Shown here: piece by piece, positions 1-64,000 of the stretch
Position numbering within the stretch: position 1 is the first letter of the stretch
How the letters are laid out: each line of letters starts with the position of its first letter
Source of the DNA: Entomortierella parvispora E1425
Taxonomy: Eukaryota > Fungi > Mortierellomycota
Assembly: GCA_020891255.1 (NCBI GenBank)
Contig: BQFW01000008.1
Span: forward strand, 1,426,001-1,490,000
Length of the DNA: 64,000 nt
Direction: 5' to 3'
Program-made: the position numbers and the translations under genes
The notes under the pieces: model-generated
The model's input: the letters and a program-made list of their open reading frames with translations, nothing else
Databases searched by the model: none
Told to the model about the DNA's origin: nothing

Positions 1-1236
1 AGCAGCAGAATAGTATGCAAGCAAACCAGTCCAATGGTATGGGCATGTACGGTGGATTCAGCAATCAGTTGTCGACCCTACCCGTTACGCCACTAACTTT
101 CGCAAGTGAGCACATGGGTAACGAGTTCACAGTGATCAGGTACGAAATGGAAATTGATGCAAAGTAACGCGTATCGATCCTATGTGTGCGACTAGTAGCT
201 AACATTCGATGTATGCCTCTTTTACAAAACCCACAGTGACTTCTTGGAGAGCTTGGGCGGTGACAACAACCAAGGACTGTACCCAGGGGGATCTGGGGTG
301 CCAGTCAACACGACCGAAAAGTTCTTCTTGACTGCGGCAAACCCCAGCGATGGGTCTAACGAGGATCGACTGACCCAAGTGATCAATGCGAAATTTGAGG
401 CTGGGTTCTTGAAGCCCTACAACTACGTCAATGGTTATTCTCGTCTCCAAAAATACATGGATAGCAAGTATGTGCTAAGTTCCCTTTGACGGACAGTTTG
501 GGTCTCACATTTGTCCCACATCCTAACTTATGAACAATACTTTGTTTTCGATATTCAATAGCATGTCCAACATTAGCAGGCAAAGGATATTGAACGTTAT
601 GGGCACATTTCGGCCAGCCTTCAGAACTGTTGCCCAATCCCTGACAGATATCGATCTAGTGCTTGTGGAGGAGGCGTTCGAACGTCTATTGCTAGTAAGT
701 TTCGCCTGCACCTGCTCATGTCGACAATTGCCTTTGGTCCCATAGTGCTCACCAAAAGTGGTTGTAACTTGTTTGAACTTGAATAGGATTATGATCGTGT
801 GTTCAGCTCGATGGGTATCCCCGCCTGTCTTTGGCGCCGAACTGGAGAGATCTACAAGGGCAACAAAGAATTTGCAGCCCTTGTCAACGTTCCACTGGAG
901 ATGCTCCGAGAGGGCCGCCTTTGTATATATGAGTTGATGGCTGAGGAGTCGGCCGTGAACTATTGGGAGGTAAATGAAGTTACAGTGTCCTGAGTTCATG
1001 CCAATATTTCGGCATTTGCCTCGTTCTAATCATTTCTATCATTTTCCTCTCAGAAATACGGGAATATCGCTTTCGATGCTGGTCAAAAGGCTGTGCTTAC
1101 CTCTTGTCTTCTTAAGAACCCAGATCCAGAGAGTCAGAACGTCATGTCATGCTGCTTTTCGTTCACGATTCGGCGCGACCGCTACAACATCCCCACGGTG
1201 ATCGTTGGCAATTTTCTTCCAGTCGCTCTAGGATGA
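1..1236 (+). CDS. RDS2: Gluconeogenesis transcription factor Rds2/AcuM-like, C-terminal part with PAS-like domain; 5' end outside window
   Basis: Spliced exons give KPYNYVNGYSRLQKYM..FRPAFRTVAQSLTDIDLVLVEEAFERLLLDYDRVF..PACLWRRTGEIYKGNKEF..ESAVNYWEKYGNIAFDAGQKAVLTSC..CCFSFTIRRDRYNIP, matching the Rds2 C-terminus as I recall it; TGA at 1234-1236. Confidence 0.9.
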
Positions 1237-1439
1237 TTTGTTTTAGAGATCTTTCCTGAATAAAATAACTATGAAATTCCGTATAATTTACTCGTTAAAA
1301 TTTCATCGATTAAAGAGATGTCGACCCCTTAACTTTATTTAATCGCATAGTGACTTCTTTCCATCAGGGAAAACAAAGGCAAAGTGCGACGTCCGGATGC
1401 ATTACTTCGTCAGACACCTCTCTCCCCACACATCACGCC

Positions 1440-2269
1440 ATGCTGTCTAGCACATCGTCCATTGTCCAGCTCGCTAAGGCTCCTTTCAAACGTGCCCAGC
1501 GTGGTCTCTTTGGAGGTAAACATGGGTGAAATTGGCCATCTCACTGCCCCACTTTCCTCACATCTTAGCCTGATCACCCGATTTTCAGGAACCAGGACTA
1601 GAGCATCGCAACCAATGTCGGGATCACCTTACACCTTTGGAGAGACGATAGGCGCATAGAGCCTTTCTTCCGACCGGCGCTCTCCCATCCTCACTTCCTT
1701 CTCCTCCAAAGAAAAAAAAGACGGCGCTTCTAAAGTGTCCAGCACGCATCAGCAAATTGGTCTCTCTATTCAACGGCTCAAAACTCACCATGCACTCTGC
1801 CTTTCTTCTTACCCTATTCTGTGCTCTTGTTCGGACGACTTTTTTTTTTTCAAATCGGATAAAAAAAAACATAGGCAAGCAGATCCAGTTCGGTAACAGC
1901 GTTCCTCACTCCAAGACCAAGACCCGTCGTACTTGGTTGCCCAATGTCCAGACCAAGCGCCTCTTCTCCGAGACCTTGAACGACTGGATCCGTTTGAACA
2001 TGACCACACATGTGATCCGCACCGTGGACAAGAAGGGCGGTTTGGACCGTTACTTGCTCGACACCCGCCCCGAGCTTTTGGGCGAGAAGGGTGTGGAGTT
2101 GAGAGGAAAGATTGTCGAGGTTTTGAGGATCAAACAGGCAAAGAAGGAGTTCTCACGGACAAGCGCACAATCATCAACACTCTCACCAGAAGCATCAGAA
2201 GCCGTCAAGACCGTTAATGCCGCTTCAGAGTCGATCAAGGTCTCATCACCAACCGCCAACATTCTTTAA
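1440..2269 (+). CDS. MRPL24: Mitochondrial large-subunit ribosomal protein bL28m (Mrpl24)
   Basis: Exon 1 MLSSTSSIVQLAKAPFKRAQRGLFG joins over intron 1516-1874 to GKQIQFGNSVPHSKTKTRRTWLPNVQTKRLFSETL, an L28 family signature. Confidence 0.93.
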
Positions 2270-2483
2270 GAATAAGAGAGGATGTCAATATAATTCATTG
2301 GACTGCCCTCAAAACAGGAAACGGCAGACAATACATCAACATAGATTCTACCAATATACAAATTCAGTCCAAAAAAAAAATGCAATCGTCCACAAAGTGA
2401 GGTGAATGAGCATCGTTGCCTTTTGTTTATATGAATTGAGAAGTTGAGAGGGCCAACAGCCGGAAGTCTCCACAGTAGGCATT

Positions 2484-5400
2484 TTACTTGTCGAGGCTGA
2501 AAGCCAAGGTGGGGGGGAACAAAGCTCCCGTCTCATACGAAGTAGGGTAGACCTGAATGGGAACGGAGCAATCAAAGCTTTCTGTCGAGAGAGCCTCAAC
2601 AGCCTGATACTGCGATCGGCGCTCATCAACACTTGTCATTTTAAACCGAGGTTGATTGGCAGGGCCGGTAATGAATTCGACACGAAGATACCATTTCAAT
2701 GTAACTAAAGATAACGAGAGAATAGCAACATATCAGTAAATATGGCAAAGCATCGATTGCAGACTTCTAACAAAGACATTTTTCTTGACTCACGAGTCGA
2801 CGTCTTGAACTCTGGAGTAGCAGTTGGGGGGATACAGAGAGAGAAAGACGTGCGCATGGTATCGATACACGATTCGTGCAGCTCAGCGTGGACACGCTTG
2901 GTGAGCTTGGAGGTTTGTACAGCACTGCGACAAGCATAGCTAGGTTCGATGACCTCAACAGTCTCCAGTGTCACGGAAATTTGATAAGTCGGAATTTCCC
3001 TCGAGGTGAACGAAATAACACCGTGGACAGTTTCCCCCAACTTGAATCGCGTCTTGATGAGAGACAGCTTAGCCACGGGGATATTATTCTTGCAAATATC
3101 GTAGCTCGCTAAGAATAATTAAATATGATGTCAGAAACACTAATCGACAAAAAGCAGCAGTATCAAAAAACACAAGATTATGTACCGGAACTAGCTGATC
3201 GAGAAAGCAGAGCCACCTTTTCCAGGCAGGTTTGAGAATGTACTTCTTCCTCGTCCTTGTAGGCGTCACTTTCACGGCGTGTGAGCTCACGGGTATGAGT
3301 CGGACTAATTTCTTCCTCCGTGGGTCGGATGTTCCGAAGCAATTCATCAACATAGTCCTCAAACTGTCTTCTTGCCAATTCTAAATGGTATTGCCAACGT
3401 TGGCAAGAGAGGGTTATTACCCAGAAACTTTACAAGTGGCTAGTACAAACATTACAAAACTTACTTGGATTATCTATTGTCTTCTCTGAGGTACGGGTTT
3501 GCCCTACCACTCCTGAGATGGCGGTGTCCTTGTGCAAGATGACGGGACTCATGAGATCGTATACGGGCCTGGTGCCTAGCTCCGAGATGTTATTGTAAAG
3601 CCTGAAGGGTAGCTGGACACTTTTGGCCGGGGTATGAACACTGCCGCGTTGGACACCAAGTACTAAGTTGTATGAGAATCTGATGGTTTTGCCTCGATGG
3701 GAAGGAGGCAAATCAGCCGGTAATTCAATTTGATAGGTATCTACATTGAAATAAACAATGTGGGTGGATTAGGTTGACTTGTGATAACCAAGTTCGTTAA
3801 TTGCGGGTTGTAGAGCAATGACATACACGAAGTTGACTCGCCAGGGGCTAGTTGTAAATCCACAAACAGGATGGAGGGCGGAGTCGAGAATACTGGAAAG
3901 AGTCGGTTTGCGTCTATCGACATTGCGAGGGGTGCTTAGTATTGGCAAAAAATAATACAATCGAATTCCTGCAACATTCAGAATGTATCTTACTCGCTCT
4001 GTCTCTCCAATCTGAAGAGTTCACTGTGCCGAGAGTTCCTCCGCCGATCGCCCCTCCTCCTGAGCTACCGGTTGGACGGTACATGGTTTTTGATTTCAAG
4101 GCCTCGAATCCCTGCTGGCGAATAAAGGACCCATCGACCATGAACTGACCAACAATTTGCACAGACCCCCAAAGAAGAGCCTCTTTCTTGGTTCCTTGGT
4201 TGAAAAGATGACGAGGACTCGAGACAGTGGAGTAAGTAGACATCAAGGAGGATCGGCGAGATGGAGTCTCCTGGAAATACTGCTGTTGGAATGGGCCTCT
4301 GATACTTTGCATTGAAGAACGCGTAGAGTAATCCATGGATGGTCGGGGAGTTTGATATTCGCCATCGTCCGCCATAGACTGGGTGTCGGCATTATCGGTG
4401 ACCTGCAGCTCGATCATGCGCTCCTGTAATCCACTCAGACTTCCACCAGTAGCAGTTCGGGAATGGTTTGACTGCTCCGAACCCAACCCCAATCCGATGG
4501 GTGTACCCATCCTGGCAAGTTGTTCAGGATCAATAGTCTCCAGCTGATTTTTCAAATCCTGTTCGCCATGGTCCTGCAGATGTTCCTTTGTCGTTTTTTC
4601 TTCCTCGTTCTCTGGAGACATGACCTTAGTAGGGGGTAATACTGTCAAGGACTGTCTGGATTCAGCTCCGCGATATTCCTGTGGAGGTAATGGGGGTAGC
4701 TTTTTCTCGTCTATTGAATAGTAGGGTGAAATCATTAAGTCGCTTCATCACAGACCGTTAAGGCACCCCTGCAGAGTGACCTTCTATCTGAATATTAATG
4801 ATCTAATCATCGAGGCCTGTCCACAAGTTATATCCTTACCATATTGGCGTGAGGGCTCGGGTTCATTTCCAGAGAGTCCGAAAGCTGAAGCAAGAGACGA
4901 GAAGGAAGCTGAACGATACACGAAGCTCGCCAACCCAAGAAGTCCAGGGGATGACATACCCTGTGGTTCGCTCTGAAGTTGTTCCTGCTGCTCCAACATC
5001 TGCTGTTGTTGGCGCGGTGTGGGAGACGAAGGAGATCCTTGGGCCGCATCCAAGCTATTTTCTGTTGGTGGCGGAGGAACAACTACATTTGTTTGTTCCT
5101 GGTCTTCCTGATCGTCCTGATCTGTTTGTTCAATGTCCTGCACGGTGGGTAAAGGTTTGCCCTGCCCAGCAAGATCTGGCAGATCGCGAGGAATGGCATC
5201 AATATGGCTTATATCAGTGGATACGCGCCCCTGAGAGAACGTTCGGTTGGCATTGGTGCCCGGGCGCTGAGCCCTGTTGCCATTCTCGCCGTGACCGTTT
5301 GGCTGGGACACGGCGTTGACGTTGTGCATCAAAGAGGCTGTGGGGCGCGTTTGCGCTCTAGTATCGGCGTTCATCGGTGAGCTGAATGGAGATGTCAAGG

Positions 5401-5731
5401 TAGAATGGTTTGAAGTTGGAGACGTCGGAGAGAAGGCCGAGGCTCTGTCACGAGCCAGCGCGTTGGAAGGATGTCCAGACAACTGAGAAAGAGGTTGGTG
5501 GACTTGATGTCCATTACCGATGCCATTTCCATTTGTTGGTTGCTGCCCAGGGCCATGGCTATTGCCATTGCCCTCCATCGCCTGCAAATCCTGTAATTGA
5601 CGTGGCAGCAGTAGGCCATTAGGCGCAGACTGAGACGGGGCTGAGTTGGTGAATGTGATGGTACAGTTGAGCTTCTCGCCCGCGAAAAAGACCCCCTCCT
5701 GAGCAAAGGTTGCCCGAACGGTGATGGTCAT
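2484..5731 (-). CDS. RGP1: Rgp1, subunit of the Ric1-Rgp1 GEF for Ypt6/Rab6; multi-exon
   Basis: N-terminus MTITVRATFAQEGVFFAGEKLNCTITFTN; LLWGSVQIVGQF; PVFSTPPSILFVDLQLAPGES; LPFRLY; C-terminal WYLRVEFI..ESFDCSVPIQVYP. The introns I checked are GT-AG. Confidence 0.85.
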
Positions 5732-6058
5732 GTCTGAAGATGGGGAGGAGGGAAGTGAGCAGAGTCGATGAGATGACGGGAGGCTGTTAGCAGGTCATGC
5801 AGTGGATTGGGCCCGGGCACAAGTTATCACCGATGGGAGCGCGAGTGACTTCAAGGAGAGAGGTGATGGGTGCGTGATGAAAATGAGGAAGAGAAAAGCA
5901 GAGGAAGGGAGATGAGAAGCAAGTGCCATTGAGCCCAATGGTGTCCCGCTGCCAGTCGGACGTGCTGTGGCGACGGTGCGCTGGCAGTGGAGCATTGGGA
6001 GATCACGAATAAAGCAATTATTCGAGGTTTTTATTCCAGAAAAGTGCCTAGAAAATCT

Positions 6059-7023
6059 TTACACCAGAAGGTCGTCAAAGGACGCTTCGGCGTCCTCTTC
6101 AGCTTCACGTTTCCGACTTGAATTGCTGTCATAGCCTTCTTTCACTGGCTTACCCTCTTCGTTGGGTCGTTTGGTGTATTCTCGCCCCCCTGACGTTGCA
6201 GATGACGATCTCGATGTCAATCCGTCGTTCCTTGCAGTGCGAGTCCTCGCGTCATCGAGACTTGCAGCGGCAGATTCACCCTTGCTTGTCGCGCTTCTGC
6301 GGTATCTCCTGCTATCTGCGGGATCCTTGTCATCCACTTGCACAACTTCCTTGTGTGACTCTACACGCTTCTGCGGTTTCTTATAGTTCAGTTTATACGA
6401 GCATCCTTTGCAAAGTCGGACTTTGACCAAGGCACTTTTCTTTTTGCCATCCTCCACATAGGCAAAGTTGACTTCCCAACTTTGCAATTCGCTCGATTCA
6501 GTGCAACGCAGGCTAGCGCATGTGAATTGTCCTAGGGCAAATAACAGCAAATGTTAGGCACTCGCCAGATTGCCTTCATAATATTCAAACGTGCGATTAC
6601 AGATATTCTTGTACCTTTGCCTTCAATAACCTCTTTTTCGTGGCGCCAGCGCACCGCAAACCGGCCCTCCTTGTAGAAACGTAGCTCAACCAAGGCATAC
6701 TCTTTGAAAAGTCTGTCGTAATATTTCTTGGCTATTCTCTGTTCCCAAGTGAGCTCCTCGTCTTCTTGATCAGATCGCAGGAATCTATGGTTCTCCTTTA
6801 GAATCTCATTCTCAGTTTTCCCCAGTCGGCTCTGATGTTGTTGAAGGTTCCTGGGGTTGTTGTACGAGGCATAGTGCCTCATATAGCTCTGGTGCCTATC
6901 CCACTGGGAGAAACTGGTCAGCGACTGTGACTTTTGCTGTTCATTAGTTGATGGCGGAATGCTTACTGCGGAAGTGCTTTCCTGAGAGCTGCGCGTCTTC
7001 TTGGTCAAAGGAGCTGACGACAT
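6059..7023 (-). CDS. FRA10AC1: FRA10AC1 homolog (spliceosome-associated), 2 exons
   Basis: LKENHRFLR..TWEQRIAKKYYDRLFKEYAL..RWRHEKEVIEGKG|QFTCASLRC..SWEVNFAYVEDGKKKSALVKVRLCKGCSYKLNY. Confidence 0.92.
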
Positions 7024-7304
7024 TGTAACATTGTCAGATGTGGTTCACACAAAAGAATGTGACCAGCAGAGAATGGAGACTCTTCAAGAAAACAAATGAA
7101 TGCAGAGCAATTTTTTATGGCAAGTCGGCGCTGCCACAAGAAAAAGAAACGGAATTTTTATTCACAAAAAGGGGGGTTGCTTTGCTGTCTTTGCACGATT
7201 CGACGTAGCTTTGAGCCCTTGGTTCTGAAGCTGTCTGCTTATAGGCGGGTCGATCTATTTGATCACTGATTGTCGCTTCGCTCAGTAACACCATGTCCTA
7301 TAGC

Positions 7305-7989
7305 TCAGAACGATCCTCCGACCTGCTCCACCATGACATCGATGGAGTCGCCATCCTCCATCTCAAGCTGTTTCAAAGATAGAACAAGGATACATTAGGA
7401 CGCGTCAAATCATCACACAATGCTCAATATCATCTGCTCAAAGCGTCAATGAATGTCGTGCTTACCTCGTTGGGAGTGTTGGTGGTCTGCACACGCTCTC
7501 CGTCATACAGGAAGCGCACACTGTTCAAGCTCTTTCCTTGACGTTCACAGTAAGCCTCCATCAACTTCTTAAGCTGTGTCGAGCGCTTGATCTTAAAAAA
7601 CACCTCGGATTGGTCCTGGTTTGGAGAAAACAAGACTTGGATTAGTTTCGTTAACTTTCGCTGTACATTTTGCCACCATCCCCTACCCCCAAAATATACG
7701 CCGTCCATGAAACTATCCGCAGTTACTCCTCAGACCCCAAAGCGCTGCACTTTAGCGCACTTTAGGAAAGGTGATCCTGATATTGAGGTATTCCAGAGCA
7801 GTACGAGGGTGCCCGGGTTTGCATTGATTCTCCTCTTGGAGCAGAAAGGTCCATGCTTCTCCATAGCTCATGAGACAAATGTGTCTAATGACTGGTTTCC
7901 ACTTAAAGAAAACTTACAGCTCCAACGACCTTCAAGTTGATGTGCTCAACAGCTCCAGCTTCTGGCTTCTTATCCTCTTGGTCGCCCAT
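7305..7989 (-). CDS. SMT3: SUMO (Smt3) precursor, 3 exons
   Basis: EHINLKVVG|DQSEVFFKIKRSTQLKKLMEAYCERQGK..VRFLYDGERV..TPNE|LEMEDGDSIDVMVEQVGG-SF; di-glycine followed by a 2-aa propeptide. Confidence 0.97.
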
Positions 7990-8249
7990 GATGTGAATTG
8001 TGTGAAAGGTTGTTGAGTGATAGAGAGTTGAATTCTCTGCGCGTGAAGAATAAGTCAATGCTTACGCGATTTAATTTCCGGTGACGTATTTCCGCGCATA
8101 TTGTGGTGCTTCATTCCCTTTGGACGCGCCTTCTGAGGATTGCATGCGATTCCTTTCCACCGCCTTCAGCATCATCAGCATCAGCATCAGTACCTTCTTG
8201 CTGAAAGATCCATCACCGCCCACAGCTCTCACACCAGAACACAGCAGGC

Positions 8250-8965
8250 ATGAGACGGGAAGGAACTATCGACTACTCGGACGAGTACAACCGGTTCATG
8301 GCCCGTTTAGAGGCCTTTCATCAGAAGCACGGGTATGAAACAAATCAAGCCTCTGCTCCACCATTCCGTTTTCAAGGCAACTCCACCTAACCCTCAGCTC
8401 TCTTCCCCTTTGCCTACAGAACTGTCCTCAATCGTGAACCTGTGCTTGGTTCCCAACGACTCGACCTTTTGAAGGTGTACAAACTTGTGACAGCCTACGG
8501 TGGCTGCGAAAAGGTAGGGTGTCGCACAATGCATGGAGACACAGCACACTGATCAGCTGGCGGGAGAGAGTCTAAATTAATTATTCTCAACGTCCCTGCG
8601 TGCAATCGGAACTAGGTGACCTCTGAGCGTGGATGGAAAAGGATCACCCTGCCCTTCAACTTCCCCCCGACCTGCACCAACAGCGCCTATGTGATGAAAA
8701 GTGTCTATGTCAAGAATCTTGAACTGTTTGAGCAAGAAGACTTTTTTGGCAAGGAGGTTCCTGTCAACAAGTTCGAAACCGCAGAGTCGAATATCTCACG
8801 ATCCCGAGAAGGTACTTTCACCGTGCAGCCAACTTCTTGTGTCTCTATATCAAGAATATCAACCTAACTCCTGTTCTCTCCAGCCTCTCAAGCACCGTCG
8901 ACGACTTCAAAGCGTGGACCTTACCTGACAGCCCATATGAAACAGCAGCTTCAGCAACAACAATT

Positions 8966-8998
<33 letters not shown>

Positions 8999-10850
8999 GC
9001 AACAGCAGCAACAGCACCATCAGCATGCTACGCCTCAGCAGCCAATTCAGCAGCACGCGCCGTCGTCCGCACCAGCCCCAACGCCCTCAGGAGCTGCAGC
9101 AGCGTTGCCAGCCAGACCTTCCAACTATCTGGAAGGATATTATATTGATGGAGGACATCACAATCGAATTCTTTTGGCACTTAAATCAGAATTGCCAAAC
9201 GAAATCGACTGGGCTTTCAGCCGACTCATTGCACTCTCATTCGAGTGGAACGAATTCTCTCTGAATATGATTCCAGGACTTTTCAACGAGCTTCTTGCAT
9301 TTGCTCAGCCGTTTTTCGACTGGTGGTCGACACTTGAGCCCAAGGATATCGAGGATCTAGCGGATGAGGACTTGCTTAATATGAGCGATACCCACAACAT
9401 GGAGCGCGTCTTGCAGGTCTTCCACATTCTTCGAAACCTATCATTCCTTGACCACAACACACCAATCTTGACTGAACACCTGGCATACCGGAAAATGCTC
9501 CAGCAAGGGCTCTCATTGCCCTCGTCAACACAGCTGAGCGAACTCAGGATCTATTGTCTGGAGACCCTGGAAAGTCTAAGCGTCCATATCACTTTGCGTT
9601 CAAAATTCGACCTTTATTTGCGGGAACTACACAAACTACTTCAAACAAACGACAAGGCGTTGATTCTTGGTAGTCTCAGAGCCCTGACTCGACTCGCAGC
9701 CAACGAGCATAACGAGAAAATCTTGAGCGATATTGACCCGGAAATCATTGACAGGATATCACAGCTTCTTCTGATTCAGGATGAGGAGCTGATTGGAGCA
9801 ACGTTGGACTATCTGTACCAGTTCTCAAGTTTCCATGGTGATGCCGCTGTTCAAATTGCCAAAAACTTTCCTGGAAATATTGTCTCGGTACTTGTTCGGT
9901 TCTTGTCCTGGGGTAGTCCAAAGTCCTTGCCACCACCCGTTACGACGGACCCTGCACAACAGATTTTGATCGAGCCATACCGAGCACTTCATTGGTATGA
10001 CCCTGTGTCTCGTGGTGTTATGAAGTATTATGAAGTATTGGAGATCGACTGACCTTTTATCTGTTCGATTTATAGGGTTCAGTCCAACTTTGAGAGCAAT
10101 CCACAGTCGTGGATTTATGAATCCGAGCTCTTCAAGCTGTACCAAACAAAGTTTATGGCACATGGCCCCATGTTGCGCTCTGCAGATCTAGTTACTGTAT
10201 CACGCGTAGGATTCCCAAAAATGGAGACTGTATATGTGCAGGAGCAAGAGGGGATCCCTCCAGTTCAAATTATCAAAGGAATCTCCAAGAAGCCATGGAT
10301 TGATTTCAGTGGTGGTATGTTGCAGCTTTCACATTCAAACCTCTTCAGGAATTTTTACTTGGATTCTGAAAACTAACCCACTCAAAAACGTTCCACTCTA
10401 GCAGATGATAGGTTGCTTTGTCGCTGGATTGGTTGTCAGGCAGTCGCCGCGACAGAGGAAGAGCTCTTTAAGCATGCAGTTCAAGAGCATCTCGCTCAAG
10501 GCATGGGACTCTATACCTGTCAATGGCTTAGCTGCCGGCGCTTTACCACACCAACTCATGACCGCCAGCAGGTTATCAAACATCTCAAGACTCACTTCCC
10601 TCTCACACCAACTGTCAAGCCATTTTCAAACCGACCACGATGGTTTGACATGCGTCCAACAGTCCTTGGCACACGGGAACTGGCAGGCATCCCCTTGACT
10701 GCTGTCTTTGTACTCAGGAACCTTTCAAGACAGAAGAGGAACCAAAAGTTGTTTTTGCCATATGAGGAGAGTCTGGCGAGGATTATGGGCGAATTTCCAA
10801 AGATGGCGGTTTTTATTGTCGATATTCTTACCTTTTTGAGAGTGGGATAG
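8250..10850 (+). CDS. RSC9: RSC/PBAF subunit Rsc9/ARID2-like (ARID, ARM-like region, RFX-like winged helix, C2H2 fingers)
   Basis: ARID core LNREPVLGSQRLDLLKVYKLVTAYGG|..GWKRITLPFNFP..SAYVMKSVY; RILLALKSELPNEIDWA; C-terminal LCRWIGC..H and YTCQWLSC..H zinc fingers; polyQ tract. Confidence 0.88.
8940..9014 (+). repeat. CAG/CAA polyglutamine tract in RSC9
   Basis: KQQLQQQQLQ followed by an uninterrupted Q run, then HHQH. Confidence 0.9.
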
Positions 10851-10997
10851 AAAGAACAGGACACACATTATTCTTCAGCTAATGTTTAGTTTGGTTAGTC
10901 TACATAAAAATCTTACACTTGCATATCGTATGTCAATGGCTCATGGTCGAGCGTTTATTATCAAATGCATGGGATGAAAAGAAGATGAGATGGGAGT

Positions 10998-13052
10998 TTA
11001 GAGCTTTGCAGCTGGGGAAGCTGGGGTAGCTGGGGTAGCTGGGGGCTGTTGAGGCTCAAATCCGATAGGAGTGGGTGATCCACGAGGGGTCATGGCCATC
11101 ACCCGATATACGTTACCCATCTCCTTGGGGTCTACAAGTCGATGGTACGAGCTAATGAGAATCTCGCGTCTTGCTGCATTAGCCTTAGCCAAGAGCATGT
11201 CCAATCGAGCACCAATCCCAAGAGAGTGAAGAAGGTGGGCTTGGGTGATAGACCCATGGCAATCAACTATGAAAAATAAAAGTAATAGACTGAGTTTAGT
11301 ACTACGTCGCGTCGACAGGGTGTTTTTTTTTTTTTTTTTTTTCTTACCTAGCTCCTCCGTGGCCTGCTTCAAATACTCAAAGTCGACGTCGGCACTCAGA
11401 TCAACCTTGCCGGGCTCAGTGAGAACATGCGTGAACTTGTGCTTGTGAATACCCTACAAATTTCCATGTAAGTGTTGATGCCGACACTCGAAAGATATAA
11501 AAAAAAAAAAATAATAGCCTGATAAAGCTCTTACACGCAACGTATCTCCTTGAATATAATCCTTTCCATAGTCGACAATCAGGGCAGACCCTCCATTGGC
11601 ATTCATATGCTTGGCCATTTCATGGGCAACCCGGAACGAATCGGGCGAGATTTCAATTCTCTCACCGGGTTTGAAATGGTCATAGGCTGGATGTTCGGCA
11701 AAGGCTCTCGAAGCCTGAGTAGGTCCAGGGGCGAGAACGAATCGGAAGTGGTAAGGGCTAGCAGCATCCTCTTCCAGATCCACAACCAACTCTCGCCAGC
11801 CCTCTTCTGTCCTCTCAAACTTATAGATTGGAAGCGCGTCAAAGAACTCGTGTGCTACGATCAACGAACATTGGGCTGAAAAAAAAAAAGGAGGGCCGGC
11901 TTTGTTAGTTGCAAGGACAGTACTCTGTCAATTGATACTAACCCTTGAGTTTACCAGGCAGGTCATCAAAGACATCGTGCCACGAGATCTGAAGACCATC
12001 TGGGCGGACCGCAGAGGTAATTCCTTCTTTGCTTCCACCACCGATTTGTTCCTCCGAGATGGGGATTCCGCAGAGTCTCTCTCTTTGAACTTTTCTAAGT
12101 CCTGGACTGGCTTCAATTAGATGGACGCCAGAGATAGCTTTTCTGAACTCTTTAAATCTGGACGCTGCCTATCATTAGCAAGTTAAAGAGTAGATGCAAA
12201 TGTTAGACCTATTTGCAAGCCTTTGTATGATCTGAGTATTGTCGTGATGTGCCTTGAAAACAAGTAGTGCATTTTACCCGCAGCATGTCCATCATCAAGG
12301 TTCCTCGTCCGGGACCTAGCTCTACAATTTGAACACTGGACGGCTTTCCAAGGCTCTGCCACTGAACAAGGAACCAAATGCCCAGTAACTAGACGGTAGT
12401 ACAGATTGATTTTAGCATTGCCCGTTTACTCCATGTTTGCATAGCATCTTCGAATCAAGTCTCTTTACCTCTCCAAACATTTGACTGATCTCGGGCGAAG
12501 TAATGAAGTCACCCTGTGTACCAAAAACATCTCCTTTCATGTAGTAACCGCTGAGAGGGTTAACCAGAACTTGACGCATGAAATGAGCGACCGACATTGG
12601 ACCTTGGATCTGCGAGATAAACAGAAATGCGATTAACACATGTAGAATTTCGCGTCGCCAGGTATCCTGGATGGATGTTTCAAGCACGAGGCCTCCTCAA
12701 GGGAAGTCTGAGGTACCTTGATCGAATCCCTAATATGCTTGGCCAGAGGAGTCAACTCCTCCTTGGGTGGGTGGATGGTCTTTGGTTCCGTAGAAGTGCC
12801 TTCAGCCTCTGCATTCTCTGTATCGCTTGCGGTGGTTGAAGATGACAATGGCGATGAGGGTGTCTTCGTAGACTCCTTTGTGTCCTCATTGGCGTTCTTC
12901 TTGACTTGAGCAGAAGGACCTGAGGGGGGCTGGGTTGAGTATTGCGCGAAGCGAATGGCCATGACCGAAGCCGGTCTGGGCCCGAGGCGCATGGTGGAGC
13001 CCTTAGCGGCAACCAGCATGGCGCGTGTTACGGTCCTGGACTGCCACAGCAT
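10998..13052 (-). CDS. NDUFAF7: Mitochondrial protein arginine methyltransferase NDUFAF7/MidA
   Basis: Arg/Ala-rich presequence; [31 protein letters not shown]; [12 protein letters not shown]; [11 protein letters not shown]; ALIVDYG; [14 protein letters not shown]. Confidence 0.95.
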
Positions 13053-13341
13053 GAGTTAGTGATGAAGCTAGAAGGACGGGAAGAGCAAAGGAGACGAAGG
13101 GGTGTGGCATGCACTGCATTCATACACGAACAGATCTGATCGGCTCTGGAGTCTGGAGATCTTGTCGCAGTCACAGGTCTGCGACATGGACCAAAAGTCC
13201 AGAATGGCATGGGCTCCATCATTCTCTCATCCCTTGCTTGTTCTCAGTCCATCTCTCTTTCTATTCTGACTCCCCCCCTCCTCCCATTCACTCGCCGTCT
13301 GTCCCTGTCCTCACTGCATCGCACACCCATTCGCGACCCAG

Positions 13342-15837
13342 ATGAGATTAAAGACACTCTCAACCTTCATCGGAGCCTTGGCCCTGGCCGCTGTCTCGAC
13401 TGCTCGACCAGAGTTGATCATATCAGAGGACCAGCGTGGACTCATCTTCATTGGATCCTTTGGCTTTCTCCCGGGCGGAACCCTTGCACTGGATCTCAAG
13501 GATCTCCACGTATGAACAATAGCGCAATCCTGTGATACTATTTTCCCCTGTCTTGGCCCCTGTTCCTCGATGTTTTCCACTCGTAGTCGGAGAATGTTGT
13601 CCTGCAAAACTACGTGTCAGACTGCCACTTGATCGTCTCTCAAAAAGGGATGTTTTCCCTTCCCTTCCCACTCTCTTCCCACTCTCCACCGTTGCTATTG
13701 TCCTGAGACTGATAACCGGACGGGTGTTTGACTCTAAACTTATAGATCCAACGCTACGAAGGAGACAATGGAGAAGAAAAGAGGATTGGCTTTTTGATTC
13801 AGCGTGGCCCCTCAGATGCAGATACAGTTGATTGGGAAGAGGGCTGTATCCTCGACGACGAATACTTCAGGGATGAACTGGAACTAGAAAAGGAAAAGGA
13901 ATCGAAGCGTATCGAGTTCCTCCCTCTGGATGACACAAAATCAACGTAAGGATGCATCAATGGGCAAAGGTTGTTTCTGTACATGTCAGAACATTCAGCT
14001 GAAACAACACCCGCCAACCTCTGAATAGGTTCACCTACAAACATGAAATCAAGAAAGGCGAGGAAGAGATGTGGAGCATGCTGTTTGTCAATTGCCCCCG
14101 AAGCATTGTCTCTTTCAAGGTACGATAGATGACACAATTGTTTCAACATTATCCTTGTGGTCTAATAATGTGCATGCCTTTCATCCATAGCTGACCACAA
14201 CCGAGGTGAACCCAGGGAACAACTACCTGAGTGCTGGCGATATTCCATTGCCCAAGGTTTATGGAGCGGCAGCCGTGGCCTACTTTATTGCTAGTGTTCT
14301 TTGGGCCTCCATGCTTTTGCGCAAGGACACCAAGGTCTTTTGGCCTCATAAGCTAATGTAAGGAAGGGCATTGATGCAGCACTGCCCTGTTTGACAAATC
14401 TTTATCTAATCATATCTCTCATCTTAGCTTTGTTCTTGCGGTGATGATTGGCATCCAAAAGACGTTCCAAGCTGTAAGACGAAGCCCTTGCAGCATAGAC
14501 ACAGCTATTTGGGGACTTGTGTAATGACCAGCGCTGACCCTTTCTTTCTTTTCTGTCATCTTTTAGATTAAAGTCTACTTCATGGGCAAAGGAGTCAATG
14601 CGGAGGGCTGGACGGTCATGTTTTACATTTTTGCATTGTAAGGACAACCGATCCTCACCACTCTGTCAAATGACACCATCCGTTGTCCCTGTTGTCTAAC
14701 TAGACGATTTTTTTATCATTGTACGATTGAATAGCCTCAAGGGATCTCTCAGTGTGCTTATTATCACGCTAATCGCTTCGGGATGGATGTTGTAAGTGAG
14801 ATACCAAGATTGTACTTTCTTACCCGTTCTCTTATCCTCTGAGTAGCCTTTTCTAAAACTCTTTGCATTTCTATACCAGCATCAAGCCATTCTTGTCGCA
14901 AAAGGATAAGAAGATCATTATTGTGATCATCCCTCTCCAGGTAAAGAAAACGAAGGCGGGGCAAATTTGACCGTAGCTCTGTCAGCCATTTAATTCTGAC
15001 TTTTTAATACATTATGTCATCATGTCTAGATCTTATCTAATGTTGCGTCAACAATCAGCAATGAGACGGCCATTGGATCTATCAATTGGTCCTTCTGGGT
15101 GAGTTTTACGAAAAGTTTTCTGTATGATGGTGTCTACATCTTTGTACCTAAACGATTTGATGCCTGACAATCTCATTAGACCCAAGTATTCCCCATGGTG
15201 GATCTTATCAGCTGCATTGTCATCTTGGGAGTCATTATCCAAACACAGCGCCACTTGAGTGAAGCTGCTGAAGCAGAAGGAAAAGGTAGTTGTCGTTGTC
15301 CTTGATCGATTCTGCTATGTTTCGCATCTATATTTTCGATCTAACAACAACCATTTTTTTTTTTTTTTTGCTGAATCCCTGTTAGTGGCCGAGAACAAGA
15401 CCAAATACAAGCTGTGGGGCTCATTCTACCTTGTAACGGTGGTCTACATCTATTTGACGAGGATCATGGTTGAGTTCTTAAAGGTCGCTCTTCCATACCA
15501 GTACGTGCAGTGGCTGGTTGAGCTTTTAAACGAGGCTATTACGTTGGGCTTTTACGCCACTATTGGGTATGTCGAGGAATGTTATTTTAAATCGTACTCC
15601 ATTGTCGGCGTGCGACGCCCTTGATACGAATTGGAAACTAACCCTCAATATGTTTGATGTCAACCCCATATTCGAATATCCAGATGGAAGTTCCGACCCT
15701 ACGCCAATAACCCATACACTTTGATTGACGAGGAAGACCTGGATCGGGATGATATCGAGACGGGCATCAACAGCGAAAACGTTGGTCTTCAAACAATGTC
15801 CAGGCGTGAGGGAAGGAATACGGAGCACGATGAGTAA
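13342..15837 (+). CDS. GPR107: GPR107/GPR108-like (lung seven-TM/GOST family) membrane protein with signal peptide; many exons
   Basis: Signal peptide MRLKTLSTFIGALALAA; FGFLPGG; NPGNNYLSAGDIPLP; IASGW..IKPFLSQKDKKIIIVIIPLQ|ILSNVA; YLVTVVYIYLTRI; GYKFRPYANNPY. Confidence 0.88.
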
Positions 15838-15995
15838 GAAAAAAAAAAAAAGTACAGTTGACATTCAAGACTAAATAATATTTGCATTCATGACTTCCTC
15901 TGGGTATGTTGAGTTGAGTTTGTTGGCGCTTTTGTGTTTTATTCCTACGCGACTACTATGGTACAAATAGATGTGATTGTTTCGACATTTACTTT

Positions 15996-17315
15996 TCACT
16001 GAGGCAAAATCTTTTTGATTTCTGAGAGGTATGATATAAAAAAAATGGGCAGAGGCGTTTGATTAGAAAAAGACTGGAATGCACCATGGAGGAGCAAACA
16101 GAATAAAGAACAATTGATAATTACCAGCAATGATTCCTTGGTACGCAACAGTTGCTGGTGACTCTGGGTATTCTTCCAGGAACGACAAGCCCTGGTCGCA
16201 CGATTTACCTAGAGACCGACATTGAAGAGTTGAGTATGATAAAAAGGAGAAAAAAATACAGCCATAGTTGCCATAGATATAATCCATTTCATCCCTCAAA
16301 GAGTTACTCACCGATACGTGGATCAAGAGGAATACTGCCCAAGAACCGGGTCTTTGTATCCTCACACATCTTGCGCGCTCCTCCTGTTGTTGGTGCAAAG
16401 ATCACACTCTCGCCCTTACAGCTAGGGCAGACGAATCCAGCCATATTCTCGACCACACCAATAATGGGGATCTTGACTTTTCGACAGAAATCAATCTCCT
16501 TTCGCACATCCTGCAGAGCGACCTCTTGTGGGGTGGTGATCAAGATGGCTCCAGTGATTCCAGACTCCTTCAGGTATTGCACAACAGACAAGTGCTCATC
16601 CGAGGTACCTGGAGGGGTATCGACCACCAGATAATCAAGGTCGCCCCAGTCCACATCCTTCAAGAACTGCTTGATCAATCCGTTCTTCTTGGGTCCTCTC
16701 CAGATAATGGCATCGTCGGCCTCCTGCAAGATGAATCCAATCGACATCACACCCAAGTTATCGGTCACATACACAGGGGACCATCCACTGTTGGATTGAT
16801 GAATCTGTTCACCATCCAGTCCAAACATCTTTGGGATCGAGGGTCCGCAAATGTCAATGTCCATCACTCCAACCTGTGTCTCTTCGTCGTGGGACAATGC
16901 AAACGATAGCTGTGTCGTGAAACTGCTCTTGCCCACTCCGCCCTTTCCTGACAAGACCAAGATCTTGTGCTTGACGCCTCCCATCCGGTCATTGATCAAG
17001 GGCAAGTCTGGATCAGGCCCTTTGGGTGCTGTCGCACACACATTCTGGTTTGGACATCCGTCGCAGGCGCTCGACTTTCCTGCTTGCTCGCTCTCGGTTC
17101 CCTATGGCATCAAAAGGAGGAATCCCTGTTAAAATTCAGCTTTGATGGGCGTCACAAGACTGCAAAGCTGACAAAAGGAGACCAAAGTCCAGTGGCGAAT
17201 GCCCAAAGTCCATCTGAATGTACACAAAGAGGGGTAACCACCTCAACAATAGTCATCAGTTATTGCCAAGACATACGGGACAGTGCTCGGGTGCGTTCTC
17301 TGGTGCTGGTGCCAT
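15996..17315 (-). CDS. NBP35: Cytosolic Fe-S cluster assembly factor Nbp35 (NUBP1)
   Basis: N-terminal 4-Cys cluster CP|[22 protein letters not shown]; deviant P-loop GKGGVGKS; [10 protein letters not shown]; [10 protein letters not shown]; CPSC; PLDPRIG. Confidence 0.96.
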
Positions 17316-17898
17316 GGGTAGAATAGGTGTGATGGTGATGAATAATGAAGAGAAACGAAGAATGCGAAGCTGCCACCAGCTCAGACACAAATTTGTCATC
17401 TCAAGAGATCAGAAACCCTTAAGTTCTCCGAGATCCGCCGTTGTTGCTCACTGGATATTCCACTGCTCCCTCCACTGCCCCACCACATCTTGCCGTGGCG
17501 TCTATCTCACCAAGGTCCAAGAATCACAAAATCTGCAATGTCTCGAGAAGAGATCCTCGCTTTTTTTATTTGAAAAAAAAATGTTTGTAAAAAAAAAAAA
17601 AAAAAAAAAAAATGGAAAAAAAAGAGAATGCTACCTTGATAGGCAAGGTGGAGCGGGTTTGGTTGGAACAAGAAAGCAAATGGATACAAATACAGGAATC
17701 GGCGACTTGGCAAGAACCCCCAGAGAAAACAAGGGAAATGAGGTGCTGTGTGTTGCATGCAAGATTATAAAGTACACCCGGCGAGGTAGGGGTTACAAGC
17801 GTTGAGGCGAGGAATGAAAGAAAACTGAAGTATAACACTGATCATGGACAAAGTCAATGTTCAGGGTGGTTCATGGGCGAAAGAAATGAACAGACGAC

Positions 17899-20800
17899 TT
17901 AGTCGCTGCCGCTATCAGAGTCGCTATCAGATCCAGAAGAGCTGGAGCTGCCACTGGAGCTTGATGAGTAGCCCTCGTTCGTGCTTGGATGCGATCCAAC
18001 TATGAAAGAAAATAGAGTGGACAACACAGTTAGGACCAGTTGGAGAGCATGGTACTTTCATACAATCAATCAAGGACATACCCTTTGAACGCGATGCAGG
18101 CTGATCAAACTTTTGCAGCGTGCGCTCAAGCTCGGTAATCTTTTTGGTGGCGTCAGCTTCGGAGTATTGCACCTTGGTCTTCTTTGGCACAGGCTTCTTG
18201 CGCTTTGCTGTATTCTTCTTGACGTATTGATACAATTTGAAGAGAGTCTTTGGATCTAACAAGTCCATGTCAAGCTCGATCTCCTCTTGACCTCCATTCT
18301 ATAGAGCATACAAAATGAAAAGAAAAGTTAGTTCTGGCTTCTCTAAGCATGATATCAAAGCCCGAAATGAGAATGAACCCTTACATCTCGGAGGTGAGGC
18401 ATGCTACTGTGGATGATCTGAACAACGTTCGCCAATTTGTCTCCTTCAAAGTTGTTGATCGCTTCGCTGAGTTCTTTCTTTTGCTCAAAAGTGACGGAAG
18501 GTACATCCTCTTCGCTGCTGCTGCTGCTGCTATCACTGCTGCTGCTGTAGACAGGTCTCGAGCGTTTGACAGGAGCCTTCTTCTTTTCCGGGACAGGTGC
18601 CTTCGCAGGTACTGGCTTTGGTGGAGCTTTTTGAGGTGTAGTCTTGGAGGCGACCTTTGGCTTGGCTACCTTCTCAGGTGCAGGCTTGGCCACAGGCTTC
18701 TTCTCCGACTTGTCCTTCTTCTTGGAAGCCTTCATCAGCTTAAGTTTTTCAGACAGTGTCTTTAGATGTCTCTCCATCTCTGCAATTCTGTCATCTGCAA
18801 GGAATCAAAAAAAGGCACGACAGAGGTAAGTACTTTGACCTAGGAAGCGCGTCTTAAAAAAATATTTCAATACGTACCAGAAGAATCCGCCTCATCTTCC
18901 GACTCTACCACTGGTGCAGGGGCTGGTGCTGGCGGCTCTTCGACAGGAGGTGTGGGTGGTGGGGGACGATCAGCCCACTTTGTGTTGAACAGCTGTTCCA
19001 TTCGGCGTCCCATATTGTGCACCGGTGTACCAACCGGGTTAAACTTGAAACAGTTCCAGAGAACAAGTCGAACATCGGCCTCAAACTGCGACGCGTTTTC
19101 ATATTCGCCTTCCTCCAGCTTTTTGCGCACTGTCGAAATATCCATGGGGTTTTTGATGATCTTGGGATAATCAGGGATGTTTAGTGCAACCCAATCAACA
19201 GGCTCCAAGAAGGGGAACATGAACTCGGTATTGGCCTTCTTCGCGAATTCCCTCAGGATGGCATGGCAATAACGCAGCTGGGCATCCGCCTTCCACTTGG
19301 TCGATCCCTTCTTTTTGACAGAGATCGCTGTAGGAATTTCCTTGGAGGGGGCGTGAATGTCGCGCTTAGGACGGCGTTCTTCCGAATCAGCTCTAGAATG
19401 CGAATTCAAGAATCCAGCAGATCCTGAAGCAGTAGCAGAGACTGGAGAAGAAATAGACTCCTTCTTGACAGGTTCCTTCTTTACTTTCGGTGCAGCAGGG
19501 GCTTTCTTAGGGGATGTTGCTGAGACATCGGCTGGCTTTGAATTCTATCATCGAGTGGAGAAAGGTACTGTCAGGGACAAGATCATGAGAGTAATACCAT
19601 TATCCATGTGCCAGGATACATCCTACCTCTTTGGGCATGTGGCGCAGAGAGCTGTTCAGCGATGATTCCAGGTTGGAAGCACAGATAGAGATGGTTGCCT
19701 CCCGTCCATTGTAAAGGTAGCAGTTCGAGAAAATGAGGTTGAGATCTTGCACAAAGTCTTCAACAGCATCATATTCCAGATCAGCGAGCTTTCGCTCGAC
19801 CGTCGTGAGATCCATGGGATGCTTCACCACGAGAGGATAGTCTGGAATTTTAAGGAGAACTGGATCGACCGGATGGATGAAAGCTGGGGCATCTCGATGT
19901 CTCTTGAGTTGCTTGATGATGGCGGTGCAGTATTTGAGCTGCTCTCGGGTCATAGTAGGCTTACGGGCACCATTCAAAGCTGTTGAGGGCGCAGAAGGCG
20001 CTGGGGCAGGGTTCGTAGCTGAGGTCATGATATGAGGCACAGTAGGGGCGATGAACGGAGCAACGACGGGGGCGACAAACGTGGCATTTGGCGCAGCCTC
20101 TTCTGCTTTGACTCCGTTGGAAAGTGGGGCGTGAATAGGAGCAGGTGACGCTTGATAGAGCGGAGCAACGTGGCCATTCAACGAACTGTGCATGGGTAAA
20201 GGCTGGAGGATTAAAGATTCGACAAAAGAATGAAAACAACAACACAGAGTTAGTGCGCGTATTATACATCATTGTGGAGAGCATGCGGTGGCTCAATCTC
20301 CTCTTGATCACAAAGCGTCTTATGGCCTTTAAACATGGATATCGCTGGGGGAAGTTGCGAAAACAAACACACGGCAAGGTAGTGTGTGGACACATAAATC
20401 ATCTTTATTCACCCAAGACCCACCCACATTGACATTCATACCCGCACTCACACACCATCGACATTTTGGGTAATATCCAAAGTATAGACGACTCACCTTT
20501 GAGACTTCAATATTGTCAGGAATCCGTGACTCTGGCGTCAATGCCACCGTTGTGACGGCAGTCGTCGGGGCAGGAGGATTTGGCAATACATTTGTCGCCG
20601 AAGGCGCGTGTGGAAGTGAAGTCGGGACATTCATATCGCTATCTACCGTCTGTTCTGAGTTACTACGGTCTGCTGCGACTGGGCGAGAAAGGTCGAGTGA
20701 TGGCACAAGGGGATGCTGGTCTGCCGTCGATGATGCAGAGGGTGTCACCACTGCTGGAGTCGAATAGGGAACCCTGTCATCGTCTTCTGCCTTGAACTTT

Positions 20801-21040
20801 TTTAATGATCCTTCCTCGAGAGTTTGAGAAGAGTGATCGTTGGGAATAATCGGCGAGTGTCTGCAGATTGATTGAAAGGAGAGGAGGCGCAGAAAGGAGT
20901 TTTGATTAGCATCAGGTCGATGCTGACAGGCGGGAAAGGGGTGGGGTAGAGGGGATGAAAAGGGAGCAAACTTACCCATTTTCTTGAATAGTATGATCTT
21001 CCAATGGTCGCTTTTTGACCTCTTCTCCATTAGACATCAT
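17899..21040 (-). CDS. BDF1: BET-family double bromodomain protein Bdf1 with ET domain
   Basis: Start MMSNGEEVKKRPLE (first intron GTAAGT..CTGCAG); BD1 PAFIHPVDPVLLKIPDYPLVVKHPMDL..CYLYNG; BD2 FPFLEPVDWVALNIPDYPKIIKNPMDI..CFKFNP; ET VTFEQKKELSEAIN..ELDMDLLDPKTLFKLY; Ser/Asp tail. Confidence 0.95.
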
Positions 21041-21285
21041 GACAAGGCTTTAAGAGAGATTAGGACAAGGGACAGGCAATGATAGAACGATAAGGGGGCT
21101 TGATGTGACAAGGGGGAAACCAATCCGATGAAAAGGGTACTGACAAAGTGAAAAGGGGGGGAGAAAAGACGATTTGTTTGCGCGAATGAATGAGCACTGT
21201 GGCAACCAACAAAAAGGAAACGAGAATGCACGAGTCGCGGGTGGAATGAATGAAAAGAATGAATGGGAGAGCTACGAGTGAGCGA

Positions 21286-21309
21286 GTGCGTGCGTGCGTG
21301 CGTGCGTGC
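21286..21309. repeat. (GTGC)6 microsatellite between the divergent BDF1 and U2AF1 genes
   Basis: Directly visible; alternating purine-pyrimidine. Confidence 0.9.
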
Positions 21310-22017
21310 GGGATGGGGATGAAGGTGAAGTAGGCAGTCAAAAAGGAGGGCAAGTAGGCAGGGTTGGCTTCAGTCGGTCCGTCAATCAGAGGTTTGAGAG
21401 AGGGAGAGAGGGAGTGAGGCAGTGAGGGGGGGAAAGCGAGGGAAGGAAGAGACTGGAGGAGAAGGAGAGGAGTTTGAAAGAAATGGAAAGAAAAAGAAGA
21501 GAAAAAAAAAAAAGAGAGAGAGAGAGTGACAGCCAAAATAATTTTTATAGTCTGCCCCAGTTTCGCTTTTGCGTTTTTTTCTGTGACGTGTTTCTCTTGT
21601 TTGAGGAAGTGTGCTCTCTCCTCTCCTCTCATTCCCTCTCACTCGTCTCGCGCAGCCTCTTGCGTCTCTTGCGTCGCCTTCATCCCTCGCCCCCCTCTCG
21701 CTGGTCGCACGGTGGCCAGTGCTGGCAGTTCTGTCTTCTCTTCTTTCGGAGGGACGAGAGGAGAGACCATCCTCCGGGCAGTCAGTGGCGCAGTCTTTTG
21801 TTCTGCACCGCGGGAATGACATATTGGAGAACTCCCTGGCACATCACATGATGTGATATGTCTCAGTGGCTTAGTCATTCTTTCTCCCCTGCCCACTGAT
21901 GGTGGCAACATGCTCAAGGAGATCTTTGCCCCACCGTCCCTCGCTCCTTTGTTTCCTCACCTCTCTTCTCATTCCTATATTGACCACATCATACCATCCC
22001 GTGTACTATAACCATCC

Positions 22018-22913
22018 ATGGCCACCTATCTCGCATCAATTTACGGAACAGAGAAAGACAAGTAAATACAAAGCCTATGGTGACTTTCATGGAACTGGCA
22101 GACGACAAAATGGGCAGCCACTCTAACTAATGATGCCCATCCTTTTACTTCATTCTTTTCTTCTTTTTTCTTTTCCAATGTTAATGCTTTTCTCTGCAAT
22201 TTTCATTGATGCACCAGGGTCAACTGCTCCTTCTATTTCAAAATTGGCGCCTGTCGACATGGAGATCGCTGCTCGCGTAAACACGTCAAGCCCAACTTCT
22301 CGCAGACCATCCTCGTTCCCAATGTCTATCACAACCCCTCCCATGACGCTGGCTGCAATCTGACAAAGGCCGAGATCCAGGAAGACTTTGACAACATTTA
22401 TGAAGACTTTTTCGTCGAGCTGGCGAAATACGGCGAAATTGAAGAGATGCACGTCTGCGACAACATTGGAGATCATCTCGTCGGCAACATTTACGCGCGA
22501 TTTAAATACGAGGAGGACGCAGGAAACGCAGTCGAGAGCTTGAACAACCGATTCTATGCTGGCAGACCTCTCTGGGCGGAACTTTCACCGGTTACGGACT
22601 TTCGCGAAGGTGAAGAACTGACTTGCTCTTTTTTGCAGCGATTATTATTATAATTAATTGAATCGAAAAAACTGACTTTTTCTTTGTTAATTCTGTTTTA
22701 GCCTGCTGTCGCCAATACGAAAACTCAGAGTGCACTCGAGGCGGTCTGTGCAACTTCATGCATCTCAAATCTGCAGACAGGAACCTGAAGCGGGAACTCT
22801 ATGCCTCACAGAGAAACTACCTGAGGGAGAAGAGGCGCGAGGACAGACCTAGAGAGTCAAGTCATGGAGTGGCAACACATGAGGACGTGGAGCCACCAAG
22901 CTATACTGCTTAA
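22018..22913 (+). CDS. U2AF1: Splicing factor U2AF small subunit (U2AF35/U2AF23), 3 exons
   Basis: MATYLASIYGTEKDK|VNCSFYFKIGACRHGDRCSRKH; UHM VCDNIGDHLVGNIY; ELSPVTDFRE|ACCRQYE..CTRGGLCNFMH. Confidence 0.97.
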
Positions 22914-23006
22914 GGTGTAATTGCAACAGAGTGTGTACCTAGAATGGTATCAGGAAAATAAATTATGAAGTCCGTTCAAACTTTTATTGTCGGGTATGAA
23001 TGTTTG

Positions 23007-25240
23007 TCAAACAGAAAGCTCAGTCACCATGCCATGCATGTTTCTCAGGCTGTTGGTCTCATTGCATTCTTGAACAAGGTCACGGTTCGCTTTCCACGTC
23101 CGAACAGTCGCGTCGTCCGAGCAGCCACTCAGCTACATGGAGAATAAAATACTGAATGCGTCAATACCACTAAAAGCTTTAAACATGGAGTAGTGTAACA
23201 GCAGGATCACTTCAAGTTACCTCCGTCCCTTGTCCGAGATCTCGAGCCCAATCAACCCCTGTAACCTCACGCTCAGGGCCTTGGAAGATAAAGGGCTTTT
23301 TGTGAGGCCGAGCAATCTCCCACACATACAAGTCCTTGCTTGATCCAGCTGCAATATATCGGCCATCCGGCGAGACGCTGATCTTGATATAGTAGCTTGA
23401 GCATGCGAACCCACTTCCTCCGAAACTCTGGATCGGACTGTCAAGCGCCGTTGTGTTGTACATGTAGATATGGTTGTCCGAGCTGACTGCAAATAGACTC
23501 ACACCGTCTGGAGAGAGAGCCATGGATGTCATGCCGTGTGCGCGCTTCGTAATGGGTGTGTACTTTGAAGCTTGGATGGGTGTTGGGAATGTATGTCGGA
23601 AGTAGCTTCCGTGATTTCTTACGTCCCAAAACTTGATCGAGCTATTCAATTAAATAATTAAAATACCAATTAATGACCATGAAAGACATCGCAGCATCAT
23701 TTAGAGACGTTCGTGATAGCCCCAAGGAGTCAGTTCATCAGACATACCCATCGAGTGAGCCAGTAGAGGCAAGAATGTTATCATTGTGGAGCATGTACTG
23801 TACTGCCGAGGCGGTGTTGGCGCCATCTGATCCATGCTTGGTTTTTTTGGTTGGGGCAGCCCTACGCGTGCTCGTATGAACGTTGATGAGTCTGTCTGCA
23901 GGTCTGTAGGAAATATCTCCTCGGGGTGAGGCTGTACTAGAGCACCGTACATCCCAAATCATCACATTGCCATCGCGCGCTGCTGTTGCGAAAATATCTA
24001 CGGTTGACAGGAACATTGCATAAGTTCACACGTCCGAGCCAATTCCGGGTCTACTAACTAGAGGGTACGCCAGGACTTACTGTCGTCGCTTTGCTTCATA
24101 GAAATACTCTTGATACTTCCACTATGTCCAGAAAATGTTCCCAGACACTTTTTGGTTTCCACATCATGTAGCCTGGCTGTTTGATCGCCCGATACGGAAA
24201 CCTAAGTTGAGATGAAGCACCATTGTTAGATGGGCACGCACTCCAATCAAGGTGGAACTACTTTTCTTGGTTCAATGTCACTCACAATCTTGGAGTCGTC
24301 CCTTGTCCAGCAAAGGTCGAAAATCGCGTTCTGGTGTGCTAGAATTTGTGTGGTGCTAGCTGCAAATACAGAGAAAAGAACGTCAGTCATAAATCCCGCC
24401 GGGAATCATTCATCTTTTCTGATCTCTTGAGACGCTACCTGGGTGGGAATCATCTTTCTTTGTGTTGACGATATGGATCGCACCATCTTCATCTCCAACG
24501 GCCAGATAACGAGCGTCATTGGCAACTATTCAAAATGCATCAAAAGTTAGATCGATATCAATCTCCAGAATGCCAATGATAAACTGAAAGCGAGTGATAT
24601 TCATTGAGTTCCACCACCTACCATTGTTGTAAGCGCAGGAAAATGGTGGTACCAGCGTCGACCCGTCCTGTGAAATAAAGGTATAAACGTCTGAGGGCCT
24701 TGATATATAGTCCAATAAAAGAAACCGGGTTGACACTAGCAATCAAAGACTACGATGATTAGGAAGCAGATAGATAAACAACGACACTAAACGCCACTCC
24801 TTGACGCCGCACATACCATAACACGGTTGACAGCGTCGTCGACCAAACGTTTGTATCCGTGCCAAGGTGGAGGTCATGCCCTGCGGCCGATTTGACCTGA
24901 ATGAGCGAGAGGGAACTGTAGATTTGGTGCAAAGATTGGATGGCGGCTGCGTCTTGCAGTTGATGCTTGAGATGATGCCAGAAGTCGTGTTAATGGCATT
25001 GAGAATGTGCTTTTGTGTCGAAGAGTCAGAGTCATCTAGAGCAAGCTTGAGAGATCTCTTTCGGCCAGCGGATCCAGCCTGAGCAGCTGAAAAGATCTCC
25101 AGGAGCCGTCGCGAGGGGACATTGTTCTCCTCTCCTGTGCCGGCGCATGTTTGACTAGAGGCAATCTGTTGTGTGCGACTGGATAATGGCCGCTGGGAGA
25201 TGTCTGCCAGAGGCGACCTCCGGGACGATTCAGCGGGCAT
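23007..25240 (-). CDS. CDT2: WD40 protein Cdt2/DTL (CRL4 substrate receptor)
   Basis: PPFSCAYN; LAVGDEDG; AHQNAIFDLCW; SGDQTARLHDVET..FSGHSGSIKS; FATAARDGNVMIWDVRC; DGSIKFWDVR; SSYYIKISVSPDG. The order of repeats fits DTL. Confidence 0.88.
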
Positions 25241-25419
25241 GCGGACAATATGGATAGGGTTGAGGGTGCAAGGAAGGGGAGAGGGGTAAAAAGGCACGTC
25301 GCCAAGGGTAGAAAAGATGAGAGCGATTGATTGTTTTGACCAGAAGGGAAGAGGCGCGTGAAGGGACAATGGAGTGGAGAGTGAATGGGGAGAAAAGAGC
25401 AAGAGAAAGGCACACAAAG

Positions 25420-25425
25420 ACGCGT
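25420..25425. promoter_or_regulatory. MCB-like element ACGCGT, within 10-bp palindrome AGACGCGTCT, ~180 nt upstream of CDT2
   Basis: Exact MluI site, plus GCGCGT at 25354-25359; cdt2 is an MBF/MCB target in fission yeast. Confidence 0.4.
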
Positions 25426-25510
25426 CTCGACTCAAACAGAAAACACAGGTCACTCAGCCACCGTGTGCTCAAAAAACCTTTAATATTTTAGTCTAATTTT
25501 TTATACGACA

Positions 25511-26404
25511 TCACCAGCTGCTCTCACCGCCGCCGAAAAAGTCGCCACCGCCACCGCCACCGCCACCTCCACTCTGGTCAAAGAACGAAGATCCACCGCC
25601 CCCTAACCCACCGCCTCCACTTCCGAATCCACCTCCGTCCTGGTTGAAGAATCCGCCACCAGAACCCGAGTCAAGGAAGCCTCCTCCAGAACCTTGGTTA
25701 TAGTCGTTTCCGCCCCAGTTTCCACCTCCGTACCCGTCGCTTCCTCCAAAGAATCCGCCACCAGCATCGTTACTATGATCATAGTATCCGTTGTTACCGC
25801 CGAATCCACCACCATATCCTCCACCGTGATTCCCACCAAACGCTGATCCCAACAGGGAACCGGCAAGAAGACCTGCCATACCTCCCTTTGCGAATCCGCC
25901 CATACCGCCTCCAGTATTTCCATAGCCATATCCAGGTTGCTGGGGGTACTGCTGGGTCATTTGGGGATACCCCGAAGTTTGTCTCATCCGGTTATAGTTT
26001 TGCATATTTTGCTCATAAAGAAGCACTTGTTCGCGGAACTGAGCTGCGTCGTTGGCGCCACTAATTTGGCCGTTAGGGTGATCCCACTGACGAACACCAG
26101 TTGTGGTATTTACATAGAACAGATGCTTGCTTGTAGGATCATATTGACACACCCTAGACGCCAGGTCCCCACAAAAACACAACTGTTAAAAAATGACGAA
26201 CAAAGTAACAAACATAAAATCAAAGGCGCGAGACCCTCGATCTGCTTTTTTCCTCTCGTTCATTCGTATTTAAGGAGTGACTTACCATCCTTTTGGAAGA
26301 TCGTAAGAACGCGGTATAGGGAACACTGGTGGAGGGGGAAGTTGGCCTGTGCGATAGGCAGTATTTCCACCGGAAAGTCCTGAGCTGGACAGACAAGAAC
26401 CCAT
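25511..26404 (-). CDS. WW-domain, Gly-rich protein (Wwm1-like), 253 aa, 2 exons, predicted N-myristoylation
   Basis: MGSCLSS N-terminus; WW LPKGW|VCQYDPTSKHLFYVNTTTGVRQWDHP; glycine-zipper-like GGMAGLLAGSLLGSAF; G/F/D-rich tail. Exons 119+643 nt give 254 codons. Confidence 0.85.
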
Positions 26405-27125
26405 GCTGAAGGTTGTGTAGTTATAGTAGCTACGAAGTATTGTTTTGTGACGAGTCAAAGTGCTATGTGCGGTGAACGACCTGACTTCTTTTGGGAGGCG
26501 GCTTTGTGAAGGGGCGATCGTTGCGGTGTAAACAAAGAGTGTGAGTGGTAAAACAAGAGCTGCAGTGAGATTTACGCGAAGACCGCAAAGCGTCCAGAAG
26601 GGTGTCCGTTGGCCGAGGCCATGTTCCAGTGGTCTCAAATTTTGCATTGGTTGGGTTCGACAGAAAAAATTTTAGAATTGCATGAAAAAGTAAGTCTCTC
26701 AGAACGCACGCGTCGCACAAGCGGCAATCGTGATTTCCCCCCCTCTCATTTCACTTCTCTCTTTTTTTTCCTTCACCTCACTCCACATTGTAAATATTCC
26801 GACCTAATCAATCGCTGAAAGACCACTGGTATCGTGTACACTTACGAATTCTCATCGATAAAGTCTATCATCCAAAACTCATGTCGTTTTCTAACAGTTT
26901 ATTGTCGCGCCTCTGGAAAGATCCGTTGTATATATTTCACTCCAACAGTACCAATTGAGAGCAATTGAAAGCAGGTATGGATGCCACCTTTTTTTTATTA
27001 TCCCTCGTTTGAGATAAGCTCCTTTGTTACCAAAGAATAAGACAAATCCTGACGACTGATGAGCTTCATTTATGCGACTCGAACCGCAAAGGACTTGCAT
27101 CCTTCTACTCCACCGCCAAAAAAAA

Positions 27126-30100
27126 ATGGTTTACGCACTTCGCAACCGAGACGCCAAGGGCGTCAAGTCTACAGGCCAAACCCCTCACACTACAGTAAAG
27201 AAACAAATCACCAAAAAGAAAATGACCAACACCAAGAGTGCCGAGGGCCCTTCAGCTTCGACTGCAAAGCCAGATGGAGGCACGATCTTGCCCATTGACG
27301 CAAAGGATACGCACAAAAAGCACATTCCCGATGGCAAGGACCACCATATTGTGGAGCAAGATGGCCGTGATCGTCACCACATCTGGTACGAAGACTTTGT
27401 GCCGGGCAAGGATGTTTCCAAGGGTCATCATAAGGGAGGAGCCGTGGCCAGCCACGCTGACATTCCCGCGCCAGGCCCTCAAGCTCGTGGCCGTCGTGGC
27501 TCTGCCTCCAAGAAAGAGTCCCACTCGACCGCCGCTTCCTACGTTCATCCCGCGCCCCTTGTGATCCAGGTCGACCATTCCCACAAGAAGCACGCCTTGG
27601 ATGGAAAGGATCACCACGTCGTCGAGGCTGACGGACGTGACCATCACCATATTCGCTACAGCGAGTCGTCTTCGTCCTCGAGCGAGCACCTGGCCTCAAG
27701 CAAGGCACACAAGACAACGGCCCACTCCGATGCTGCCTCAGCTTCCCATGCCGCCACTGCTCACTCCACCGCTGCCACAAAGACCCACACTCCTCTCCAC
27801 GGGGTTGGATCCACAGTCGGGCACGGTCAACAGGCCACTACCCGCCACTATGAGGCTACAGACACCGTCACCACCACGACCACCACGACGACCAAGCTCG
27901 GAGAGGAGCACCCTCATCGTCCTCACACCAAGGACGAGGGTGCCATTCGTCTTTTGGCCCAAAAGTCTCAACATGATCGTGCCAAGGCCCGTGAGGCTAT
28001 CCTGTCCTTGGACGGGGATGTGATTCAGCTCCAAAAGTTGCTCCACGACAAAGAGTTGGCCCTCCGCAAGGCCGAGTCGCGCTCGGATGAGTTGCAGCAC
28101 CGGACCACGATCCATACCGAGACCTTGACCAAGGAGGTCCACGAGTTGGAGACCACGATCCGGGATCTACGTTCGCATTTGAAACAGAAGGAGGAGGCCC
28201 TGAAGGCCACTCATCACCAGGTCCAAAAGTTGTCTACGGACAACAAGAAGGAGCACGAGAAGGCCGAACAGCAGTCTCACAAGGTCCAGAAGGATTTGGC
28301 CATCGCCAACTCTCAGCGCGAGAAGCTCGCTCGGCAGATTCAAGAACTAACGATGACCCTGCATGATCGCGAGCAGACTCTCAAGACCACCCAGTCCACG
28401 GTCAAGAGTCTGGAAAAGGCCACTAGCTCTCAGTCCAAGGAGACCCAAAAGCTGAGCTATGAACTCATGGCCATGAAAATGAGTATGGCTGATCGTCAGG
28501 CCGAGCTCAAGGAATGCCACGCTCAGATCAAGACTCTCGAAGGTGAACACCATAAGGTCGAGACCTTGACTGGTCAGCTGATGAACCTCCGCGGTCAGCT
28601 TTTAGAGCGCGAGAACAACCTCAAGGAGCTCGAGAAGGAGAACAAGACCTTGAACAAGGACCATGTCAAGGCGAACCAATTGACCGATGAGGTCAAGGCC
28701 CTGAAACACAACATCCAGGAGAGCGAGGGTCAATTGAAGAAAGCCCAGACGGCCGTTGATCATCTCGGAGCATTCCGCGACCGTGCTGCGACCCTGGATG
28801 TGGAGGTCCGTAATCTTCGCGACCAGGTCGACTTGCATGAGAAGCACGAGACTGATCTGGAGAATGCCTTGATGGAGCACGAGCACTGCTCGATCCAGTC
28901 CAGGGAGCTCCAGGGTCAAATCAGTCTCCTTCAGGCGCGCCTGAATGAAAAGAACTCTGAGATCAAGAACTTACAAAACTCGAACCAGACTCTTCATCAC
29001 AAGGATGAGCAGCGCATCTCCTCCCTGAAGAGCGAGGTCCAGATCTTACTTGGGGAGATGGCCGCCAAGGAACTTGCCGCCAAGAAGCTGAAGGAGAAGG
29101 CCGACGTGGACCATGCCAGGCTCAACTCGACTGCTGGCACTTTGAAGATTGAGGTCTTGGCCCTTCGTCAGCAATTGACGGACAAGAACGCGGAGTTCAA
29201 GAATGCTGAAAAATCCATGCAGGAGAATATGGGCCAAGTCAAAGACCAGAACCAGCACCTCTCGGTCGAGATTCGCCGCTTGGAGTCCATGATCGCTGCT
29301 AAGGACAAGCATGCAGCTGATCTTGACAGGGTCATCGCCAACATGAACCAGCAGGCTGACCGTGCTGACCGTCTTGAGGGCGAGGTCAAGCAGCTCCAGA
29401 ATGACACCAAGAAGGCCAGTAGGGACCTCGCTGCCGCATCCAGCAACTCTCATCAGTTGTCGACTCAGATCCAGTCTCTTCGTGGACAATTGTCCGAGAA
29501 GGAAAAGGAACTCAAGGCAGCTGACAAGACCGCCAAGGAGTTGGAGTCCAAGTCCAAGGAGATCAACACCCTCATCGCAAAGTTGTCTGGTGTTGAAAAG
29601 ACGTCTCATGACAACCTTGAGCGTGCTCGCCATGCTGAGGAGACCTCCAAGGACTTGAAGAGTGAGATCAAGTCGCTCGAGGATCGCCTTGGTTCTCTCC
29701 AGAGTCAGCTCCAGAATAAGGAGCTGACCTTGCAGCAGACCTTGGAGAAGTCCAACAAGGACCATGAGGAGGGTGTCTATCACATTGAGGAGATGCGTGC
29801 ATTGGTCTCTGAGCTGAGAACTCAAATGATGGAGGCTGAAAAGGACACCAAGGCCCAGATCAAGGCCAAGGAGGACCAGATCAAGAACTTGCAGAAACAT
29901 CTTGCTGGCATCGAGAAGAGCGATGCATCCAAGGTATTTCTTTTTCTTTTTTTTTGTTCATTGTAATTTATCAAAATTGCATTGACATCTAACCTGGTAA
30001 TTTCACGTTTCATCATAGATCGCCGAGCTCAACCACGAGATCCAAAAGGAAACTGCCCATTTGCGCGAGAAGGAAAAGACGATCCATGACTTCCAGCAAA

Positions 30101-30636
30101 AGATGACTGAGCAGACCCACGAGATTGGTCGTCTCAACACTGCCATTCAACAAGCCCGTTCAGAGCTCACCCAGGAGCGCAGCCGTCACGCTTCTGCGAT
30201 CCAAGAGACTGTCCAGGCCCAGACGAGCCAGTTCCAGCAGACCAAGAACAAGCTCGAGCACCAGATCACCGATCTCCAGCACGCCAGCCAGGCCCAGATG
30301 GCGCAGGCTCAACAGCAGAAGACCCAGAGCGAGCACACCATCGCAGAGCTCCAGGACCAGTCCTCCAAGCTTCAGAACGACATTATGACTTTGGAAACTC
30401 GCATGCGTCAGGAAATGACCACCACCAAGGAGTTGACCGATATGTTGGCCCAGCTTCGCAAGAGCATGAAGCATGACTCTGAGGCCGAGCTCAAGAAGTT
30501 GGACGAGCTCGAGCTCGAGATCAAAAACCGAAGCACCATTGTCGAGGAGTCTATCCAGGTCACTCGAGGTCGCATGGACAGCGGTGCCTTCTTGGATCAG
30601 AGCCAGCAGCAACACCAGCAGGTTCAACAACACTAA
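27126..30636 (+). CDS. Large uncharacterised protein (1141 aa): His/Thr/Ser-rich N-terminus plus ~850-aa coiled coil
   Basis: 2808-nt exon, intron 29934-30018 (GTATTT..CATAG), 618-nt exon in frame; strong C/G-ending codon bias; continuous heptads; TATATA at 26929-26934. Confidence 0.9.
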
Positions 30637-30766
30637 AGTGCCTTCCCTTGGCATGTAAATAGGTTAATAGGTTTTTGTCATCAATAAAAATAAAAAAAAT
30701 AAAAACTTGTGTATTTCTATGCATTATGTCCCTTTCGGCGACCTTCAAAAAGGATGTGGTATATGA

Positions 30767-33700
30767 TTATGAATCCTCTTCAGAGAACAGTGCAACATTT
30801 GTATGAATAGTACTCAAAGGAGGTCGCTGAAGACCTGTTCGAGCAGAGTGGCTGGCGCTTGTTCCGTCGCCATGACTGGAGTGCCCTCGCTGGCGGCTCC
30901 TACTTCTGGACCTCCTCCTAGCAGCTGCACCACCTTCCCTATCACGAGCGGTCGCTCGCATCGATCCTGTTCTAGAATGAGAGGGAGATGCAGCGCCTCC
31001 TCTGCCAGCAACAGACCCTGCGGTGGCCGATGATTCATCTGCAGACTGATCACTGAAAACAGGCGAGTGAAGCGGCCGACCCCTGCCTGGAGTGGCTCTT
31101 GTTCCAACCAGTCTCTCTACACCAAGCGCTCTAGGAGGCACCGCAAGCGTACGTTGGTGATGGGCCGTACGAAATGCAGGATTCTGAGGCGTTGCAAGAG
31201 ATGAATGGATTTGACTTTGACTCTGTCGCGTTAGAAGTGCTCGGTCAGCACCAAGAAGGTCATTTGCTATGCTTTCCCGAGTCTTGTCCAAAATCTTGTC
31301 ATCCAAACTATCAATGCCGCCGCCAGTCCCGTCTTCATCTGCACTGTATATTCCTCTTCCATCATTGTTCACAGTCGTCTCGTCATCGTCTTCGTAATGA
31401 GACCCTTCTTCCTCCCATTCATCAAGCTCTTCTTCGTCCTCGATACCATCGTCTACAGCTCCATAAGTACCCCCAAGTCTAAACAATCGCAATCGCCTCT
31501 CGCGCAAAAGTCTTTGTTGGCGCTCTTTAGCCCGCTGCCGTTTCCGGCTCTCCTTCTTTTCCCTGGCCTCCCACGCGAGAAGTCGTTTCAAGGTTTGGTC
31601 GCAAGAATCTGTGAGAATCCTGAACTGCTTGGAATACTCGATTAGGTGTTGCCAGTGCACGGCTGCGATGGTCACGGTACCATCTGGATTGCTCCGATGG
31701 ATCGTGCTGAATGACAACGGGGTGTTTGCTGGCGATTGGCGATGAGAGCTATTGCGACCTTGTGCCGACGAGCCTGTCGGTGCCGAAATCCCTGCGGCAG
31801 CAGCAGCAGCAGAAGCGGGCCATGCAGTGATGCTGAATTGTGAGCTAGACTGAGAGGATGAGCCAGTTCCATGGTAGGTGCCTGTTGATTCCACATTCAT
31901 GTATGACCGTGCTTTCGCTATGGAATGCCTGTGGATGGAGCTCGTAGAAGTGACATCACGCGAAATAGATGGGCTCAAATACGAAGAGTCTGTATCGTCC
32001 TCTTTCTCCAGGTACTCTAGAATACTCTCGGAATTGGACTCTACAGCCACTTTTGGAGTTGTGACCACATCCTTGCCCTGCAAAACATTGCCGCCTCCGT
32101 CGTAATCCACTCCAAGAACTTTTCGCAACAGCATATCGAAGTCGCGCGATACCTGAATCAGGTTCCGGAGACTGCCCTGACAGGATTTTGGTTGGGCCCC
32201 GTCCACTCCATCAGTTCCTGTGGCTACTGATTGAGAGACGAGACTTTGCAGCCTCTGCATTCGCTCTGCATGGAGAACATCGTCGCTTGAAGACTCGTTC
32301 CGACTACCCATACCGTCGTCCGTTTCTCCTTGCTCCGGGTCTTGTTCACTGGGCGACTGTACTAGTCGGTCTCCATGCTCGAGAAACCTCTCACTTCTAC
32401 GCAGTTGGGTTTGGACCACATGCCTACGCATCTTTTTGCTTAAAAGTTCAGACACTAAGGACGCCAGAAACGTCAACGTGACAATACCGACCAAGCAATA
32501 GGCAAGGAAGAGAGATTGCCCCGCCAATGTCGACGGTACCAAATCACCATATCCAATAGTTGAGAAAGCAACGAAACTGAAATACATGGCCATTCCAAAA
32601 CTCCATCCCTCGAGTGACTGAAAGACCGCGGCTCCAATTAACCAAAAGGACATAAACAGCAAAAAGCTGAAACGGAGTCGTCGGTTGTATTCCTCTATGC
32701 TCTCCTCATGCGCCAGTTGTTTGTCTGCCTCGCGCTGCTCTTTGGCTGTTGGTTGCACCTCTGCGATCCGCGAAAAAGATTCAGCCCTTCGCCATCCCAA
32801 GGCACGACCCGTGGCCCTGTAAATATACTTGATGGCCCAGAGTACGAGCCCAAGGAACGACCTATGGCGTGGGATACTTGATAGGGATCCCGTCTTTTCT
32901 TTGTTCCTGGTTTGCGTGGCAGATGTGGTGTTTTGAACCTCTTGATCACTATTCCTGTTTTCGTTGAATATATCGTCGATAGCCTTCCCAAAGGCCGCGC
33001 TACCATGCGTAGGGGAGCTTGCCGACCGTGTCATTCCGATTATATGATGGTCCTTCGCTTCATCCTGGTCTGGCGAAGGCCCGGTTGCAAAAAGAGAGCT
33101 CAGAAAATCACCCGATGGGGCCTCGGTCGTACCACTCTTTTTCTGGTTGTCTTCGCTGGGGTTGCCGTTTTCGTTCCCAAAATGACCAGAGAGTCGCTTA
33201 CTGCTTCCGTGGATTGTAAAGTGTTTTGGTAGAATAGAAAAATAATGAGATCGATTGTTTTGACTGGGATCCAGCATGGATGCTCCGTTTGTCAAGGCTA
33301 GTTGCCTCAAGGTTTCCTTGACTCGTCTCCGTTTTTCTTTTTCACGCAATCGCTCTTCTCTCCTTTCACGTCGGCGGGCTTCTCTCTTCAGCTTACGCTC
33401 CTTGGCTCTCAAGGCGAATTGGTGATGTAGGTCCTCTAGGATAACGTAGCGAATCGCGTTGACGGCCATGGCTAATTTTTCAGTTCCATGGTTAAGAACG
33501 AATCGTCAGAATGATTTATCACTGCGAGTTTTTCTTGCTTGCCAGAAAAAAAAAGGAAAAAGACAATATTGACAGTTTGACACTTACCAAAAAGAACAAT
33601 GCCTCCAGCGCCATAAAAGACGACAAATACCCGACCAGCTGAAGTCTCTGGGACCGTGTTACCAAATCCAATGGTGGTAATGGTCACCATCACAAAAAAT

Positions 33701-35100
33701 CTATCGTAAGTTGGAGCAAGATTCATGAGTTTTCAATCCTGCACATTCTTGAGCATTGACGAGCTGCGATGCCTCAATACTCTTACAGTGATTTGAGGAA
33801 TGTCCATTTCTCAATCCAAATAAAGATCAAAGCTCCAATGGCCAAGTAGAAACATAGCGACATTGCCTCCGCAATCAGAATACGCTGCTTGTGGGTGACA
33901 CCGGAACCATGGAGACGAAAGTGTGGAGTCCTGTAGATATCAATCGACAGCATCACAGTCGCAGACATCGAAAAAACCATCGACGCCACCATGGTCCAAA
34001 ATCTATGTTCAAGAACAGAAATCGAAAACGACGCGCGAAATTAGATATTTACAGTCCATTTTCCGCTGGCAAAAGCTGTTTGCTGGTAGTTACCCTTCCA
34101 TATAAACGTAACCCTTGGACTGTGGATATTTTAGACAAAACGGAACAATCACCCCAACGCACAAAAAGTCTGATCGACGACGAGCTTTATGTTAATATAT
34201 TCTCCTCGTGATAACCCATCTGCAATTAGAACATCAGTTCATCTCTTTTCTACATACCTTGAAGAGAAGCTGCGATGAGGCTTAAAACAACGCTGTGCCA
34301 GACATGCCTTTCTAGAAATCGAGATAGCACACAAATGTTGCAAAGGATGGCCATTACAAGAGCACCAATGACCATAGCGCTCATCCAGTTGGGAACAGAA
34401 ATCTCCTGCGGATCACTCCAGACCTTTGTCGCCGGATTGAATCTAATTTTTGATGTGCGCGATTAAAAAGAGGGGTTACTAGAATCCGTTGAGTGTAACC
34501 ACAACCACATGCAATGCATTGCGGGATGATGACATACTCGGATAAACCGACCCATGGTGAAGTCAGAGATGGTACGTTGATCAAGATCGAAACCCGACAT
34601 TCAATCAAGGACCACAGGACTGATTAGCTCATTGCCCTTTAAAGGTCAAGTCGTTGGTCTATATGGAAATGCTATGTACTCACTGGGATGATACATCCAA
34701 TCGCCAGGGGCAATACTCGATAGTGGGACTCGAGCTCATTGATATCTGCTGGGACATGGGTCTTGAACCCTGCATGATGATGACCAAGGGTCGTGTCCTT
34801 TGGTCTTGTTTTTGCGGTTAGTGATCGAAGGAGGCCTAGAATCCTCCTAGACCGCACGGGAGGGGGTTGTTTCGGTGGATCTACGTTGTTCCCTCTTTCA
34901 ATGTCCCTGATAGCATCCGTCTCTCCTCCACCTGGGAATCCTTGTTTTAGGACGCGAGGAGTGCCGAGAGGACCATCGGATTCGCGCAAAATCTCTAGGC
35001 GTGGATCAAAGTCACCTGCAGAAGGTCGATGTTCACTCCTGCTACTCAGCGACGAGGCGTCGTCTGCGTTGTAGAGGGTCTTTGGCATCCTTGTAAACAT
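30767..35100 (-). CDS. TOK1: Two-pore-domain outward-rectifying K+ channel Tok1
   Basis: N-terminal TM block, pore 1 FFVMVTITTIGFGN, pore 2 YFSFVAFSTIGYGDLVP, long low-complexity C-tail. One intron acceptor appears non-canonical (see findings). Confidence 0.92.
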
Positions 35101-35679
35101 GGTAGATGCTTGAGGAATGAATGTCCGAGATGGAAGGAGCGGCGAATGGTCAGATGGACCCTGAGTTGCTTTTTTGGAGCGAGACTTGTCCTTTTTAAGG
35201 TTGACACATGCCCAGGGACAGAAAGCGCGTGTGCGGAGACAGCAAGGGGGAAGCGAATGGAATGAAAGAATGAGGATGGCAGTAGCAATGCCAATGAGGA
35301 AGAAACAATGAGGGTGAGAGTGGAGAGAAAGAAGAAGAACAAGGAAGAGGAGGTGATTACGCCGCCCTTCCCCTGCTTCGTGCCTCTTTGGCGGGCTGTC
35401 TCTTGGACCATTGGAAGTCGAAAGGAGAAAGGGATGGATGAAAAGAACAACCGCGGACTACAAACCTTGAACTAAGGGCCATCCTGTCCTCCCTCCCGTC
35501 TGCCCTCTCCTGCTCTTGATCGTTGAGCCAGCTTTCTCTTTGTGCACTGCTCCTTCATTTATTCCCGCATGCCTCAATTAGATACAACCGCAGTCATGGT
35601 GAACTCTCTGCTTTTTATTTTATATACAAGGTAAACGCTCGTCTTCATGAGCGGCATGTAGACCGTCTCTCTCCCGGTC

Positions 35680-37549
35680 TTACAAGTCGTAGATCTTGGT
35701 GTACTTGTCGGTCAAGTACTTCACATAGAGCGACGCATCCAAGGGCTTGCCAGTCAAGGCGGTGATCAACTCATCACCAGACTCGCGCAAAGAACCCTGC
35801 TTGTGGATGTTCTCGTTCAACCACTCCTTCAACACATGGAACTCGCCCTTGGCCAGGTGATCCTCCAAGTTGGGGATCGCCTCCTTGGCAGCGCTATAGA
35901 TCTGGACAGCATAGATGGATCCAAGAGTGTAGGTGGGGAAGTAACCAATAAGGCCAAAGGCCCAGTGGGTATCTTGCAAGCATCCAAGACGGTCCTCCTT
36001 GACATCCTTGCCCAAGTACTCCTTCATCTTGGCATTCCAGAGTGCAGGAACCTCGGCAACAGTGATGTCTCCTTCGACCAAAGCCTTCTCGATCTCGTAA
36101 CGGAGAACAACATGGAGAGGGTAGGTGACCTCATCGGCCTCAATACGGATAAAACCAGGCTCGACACGGTTGAAAGCGTTGTAGAACTGCTCCAAAGTGA
36201 CATTCTGGATGCGTTCAACAGTGGGGAAGGTCTCCTTCAACAGGGGAAGAGCGTGGGTCCAGAAGGGCTTACCCAAACCAACCATGCGCTCCCTATTAAA
36301 TAACAAGCGTAGGTAAAAAAATAAAAAAAAGGGTCAGTATTCTTGTCTAATTCACATTCAGCAGAAAAGAATTGAGAAAAACATGCTAGTTTCCGTACCA
36401 CAACAGGGACTGGGACTCGTGGATTCCGAGAGACAAGGCCTGGGAGACGGGGAGATCGCGGTACTCCTTGCTGCGACCCTGCTCATAGAGGGAGTGACCA
36501 GTCTCGTGGATGGTACCGGTGATACCCTCCTGGAGGTCGTTGATGGTGTAACGGGTAGTCATACGGACATCGGTAGGGTGGGCACCACCGGTGAAGGGAT
36601 GGGTCGAGACATCCAAACGACCGCAGTCGGTATCAAATCCAATGTCCTTGGACAGACGATGCGAGTACTCGGTCTGCTTCTGGACATCAAAGTCGCCCTT
36701 GATGGCGCTGTTGTCGTGCTGGAAGTTCTTTTCGGTGATCTTGGCAATCAAAGGCACCAAGTTTGTCTTCAAGTCTCCAAACAAGACCTGGAGACGCTCC
36801 TCCTTGAAACCGGGCTCGTACTTGTCGAGCAAGGCCTGGTAATAACCCTTGTAGCACTCCTCGCCGTCCTTTAATCCGAGGCTGATGCGAGCCTTCTCGT
36901 TGATCTTGCGAGTCTCCTCGCAGAGACCAGCCTCCATGCAGTAGCGAACCTTCTTGCGGAGAAGATCGATCTGGTCCTGAAGGTAAGGGGCAAATTTGGC
37001 GTAGTTGGACTCTTTACGGGCTTCAACCCAGGCATGGGAGGCCTTTGACTGGAGAGCAGCAGCAGCCTTGACGAGCTCAAGGGGATAGACAGTCTCCTCC
37101 TTGTAGAACTTGCGAGAGAGGCGGATGTTGGCGAGCTCGTAGGCGTTCAACTCGCTAGAAAGATCCTGGGCCTTTTGGCGATCCTCAAGTTCCTGGAGAA
37201 TAGAGCCGAGGATGGGCGAGGTATCGAGCTCGTGGGACAAACCGGCCAAGACACTCAACTAGGTACAAAAGAGAAAGAGAGATCCGTAAGAATTAAGAAA
37301 CAATATCCAAGCAACATTGACCAGTAAAAAGTCCACCAAGTCATTCTAATAGGCATGGCCACTCTGTCTTACCTGCTCAGCACGACTCTCCGCAGCCTTG
37401 GCGGGCATCATGACCTCTTGGTCCCACTGGAGAATACCAGAGATACCGTGGACATGGCCAATCTCCTTCATGCGGACGCACAACTTGTCGTAAAGGGAGC
37501 GAACAGACTCGGAGGAAAGCTCGGCGGATGATTTGGCGAGGACGGTCAT
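35680..37549 (-). CDS. Family M32 metallocarboxypeptidase (carboxypeptidase Taq/PfuCP-like), 549 aa, 3 exons
   Basis: The M32 motifs are present in order: WDQEVMMP, HPF, DVRMT, HETGH (HEXXH), HESQS, IRIEADE, GCLQDTHW, GYFPTY. Exons 37549-37373, 37258-36399 and 36292-35680 sum to 1650 nt. Confidence 0.95.
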
Positions 37550-37686
37550 TGTAGATCTGAGCATGCACTGGAGGGGGGAGACAAGATTTAGGTGAGTGAA
37601 TGGAAAGAAAGGAGGGATGAATGTAAGCGATGAGGAATGAAGAGAGCGATCAAGAAGAACGTACGGGCAACAGTTGACAGAGGCGG

Positions 37687-37694
37687 TATTTATA
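37687..37694 (-). promoter_or_regulatory. TATA box (TATAAATA) upstream of the M32 gene
   Basis: Consensus TATAAATA ~140 nt before the ATG at 37549, followed by a CT-rich leader. Confidence 0.55.
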
Positions 37695-37984
37695 GCGAGC
37701 AAGAGAGAGAGAAAGAAGACGACGGAACAGCGGGTTGCGTGATATGTGTTCACAGGAAGGGTGTGGAAGGTGAAGAACAAAGGGACGGGACGTTCCTGTG
37801 CTCGGTCAAGATGTCCGTGTATGGAGCAGATGGCCTGCCCTGGACCACTGTGGGAAAGTGTCTCCAGCGAATGGGACGAGAGCAATGAATCGAAAGTCGA
37901 ATCGATGGCATTCCCGCCCAGATTTGGCAGGCAATTCAACTCGTTTTTTGTTGCCTCTTTCTTTCTGTTTGTGCGTCTGCTTCG

Positions 37985-38032
37985 CTGCTTGTCTGTCTGC
38001 TTGTCTTTCTGCTTGTCTTTCTGCTTGTCTTT
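37985..38032. repeat. 12-bp tandem repeat CTGCTTGTCT(G/T)T x4
   Basis: Four adjacent units, one substitution. Confidence 0.9.
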
Positions 38033-38409
38033 GTCTACAGTACATGTACTGTACATGTACTGTGCCTCCATCTTAGCCCGGCTTGGCTGCTTGGCATTTT
38101 CGCGCCGTCGATGTGCGCCGTCGCTCAAGATGCCCTTCACATTGAGTTTCTTTCTGAAAGACGCCCGTGCCAGGTGGGTGTCACCTATCAAGCTTCCACC
38201 AACTCGGAGATCCGCCTCTTTTTTTTTGGGTTCACATTTGCTTTTTTTTTTTGGTCTTGTCACGCCAAGAGTTTGAAAGCTTTTGCTGAGATGAGGCCAT
38301 TCTGTGCCAGAGTGTCTGCATAAATACAAACTCAACCCCAGAGCTTGCATCAACACGAGGAGGACACGTTCTATATTCATTTCTATGTGTAGGTTTGACT
38401 ATGTACCAT

Positions 38410-39659
38410 CTATCCACAGCTGGGCTCGACAATGCTTGCCATCGCCGCTTGAGAATCGCTCCCAGAGCTAAACAAAATCTGTGAGTCGTCCATCAGAGCC
38501 TCGTAGGATCCCTCATCATATTGCAGCCTTGGTACCTTGGGCTTTTCTGCCCGAATCTTCAGCACCTTTTCCTTTGCTTCCTTTGCTGACTTTGAGTTTT
38601 TACCACCAGAACTCTGAGAGGACTTGGCGATAAAGGTGGGCGATTCGCCCATACGAAGCAAAGGGTTCATGGCAAATGCACCTCCGCGACCTCCATGTTT
38701 GTTACCGCCGCTGATACTCGTCGACTTTGCCAGATCGAATAAACTCGTAGGCTCCGGGACTGAATCATCTTCCTCTTCCTCTGGTACGACCTGAGCTGCA
38801 GCCTCCACGACGACGCGACGGTTCACTACATCGATGGTCATGACCTTGGCCCGCTGGTATCCGCTTGCTGCTGCCGTGACTTTGTCCAGATTCTGACGCG
38901 CCTTTTCGGATTGATGTTGACGTTCTTCCTCTGTAAGCCAGAGATTTGGTCGATCTCCCGGAAGGACAAAATCCGTGGCCTGATCAATCACATGGGACCG
39001 ACGCGCACTGGTCCGGTCATACTCCAGCAACTTTTCCTTGTGGGCCTGCGCCAGGGAGGCCTTCATGGCTTCCTGTAGTTCTTCTTCCTCGGTCATTCGA
39101 CCATCCAAAGTAGGTGTTCCCCCATTCAATTCAACCCATCCACCAGCCGATCCTGTGGCGGAAGTCATACCTCCGCCGAGTTTGCTGGCGTATCCTGCTG
39201 TGCTCACGACGGCAGCCTTGTTCTTCCTTGTGGCCGTCGCCATAGCCTGCTGTTTTGCCAAGGCAGCCTTCTCCCGTTTCAACTCCAGCACCATGGCCTG
39301 TTGTTGATCTACAGAGACGACAGGCTTGCCACAGTAGGTACAGGGCCCTGGGCCTTCCAGTGCACAAATGATTTTTCCACAGTTTAGACAGTTGGGTGCA
39401 AAGACGTTCAGCTTGTGCTTGGTGGCTATTTCGTCAATGGATCGGAAAAGAATCAGTATGCATTTTTCAGAGAGAGCGATCCGGGATACTTGGTCTCCCT
39501 GCTGTCTTTGCTATTACCAAGACAGTAGCATGGCTTGCGCTCCTTTGCAGCATTGGCAGACTCTGTGGCTAGATCGATGGCGCGGATGGCCTTTTCGAGT
39601 TCAGAGAGAGGCTCTGCTGCGGCCTTTTTGGCTTGCTTTCTTGTTCGGTTGTTGGACAT
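38410..39659 (-). CDS. TRIP4: C2HC5 zinc-finger protein, TRIP4/ASC-1/Rqt4 homolog, 385 aa, 2 exons
   Basis: CYCL|ATKHKLNVFAPNCLNCGKIICALEGPGPCTYCG; KEKLLEYDRTSARRSHVIDQATDF; KVMTIDV. Confidence 0.88.
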
Positions 39660-40062
39660 TGAAGGCGAGAAAGAGAGGCGAATGGGGATGAAACGAAGGC
39701 TGGCAATTAAAGGACGAAGAATGGACTCTAGAAAGAGATGACGAGAAGAGATCCAGAGAGGGGATGAGAAAGAGAAGAAGGTATAAGAGCGAGAATAAGA
39801 AGAAGGATGGAGCCAATGGAGATGAATTCACTCTTTCGGCCACAACCGAGGTTGCTGCGGGGAGGTGGCTTTGCGCGTGTGTGCTCAGCCTCGTCGACTC
39901 AGATTCGCTTTCTGCCTTCATGCCTTCATACCCTCATTCCTTCACTCAACTCACCACGCGCTTTCTCTTTACTTTCTTTTTTTCTTTCTTATCTTCCTTC
40001 CTCACTGCAATTGCAAGAATAACTCGCCACTCTTCCTATCCTGGGAACAACTTTCATCCGCT

Positions 40063-42000
<1,938 letters not shown>

Positions 42001-42123
42001 CAATGTTCAAAAGAGAATCGAATGAAAGGTCATATTATACATATTTTTATACTACAGAATAAAAAAAAAAGTGAGAGAGGCAAAGAAAAGGGAAGAGCAA
42101 AATCAAAGGTAGGCCGCGATTGT

Positions 42124-42486
42124 TTAGCGCAGATCGTCATCACCGTCACTTCCTCCAATATCAATGTCCTCGTCACTATCCACCTCTTCGTCCGCAGCGG
42201 AGGTCTTGTTGGCTCCAGTAGCCTTGACTGTGGCCGAACCCTTCTTGCCACCCGTCAAGGGCGGAAGTCCAGCTCGGAGACGACGCTGTCGTTCAACCTC
42301 TTCTCCATCGCTTTCGGAATCGGCGGCAGTACCCGAAGACCGCTGGCTGTTGGTTCTACCGGGCACCGACCGAGGTGCAGTCTTGCCCCCGCGCATCGAA
42401 GGTCTCTGAAGAGCACCCTGCGCCTGCTGTTGCGACTGCTGCTGCTGCTGCTGTTGTTGTTGCTTTTGCAATTGCTGCTGAATCAA

Positions 42487-42519
<33 letters not shown>

Positions 42520-45500
42520 TTGCTGTTGTTGAAGAAGCTGCTGCTTCAAGAGCTGCTGCTGTTGCTGATGTTGCTGCAACTGCTGCTGGATCTGCTGCTG
42601 TTGCAAAAGAACTTGCTGCTGCTGCTGAAGCTGTTGCTGCTGTTGCTGCTGAAGTGTGGGCGTCCTCTGACCGGAGGCCTGTCCCACAGCACCGGCTTGG
42701 CCACTGCTGTTGCCTTGTTTCAAAAAGTTCTTCTCGGCCTCTTCCAGCTGTTGTGCTCGGAGGAGCTTCATCTTTTGACGGACTCCCTCTACATCATCAT
42801 CCGACTCTGTGTCGTCGTCCGAATCCTGGTAGTCCTTGACGGGGATCACGCTTTGACCGGGCACAGCCGAAACAGTCTCGTTGAGCATGGGCAGAATGGG
42901 TCTGCCAGTATGGGGCTCAACCCTGGGCAGGAACCCTCCTTGGAGTGGCCGGATCTGGGGCCCAGCGCTGAGCGGACCGCCAGGGTTGGCCTGCCCCAAG
43001 GAATGAAGCAAATTAGCTCCAGTGTTCAGAGTCGAAGGCGTCAACGAGGACACGGGGACAGAGGCGGGCAGGGTGGCAGTGGCAGTGGCAGTCGTAACCG
43101 CCGCAGCAGCAGAGGCTGCAGTAGCGGACGTGGCTGCGGAGGAGGCCTGGGCCACAGCGGATGCAGTAGCCGTTGCATTTGCAGCATTCGATCCTGACTG
43201 GCTACTCTCCACCTGATTGCCATTCAACATTAACATGCTGTTGAGGGTCGACTGGCCAGTGGCCTGGCCCTGCTGGGCCATAAGCTGTTGCAAGTGGCTC
43301 GATCCTGTGTTGGCCATCATGCCTCGAGAGAGCTGATGATTAAGAATGCCTGCTCGAGAGAGACTCGCGGTGGGGGGCGAGGTCGAGGAACGAAGGGCAG
43401 ACAACGAGATGGTCTTCATACGCGAAGCAGCCGCATGTTGACTCATGAGGGCTGAAGCCGTTACGGTGACAACACTTGGGGTCACCTTTTGATTAGGGAT
43501 CGGCAAGGGTGATGGGAAGTAGGTATCCAAGTTGTCGTTCAAAAACGGTCCAAGCTTGTGGTGCAATGAACAGGTGGCAGCCAGAGCTCGTGCACGAGCA
43601 AGGGGGATCCAGGTACCAAACAACTGTGAGCCCGGCTTACGAACACGAACACGTCCAAGCTCCAAACTCAATACGATGCTTCGCTCCTGCTCAGTTTCGA
43701 CTCCACCAGCAAGCAACAATGTCGTGGCATTCACATAGCCATTGTCGGCCCGACGCAGCAATCGATACTCTGCGCCTGGGTTGACCAATTTCGTGGTATA
43801 AAGGGCGACGTTATCAATCACCGTCAGATGAATGTTGGGCACGACAGGGTTCGTGGTAGGGATCCAGAGTTGATCGGCCGCAGGTTCCCGAGCGCCATTC
43901 TGAGCAACTGTTCCATCAGATGCAGAGTTTTGAGCAGCGTTTCCTGAACCACCAGCAGAGATTCCGCCTCCAGACGAAGACGTGGAACCATCGCCAGAGG
44001 CCATATCCATGTCGTGATCTGATGACCTCTTTGGTTTCTCTTCGAGCTCTTCAAAGTTGACAAAGGGGGTGGTGTCATCGTCCGCCGCATGAGACTTGCG
44101 TCTACTATCGATAATAGAGCTGGCGGCAGACTCGGCCTTGAGAGAGGTTGTCGACTGTGATTGAGCCGCGGCCCGCTGCTGTTGTAAAGCAGCCTGCTGG
44201 AGCTTTTTCTGCTTCATTGCCTTCTTCTTTTCAGCAGAATGTCTGGAAGATCCGCGAGATTCGTCTAGTAAAATTCCAAAAGAGTGAATATACAGCTCAA
44301 GAACATCCTCATCGTACAGAAACAAGGATTGGATACGTACTGGGGTTGGGGACATGCATAGGATTGTCCTGCAACATTTGAGCAATCCCTGGCAGCAAAT
44401 CGAGCCTATATTCATGGCAAAGCTCTCTGGCTCTAGCCAATCCAACCCTACAGATTAGAACAAATAAGAAGTGTCAATGGTCATTATTACAGCCAAGGGC
44501 ATATACAAAAAGGTGGCAATTAAACCAGTCCTTACCAAGCTCCTCGAACTTCCATTGGACCCTCCAGAACAATGTAGAGGGTAGTGGGCTCTTGGTTGAT
44601 ATCAAATTGACCATCTCCAATGATGGTTCTTGCGGCCAATCTCAGCATGGCAGCATTCACGAATCCCGCATGCTGGTCGTTATTCAGAGCAGGAATGACC
44701 TTTTTCTGGATCACAACGCCCCGGCCGTTCATATTGGGATTAGGAGGCGCGACCACACCCGCCACACGCATCAGCCTCAAGTCCGTGCCCGGCATGATGG
44801 TCTCGTACACCTGCAAGTTTGCATATACAGAGACTCGGACAAGTGACTTTGGAGGCTCCGCTGGGGGCTTTGGTGGAGCGTCGTCGTCGTCATCCTCCAG
44901 CTCTGATTCCGTCTCGTCATCTTGATCCACACCCTGCGGTGCCTCCATGTCCACATCCTTGTCAGCCCCCGTAGCAGTAACTGGGCTATCAGCACTTTGA
45001 ACAACGACAACGGGTGTCGTAGAAGAAGTAGCTGGGGTTTCTGGCTTGGGCTGTGATGAGGGTGAACCTGTTTCTGGTACAGCTGGCTTTTGCTGCGCTG
45101 CTGCATTTGCAGAAGTCGCGGCTGGGACAGTGTCTGCACTCGGTTTCGCTTCGGGGGTCTTTAGCGCTGCAGTATTGGCAGCCAGTGGGTGAGGTGCAGC
45201 TCCTGGGGTCGAATTGAAGCTGACTGACTTTGAAGATGGTGACGATGCTCCAGCGGAGGCGAAAACGCCACCAGTCGAGGCATGAAGAAGAGGGGACGTG
45301 GCTGCGTTTTGAAGGATTCCATTGGCCGTATTCCGAAGATTTGATTGACGATGGGGTGTGTGTCCGATATGCTTGGCATTGATGTTGCCCCAGCCCGAGA
45401 TCGAGACCTTGCGCGAGAGACTTGGGAAGAAGGAACCACCACCAGAGGAACTCAACAGGCGATCCAACTCCGAGACGGGCATTGACTCTGGGTTGTTGAG

Positions 45501-48500
45501 CTCCATCAAGGGCACATAATGATGGTCCTTTGTAGATGACAAGTCGTTCGAGTAATCTGCAAGAAAAGTCGATCCAAATTCGGGGTCGAAAATACTGCTG
45601 GACCGGGGGGATAACAAAAGCGAATCTGGAGGCATCAAAAGACCGCTCATCGACATCTTTCTACTCCGAGGCGATATTCCCATCAAGAAGGAGCTCGAAG
45701 TGGGGGTGGAGGCGAGGTTGCTGAACGGAGACACAGGTGTACCTCCGGCGGCAAAAGAGGACGACGGTCCTGTGTTGCGGACAGAAGGGATTGGCACTGC
45801 AATGCTCTTTTGTTGTGCTGGCGTCTCAGACTTGATACTGACGACTCTCTTGTCGTCCACATCGAGGTCGTCAAAATCACCGTGCATCATCTCCTCATGA
45901 TAGTCGCTAAAGTCTTGCTCATCTTCACTAGATTCCTGCATGGCCTCTCCGAGGCCTAAAGACGAGCCAGCGGCACCCATTGTCATGGCCAGTCCCGATG
46001 CTGACTGCGAGCCAGGGTGAGGAGGAGACTTTTTAGAGTCAAACGACAAGATCTTTGTCGCATTCAAAAGTCCATGCATTCCTGCCATGGTGTTGGCAGA
46101 GCCTCCAGAGTGAGTAGGCGTTGACATGGGTGATGAGAGTGAATTTGGGGTCGAGAAATTGGAAAGTGATTTGGGAGTTGGCAGACGGGACTCTTTTTGC
46201 ATATCCGGCATATGCAGATCCATTAAAACCAGATCGTCCTTGCCAAAAACATCATCGTCATCATCCAGATCTTCGTCCTCGTCCAGACTCTCATCGTCAC
46301 CTTCCTCTGACTCTGAGTACTCCTGATTGTTGGCAGGTCTCCACTTCGAAGGATGGATACTCGTGGGCGTTGTTGCCTTGAAACTACCAATCAGCACATG
46401 CTTTGACTTGAATCGCTTCACAGTCGGTCTGTTGGTAGGAAAGACCTTTTGCTTCTTGCGTTTGCGCATCACACTCCTGGACTTGTGCAGCATCGTATCA
46501 GAGTTTAGCTGTTGCTGCTGCTGATAAAGTTGATGCTGTCGCCTACGCTTCTGTTTCCGTTCAGACGAGTCGCCCGACATATCTCCGTCGTCATCGTCAT
46601 CATCATCGTCGTCGTCATCGTCGTCGTCCATTCCGCGGCTTCGTCTATCATCATCATCGTCATCTTCGTCCTCGTCCTCGTCCTCAGAGCCCATGCTGGA
46701 AAACCCAGAGGAGGAATCCAGGTCGGTCGAGGTGACGGCACTTGGGTTCTTGACAATGTGATTTTTGGCGAGATAATAATGGATTTTCCGCGAGTGACGC
46801 TCGTCGACGGCCTTGGCAAGGATGGGCGTTCTTGGGGGTTTGTGTTCTGATGCTCGCTTGAAATGTTGGGATATCCTCGACGACACGGTGGCATAGGGCG
46901 TCGCTCCACTGCAAGGTACAAAGACAAAGAGAGAGATACATTGATGCACACGAGCGGTTAGTGTATTGTACTCCCAGTGAGCGAGAAACCAGAACGAGAG
47001 CCTGGGGATCAAAGAGAAAACGGCAAAGGCAGCAATGACAAAGAGCGTCAACGCCAGACGCAATGTGGCGGGGGATGAAAAGAAGCACAAAGCCAGCAAG
47101 GGCTCCAACCCGGTCGACCGCCGAGAGCGACCCAGAGCTACAGCAGCAAGGTCAGAAAGCGAAAAGAAGCAAAAAGAAGCACCGAAACAGGCCGCCAAAC
47201 CCTATCGGTTGCCATGCACTCGCGGGCCCTCGTGGCAAATCAAAAAAATCAGAGACAGGGTCGGGACACCAAAGGTACCCAAACTCTTTTTTTTTTTCTT
47301 TTTTTTTTTTTTCCTCTCTTCTTTCTTGCTTTGGCCTGTCTGATCCCACTCTCTACAGCCCGTCCCTGCTCTGTTCTCTGGAGGACTGGCTGGGCTGACT
47401 ATCCAGGCACTCGATTCTCCTCTTTGCAATAAGATGTCCCTCTATCTGCCAGAAATTGCCGCTGTGGATAGGGACCCCTTCCGTAGAGCCGGGTAAATGT
47501 CACCACGATACTTGGCTCTGGGTGGACACACTGCGGATTTCACTCTCTATCTCTCTCTTTCTCTCTCTCTCTCTCTTCCTCCCCTTCTCTCGCTCATTAA
47601 ACCACCCTCGCGCAGTCGGTCACACGATGAGCGCGCATCGGAAGAACCACGTTGGGACAGATACCACGGCACCCTGAATTACACATGCAACAGGACCAAA
47701 AGTGAAAAAGGGTCCAAAAAGACAGATGCTCGCCAAGCATGCCGACAGATATGAACGATGACTGTATCCCCTAAAAGCAAAGGGCTACCAAACAGGTATT
47801 TTCTGTAGTGGAAGGAAAGTAGTGACGGACAAGAACCACCAGAAACGAAGATTCAGACCAGGGAGAGACAAGAAACCACTGACGACACCCTGATTGACTG
47901 ACTGAGTAGACTGACCACGAATAATAAAATACAGAGAGTGGATGACAGCCAAGCGCAGCTTGAAATCCAGATTAAGACAAAAAAGACATTCCCCGTGTGA
48001 GTGTTGGGTGGATCCCAACTCTAGGTCCCAAAGTTGATCGACAGAGAGTTGAGCGAAAGATAAATGCCACAGAAAGATAAAAGAATAAAAGAATAAAAAA
48101 GACCCGAAAGATGTGGTACGCTCCAAGCGGAAAAGTGATAGGAGAAGCTGATCATTCGGATAGAGACTCCAGAGCGGATGTCTCGATCTGATTCTGCTCT
48201 GGATAAAGATCGGTCGTGCATACGTCTGCGCCCCAAAAGCAGATCAACGTTGGGAACAAATGGTGGCGAGCGACGGATGCTGCGGGTTGTCAGGTGAAAA
48301 GGGGAGAAGAGCTAGCAGTGCTAGATCAGCACAGCCGTGGCCACAGCACCGTCCGTTGGAGAATAGCACCCCGGAATGAACTGCTCCCAAGCGAGCAACG
48401 AAGAACCCTGTGCAGATCCAGAGGAAGGACGGGGGGAAAGAACACAGTATCCACCCGAGAGAGGAAATAAGGGAAAGGTGCAGATCAAGTCCGTAAAAAG

Positions 48501-48922
48501 TGCTCCTGACAGATGGTTCGGTTTATCACCATTTGATACAATCCCTGGAAAGAGAGGGGAAGGGAGGCGCAGGTGGAGGGCAAAAGAGACAACTTCTCGA
48601 TAACTTACCCTAGCATGGTATACTTGTTCTTCATGATGCAATTGGCCAACTCCTTTGGCGACGAAGGCTTGTTACGGAGGTAAAGTAGGGCCTTGAGGAT
48701 TGCAGCAAAGACTTTGTCCTTGCTGTCGTCCGGGTGGATGTCCTTGAGTGCATACTTCAGTGGGGCCTTGCTCGAGGCCGGAAGTTCGTCCTCGTACTGG
48801 GTGGCATTGGAGAGAGTCGTGGTGGCGTGATGAGAGTGATGGTGATGGCCATTGGTACCATGGCCAATGCCAGTCGATATTGAGTGCCTGCTGCTGGACT
48901 GTGGTTGTGTCGGCATGGGCAT
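42124..48922 (-). CDS. 1644-aa putative nuclear regulator: GDS1/HARE-HTH-like winged helix, acidic/Ser-rich region, two KilA-N/APSES domains, polyQ
   Basis: Exons 48922-48609, 46908-44536, 44447-44341 and 44264-42124 total 4935 nt with matching phases. WH: DKVFAAILKAL..SPKELANCIM..LG|GATPYATVSSRISQHFKR. KilA-N 2: LLRRADNGYVNATTLL..GTWIPLARARALA. KilA-N 1: LMRV..FVNAAML..RGAW|VGLARARELC. Confidence 0.85.
42425..42650 (-). repeat. CAG/CAA polyglutamine-coding tract in the KilA-N gene
   Basis: Long interrupted Q runs near the C-terminus. Confidence 0.9.
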
Positions 48923-49839
48923 GTCTCTCTTTTTGCTTTAGTTTTTTTTTTTTTTACTCTGTCGATAGTTCGTCCTCTCCTGTGATGCTGGAGGCTCGTT
49001 GGCTGTGTCTTTTAGATAGAGAGTGTGTGTGTGCAAAGACAGGAGTGACACAGGGAGTTCAAGATGGAAGGGTGGGGGGGTCGTGAATGGGGCTCGAATG
49101 AGCTTTTGGGGATGTGGAGACAGGGATGGACAGCGGAGCAAAGGAAGAGAAAGGAGATAGTGAGTGACGAAGGGAGAAGAAAGTGTGAGGGAGGGAGAGT
49201 GAATGAGAGACAGAGAGAGAAAGAGGTGAGAGTGGGAGAGTGAGCAAAAAGAGAAAGAAAAAAAAATTCGGCCGTTGAAAAAAAAAATATTTTTTTTCCT
49301 GTGGGAGAAGGAAACCACCAGAAGAGGGCACTGGAGGGATGAATGAATGAATGGTGAAGATGATGATGACGGACTGGCGGAGGAATGTAGAAGGAAATAA
49401 AAAAAAAAAAGAAGAGAGGGAGATGGGGTGGGACAAAGAAAGACTGCACTGGAGACGGAAGGGACCGACAAAAGCACACTTCAAGAGACTCTGTCCGTTG
49501 ATGAAGGCAGACCGCGTTGGATCACCCCCCCTCTCTCTCCCTCTTTGTGAGTGAGTGTGGAGTGAGAAAAGAGAACAATGATGTGTCGCTGCGCCGATCT
49601 GGGTTCCGAGAGTCTCTATTGTGCCGATAGAGGTGGATGATCAGGGGGGTCTCTTTCTCGGTCATGTTTGCTACCGGCCTGGCGGCACAAGAGACGGGAA
49701 GTCCTCTTTGTCGTCGGCAGCCCCTCTTGCCCTTTGCCCCTCGTCCTTTTTTCTTGGAGCAAGTCATCCAGTCAAAAGTAGGTGGGATGGGATTGGGTTG
49801 TCTCGCACCTCGCTCGCAGTGAGCGATCAACACGCACAT

Positions 49840-49945
49840 CACAGCGCAAACACCCACCCACACACACACACACAAACCAAACACCCACCCACCCACACAC
49901 ACACACAAACCAACCAACACAAAACAACACAACACGCACACACAA
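49840..49945. repeat. Compound CA/CCCA/CAAA microsatellite with an internal ~30-bp duplication
   Basis: AACACCCACCC(ACCC)ACACACACACACAAACCA occurs twice in near-tandem. Confidence 0.8.
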
Positions 49946-50097
49946 ACGACAGGGGTGGGGAATCGCAAAAGGAAGGAGGGATGGGTGAACGAGACAATGA
50001 TGAGCTTGGCCAAAGGGATAGGAAGAATGGGTGTGAATAAGTGTGGGCAAAGGAAGAAATGATCAGGCCTTCGTGATATCTTCTCGCACGCCATGGG

Positions 50098-50165
50098 TAC
50101 ACCTCATAGATCTTCAGAGACTCATCCAAGTGCTGTTTGGAGCCTCTGAAGATCTATGAGCTGTA
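50098..50165. other. Inverted repeat/hairpin, 68 nt, with a perfect 17-bp core; candidate structured RNA element
   Basis: CTCATAGATCTTCAGAG (50103-50119) is the exact reverse complement of CTCTGAAGATCTATGAG (50144-50160); extra pairing TACA/TGTA outside and TCCAA/TTGGA inside. Confidence 0.85.
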
Positions 50166-51139
50166 AGACGATTCTTCCTCAACTAGAGTCAAGATTGATG
50201 TTCCAGGAGTCCGAGCACAAAGCCTTGACGGGATCGCAGGCAGACAACGCGAGATACAAATGACGGGCACAAGATGCGTTGCAGCGCGTCCTCCATCGAT
50301 TGTGCTCTCGTTTTTAGGATTACATACACAATTATTTATTGGTGGCGTAGTGGCGCAAGCAAGGACCCCCATCTGGGTTCATCATCATCTGAAGTGAGAG
50401 CCGGATGAAATGGAATGATGCGAGCAGAGGTTGCAAGCAGAGGTCGAAGGTAAACCTCTGACAATAGCACGGAGCAGAACGAGACCAGGTTGGACCGGTT
50501 GTGTGAGAGGGGGAGTGGGAGGATGGAAAAGGAGACAAAGGGGACGAAGCGCCCGCACAGCCAGACAGCGCCCTGTCGCCAATGAAAATGTAGTCAGAAA
50601 TGAAATATGTCGAGGGCACAGGGCAACCATGGCGGGACAGACGGAACGGAGACACGGAGAAAGAGACGGTCAGTCCCCTTCCCTCCTTCCTCTGTCTCTC
50701 TCTGCTTGTCTATCGCTCGGTCGCTCGGTCGGTCTGCTCTGTTCTGCCTGTCTGCTCTGTTTGTCTACTTGCCTTTGCCGCGGACACACTGGGTGGCCTT
50801 TCACAGCCTTTTGCTTGTGCCAATGGGTGCCCTGTGGGCAAGCAAACTCAAGGAGAAATGAATGGACGGACGGAGGAGACAGCCAGACCGATAGGGAGTG
50901 AGCCCGCCTTTCTTCCTTTCACTTCCTTTGCACGTTTCTTTCCCTCCTCTTGTTCTTCCTGCCTCTGTCTTCCTTCCTTCCCTCCTTCCTACCTCGTCAT
51001 CTCCACCCTTCATCTCCATCTCTTCATCCGTACACTCTCACTCTTGCTGTCTGTCCCATCCTCTCTTCCCCCTCTCCATCTCTTCCATCTCCCTCTCAGC
51101 TTTGTCTTTACTCCTCCATCCACTCACACGCGCCCAGTC

Positions 51140-53886
51140 ATGGCCGGTCTCAAGGTACCGACCCTTGCTGCTCCAAAAACTGCTGATCGCCTTCTCATCC
51201 ACTCGTTTGGTACACTCACTGACTCTCCCTATCCTCTGCTCTTTCCATCTCCGCCAGCATGAACTCGACCAATGGAACGAAGGCGTAATTGCATTCGACC
51301 AAGGTCTCTACGAGGACGCACTGGACCTCTTTGAGGTAACAAAAATTAAATAGTCTCAGTGCGACCTTCCAATGCAACCATTGACGTGCAGGATGTTCAG
51401 ATGCCGATCACGGCTATAGTGCATGCATGTGTGAAGTGGACTGGCGTACCATGCACTTCAGGATGGTACACCCTGGACCTGTTTCGTACCTGAAACAGCC
51501 CCGGCTAGTTTGCCTCTTGTACCGACAACAGTACACAACCGTTATAACGGACAAATACATGTTATACAAATCAGGCACGATTTGAACCCTTTCCCTGCTG
51601 GCTGACACGATCGTCTTTCTGTGCTCATGACCCTAAAATAGCCCATTGCAGACTCTGCCAAGATCCATTTTAACATTGGCGTGGTCTTGACCACCCTCGG
51701 TGACTTTGAAGGAGCTGTAAGTAACGGTTGACAAATGGTTGGCCATCCAACTTCAAGGAGGATAGATTTTCCAAGTCTGGACGTCTGGACACTTTACCCG
51801 GGTGCATCAGACCACTGCACAGACACGGTCCATTTTCATTCCCTTTCAATTTTGTGGAGGAAATTAATCAAAGGTTTTTTTTTTTTTTTTTTTTGCTTTC
51901 TCGAATTTAGAGTGCAGCCTACGAAGAAGCGACCAACTTGGACCAATACTTGGCCATCGGTTACTTTCAAAACGGAGTTGCCAACGTTGCACTAGAGAAC
52001 TATTCAAAAGCCTTAAAGTGCTTTCATGATGCCTATCTGGTAAGTGTGTGCCTTTCTATTGCCATCTCCGTCTTGGTGACCTTCAAAATCAACTTGCCTT
52101 TAACCGTTCGAATCCGCTCTGTGATATTTTGATGACAATAGTATTTGAGAGGCAACATGGTCATTGACTATACCCAACTCGGACTCGACTTCAAACTATA
52201 CTCGTGCCAGGTCCTCCTCAATCGCGCTCTGTGCTATATTGAACTCGGAGAAATGGACCTGGGCATGACAGATCTCTGGCGGGCGACGAGGGAAAAGCAG
52301 ACAAAGGCCCATGATATATTGGATCAAGCCCTAAGGGACAAGGGCCAGGACTGCACAGTGTTCACTGTCCCCCAGGGCGTGCTCTACCGGCCCGCAGAGT
52401 CAAAAGTCAAAAATTCGAAAAAGAAAGACTATCTTGGAAACTCAAAGGTCATCGCCGCCGTGGACGCCACCGATCAGTTTGCAGGATTCCAGGGCAAATC
52501 GGCGTGGCAGGTTCAAATGAGCGGGCCCACTAACGTGGCAGTAGTAGAAGAACCCAGGCCAAGCACCCCACCTCTCGGTTCGTACTATTGACTTTACTTT
52601 TTTTTCCTCCGCTGTTGCAAAGTAATCTGAAATCAGGGTGGAATGATAGTTTGGCGTATTGATTTGCAGCCTCTCCTTTTTGTTTTACCTAGGCTTACAA
52701 CGGCGTGCAACCGAAAGAGTTCCAGGCGTGGGTCGGTCCAGAAGGGGCACAGATCCTGAGCGGCCTCGCATGTTGGAGCACGCGGCGTCGTTTAATGCTG
52801 GACCAGGACCGTCAGGTCTTGGCCTAGCAGGATCTGACCTTAATAGGCCTTCGCTACTTTCGCGACGCAACACTGAATCCCAAAAACCACAGCCTTTGAA
52901 CTTGGATGGGAACAGCAACATAAAGGGAGCTCGAGCCATCGGCGCTCCATCCGCCGCTCCTCTGAATATTGGACAACGACAAGGACCAGGACAGCAACAG
53001 TCGACTAGGGGCTGGTTCCAAGATGAAATCGACGATATTGATCAACACGTTCAAGCACTTCATATGGATTCTGATCGTATGACTAACGGAGGAGTCCCAC
53101 CTGTACCGACAATGTCTTCAGCTTACGCCAACTCCTCTGCCCTTCCGACGCGATCCAACTCTAGTGCCAACGTTCGACCAGGGATGGCCCGCCAGTATTC
53201 AAACGCCAACAGCACCTCTCCTCCAATGGGTGCATATGGAGGTGGTAACGGGTCTGCGAACGGATCAACCTACAGCACGAGCCCTCCTACTAATCGCGGC
53301 CCAGGAACGGCGCCTGTGCTGGCAGAACTGAGGCGCGCAGGTAGCGGTGGTCGAGGATTGAGGCGAGAGGACAGTCTCCGGAGTGCAATTTCAAACGGCG
53401 GTCAATCCTCTGTGCCCACAAACGCAAGTCCATTGAGCTACAGTCCGAGTGTGATGGGTGGAGCCAATGGCGCGCGGCCTGAAGAAGGAAGTTACTTGGA
53501 TGAACCCGTCTATGCAGGCCTCCGCGATAAGGTAAACAATTGTTGGCCTGCTTTGATGCACTCGTTTTTTTCTTTGGGTGATATGATATACTTGGAAGTC
53601 AATTTCGCTAACGCCTTTTTTCCACCCATAGTTACGCGTTAAATGCCACTACATCGACACGCGGGCAGTACTAGTACGAGTGGATACGCCTCTTCAGGAG
53701 CTAATTCAGCGCGTCCATGAAAAGTTCCAAACGAAGCGGCCTCTTAAGCTCAAGTACAAGGATGAAGACCACCATATGTTGTCCATGATTGATGACGAGG
53801 ACTGGCTGATGGCGCAACAAGTTCATATGGAGACGATGGGGTCCCTTGATCGAATGGAGCTTTGGTGTTTCGATGAGGACGATTGA
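51140..53886 (+). CDS. noxR: NADPH oxidase regulator NoxR (p67phox homolog): TPR, activation domain, PB1
   Basis: MAGLK|HELDQWNEGV; SAKIHFNIG; DQYLAIGYFQNG; YLRGNMVIDYTQLGLDFKLYSCQVLLNRAL; LYRPAESKVKNSKKKDYLGNSKVIA; PB1 LRVKCHY..LKYKDEDHHMLSMIDDED. Confidence 0.95.
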
Positions 53887-54368
53887 ACGACAACATATAA
53901 TGAGTGAGGACCAACCCACGGCGACAACACCAGATACAAGCATACACCCATTTTCCTTTTCTATAGTCAATCTCACCTTTTTTTTTTTTGTTTTCGCCAA
54001 GCATCTTCCTTCTCTTTCGCTTTTGATTCCATCCATCATACCACCATACCACCTACTCCTCTTCCTCCTTGACACAACCCTTTTGCTGGCCATCAGATAG
54101 TCAACCCCCCACCCCCCCAAAAAAATAAGAGAAGAAAAGAAACCAGCACCATTAACTAAATCGGTGGGGTCTGAACAACGTTGTTGCGACTCTGCATTGT
54201 GTCTCCTTGTGGTTGTGGCGTATGTTGATTTATTTTCATTGATGAAGGAGCGGGTATATGTTTTTTGAAGAACAAAAAAAAGAACAAAAAAGCAAAAAGA
54301 ATATCCGTCCCGTTGGGCCGCCTTGGGGATAGAAGATAGCGTACTAAATAGGAGGCTGGATCAGCAAT

Positions 54369-55757
54369 TTACATGTCCATGTCCATGCCGGAAGATCCTG
54401 CTCCGGGACTACTTCCGCTCCGTCCTGCACCCTGAGGATACCGAGTGGCCGCCATGGCAGAGGCTGCAGCCAAGACTGCGACACCACCAGTGATGGCCGG
54501 AGTGTATCCTTTGCCATACCCGCCCAAATACCCTGTGAACTGTCCACCTGCTGAGGCAGCACTCTCAAATCCCCAAGTTGCTGGGTCATTATGATCATGA
54601 TGAATCGTGTTCTGTCGAGAGGGTGAAGGCTGCCTCTGATATTGCTGTTGTTGTTGTTGTTGTTGTGCCGCAAAAGCCTGGACCTTCGACTCCTCCTCCA
54701 TATGGCGCTGCATCTGCAAAAGTTCTTGTTGTTGCGCCTGTTGCAGTCTCTGTTGTTCTTCATGTTGAGCTTGTTGGAGCTTTTGTTGTTCTTGCAAGAG
54801 GCGGTGCTCGAGTGGCTGCTGCTCTGCTAGCGCGGACGTGAAGATGTTGGAGGCATTGACAATTGAAGCCGGGATGGTTGTTGTCAAGGGAGTTTGAGGG
54901 CTTGATCGAGATCCCTGTCCGAAAGAGTTCCATCCGTTGGAGTTGCCTGTGTGGTTGGTGGCGTGACTGGAGGCGCCGGTGGACGTCAAGACCTGGTGGC
55001 CAGCAGAGGACGATCCTCCAGCTGGAGTAGCAGGGGCTGAGGCTGGATAACCAAATGATCCTGGTTGCATGAACCCTCCACCGTTCACCGGACTTGAGGC
55101 TGTGGATCCGTTCTGGTACGGCTGTTGGTCAAAATACCCGTGGGAACTGGCAGCAACGTGGTCTCCGGACATGTTTGAGCGAATGGACCCTGGACTGTCC
55201 ATAGGATCGGGATATCCAAAGTGCCCAAGAGCCGAGCCTTCTGAGCCAAGGTTGCGTTTCTATATTTAAGAGGGGGGAAGGACAATCAGAGCTGTGAGAT
55301 TAATGATAATCCCAATGCTCTCACATTTTCCATGTTGTCCTCCTTATTCCAACCACGTTTGATATTTTCTGAAGAAAGGGAGCACTCAGAAAAGAAATGA
55401 TGTCTTTACCTTCATGCCCATGAACTCGTCAGATTCGACGGCAAGGGCTCGCTTGCGAGTAGATTGGCCCAAGCCATTATCCTGGATTGGAGCCTGATGT
55501 TGGGTTGCAGCCTGGATCTCCTGAAGATATTGTTGTTCCCGAAGCTGAAGGTTTTGCTGCTGCTCCAGCTGCCACTGCTGCTGGATCTGATGTTGTTGCT
55601 GCTGTACAAACATTGGTTGATGATTCAGATATTGTTGTTGCTGATGCTGTAACTGTTGTTCAAGTGGCGCCTGTTGTCCCTGTTGGCGTTGTTGCTCCTG
55701 TACCTGTTGTTGAAGCTGGTGTTGGTGTTGTGCTTGTTCCTGTCCTGGAGGTTGCAT
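54369..55757 (-). CDS. Uncharacterised Gln/Ser/Gly-rich low-complexity protein, 412 aa, 2 exons
   Basis: Exon 55757-55410 (GTAAAG donor) joins exon 55259-54369 in phase 0 (MK|KRNLGSEG); no recognisable folded domain. Confidence 0.7.
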
Positions 55758-57080
55758 GAGTTTTTTTGATAAAACTCGACAAAGCAGACTTGGATCTCCT
55801 GATTTTCTTCTGTCTGTGCCTTGAAAAGGAAGTGAAGGGGGAGGAATGAGTGTTTCTTTTTTTTTTCAAGGAGAGGTAAGGATGTCAGGAATTTGTGCAA
55901 ATGAATAAAAGAGAAAAGAGAAGAAACGAAAAAAGGCTCTGTTAAAAGGAAAAGCAAAGCAGTAGCTGGATAAGAGAAAGAGTGTGTTTTCTGTCTGTCG
56001 ATCCGAGATTGCAAAGGGGCGTTTTGTACGTTGTTTTTCTTCTGTTGCTGTAATCAAATGAAAAGAAAAGAGAGCAATGGCAGAGGCCGGGTTAATATCT
56101 CTTCCCTTAAGGTTAATGGCGCACCCTGTTGCTCTTTCCTGCCTGAACGACCATCCGCATCTATTTCGCGAGAATTTGCTCATTGCTCTTCAGTTCAATG
56201 CTGTTTGCTGTTGCGCTCTTTGCCTTCAAGGCTTTTTTTTCTTTCGAGACCCAACTCCCCTTTGAGCTCTCAATTGGTAAAGATTGCTTAAGAAACTCGA
56301 TACAATTGGATAGATGAGAAGACAATCAAACCCCACTACGTAATTCCTGGTGACCAGCACGGCTTGTCGTAATCCATGCAAACCATTCCTAATGGAGTCT
56401 GATAGAGCCGCGTCACGATTCTTTGTGTAGCTCTCGTGGGTCGGAGAGATGAGCGATGGGGAAGACCAAAGAACGAGGATTGTACAGAACAAACGGACAA
56501 CTAAACCCTGTTTGTTGCCAGTGCTCAAGGTCGCGAGAGGTATTGCAGGTTCATGAGTCTTATTCAAGATACACAAGGAAATGCGCTAAAATGACTCACT
56601 GTTGTATGCATGTGCTTCTTTGGTCAATCATGGAGCTCCTCTTGCTTGTCTAGACTGCGAGTGAGAATGAATGAATGAATGTGTGGTTGAATGTTCAGGA
56701 AAACTTCACGTTCGTGAAAGAAAAAAAAATGTGACTGTGCTAGCTCGGTCGAGATTTTTTTGAACCAGCAACCCTTTGTGCCTTGTTGCCAACCTTTTGC
56801 AACTCGGAACCAACCGTTCGCGTCTTGGCACAACCGCTACCACCCTTTCCCAAGCTAGAACCGCGTTTTTTTTCTTTTTGTGGTCAAAGAGAGAAAAGAG
56901 AGAGCTTTGTACGCCTTGTGGACCATGGACATCAGTTTATTGCGCTCGCGAAAAGATAAAATACATTGCTGAGTTGCAGGCGTTTAAACCCACTGTCTGC
57001 AAAAGAAAAGGAAAGAGTCGTGATGGGAGAGGCGGATAGAAATACAACGAGCGTTACAACAAGAGGGCTGGGATGTCCAA

Positions 57081-58121
57081 CTACTGCTCTTCGGTAAAAT
57101 GAAGCATTGACTCGTAAAACTCGACCAGCTTGACTGGGCACTTCTTCCGAACCACCATATTCGTGTGTTCCGATCGCTTTCCATTGTACCATAAAAGATG
57201 AGCAATCAGTACTCCATCCCTTCTCTCCACAGAATCGATCTGCTTCACCAGCTCTTCCCAAGAGGGCAGGTCGAACGGAGGACTATACGGTTCTTGATCC
57301 AAGACCTGGTCCTTGCTTGCTGAATTAGGGCTCGCAGTCCGTGCCTTCTTGGTGGGATTCACCGAAAGTGAAGATTCGCCTGAGCCGGTGTGTTTTTCTC
57401 CCATATTGATTTTGATGGCGCTGGCTGTAGTGCCGGTTGCGCTGACGGTGGGTGCAACTGATGGTGTGGCTACTGGTATGGCGACCTTTGGTGCGATTGT
57501 GGGCACAACTGTAGGTACGATGGCAGGTGCGACTGTTGGGGCTGCACTAGGCAAACCAGCGGACATGACCACCGGCACAACAGCAGGCGCAGCTGTGGAT
57601 GTTGTGGACGTCGAGGGAGTCACAGACCAGGTCGACGACTGCTCTTTTCCTTGGGAGACAGTACGATTGGATGAGGCCAACTCCTGAAAGAATGAATCGG
57701 ATCCTGCGGATTTGCTATGGCCGGCCTTTGGGACCTTCGACACTGCTTTCCTCGAGGGGGGAGGTGGGTCTCGTCCTTCAAGGTCAGACTTCTTTCCACC
57801 CCATTTCGTATATCGGTCCCAATATTCACTGATAAGGCTGTGAGCAAAAACGGCCTGGTCTGGCTCCCAAGTGTTGTCCTGTGTGGTGTAGCCCTTCCAT
57901 TTGATGAAGTACCTCATGGTCTTTAAAATGGGATTAAAAGAGTGACCTACCACCCTCTCTACCTCAAACACATCTTCGCCTTCGTCCTCCATATCTTCGT
58001 CTTCTCCTTGAGCAAAAGGGTCATCAGACTCCGCAGTCTCCATTTTGACATCCTTGCTATGGCCCTGGCCACCGGCATTGCTGCTATCCATGGGTTCCTG
58101 TTTAACCACCGTCATGCTCAT
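57081..58121 (-). CDS. swi6: HP1/Swi6-like chromo plus chromoshadow protein, 346 aa, intronless
   Basis: Chromo EDVFEVERVV..RYFIKWKGYTTQDNTWEP with F/W/Y cage residues; chromoshadow WEELVKQIDSVE..CPVKLVEFYESMLHF. The ORF-track start at 58217 is TTG; the first ATG is at 58121. Confidence 0.9.
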   Translation of the reverse strand: MSMTVVKQEPMDSSNAGGQGHSKDVKMETAESDDPFAQGEDEDMEDEGEDVFEVERVVGHSFNPILKTMRYFIKWKGYTTQDNTWEPDQAVFAHSLISEYWDRYTKWGGKKSDLEGRDPPPPSRKAVSKVPKAGHSKSAGSDSFFQELASSNRTVSQGKEQSSTWSVTPSTSTTSTAAPAVVPVVMSAGLPSAAPTVAPAIVPTVVPTIAPKVAIPVATPSVAPTVSATGTTASAIKINMGEKHTGSGESSLSVNPTKKARTASPNSASKDQVLDQEPYSPPFDLPSWEELVKQIDSVERRDGVLIAHLLWYNGKRSEHTNMVVRKKCPVKLVEFYESMLHFTEEQ

Positions 58122-58610
58122 CCCTCTTTCTCCTGTCGTCCTATTCCTTGACCGCACTTTCCTGGTATTTTGAAGCGAATTCAGTTGGATCCGTAAGACG
58201 TGCTCCTGTGGAGACAATGAGTCTGGACAGTATAGACAGCAGGTGGAAGTGGCCTAGTGTGGTCAAGTAATATTCCTAGGTAGAGAACAGCGTTAAGGTG
58301 ATTAGCTTTCGGAATCAATGCAGTACATTCTGGAATCTATTCGTGAATCGACAGCCATTTCATGGAGGAAAGCCAAATCCTTGAAGGGAGTGGACCAGCC
58401 TCGGTCGTTAATTTACCTCAAACGCGGAATGAAGGAGTGAGAAAGTTAGAATCGCCGCGATTTGCATTGAGTACATACGTGTCACGTGATGAGATATGTT
58501 TGCCAATTAAAGAAGGCTACTGGGCATTGCGCTGTTGATGTCAGGACATAAAGGTAAAATACACTTTCTGAAAATGAGATATTATTGTACAGGTGGCATG
58601 GTGGCCTCTT

Positions 58611-59822
58611 CTAAGTGTTGGTTCCACGCTCAAAGTTGTCTCGGATTTCCTTCGTGTACTTGTCATAGAACCTTGCAATCTTCTGGTTGAACTTCTGGTT
58701 GGCGTCGTTGATATAATTGACGTCAGCATCCTCCTTGTGTGCTCTGCGTTTTGAGAATCGGGTACGAGCATCAATCTGCTTGGCTACATCGGCTGCAAGT
58801 CGATCAACTGCCAGCGCATTTGGTTTTGCGTCAGAGAGGAACTCGACAGAGTTGGCATCACGGTAGAATCCAGAATCGGCAGACACCACGAGTTCGCCAT
58901 CTTCATTTGTGTGCATAGCCGCCTCCTTCTTGGCATTGTATGCAGCCAGGTTTGGTTTGAGTTCTCCCACCTGCTTAAGGTACTTTTTGTGGTTCACTTG
59001 ATCCCAATCTAGAGATGCAAGACGTTCGAGTTAGTAAATAGTTTCAGGGATCAACTTCAGTGTCCACAGTTTTCCATGATCAACAGATCCAACGCTGTCT
59101 ACCTGTGAATTTGTTGTCCATCCTGTTCTTCTTGGCCTCTTGCTTCTCATTCCACCTCTCTACACTCTCTGCAGAGTATCCCCAGAATTGAGAACGCTCA
59201 TAGTCCTCGCCGGCCTCCTCCAGATCGCGCTTCTCCATTAACATTGCTGCCTCCTGACGCGCCTTTTCCCGCTTGAGTTCATCGCGTGGATTTATCTTTG
59301 ACTTTTGATGCTCAGTCATAAGATCCGCTCGATTTGCTTGCTTGGATGCATTCTAAATCACACATACACACATTAGAACGATATTAGCGTTAGATCGTGT
59401 CTATGTACACAGCAAGCGAAATCAGTTGCCGCTTAAAACTGCAATAAAGTCCGTACCATTTGTTGACGAAGTCCCTTCAGTTTTTGCATCCTCTCTGCCA
59501 TGGTCAATGGGGCATCAGCACTTTTTGAAGACGCCGATGACTCGACGGCCGCCTCCTTCCCTTTGTTGTCGCTTGTCGATGCAGGCTCTTCTTCTGGACC
59601 ATCCTTGGCCTTCCTCTTCAGCGTTGACTTTTTTGGCGATTTCTCTGGCTCTTCTTGGCTGGCAACGACGGCAGATGAGATTGTGGTATCGATCGCTGCG
59701 ATTGTTGTTGTAGTGGCGGTGGTCTTAGTCTCTGTTGTCGTTGTTGCTGTGGCCTCAACAGTCTCCTCCACTGGGGCGCTGGCCGCTGCCTTGCTCTTCT
59801 TGGATGATCTCTTGGGCGGCAT
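58611..59822 (-). CDS. SYF2: Pre-mRNA splicing factor Syf2, 3 exons
   Basis: GEDYERSQFWGYSAESVERW; YNAKKE; FSKRRAHKEDADVNYINDANQKFNQKIARFYDKYTKEIRDNFERGT. Confidence 0.95.
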
Positions 59823-60218
59823 GTTAATGATGTGTGGGTTGATGATCAGTCTAGCATGCATGTCCTCTGCCAAAGGGGTACGATGCTGTCGAAAAAAAAG
59901 CACGTCACGGGGTCTGCCGCTGCGCCACCGCGAGACCATACGACATGCCACCACTCACTCGCTGTGCTTTCAAACGCACTTTTTGCCCCCTTGTTCTCGA
60001 ATGCCTTCGTCGCTGCTGCTTGTACGAAAGGATCCAGGTGAGAGCCAGAAATGTCCTAGCGCACAAGCCCCCTTTGTTCCCCCCCTTCAATCACGGAGAA
60101 AGGTCACATCTCGACCAGGCAACGGTCAAAAGAACCAAAGAAAACTCAACTTTGCTTTTTTCGCTCTTTCTCAATTTTGAACCACCCACCTTATTCCTCC
60201 CTGTCCATTTATCCAACC

Positions 60219-61244
60219 ATGACATCCATCTCAGAATCCACAACCTCTCAGGCCGCAGAGCCTAGTCAGCAAGGAATCAACTTTCAGCAAAACATGAGCG
60301 AATATGTCCAGGTCGATCGCAAGGTCTTTTTCGCGGCTGCGGATCGGAACAAGGACGTGATCCTGGATCAATTGAAACCGTACCTTGACCAAAGTCGCTT
60401 AGGTAAACCACCTTTTTTTTCACTGTTACCTAGTCCTCGCCACCCGCCTACTACTACCTAGTACTGCCACCATGTTTTTCTTACTTCGTACTTCTCAATG
60501 CATTTTTGATTTGTCTAGTTCTCGAGGTCGGATCTGGCTCCGGGCAACACACACAACATTTCTCAAGTCAGTATCCCGACGTTGTATTTCAGCCAACAGA
60601 ATATGATGTGGGCCTGCTTCCTAGTATTGAGGCCTATTCGCAAGACCTGAATCGACACGGCCACCATGTCAAACGTCCTTTGGAATTAGACGCCACCAAT
60701 ACTGCACACTGGGATGCAGTCCTGCAGGCGGGTCTGGAAGAGAGTGCTTCCAGTGCCACCAACGGAACTGCTGGGTGTTATGACTTGGTGATGACGACCA
60801 ATGTCTTCCATATCTCGCCTTGGATTGTAGGAGAGTCTATAGTCCGTGGTGCGGGTAAGGTCCTGTCGCCGGGCGGACATCTGATCGTCTATGGGCCATT
60901 CAAGAAGAACGGTCAATTCAACACTGAAAGCAACCGTGAGGTAAGCCCCTCTTCTCTGCCCCTCTACCCCCATTTCTCTCTGACGCACGCACACTCATGA
61001 AACACAATTGCTGTCATAGCGCAACTTGGGGACTCTACAACTAATCACAGAAACCCCTAAATTTTCCTTCTGCTAGTTTGATCGAACCCTTCGTAGTCGT
61101 GATCCATCTTGGGGAGTTCGGGATATGGAGGCCATTGAGGTTGTAGGTGCAGAGAAAGAGACGGGATTACGACTTGAGAAGGTCATTGATATGCCGTCCA
61201 ACAATTATCTCCTAGTTTTTGAGAAGCAGCGCGAACACCAATAA
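60219..61244 (+). CDS. METTL26: DUF938/METTL26-like SAM-dependent methyltransferase, 3 exons
   Basis: AAADRNKDVIL; VLEVGSGSGQH; FQPTE; TTNVFHISPW; LIVYGPF..ESNRE|FDRTLRSRDPSWGVRD; DMPSNNYLLVF. Confidence 0.92.
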
Positions 61245-61622
61245 AGAAACCGCTTCGGGCTGCGTTCAACAGCTGCCTACGACAGTGTTAGAAACCTTCT
61301 AGTTTGCCACCAATTGAACACCAACCCCTGGAAAGAGAACACTGCACATGTTATCAGTTGGCGGGCAGATAACGCCGATCAGAAATCCGTGCTTCCATGG
61401 TGAGCTGAAAGTCGGGCCCGTATCACGTTTGAGTTGGAGCGGGGATTGAGGGTTGGACAAGGCGTTGAGCAACAAAAAGTCAAAAACCACCCGCCCATCG
61501 AACATCCAGTCTCTGAATCGTGACTGGACGAGTCATTTGACTGGGTTCCTGGGCAGGGTTTACCGCCATCTCCGACCAACTTTGATACTGATATCCAGTC
61601 AAGCTTACAACCAAAGATCTTG

Positions 61623-61985
61623 TTATCTTCCTCTTCCGCGAAAGACGAAAGAACAATTGACGTCTGGTTGGGTAGAATTGCCAACTGTGTCCCACTCAGA
61701 GCATTCTCCTCCATAGATCTTAGATAGACTATTGGACCTCTGTGCTCCTTTTTCTCTCTGATGTTCGGGCAGAATAGTACCAACCAAAAAGATCGCCCGA
61801 TTCTCCCCCTCTTTTGTCTTAAATGACCCACTGTCGCCATTCGGCATTATTGTGTCAATTTTCGGTCCAACCTCATGTGGATCAGGGGAAGGGAGATTTT
61901 CCCGCGGGATTTTGGGCATGAGACTGCCGCTCTGAGGTCCAAAAGCGATAGCTGGAGAGGTCTTGGTCCCACCTTCCTTTACATC
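61623..61985 (-). other. Possible exon of an orphan or decayed gene (about 120 open codons after a TAG acceptor)
   Basis: CTCATAG|GAT GTA AAG opens DVKEGGTKTSPAIAFG..CSFVFRGRGR-stop; a CT-rich leader and ATG lie upstream near 62417. No family recognised. Confidence 0.25.
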
Positions 61986-62934
61986 CTATGAGGACACATT
62001 CTGTTAAACAAACTGGATGTAGTGTGTGAGAGAGAACATGAAGGCTGTGCTTTTGTTTTCTCAAATGTTCGGCTGCACGGAGGTTTGAAATAATCAATGA
62101 CTGAGAATCTACCCCGTAGTTTTTCCTGCAAAAAGTGAGAATGTGGCTGCCCGATATTTTTTCTGCATGGCAATTGGTCTGTGCTTGTTGTCCATGGGGG
62201 GGGGGGGGGAAGGACATCATGCACTTCTTTGTGAGCCAACGGAAAAGGAGATAAGTCGGCAAGGACCATATCTCTTGCGCAATGAACTTGTGTAATTCAG
62301 TCATCCATTGACAACAGACCTTTTTTTTCTGACAGTTTTGAGTTTGGATGCCTGACTCGAAACGCAGATCTGTCATTGTACAAATCATCAAAGGTTTATC
62401 AACTGCCCAGTTGCCCATGAATGCCTTCTCGCTTATATTCCAAAAATATGATTGCAAGTGGAAGGTTGGAGGGAAAGAGGGAGGGAAGAGATGCGATAGT
62501 CTTTAGCATCCAACCTCTCACTCTCAAGCTCTCACCCTCACTCTTCTTTTACACAGCGATGATCTGAGTTGCAGACAGGCCCAAGCAGATAAAATGAAGA
62601 GTATAAAAATTGAACTACCGCTTGGGGCGGATGGAAACGCTCTTGGAAGTGGCGCGGTCTGGACGAGATAGGACACCACTCAAGGAGAGATAAAGAGACA
62701 GCAATTGGGTCTCTGATTGTCGACGACCGCGGATGATAGGGCGGGGAAGCAGCGGATATTAGCCGAGGACATTGTACCGAGTGAGACCTAAGAATGCAAC
62801 CAAGAACAATGGCCAGGAAGGGTGGCAGGTGGGGCGACTTCGCAAAACCGTATGGGCCATCGAGGTTTTTGGAAAAAAAAAAAAAAAAAAAATTGCTTTA
62901 GACGCTTCTCCACATTTTTTGTTATCTTCCTTCT

Positions 62935-62937
<3 letters not shown>

Positions 62938-62975
<38 letters not shown>
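62938..62975. repeat. (CT)19 microsatellite, probably in the leader of a + strand gene that continues past the window
   Basis: Directly visible; followed by pyrimidine tracts and a donor-like CAG|GTAGGG near 63190. Confidence 0.85.
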
Positions 62976-62978
<3 letters not shown>

Positions 62979-64000
62979 CTCGCACCGTACCTTCTTTCTC
63001 TCCTCCCTCCCCTCCTTTCCCCCTCCTTCCCCCTCCTTGGCCCTCCTTCCTTTCCCTCTGCGCATATCCCCTCCTCCATCCACCCCCACATACCTCGCTG
63101 ATCGCACGCTACCCTCCCTCCGTTCACCACCACTCGCGCCACACTGCTATATCAACATCCCTTCTTCGCCTCACACCCACTTGGCTCAGGTAGGGCCAGA
63201 GCTATCCTTAAACAATTCGCCTTTTTCTCATCCTCATCGGCCACTGCACCCCTCCTGGCGATGGGCTTTGTTCGATTTGCTCATGAACCCAGCCAAACAG
63301 TACCCACATGCACAGAGACGATATTTTGCTTTGCCAACCCTGCTGACAGATACGACCGTTATCGGGGTTGCAAGTGGTTCCGTTTGCAATCTTTCATCCC
63401 TCAACTATTTTTTCTGGTCAATGCGGTCACTTCCGTGTTGAGCTCTATCAATCAAAAAAGAGGGGTGGTGAGTAGAGGGATGATGCTCTCATCTCGCCTT
63501 GGTGTTCTTGTCAACCTTGATTGTGGAGAGGGAGGGGGGGGTTCCAATAAACAGAGTCCGTTAGTACGAGGGTTCAGCCAAAAGGCCACAAGGCGTACGA
63601 GCTATCTCTTTGTGTGTTGCAAGACCGCAGTTTGTTTGTTTGTTTGGATGTTTGTGCCATGGTGTGTGTGTTGTTGTCCGTTTTTCCTTCCCCGCCCTTT
63701 TCTTTTGGTTTGTTCTTTTTTTGTTTCTGCCCTTCCTTTCGCTCTGACGCACGATCCACCCTTGGAAGGTGGTGGGGAGCAAGTCCAACTCGAACTGGCA
63801 GACATCTAGGGAGCGCAAGTCCGTGCCCTTTTTTTCCTGTCCTTTTCCTCGCCTTCGCAACGTCCCCATAGCTCGTTCCTGGCTTGCACCACCTCCAGCC
63901 ATGTCCCCTCCCTTGACTTGGCCGAGTGTTTGTTCAACAAACAACAAACAACAAACAACAACAGCAGACATCCACCCCTTGCATCCATCCCATCCCCAAC

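What the first reader, a model, noticed from the sequence alone, without database searches (positions are those of the whole stretch)
35680..37549. Intact, spliced M32 carboxypeptidase in a fungus: horizontal-transfer candidate
Seen: complete M32 motif set (HPF, DxRxT, HEXXH, HESQ, IRxxAD, GxxQDxHW), two canonical introns, a TATA box and host-like strong codon bias, so it is integrated and probably well expressed rather than contamination. It also has an apparent ~25-aa insert (CMEAGLCEETRKINEKARISLGLKDGEEC) before YQALLDKYEPG. Known: M32 is chiefly bacterial/archaeal, with eukaryotic members described mainly from trypanosomatids and some algae; I know of none in model Dikarya. Mortierellaceae host endobacteria and have other bacterial-origin genes. 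Inference: an old, domesticated bacterial acquisition giving a cytosolic peptide-recycling activity.
Basis: partly seen in the sequence, partly recalled or inferred. Interest (0 to 1): 0.75.

Follow-up and report, generated by a model that had tools for sequence, protein, structure and literature searches.

The report
Ordinary eukaryotic M32 carboxypeptidase, not bacterial import
The window carries an intact, spliced zinc carboxypeptidase gene of the M32 (Taq) family, but relatives in several other early-branching fungi, amoebae and green algae show an old eukaryotic gene kept by the Mortierella family, not a recent bacterial import.

Summary
Observation confirmed. A three-exon minus-strand gene (37549..35680, 549 codons, two GT..AG introns) encodes a complete M32 metallocarboxypeptidase. 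All six family motifs are present, there is a TATA box, and codon bias is strong (Nc 36 against 47-60 for other long ORFs in the window).

The horizontal-transfer reading is not supported:
- Orthologues occur in every sampled Mortierellaceae genus, in conserved synteny, and are already annotated as M32 in public genomes.
- Homologues also occur in Calcarisporiella, Basidiobolus, Hyaloraphidium, Allomyces, the ichthyosporean Amoebidium, five Amoebozoa, Heterolobosea and green plants.
- ML trees place Mortierellaceae beside Calcarisporiella (99/94) inside a eukaryotic clade (98/93).
- The nearest bacteria are nitrifiers (Nitrospinota, Nitrosomonas) at 40-45% identity. No endobacterium appeared among the 80 best loci kept.
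- Intron 1 sits at the same position and phase as in Calcarisporiella.
- GC content matches the flanks.

Caveat: an AU test does not formally reject a Mortierellaceae-plus-nitrifier clade (p 0.10).

The 27-residue insert is real. It is found in 47 of 47 Mortierellaceae sequences and in none of 15 others, and is predicted to be helical.

No paper on fungal M32 was found, and the literature understates how widely M32 occurs in eukaryotes. The scan's earlier notes do not mention this gene. Interest is low.

The parts
37689..37694 (-). TATAAA box, 145 nt upstream of the start codon
   Evidence: pattern scan; sequence read
37373..37549 (-). Exon 1 (residues 1-59, ATG at 37549). No hydrophobic signal-like N-terminus by eye
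37259..37372 (-). Intron 1: 114 nt, GT..AG, phase 0, after RAEQ. Same position and phase in Gryganskiella, Linnemannia and Calcarisporiella
36399..37258 (-). Exon 2 (residues 60-345 plus two bases of Trp346). Carries HPF, DxRxT, HExxH and HESQ
36857..36937 (-). Mortierellaceae-specific 27-residue insert (residues 167-193). In the model of the orthologue it extends one helix and adds a second helix and a loop
   Evidence: alignments (47/47 Mortierellaceae, 0/15 others); AlphaFold model of P0153 with pLDDT about 95 in this stretch
36494..36508 (-). HETGH (HExxH): two zinc-binding His and the catalytic Glu
   Evidence: invariant in the 63-sequence alignment
36410..36421 (-). HESQ motif, which carries the third zinc ligand (Glu)
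   Evidence: invariant
36293..36398 (-). Intron 2: 106 nt, GT..AG, phase 2, inside the Trp346 codon. Shared with Gryganskiella and Linnemannia. Calcarisporiella has an intron 7 nt downstream
35680..36292 (-). Exon 3 (residues 347-549, stop TAA 35682..35680). Carries IRxxAD and GxxQDxHW
35614..35619 (-). AATAAA, a candidate polyadenylation signal about 60 nt after the stop
   Evidence: pattern scan; not verified with RNA

Best explanation
The gene encodes a functional, probably cytosolic and well-expressed zinc carboxypeptidase of family M32 (carboxypeptidase Taq type). The two His of HETGH and the Glu of HESQ hold the zinc. The Glu of HETGH activates water, and the enzyme removes C-terminal residues one at a time from short peptides that fit its closed channel, feeding amino-acid recycling.

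In origin it is the local orthologue of a gene present across Mortierellaceae. That gene belongs to a eukaryotic M32 subfamily shared with other early-diverging fungi, Amoebozoa, an ichthyosporean, Heterolobosea and green plants. The simplest history is descent from an early eukaryotic ancestor, with loss in many later lineages. No named hit from Dikarya, Mucorales or animals was seen.

The Mortierellaceae ancestor added a 27-residue helical insert, and some genera (Linnemannia) amplified the gene in tandem.

Shown here: gene structure, family membership, motif integrity, fold (by a 91%-identical proxy), distribution, tree position, synteny, intron sharing, codon bias.

Inferred: catalytic activity, cytosolic location, expression level, vertical descent rather than eukaryote-to-eukaryote transfer.
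For: Family membership and integrity:
- PF02074 hits all exons.
- Eight solved M32 structures match at 1e-84 to 1e-107.
- All motifs are present.
- The AlphaFold model of orthologue P0153 has pLDDT 93.5 and TM 0.81-0.87 to the solved M32 enzymes.

Distribution:
- More than 20 Mortierellaceae genera or species carry it, some with tandem paralogues.
- Calcarisporiella and Basidiobolus.
- Pyxidicula, Phalansterium, Protostelium and a heterolobosean.
- Allomyces, Hyaloraphidium, Amoebidium, Cochliopodium, Willaertia and Sphagnum.

Trees:
- Careful ML tree: Mortierellaceae 100/100, plus Calcarisporiella 99/94, all eukaryotes 98/93.
- Expanded tree: a 95% clade made only of fungi, Amoebozoa and uncultured eukaryotes.
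- Fungal monophyly is not rejected (p 0.45).

Introns: one exact shared position and phase between Mortierellaceae and Calcarisporiella, and another between Calcarisporiella and Allomyces.

Host context:
- About 20 kb is collinear with Gryganskiella and Linnemannia.
- GC is 0.50-0.53, like the flanks.
- Nc is 36.

Bacteria: the best of 590 confirmed bacterial or archaeal loci are Nitrospinota and Nitrosomonas at 40-45%. No endobacterium is among the 80 kept.
Against: - The AU test does not formally reject a Mortierellaceae + Nitrospinota/Nitrosomonas clade (lnL difference 32.4, p 0.0996).
- The deep eukaryotic branches are a polytomy. Basidiobolus is unresolved in the careful tree, and Allomyces falls just outside the eukaryote + nitrifier group on a long branch.
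- The distribution in fungi is patchy, which eukaryote-to-eukaryote transfer would also explain.
- The amoebozoan sequences come from transcriptomes and could be contaminants.
- Absence from Dikarya, Mucorales and Glomeromycotina was not tested exhaustively, because only listed named hits could be inspected.
- No RNA evidence or enzymology is available.
- Kinetoplastid M32 could not be placed in the tree.
Confidence: 0.8

Rival explanations
1. Eukaryote-to-eukaryote transfer. The M32 gene moved between eukaryotes one or more times, for example from an amoebozoan or algal donor into the ancestor of Mortierellomycota plus Calcarisporiella, and separately into Basidiobolus, chytrids and others. 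This would give the patchy distribution without long vertical descent in fungi.
For: - The distribution among fungi is patchy.
- Fungi, Amoebozoa and uncultured eukaryotes are interleaved in a poorly resolved clade.
- Basidiobolus is intronless and does not group stably with the other fungi.
- Paulinella, a dinoflagellate and an ochrophyte nest inside the green-algal clade, so some eukaryote-to-eukaryote movement or contamination does occur in this family.
Against: - Fungal monophyly is not rejected (p 0.45) and is recovered in the quick trees (81-87).
- Intron positions are shared between Mortierellaceae and Calcarisporiella, and between Calcarisporiella and Allomyces.
- A grouping of fungi with Amoebozoa is what vertical descent within Amorphea predicts.
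Confidence: 0.14
2. A bacterium, possibly an endobacterium of Mortierellaceae, donated the gene directly to the Mortierellaceae ancestor, and it was later domesticated with introns and host codon usage.
For: - M32 is mostly prokaryotic (PMC6675120).
- The AU test does not reject a Mortierellaceae + nitrifier clade at 0.05 (p 0.0996).
- The stem branch of Mortierellaceae is long (0.35).
Against: - The ML trees put Mortierellaceae beside Calcarisporiella, inside a eukaryote clade.
- The orthologue P0153 is more similar to Calcarisporiella (54%), Basidiobolus (52%) and green algae (48-50%) than to any bacterium (44-46%; 38-45%).
- Intron 1 is shared with Calcarisporiella.
- There is no compositional anomaly.
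- Among the best 80 of 590 confirmed bacterial or archaeal loci there is no Mycoavidus-like or Mollicutes-related endobacterium.
Confidence: 0.05

Closest known systems
Annotated Mortierellaceae M32 proteins, e.g. Gryganskiella cystojenkinii BGZ83_003213 (P0153) and Linnemannia elongata AG-77 'M32 carboxypeptidase Taq metallopeptidase' (P0173)
   Same: - P0153 has the same 549-aa length, the same two introns and the same insert as the window gene, and is 83-93% identical per exon.
- The gene neighbours are the same: a 1400-1650-aa protein, SIR2, zf-C2HC5, M32, then a K+ channel-like gene.
   Different: - No identical protein was listed among the fetched hits; the closest fragments are 92-93% identical.
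- The window has one copy, whereas Linnemannia elongata has three in tandem at this locus.
Solved bacterial and archaeal M32 carboxypeptidases: Thermus thermophilus (3hoa/5wvu), Bacillus subtilis BsuCP (3hq2), Chitinophaga CHT (7a03), Pyrococcus furiosus PfuCP (1k9x), Deinococcus (5giv), Fervidobacterium (5e3x)
   Same: All six signature motifs are present. The predicted fold matches at TM 0.81-0.87 normalised by the model and 0.89-0.95 normalised by the target. Sequence identity is 31-37%.
   Different: The window gene is eukaryotic and carries introns. It has 27 extra residues between two N-terminal-half helices. It is about 40-50 residues longer overall. Its activity has not been tested.
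Trypanosoma cruzi metallocarboxypeptidase 1 (3dwc), the characterised eukaryotic M32
   Same: Both are cytosolic-type eukaryotic M32 enzymes with the same motifs and fold.
   Different: It scores lower against the Mortierellaceae protein than most of the bacterial enzymes do: 297 bits against 327-364 for five of the six solved bacterial enzymes (Deinococcus 299, Pyrococcus 285). This suggests it is not in the fungal/amoebozoan/green subfamily. That reading is indirect, because no kinetoplastid sequence was available by reference for the tree.
Green-algal and plant M32 (e.g. Chlamydomonas reinhardtii CHLRE_17g734900v5, Coccomyxa, Sphagnum)
   Same: They belong to the same eukaryotic M32 clade, at 48-50% identity, and contain introns.
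   Different: They form a separate, well-supported sub-clade (100/100). They lack the insert. None of the 11 Coccomyxa introns is shared. Many have N-terminal extensions.

Membership tests
Peptidase family M32 (carboxypeptidase Taq; Pfam PF02074) | Profile match above the curated threshold over the full domain | tested here: met
   Exons score 27.2, 223.3 and 269.3 bits against a cut-off of 25.1. Together they cover profile positions 5-489 of 489.
Peptidase family M32 (carboxypeptidase Taq; Pfam PF02074) | HExxH zinc site, with the third ligand Glu in the HESQ motif | tested here: met
   HETGH at residues 310-314 and HESQ at 339-342. Both are invariant in a 63-sequence alignment.
Peptidase family M32 (carboxypeptidase Taq; Pfam PF02074) | Accessory signature motifs HPF, DxRxT, IRxxAD, GxxQDxHW | tested here: met
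   All four are present, at residues 279-281, 289-293, 394-399 and 449-456.
Peptidase family M32 (carboxypeptidase Taq; Pfam PF02074) | All-helical two-lobed M32 fold with a small three-stranded sheet | tested here: met
   Tested by proxy. The model of the 91%-identical orthologue P0153 has pLDDT 93.5 and strands at 272-294. Its TM-score to solved M32 structures is 0.81-0.87. The window protein itself was not folded, because its exons were not joined.
Peptidase family M32 (carboxypeptidase Taq; Pfam PF02074) | Zn-dependent carboxypeptidase activity on short peptides; homodimer | not testable with these tools
   Needs recombinant enzyme.
Horizontally acquired bacterial gene in Mortierellaceae | Nests within, or is sister to, a bacterial group to the exclusion of other eukaryotes | tested here: not met
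   The ML trees place it with Calcarisporiella inside a eukaryote clade (99/94 and 98/93). Caveat: the AU p for the bacterial grouping is 0.0996.
Horizontally acquired bacterial gene in Mortierellaceae | Absent from related eukaryotic lineages | tested here: not met
   Found in Calcarisporiella, Basidiobolus, Hyaloraphidium, Allomyces, Amoebidium, Amoebozoa, Heterolobosea and green plants.
Horizontally acquired bacterial gene in Mortierellaceae | Highest similarity to a plausible donor such as an endobacterium | tested here: not met
   The best bacterial loci are Nitrospinota and Nitrosomonas at 40-45%. No endobacterium is among the best 80 of 590. Eukaryotic homologues are 48-54% identical.
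Horizontally acquired bacterial gene in Mortierellaceae | Foreign composition or lack of introns | tested here: not met
   GC equals that of the flanks. There are two introns, and one is shared with Calcarisporiella.

The most novel reading that the evidence does not exclude
Two modestly novel readings remain open.

(1) The Mortierellaceae-only 27-residue helical insert, together with the tandem amplification in Linnemannia, marks a functional shift of the enzyme (altered oligomer, gating or substrate range) tied to the family's life on peptide-rich substrates.

(2) The whole eukaryotic M32 subfamily and the M32 of nitrifying bacteria (Nitrospinota, Nitrosomonas, Nitrotoga) are linked by one ancient inter-domain transfer of unknown direction.
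Probability: 0.25. Interest if true: 0.4.

Novelty: new member of a known kind. Interest (0 to 1): 0.2.

Why it matters
It removes a false horizontal-transfer candidate from the list for this genome.

As a by-product, it shows that M32 carboxypeptidases are much more widespread in eukaryotes than the trypanosomatid-centred literature states. [quoted passage not shown] Here they were found in five fungal phyla, an ichthyosporean, Amoebozoa, Heterolobosea and land plants. This matters a little for arguments that M32 is a parasite-specific drug target, and for the history of peptidases in early fungi.

No fungal M32 has been characterised in the papers that could be searched. The strongly codon-biased Mortierellaceae enzyme, with its lineage-specific insert, would be an easy first one.

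Tried and rejected
- NCBIfam gave no family for any exon.
- The ESM Atlas feature search returned only generic bacterial M32 clusters.
- The first word search, with exon 2, could not see proteins longer than 500 aa and so missed all full-length fungal proteins. It was repeated with the database proteins P0004 and P0192.
- No RNA run was listed for the locus, so read laying was not used and splicing rests on orthologue models and profile continuity.
- The look-up of the Chlamydomonas gene failed, so Coccomyxa was used for algal introns.
- Paper searches for carboxypeptidase Taq with Mortierella, for Peptidase_M32, and for carboxypeptidase Taq with fungal found nothing on fungal M32.
- A conserved disulfide or metal site in the insert was considered and dropped. 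Only the Cys immediately after the insert (Cys194, before [YF]KGYYQ) is invariant; the 'GGVC' Cys varies among C, N, A, Y, S and F.
- Contamination was rejected. The gene is collinear with about 20 kb of two other Mortierellaceae genomes and has host-type introns.
- Kinetoplastid M32 could not be added to the tree, because no sequence was available by reference.
- The position of the insert relative to the active site or dimer interface could not be measured, because model coordinates are not exposed.

Full report
WHAT IS THERE

On the minus strand, 37549..35680, lies a three-exon gene.
- Exon 1 is 37549..37373 (59 codons from the ATG).
- Intron 1 is 114 nt (GT..AG, phase 0).
- Exon 2 is 37258..36399.
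- Intron 2 is 106 nt (GTACGG..AATAG, phase 2, inside the Trp codon that follows HESQSLL).
- Exon 3 is 36292..35680, ending in TAA.
- The coding sequence is 1650 nt, or 549 codons.

Each was searched by reference, and the public orthologue P0153 served as the full-length proxy.

Pfam PF02074 (Peptidase_M32) matches all three exon translations. The matches follow one another in the profile and together cover positions 5-489 of 489. Exon 2 alone matches eight solved M32 enzymes.

The model is confirmed by the annotated 549-residue protein of Gryganskiella cystojenkinii (P0153).
- It aligns to the three pieces at 83, 93 and 91% identity.
- The junctions fall exactly at residues 59|60 and 345|347.
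- Its own introns, mapped on its genomic locus, have the same positions and phases.

There is a TATAAA 145 nt upstream of the ATG and an AATAAA about 60 nt after the stop.

Codon usage is strongly biased. Wright's Nc is 36.0 and GC3 is 0.72, against Nc 47-60 for the other long open frames of the window. GC content (0.50-0.53) does not differ from the flanks. There is one M32 copy in the window. Only RNA-level evidence is missing, because no RNA run was listed.

THE INSERT

Relative to all non-Mortierellaceae homologues, the protein has 27 extra residues (167-193, window 36937..36857), just before the conserved YQ/YD..LLD stretch.
- In an alignment of 47 full-length Mortierellaceae proteins and 15 others (four other fungi, an ichthyosporean, three amoebozoans, an uncultured eukaryote, three green plants, three bacteria), all 47 have it and none of the 15 does.
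- Only the Cys directly after the insert (Cys194) is invariant, so a disulfide or metal site is unlikely.
- An AlphaFold model of P0153 built on 63 sequences (pLDDT 93.5, pTM 0.92) predicts that the region lengthens helix 149-168 and adds helix 173-186 and a loop, at pLDDT about 95.
- The model matches the solved M32 enzymes at TM 0.81-0.87.
- The insert is a clean marker of the family. Its function is unknown.

WHO HAS THE GENE

A search with a Linnemannia protein listed full-length orthologues in every sampled Mortierellaceae genus: Linnemannia, Mortierella, Podila, Dissophora, Gamsiella, Lobosporangium, Haplosporangium, Benniella, Entomortierella, Gryganskiella, Lunasporangiospora, Actinomortierella and Modicella. 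Several are already named 'M32 carboxypeptidase Taq metallopeptidase' by JGI/NCBI.

Linnemannia species have tandem arrays. L. zychae has five genes on one contig. L. elongata has three at the locus syntenic with the window.

The window is collinear over about 20 kb with Gryganskiella and Linnemannia. The order is a 1400-1650-aa protein, SIR2, zf-C2HC5, M32, then a K+ channel-like gene.

Outside the family, the next best named hits are other fungi and then green algae.
- Calcarisporiella thermophila is 53% identical to the Linnemannia query and Basidiobolus meristosporus 49%. Against P0153 they are 54% and 52%.
- Green algae are at 48-50%.
- Four EukProt sequences close to the fungi are the amoebozoans Pyxidicula, Phalansterium and Protostelium and a heterolobosean.
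- One metagenomic relative lies on a contig with EF3, protein kinases, SWIB, RhoGAP and a NOX-type reductase, so it comes from a eukaryote.

The exhaustive HMMER search was justified because the claim rests on absence of relatives. Together with name look-ups, it added:
- Allomyces (three species, Blastocladiomycota);
- Hyaloraphidium curvatum (Chytridiomycota);
- Amoebidium parasiticum (Ichthyosporea);
- Cochliopodium (Amoebozoa);
- Willaertia magna (Heterolobosea);
- Sphagnum.

The fungal genes sit in ordinary eukaryotic surroundings and, except in Basidiobolus, have introns.

BACTERIA

A scan of one genome for each of 185,579 bacterial and archaeal species gave 590 confirmed loci.
- The best 80 are almost all Nitrospinota and Nitrosomonas/Nitrotoga, at 40-45% identity to P0153, followed by Planctomycetota, Myxococcota and others at 38-41%.
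- No Burkholderia-related or Mollicutes-related endobacterium appears among the 80 kept.
- The scan used two conserved peptide patterns, so it favours close relatives. That is what a donor would have to be.

TREES

Three ML trees were built, with the window's exon 2 and exon 3 pieces entered as separate rows.
- A quick tree of 108 rows.
- A careful tree of 74 rows (LG+C20+F+G4 PMSF, ultrafast bootstrap / SH-aLRT).
- An expanded quick tree of 86 rows.

All three give the same picture.
- Both window pieces join Gryganskiella (99).
- Mortierellaceae is one clade (100/100).
- Its sister is Calcarisporiella (99/94).
- These lie within a clade of eukaryotes (98/93), whose other well-supported part is the green-algal group (100/100).
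- The eukaryotes as a whole are sister to the nitrifier bacteria (100/95 against the other bacteria).
- In the expanded tree a 95% clade contains only fungi (Mortierellaceae, Calcarisporiella, Basidiobolus, Hyaloraphidium), Amoebozoa and uncultured eukaryotes.
- Allomyces sits on a long branch just outside the eukaryote-plus-nitrifier group (82).

The deep eukaryotic nodes are otherwise unresolved. Two AU tests were run.
- Fungal monophyly (Mortierellaceae + Calcarisporiella + Basidiobolus) is not rejected (lnL difference 2.8, p 0.45).
- A forced Mortierellaceae + nitrifier clade is worse by 32.4 lnL units but is not formally rejected (p 0.0996). I report this as the main weakness.

INTRONS

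Intron positions were mapped exactly from protein-to-locus comparison and placed on one alignment.
- Intron 1 of the window, Gryganskiella and Linnemannia (phase 0, after RAEQ) coincides in position and phase with intron 1 of Calcarisporiella (after RAKQ).
- Intron 3 of Calcarisporiella (phase 0, after GFNT) coincides with intron 1 of Allomyces (after GFDF).
- By my own rough estimate, with about 1,500 possible slots and only two to five introns per gene, such coincidences would each be expected about 1% of the time by chance.
- The 11 Coccomyxa introns and the four of Hyaloraphidium are not shared.
- Shared introns are independent of the tree. They tie the Mortierellaceae gene to that of another fungal phylum, and that gene in turn to a blastoclad.

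INTERPRETATION

The gene is a normal resident of the Mortierellaceae genome, and almost certainly a working M32 carboxypeptidase. By analogy with the characterised enzymes (Thermus, Pyrococcus, Bacillus, Trypanosoma), it should be a cytosolic, probably dimeric, zinc enzyme that trims C-terminal residues from short peptides. This rests on established knowledge of the family and was not tested here. The lack of a signal-like N-terminus (by eye) and the strong codon bias fit an abundant cytosolic enzyme.

Its origin is not a transfer from bacteria into this fungal family. It belongs to a eukaryotic M32 subfamily that spans Amorphea (fungi, an ichthyosporean, Amoebozoa), Heterolobosea and green plants. 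I put about 0.8 on this overall reading. Within it, I favour vertical descent with many losses over eukaryote-to-eukaryote transfer. Direct bacterial acquisition gets about 0.05.

A bacterial origin of the whole eukaryotic subfamily is possible, as is the reverse (acquisition by nitrifiers from a eukaryote). Either would be a far older event.

KNOWN OR NEW

The family, the fold and the chemistry are known, and the Mortierellaceae orthologues are already annotated as M32. [quoted passage not shown]

The T. cruzi enzyme scores lower against P0153 than five of the six solved bacterial enzymes do. This suggests a separate lineage, but it was not placed in the tree.

The window gene is thus a new member of a known kind. 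The only small additions are the lineage-specific insert, the tandem expansion in Linnemannia and the wider eukaryotic distribution.

For this locus the nearest public sequence is from Gryganskiella.

Noticed in passing
L001-L073 (bacterial loci): Nitrifying bacteria of unrelated phyla share one M32 subtype: Nitrospinota, and the proteobacterial Nitrosomonas and Nitrotoga. It forms a 100%-supported clade, with the proteobacterial sequences nested inside Nitrospinota, and it is the sister of the eukaryotic M32 clade. This suggests transfer among nitrifiers and an old link to eukaryotes, of unknown direction.
   Followed up: partly
L088:10001-18772: Linnemannia elongata has three tandem M32 genes (551, 549 and 553 aa) at the locus syntenic with the window's single copy. 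L. zychae has five M32 genes on one 167-kb contig, and L. gamsii and L. exigua each have three adjacent ones.
   Followed up: partly
window 27777-46823: About 20 kb around the gene is collinear with Gryganskiella cystojenkinii contig JAAAIG010000182 at 68-84% nucleotide identity. The M32 tree also places the window with Gryganskiella rather than with Entomortierella lignicola or E. beljakovae. The species label was not checked here.
   Followed up: no
P0242, P0034, P0049: The M32 proteins attributed to Paulinella micropora (Rhizaria), Polarella glacialis (a dinoflagellate) and an ochromonad nest inside the green-algal clade. This could reflect green-algal gene transfer into these lineages, or contamination of those assemblies.
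   Followed up: no
window about 37900-38100: Upstream of the M32 promoter, the frame translations show a short tandem repeat: runs of KDKQ in one frame and ACLS/FCLS in the frames of the other strand. This indicates a repeat with a unit of about 12 nt in the intergenic region. It was not examined.
   Followed up: no
L085:6001-7542: The Basidiobolus meristosporus M32 gene is intronless, although it lies among ordinary eukaryotic genes (Arf, WD40, Rad10). Its place in the tree is unstable.
   Followed up: partly
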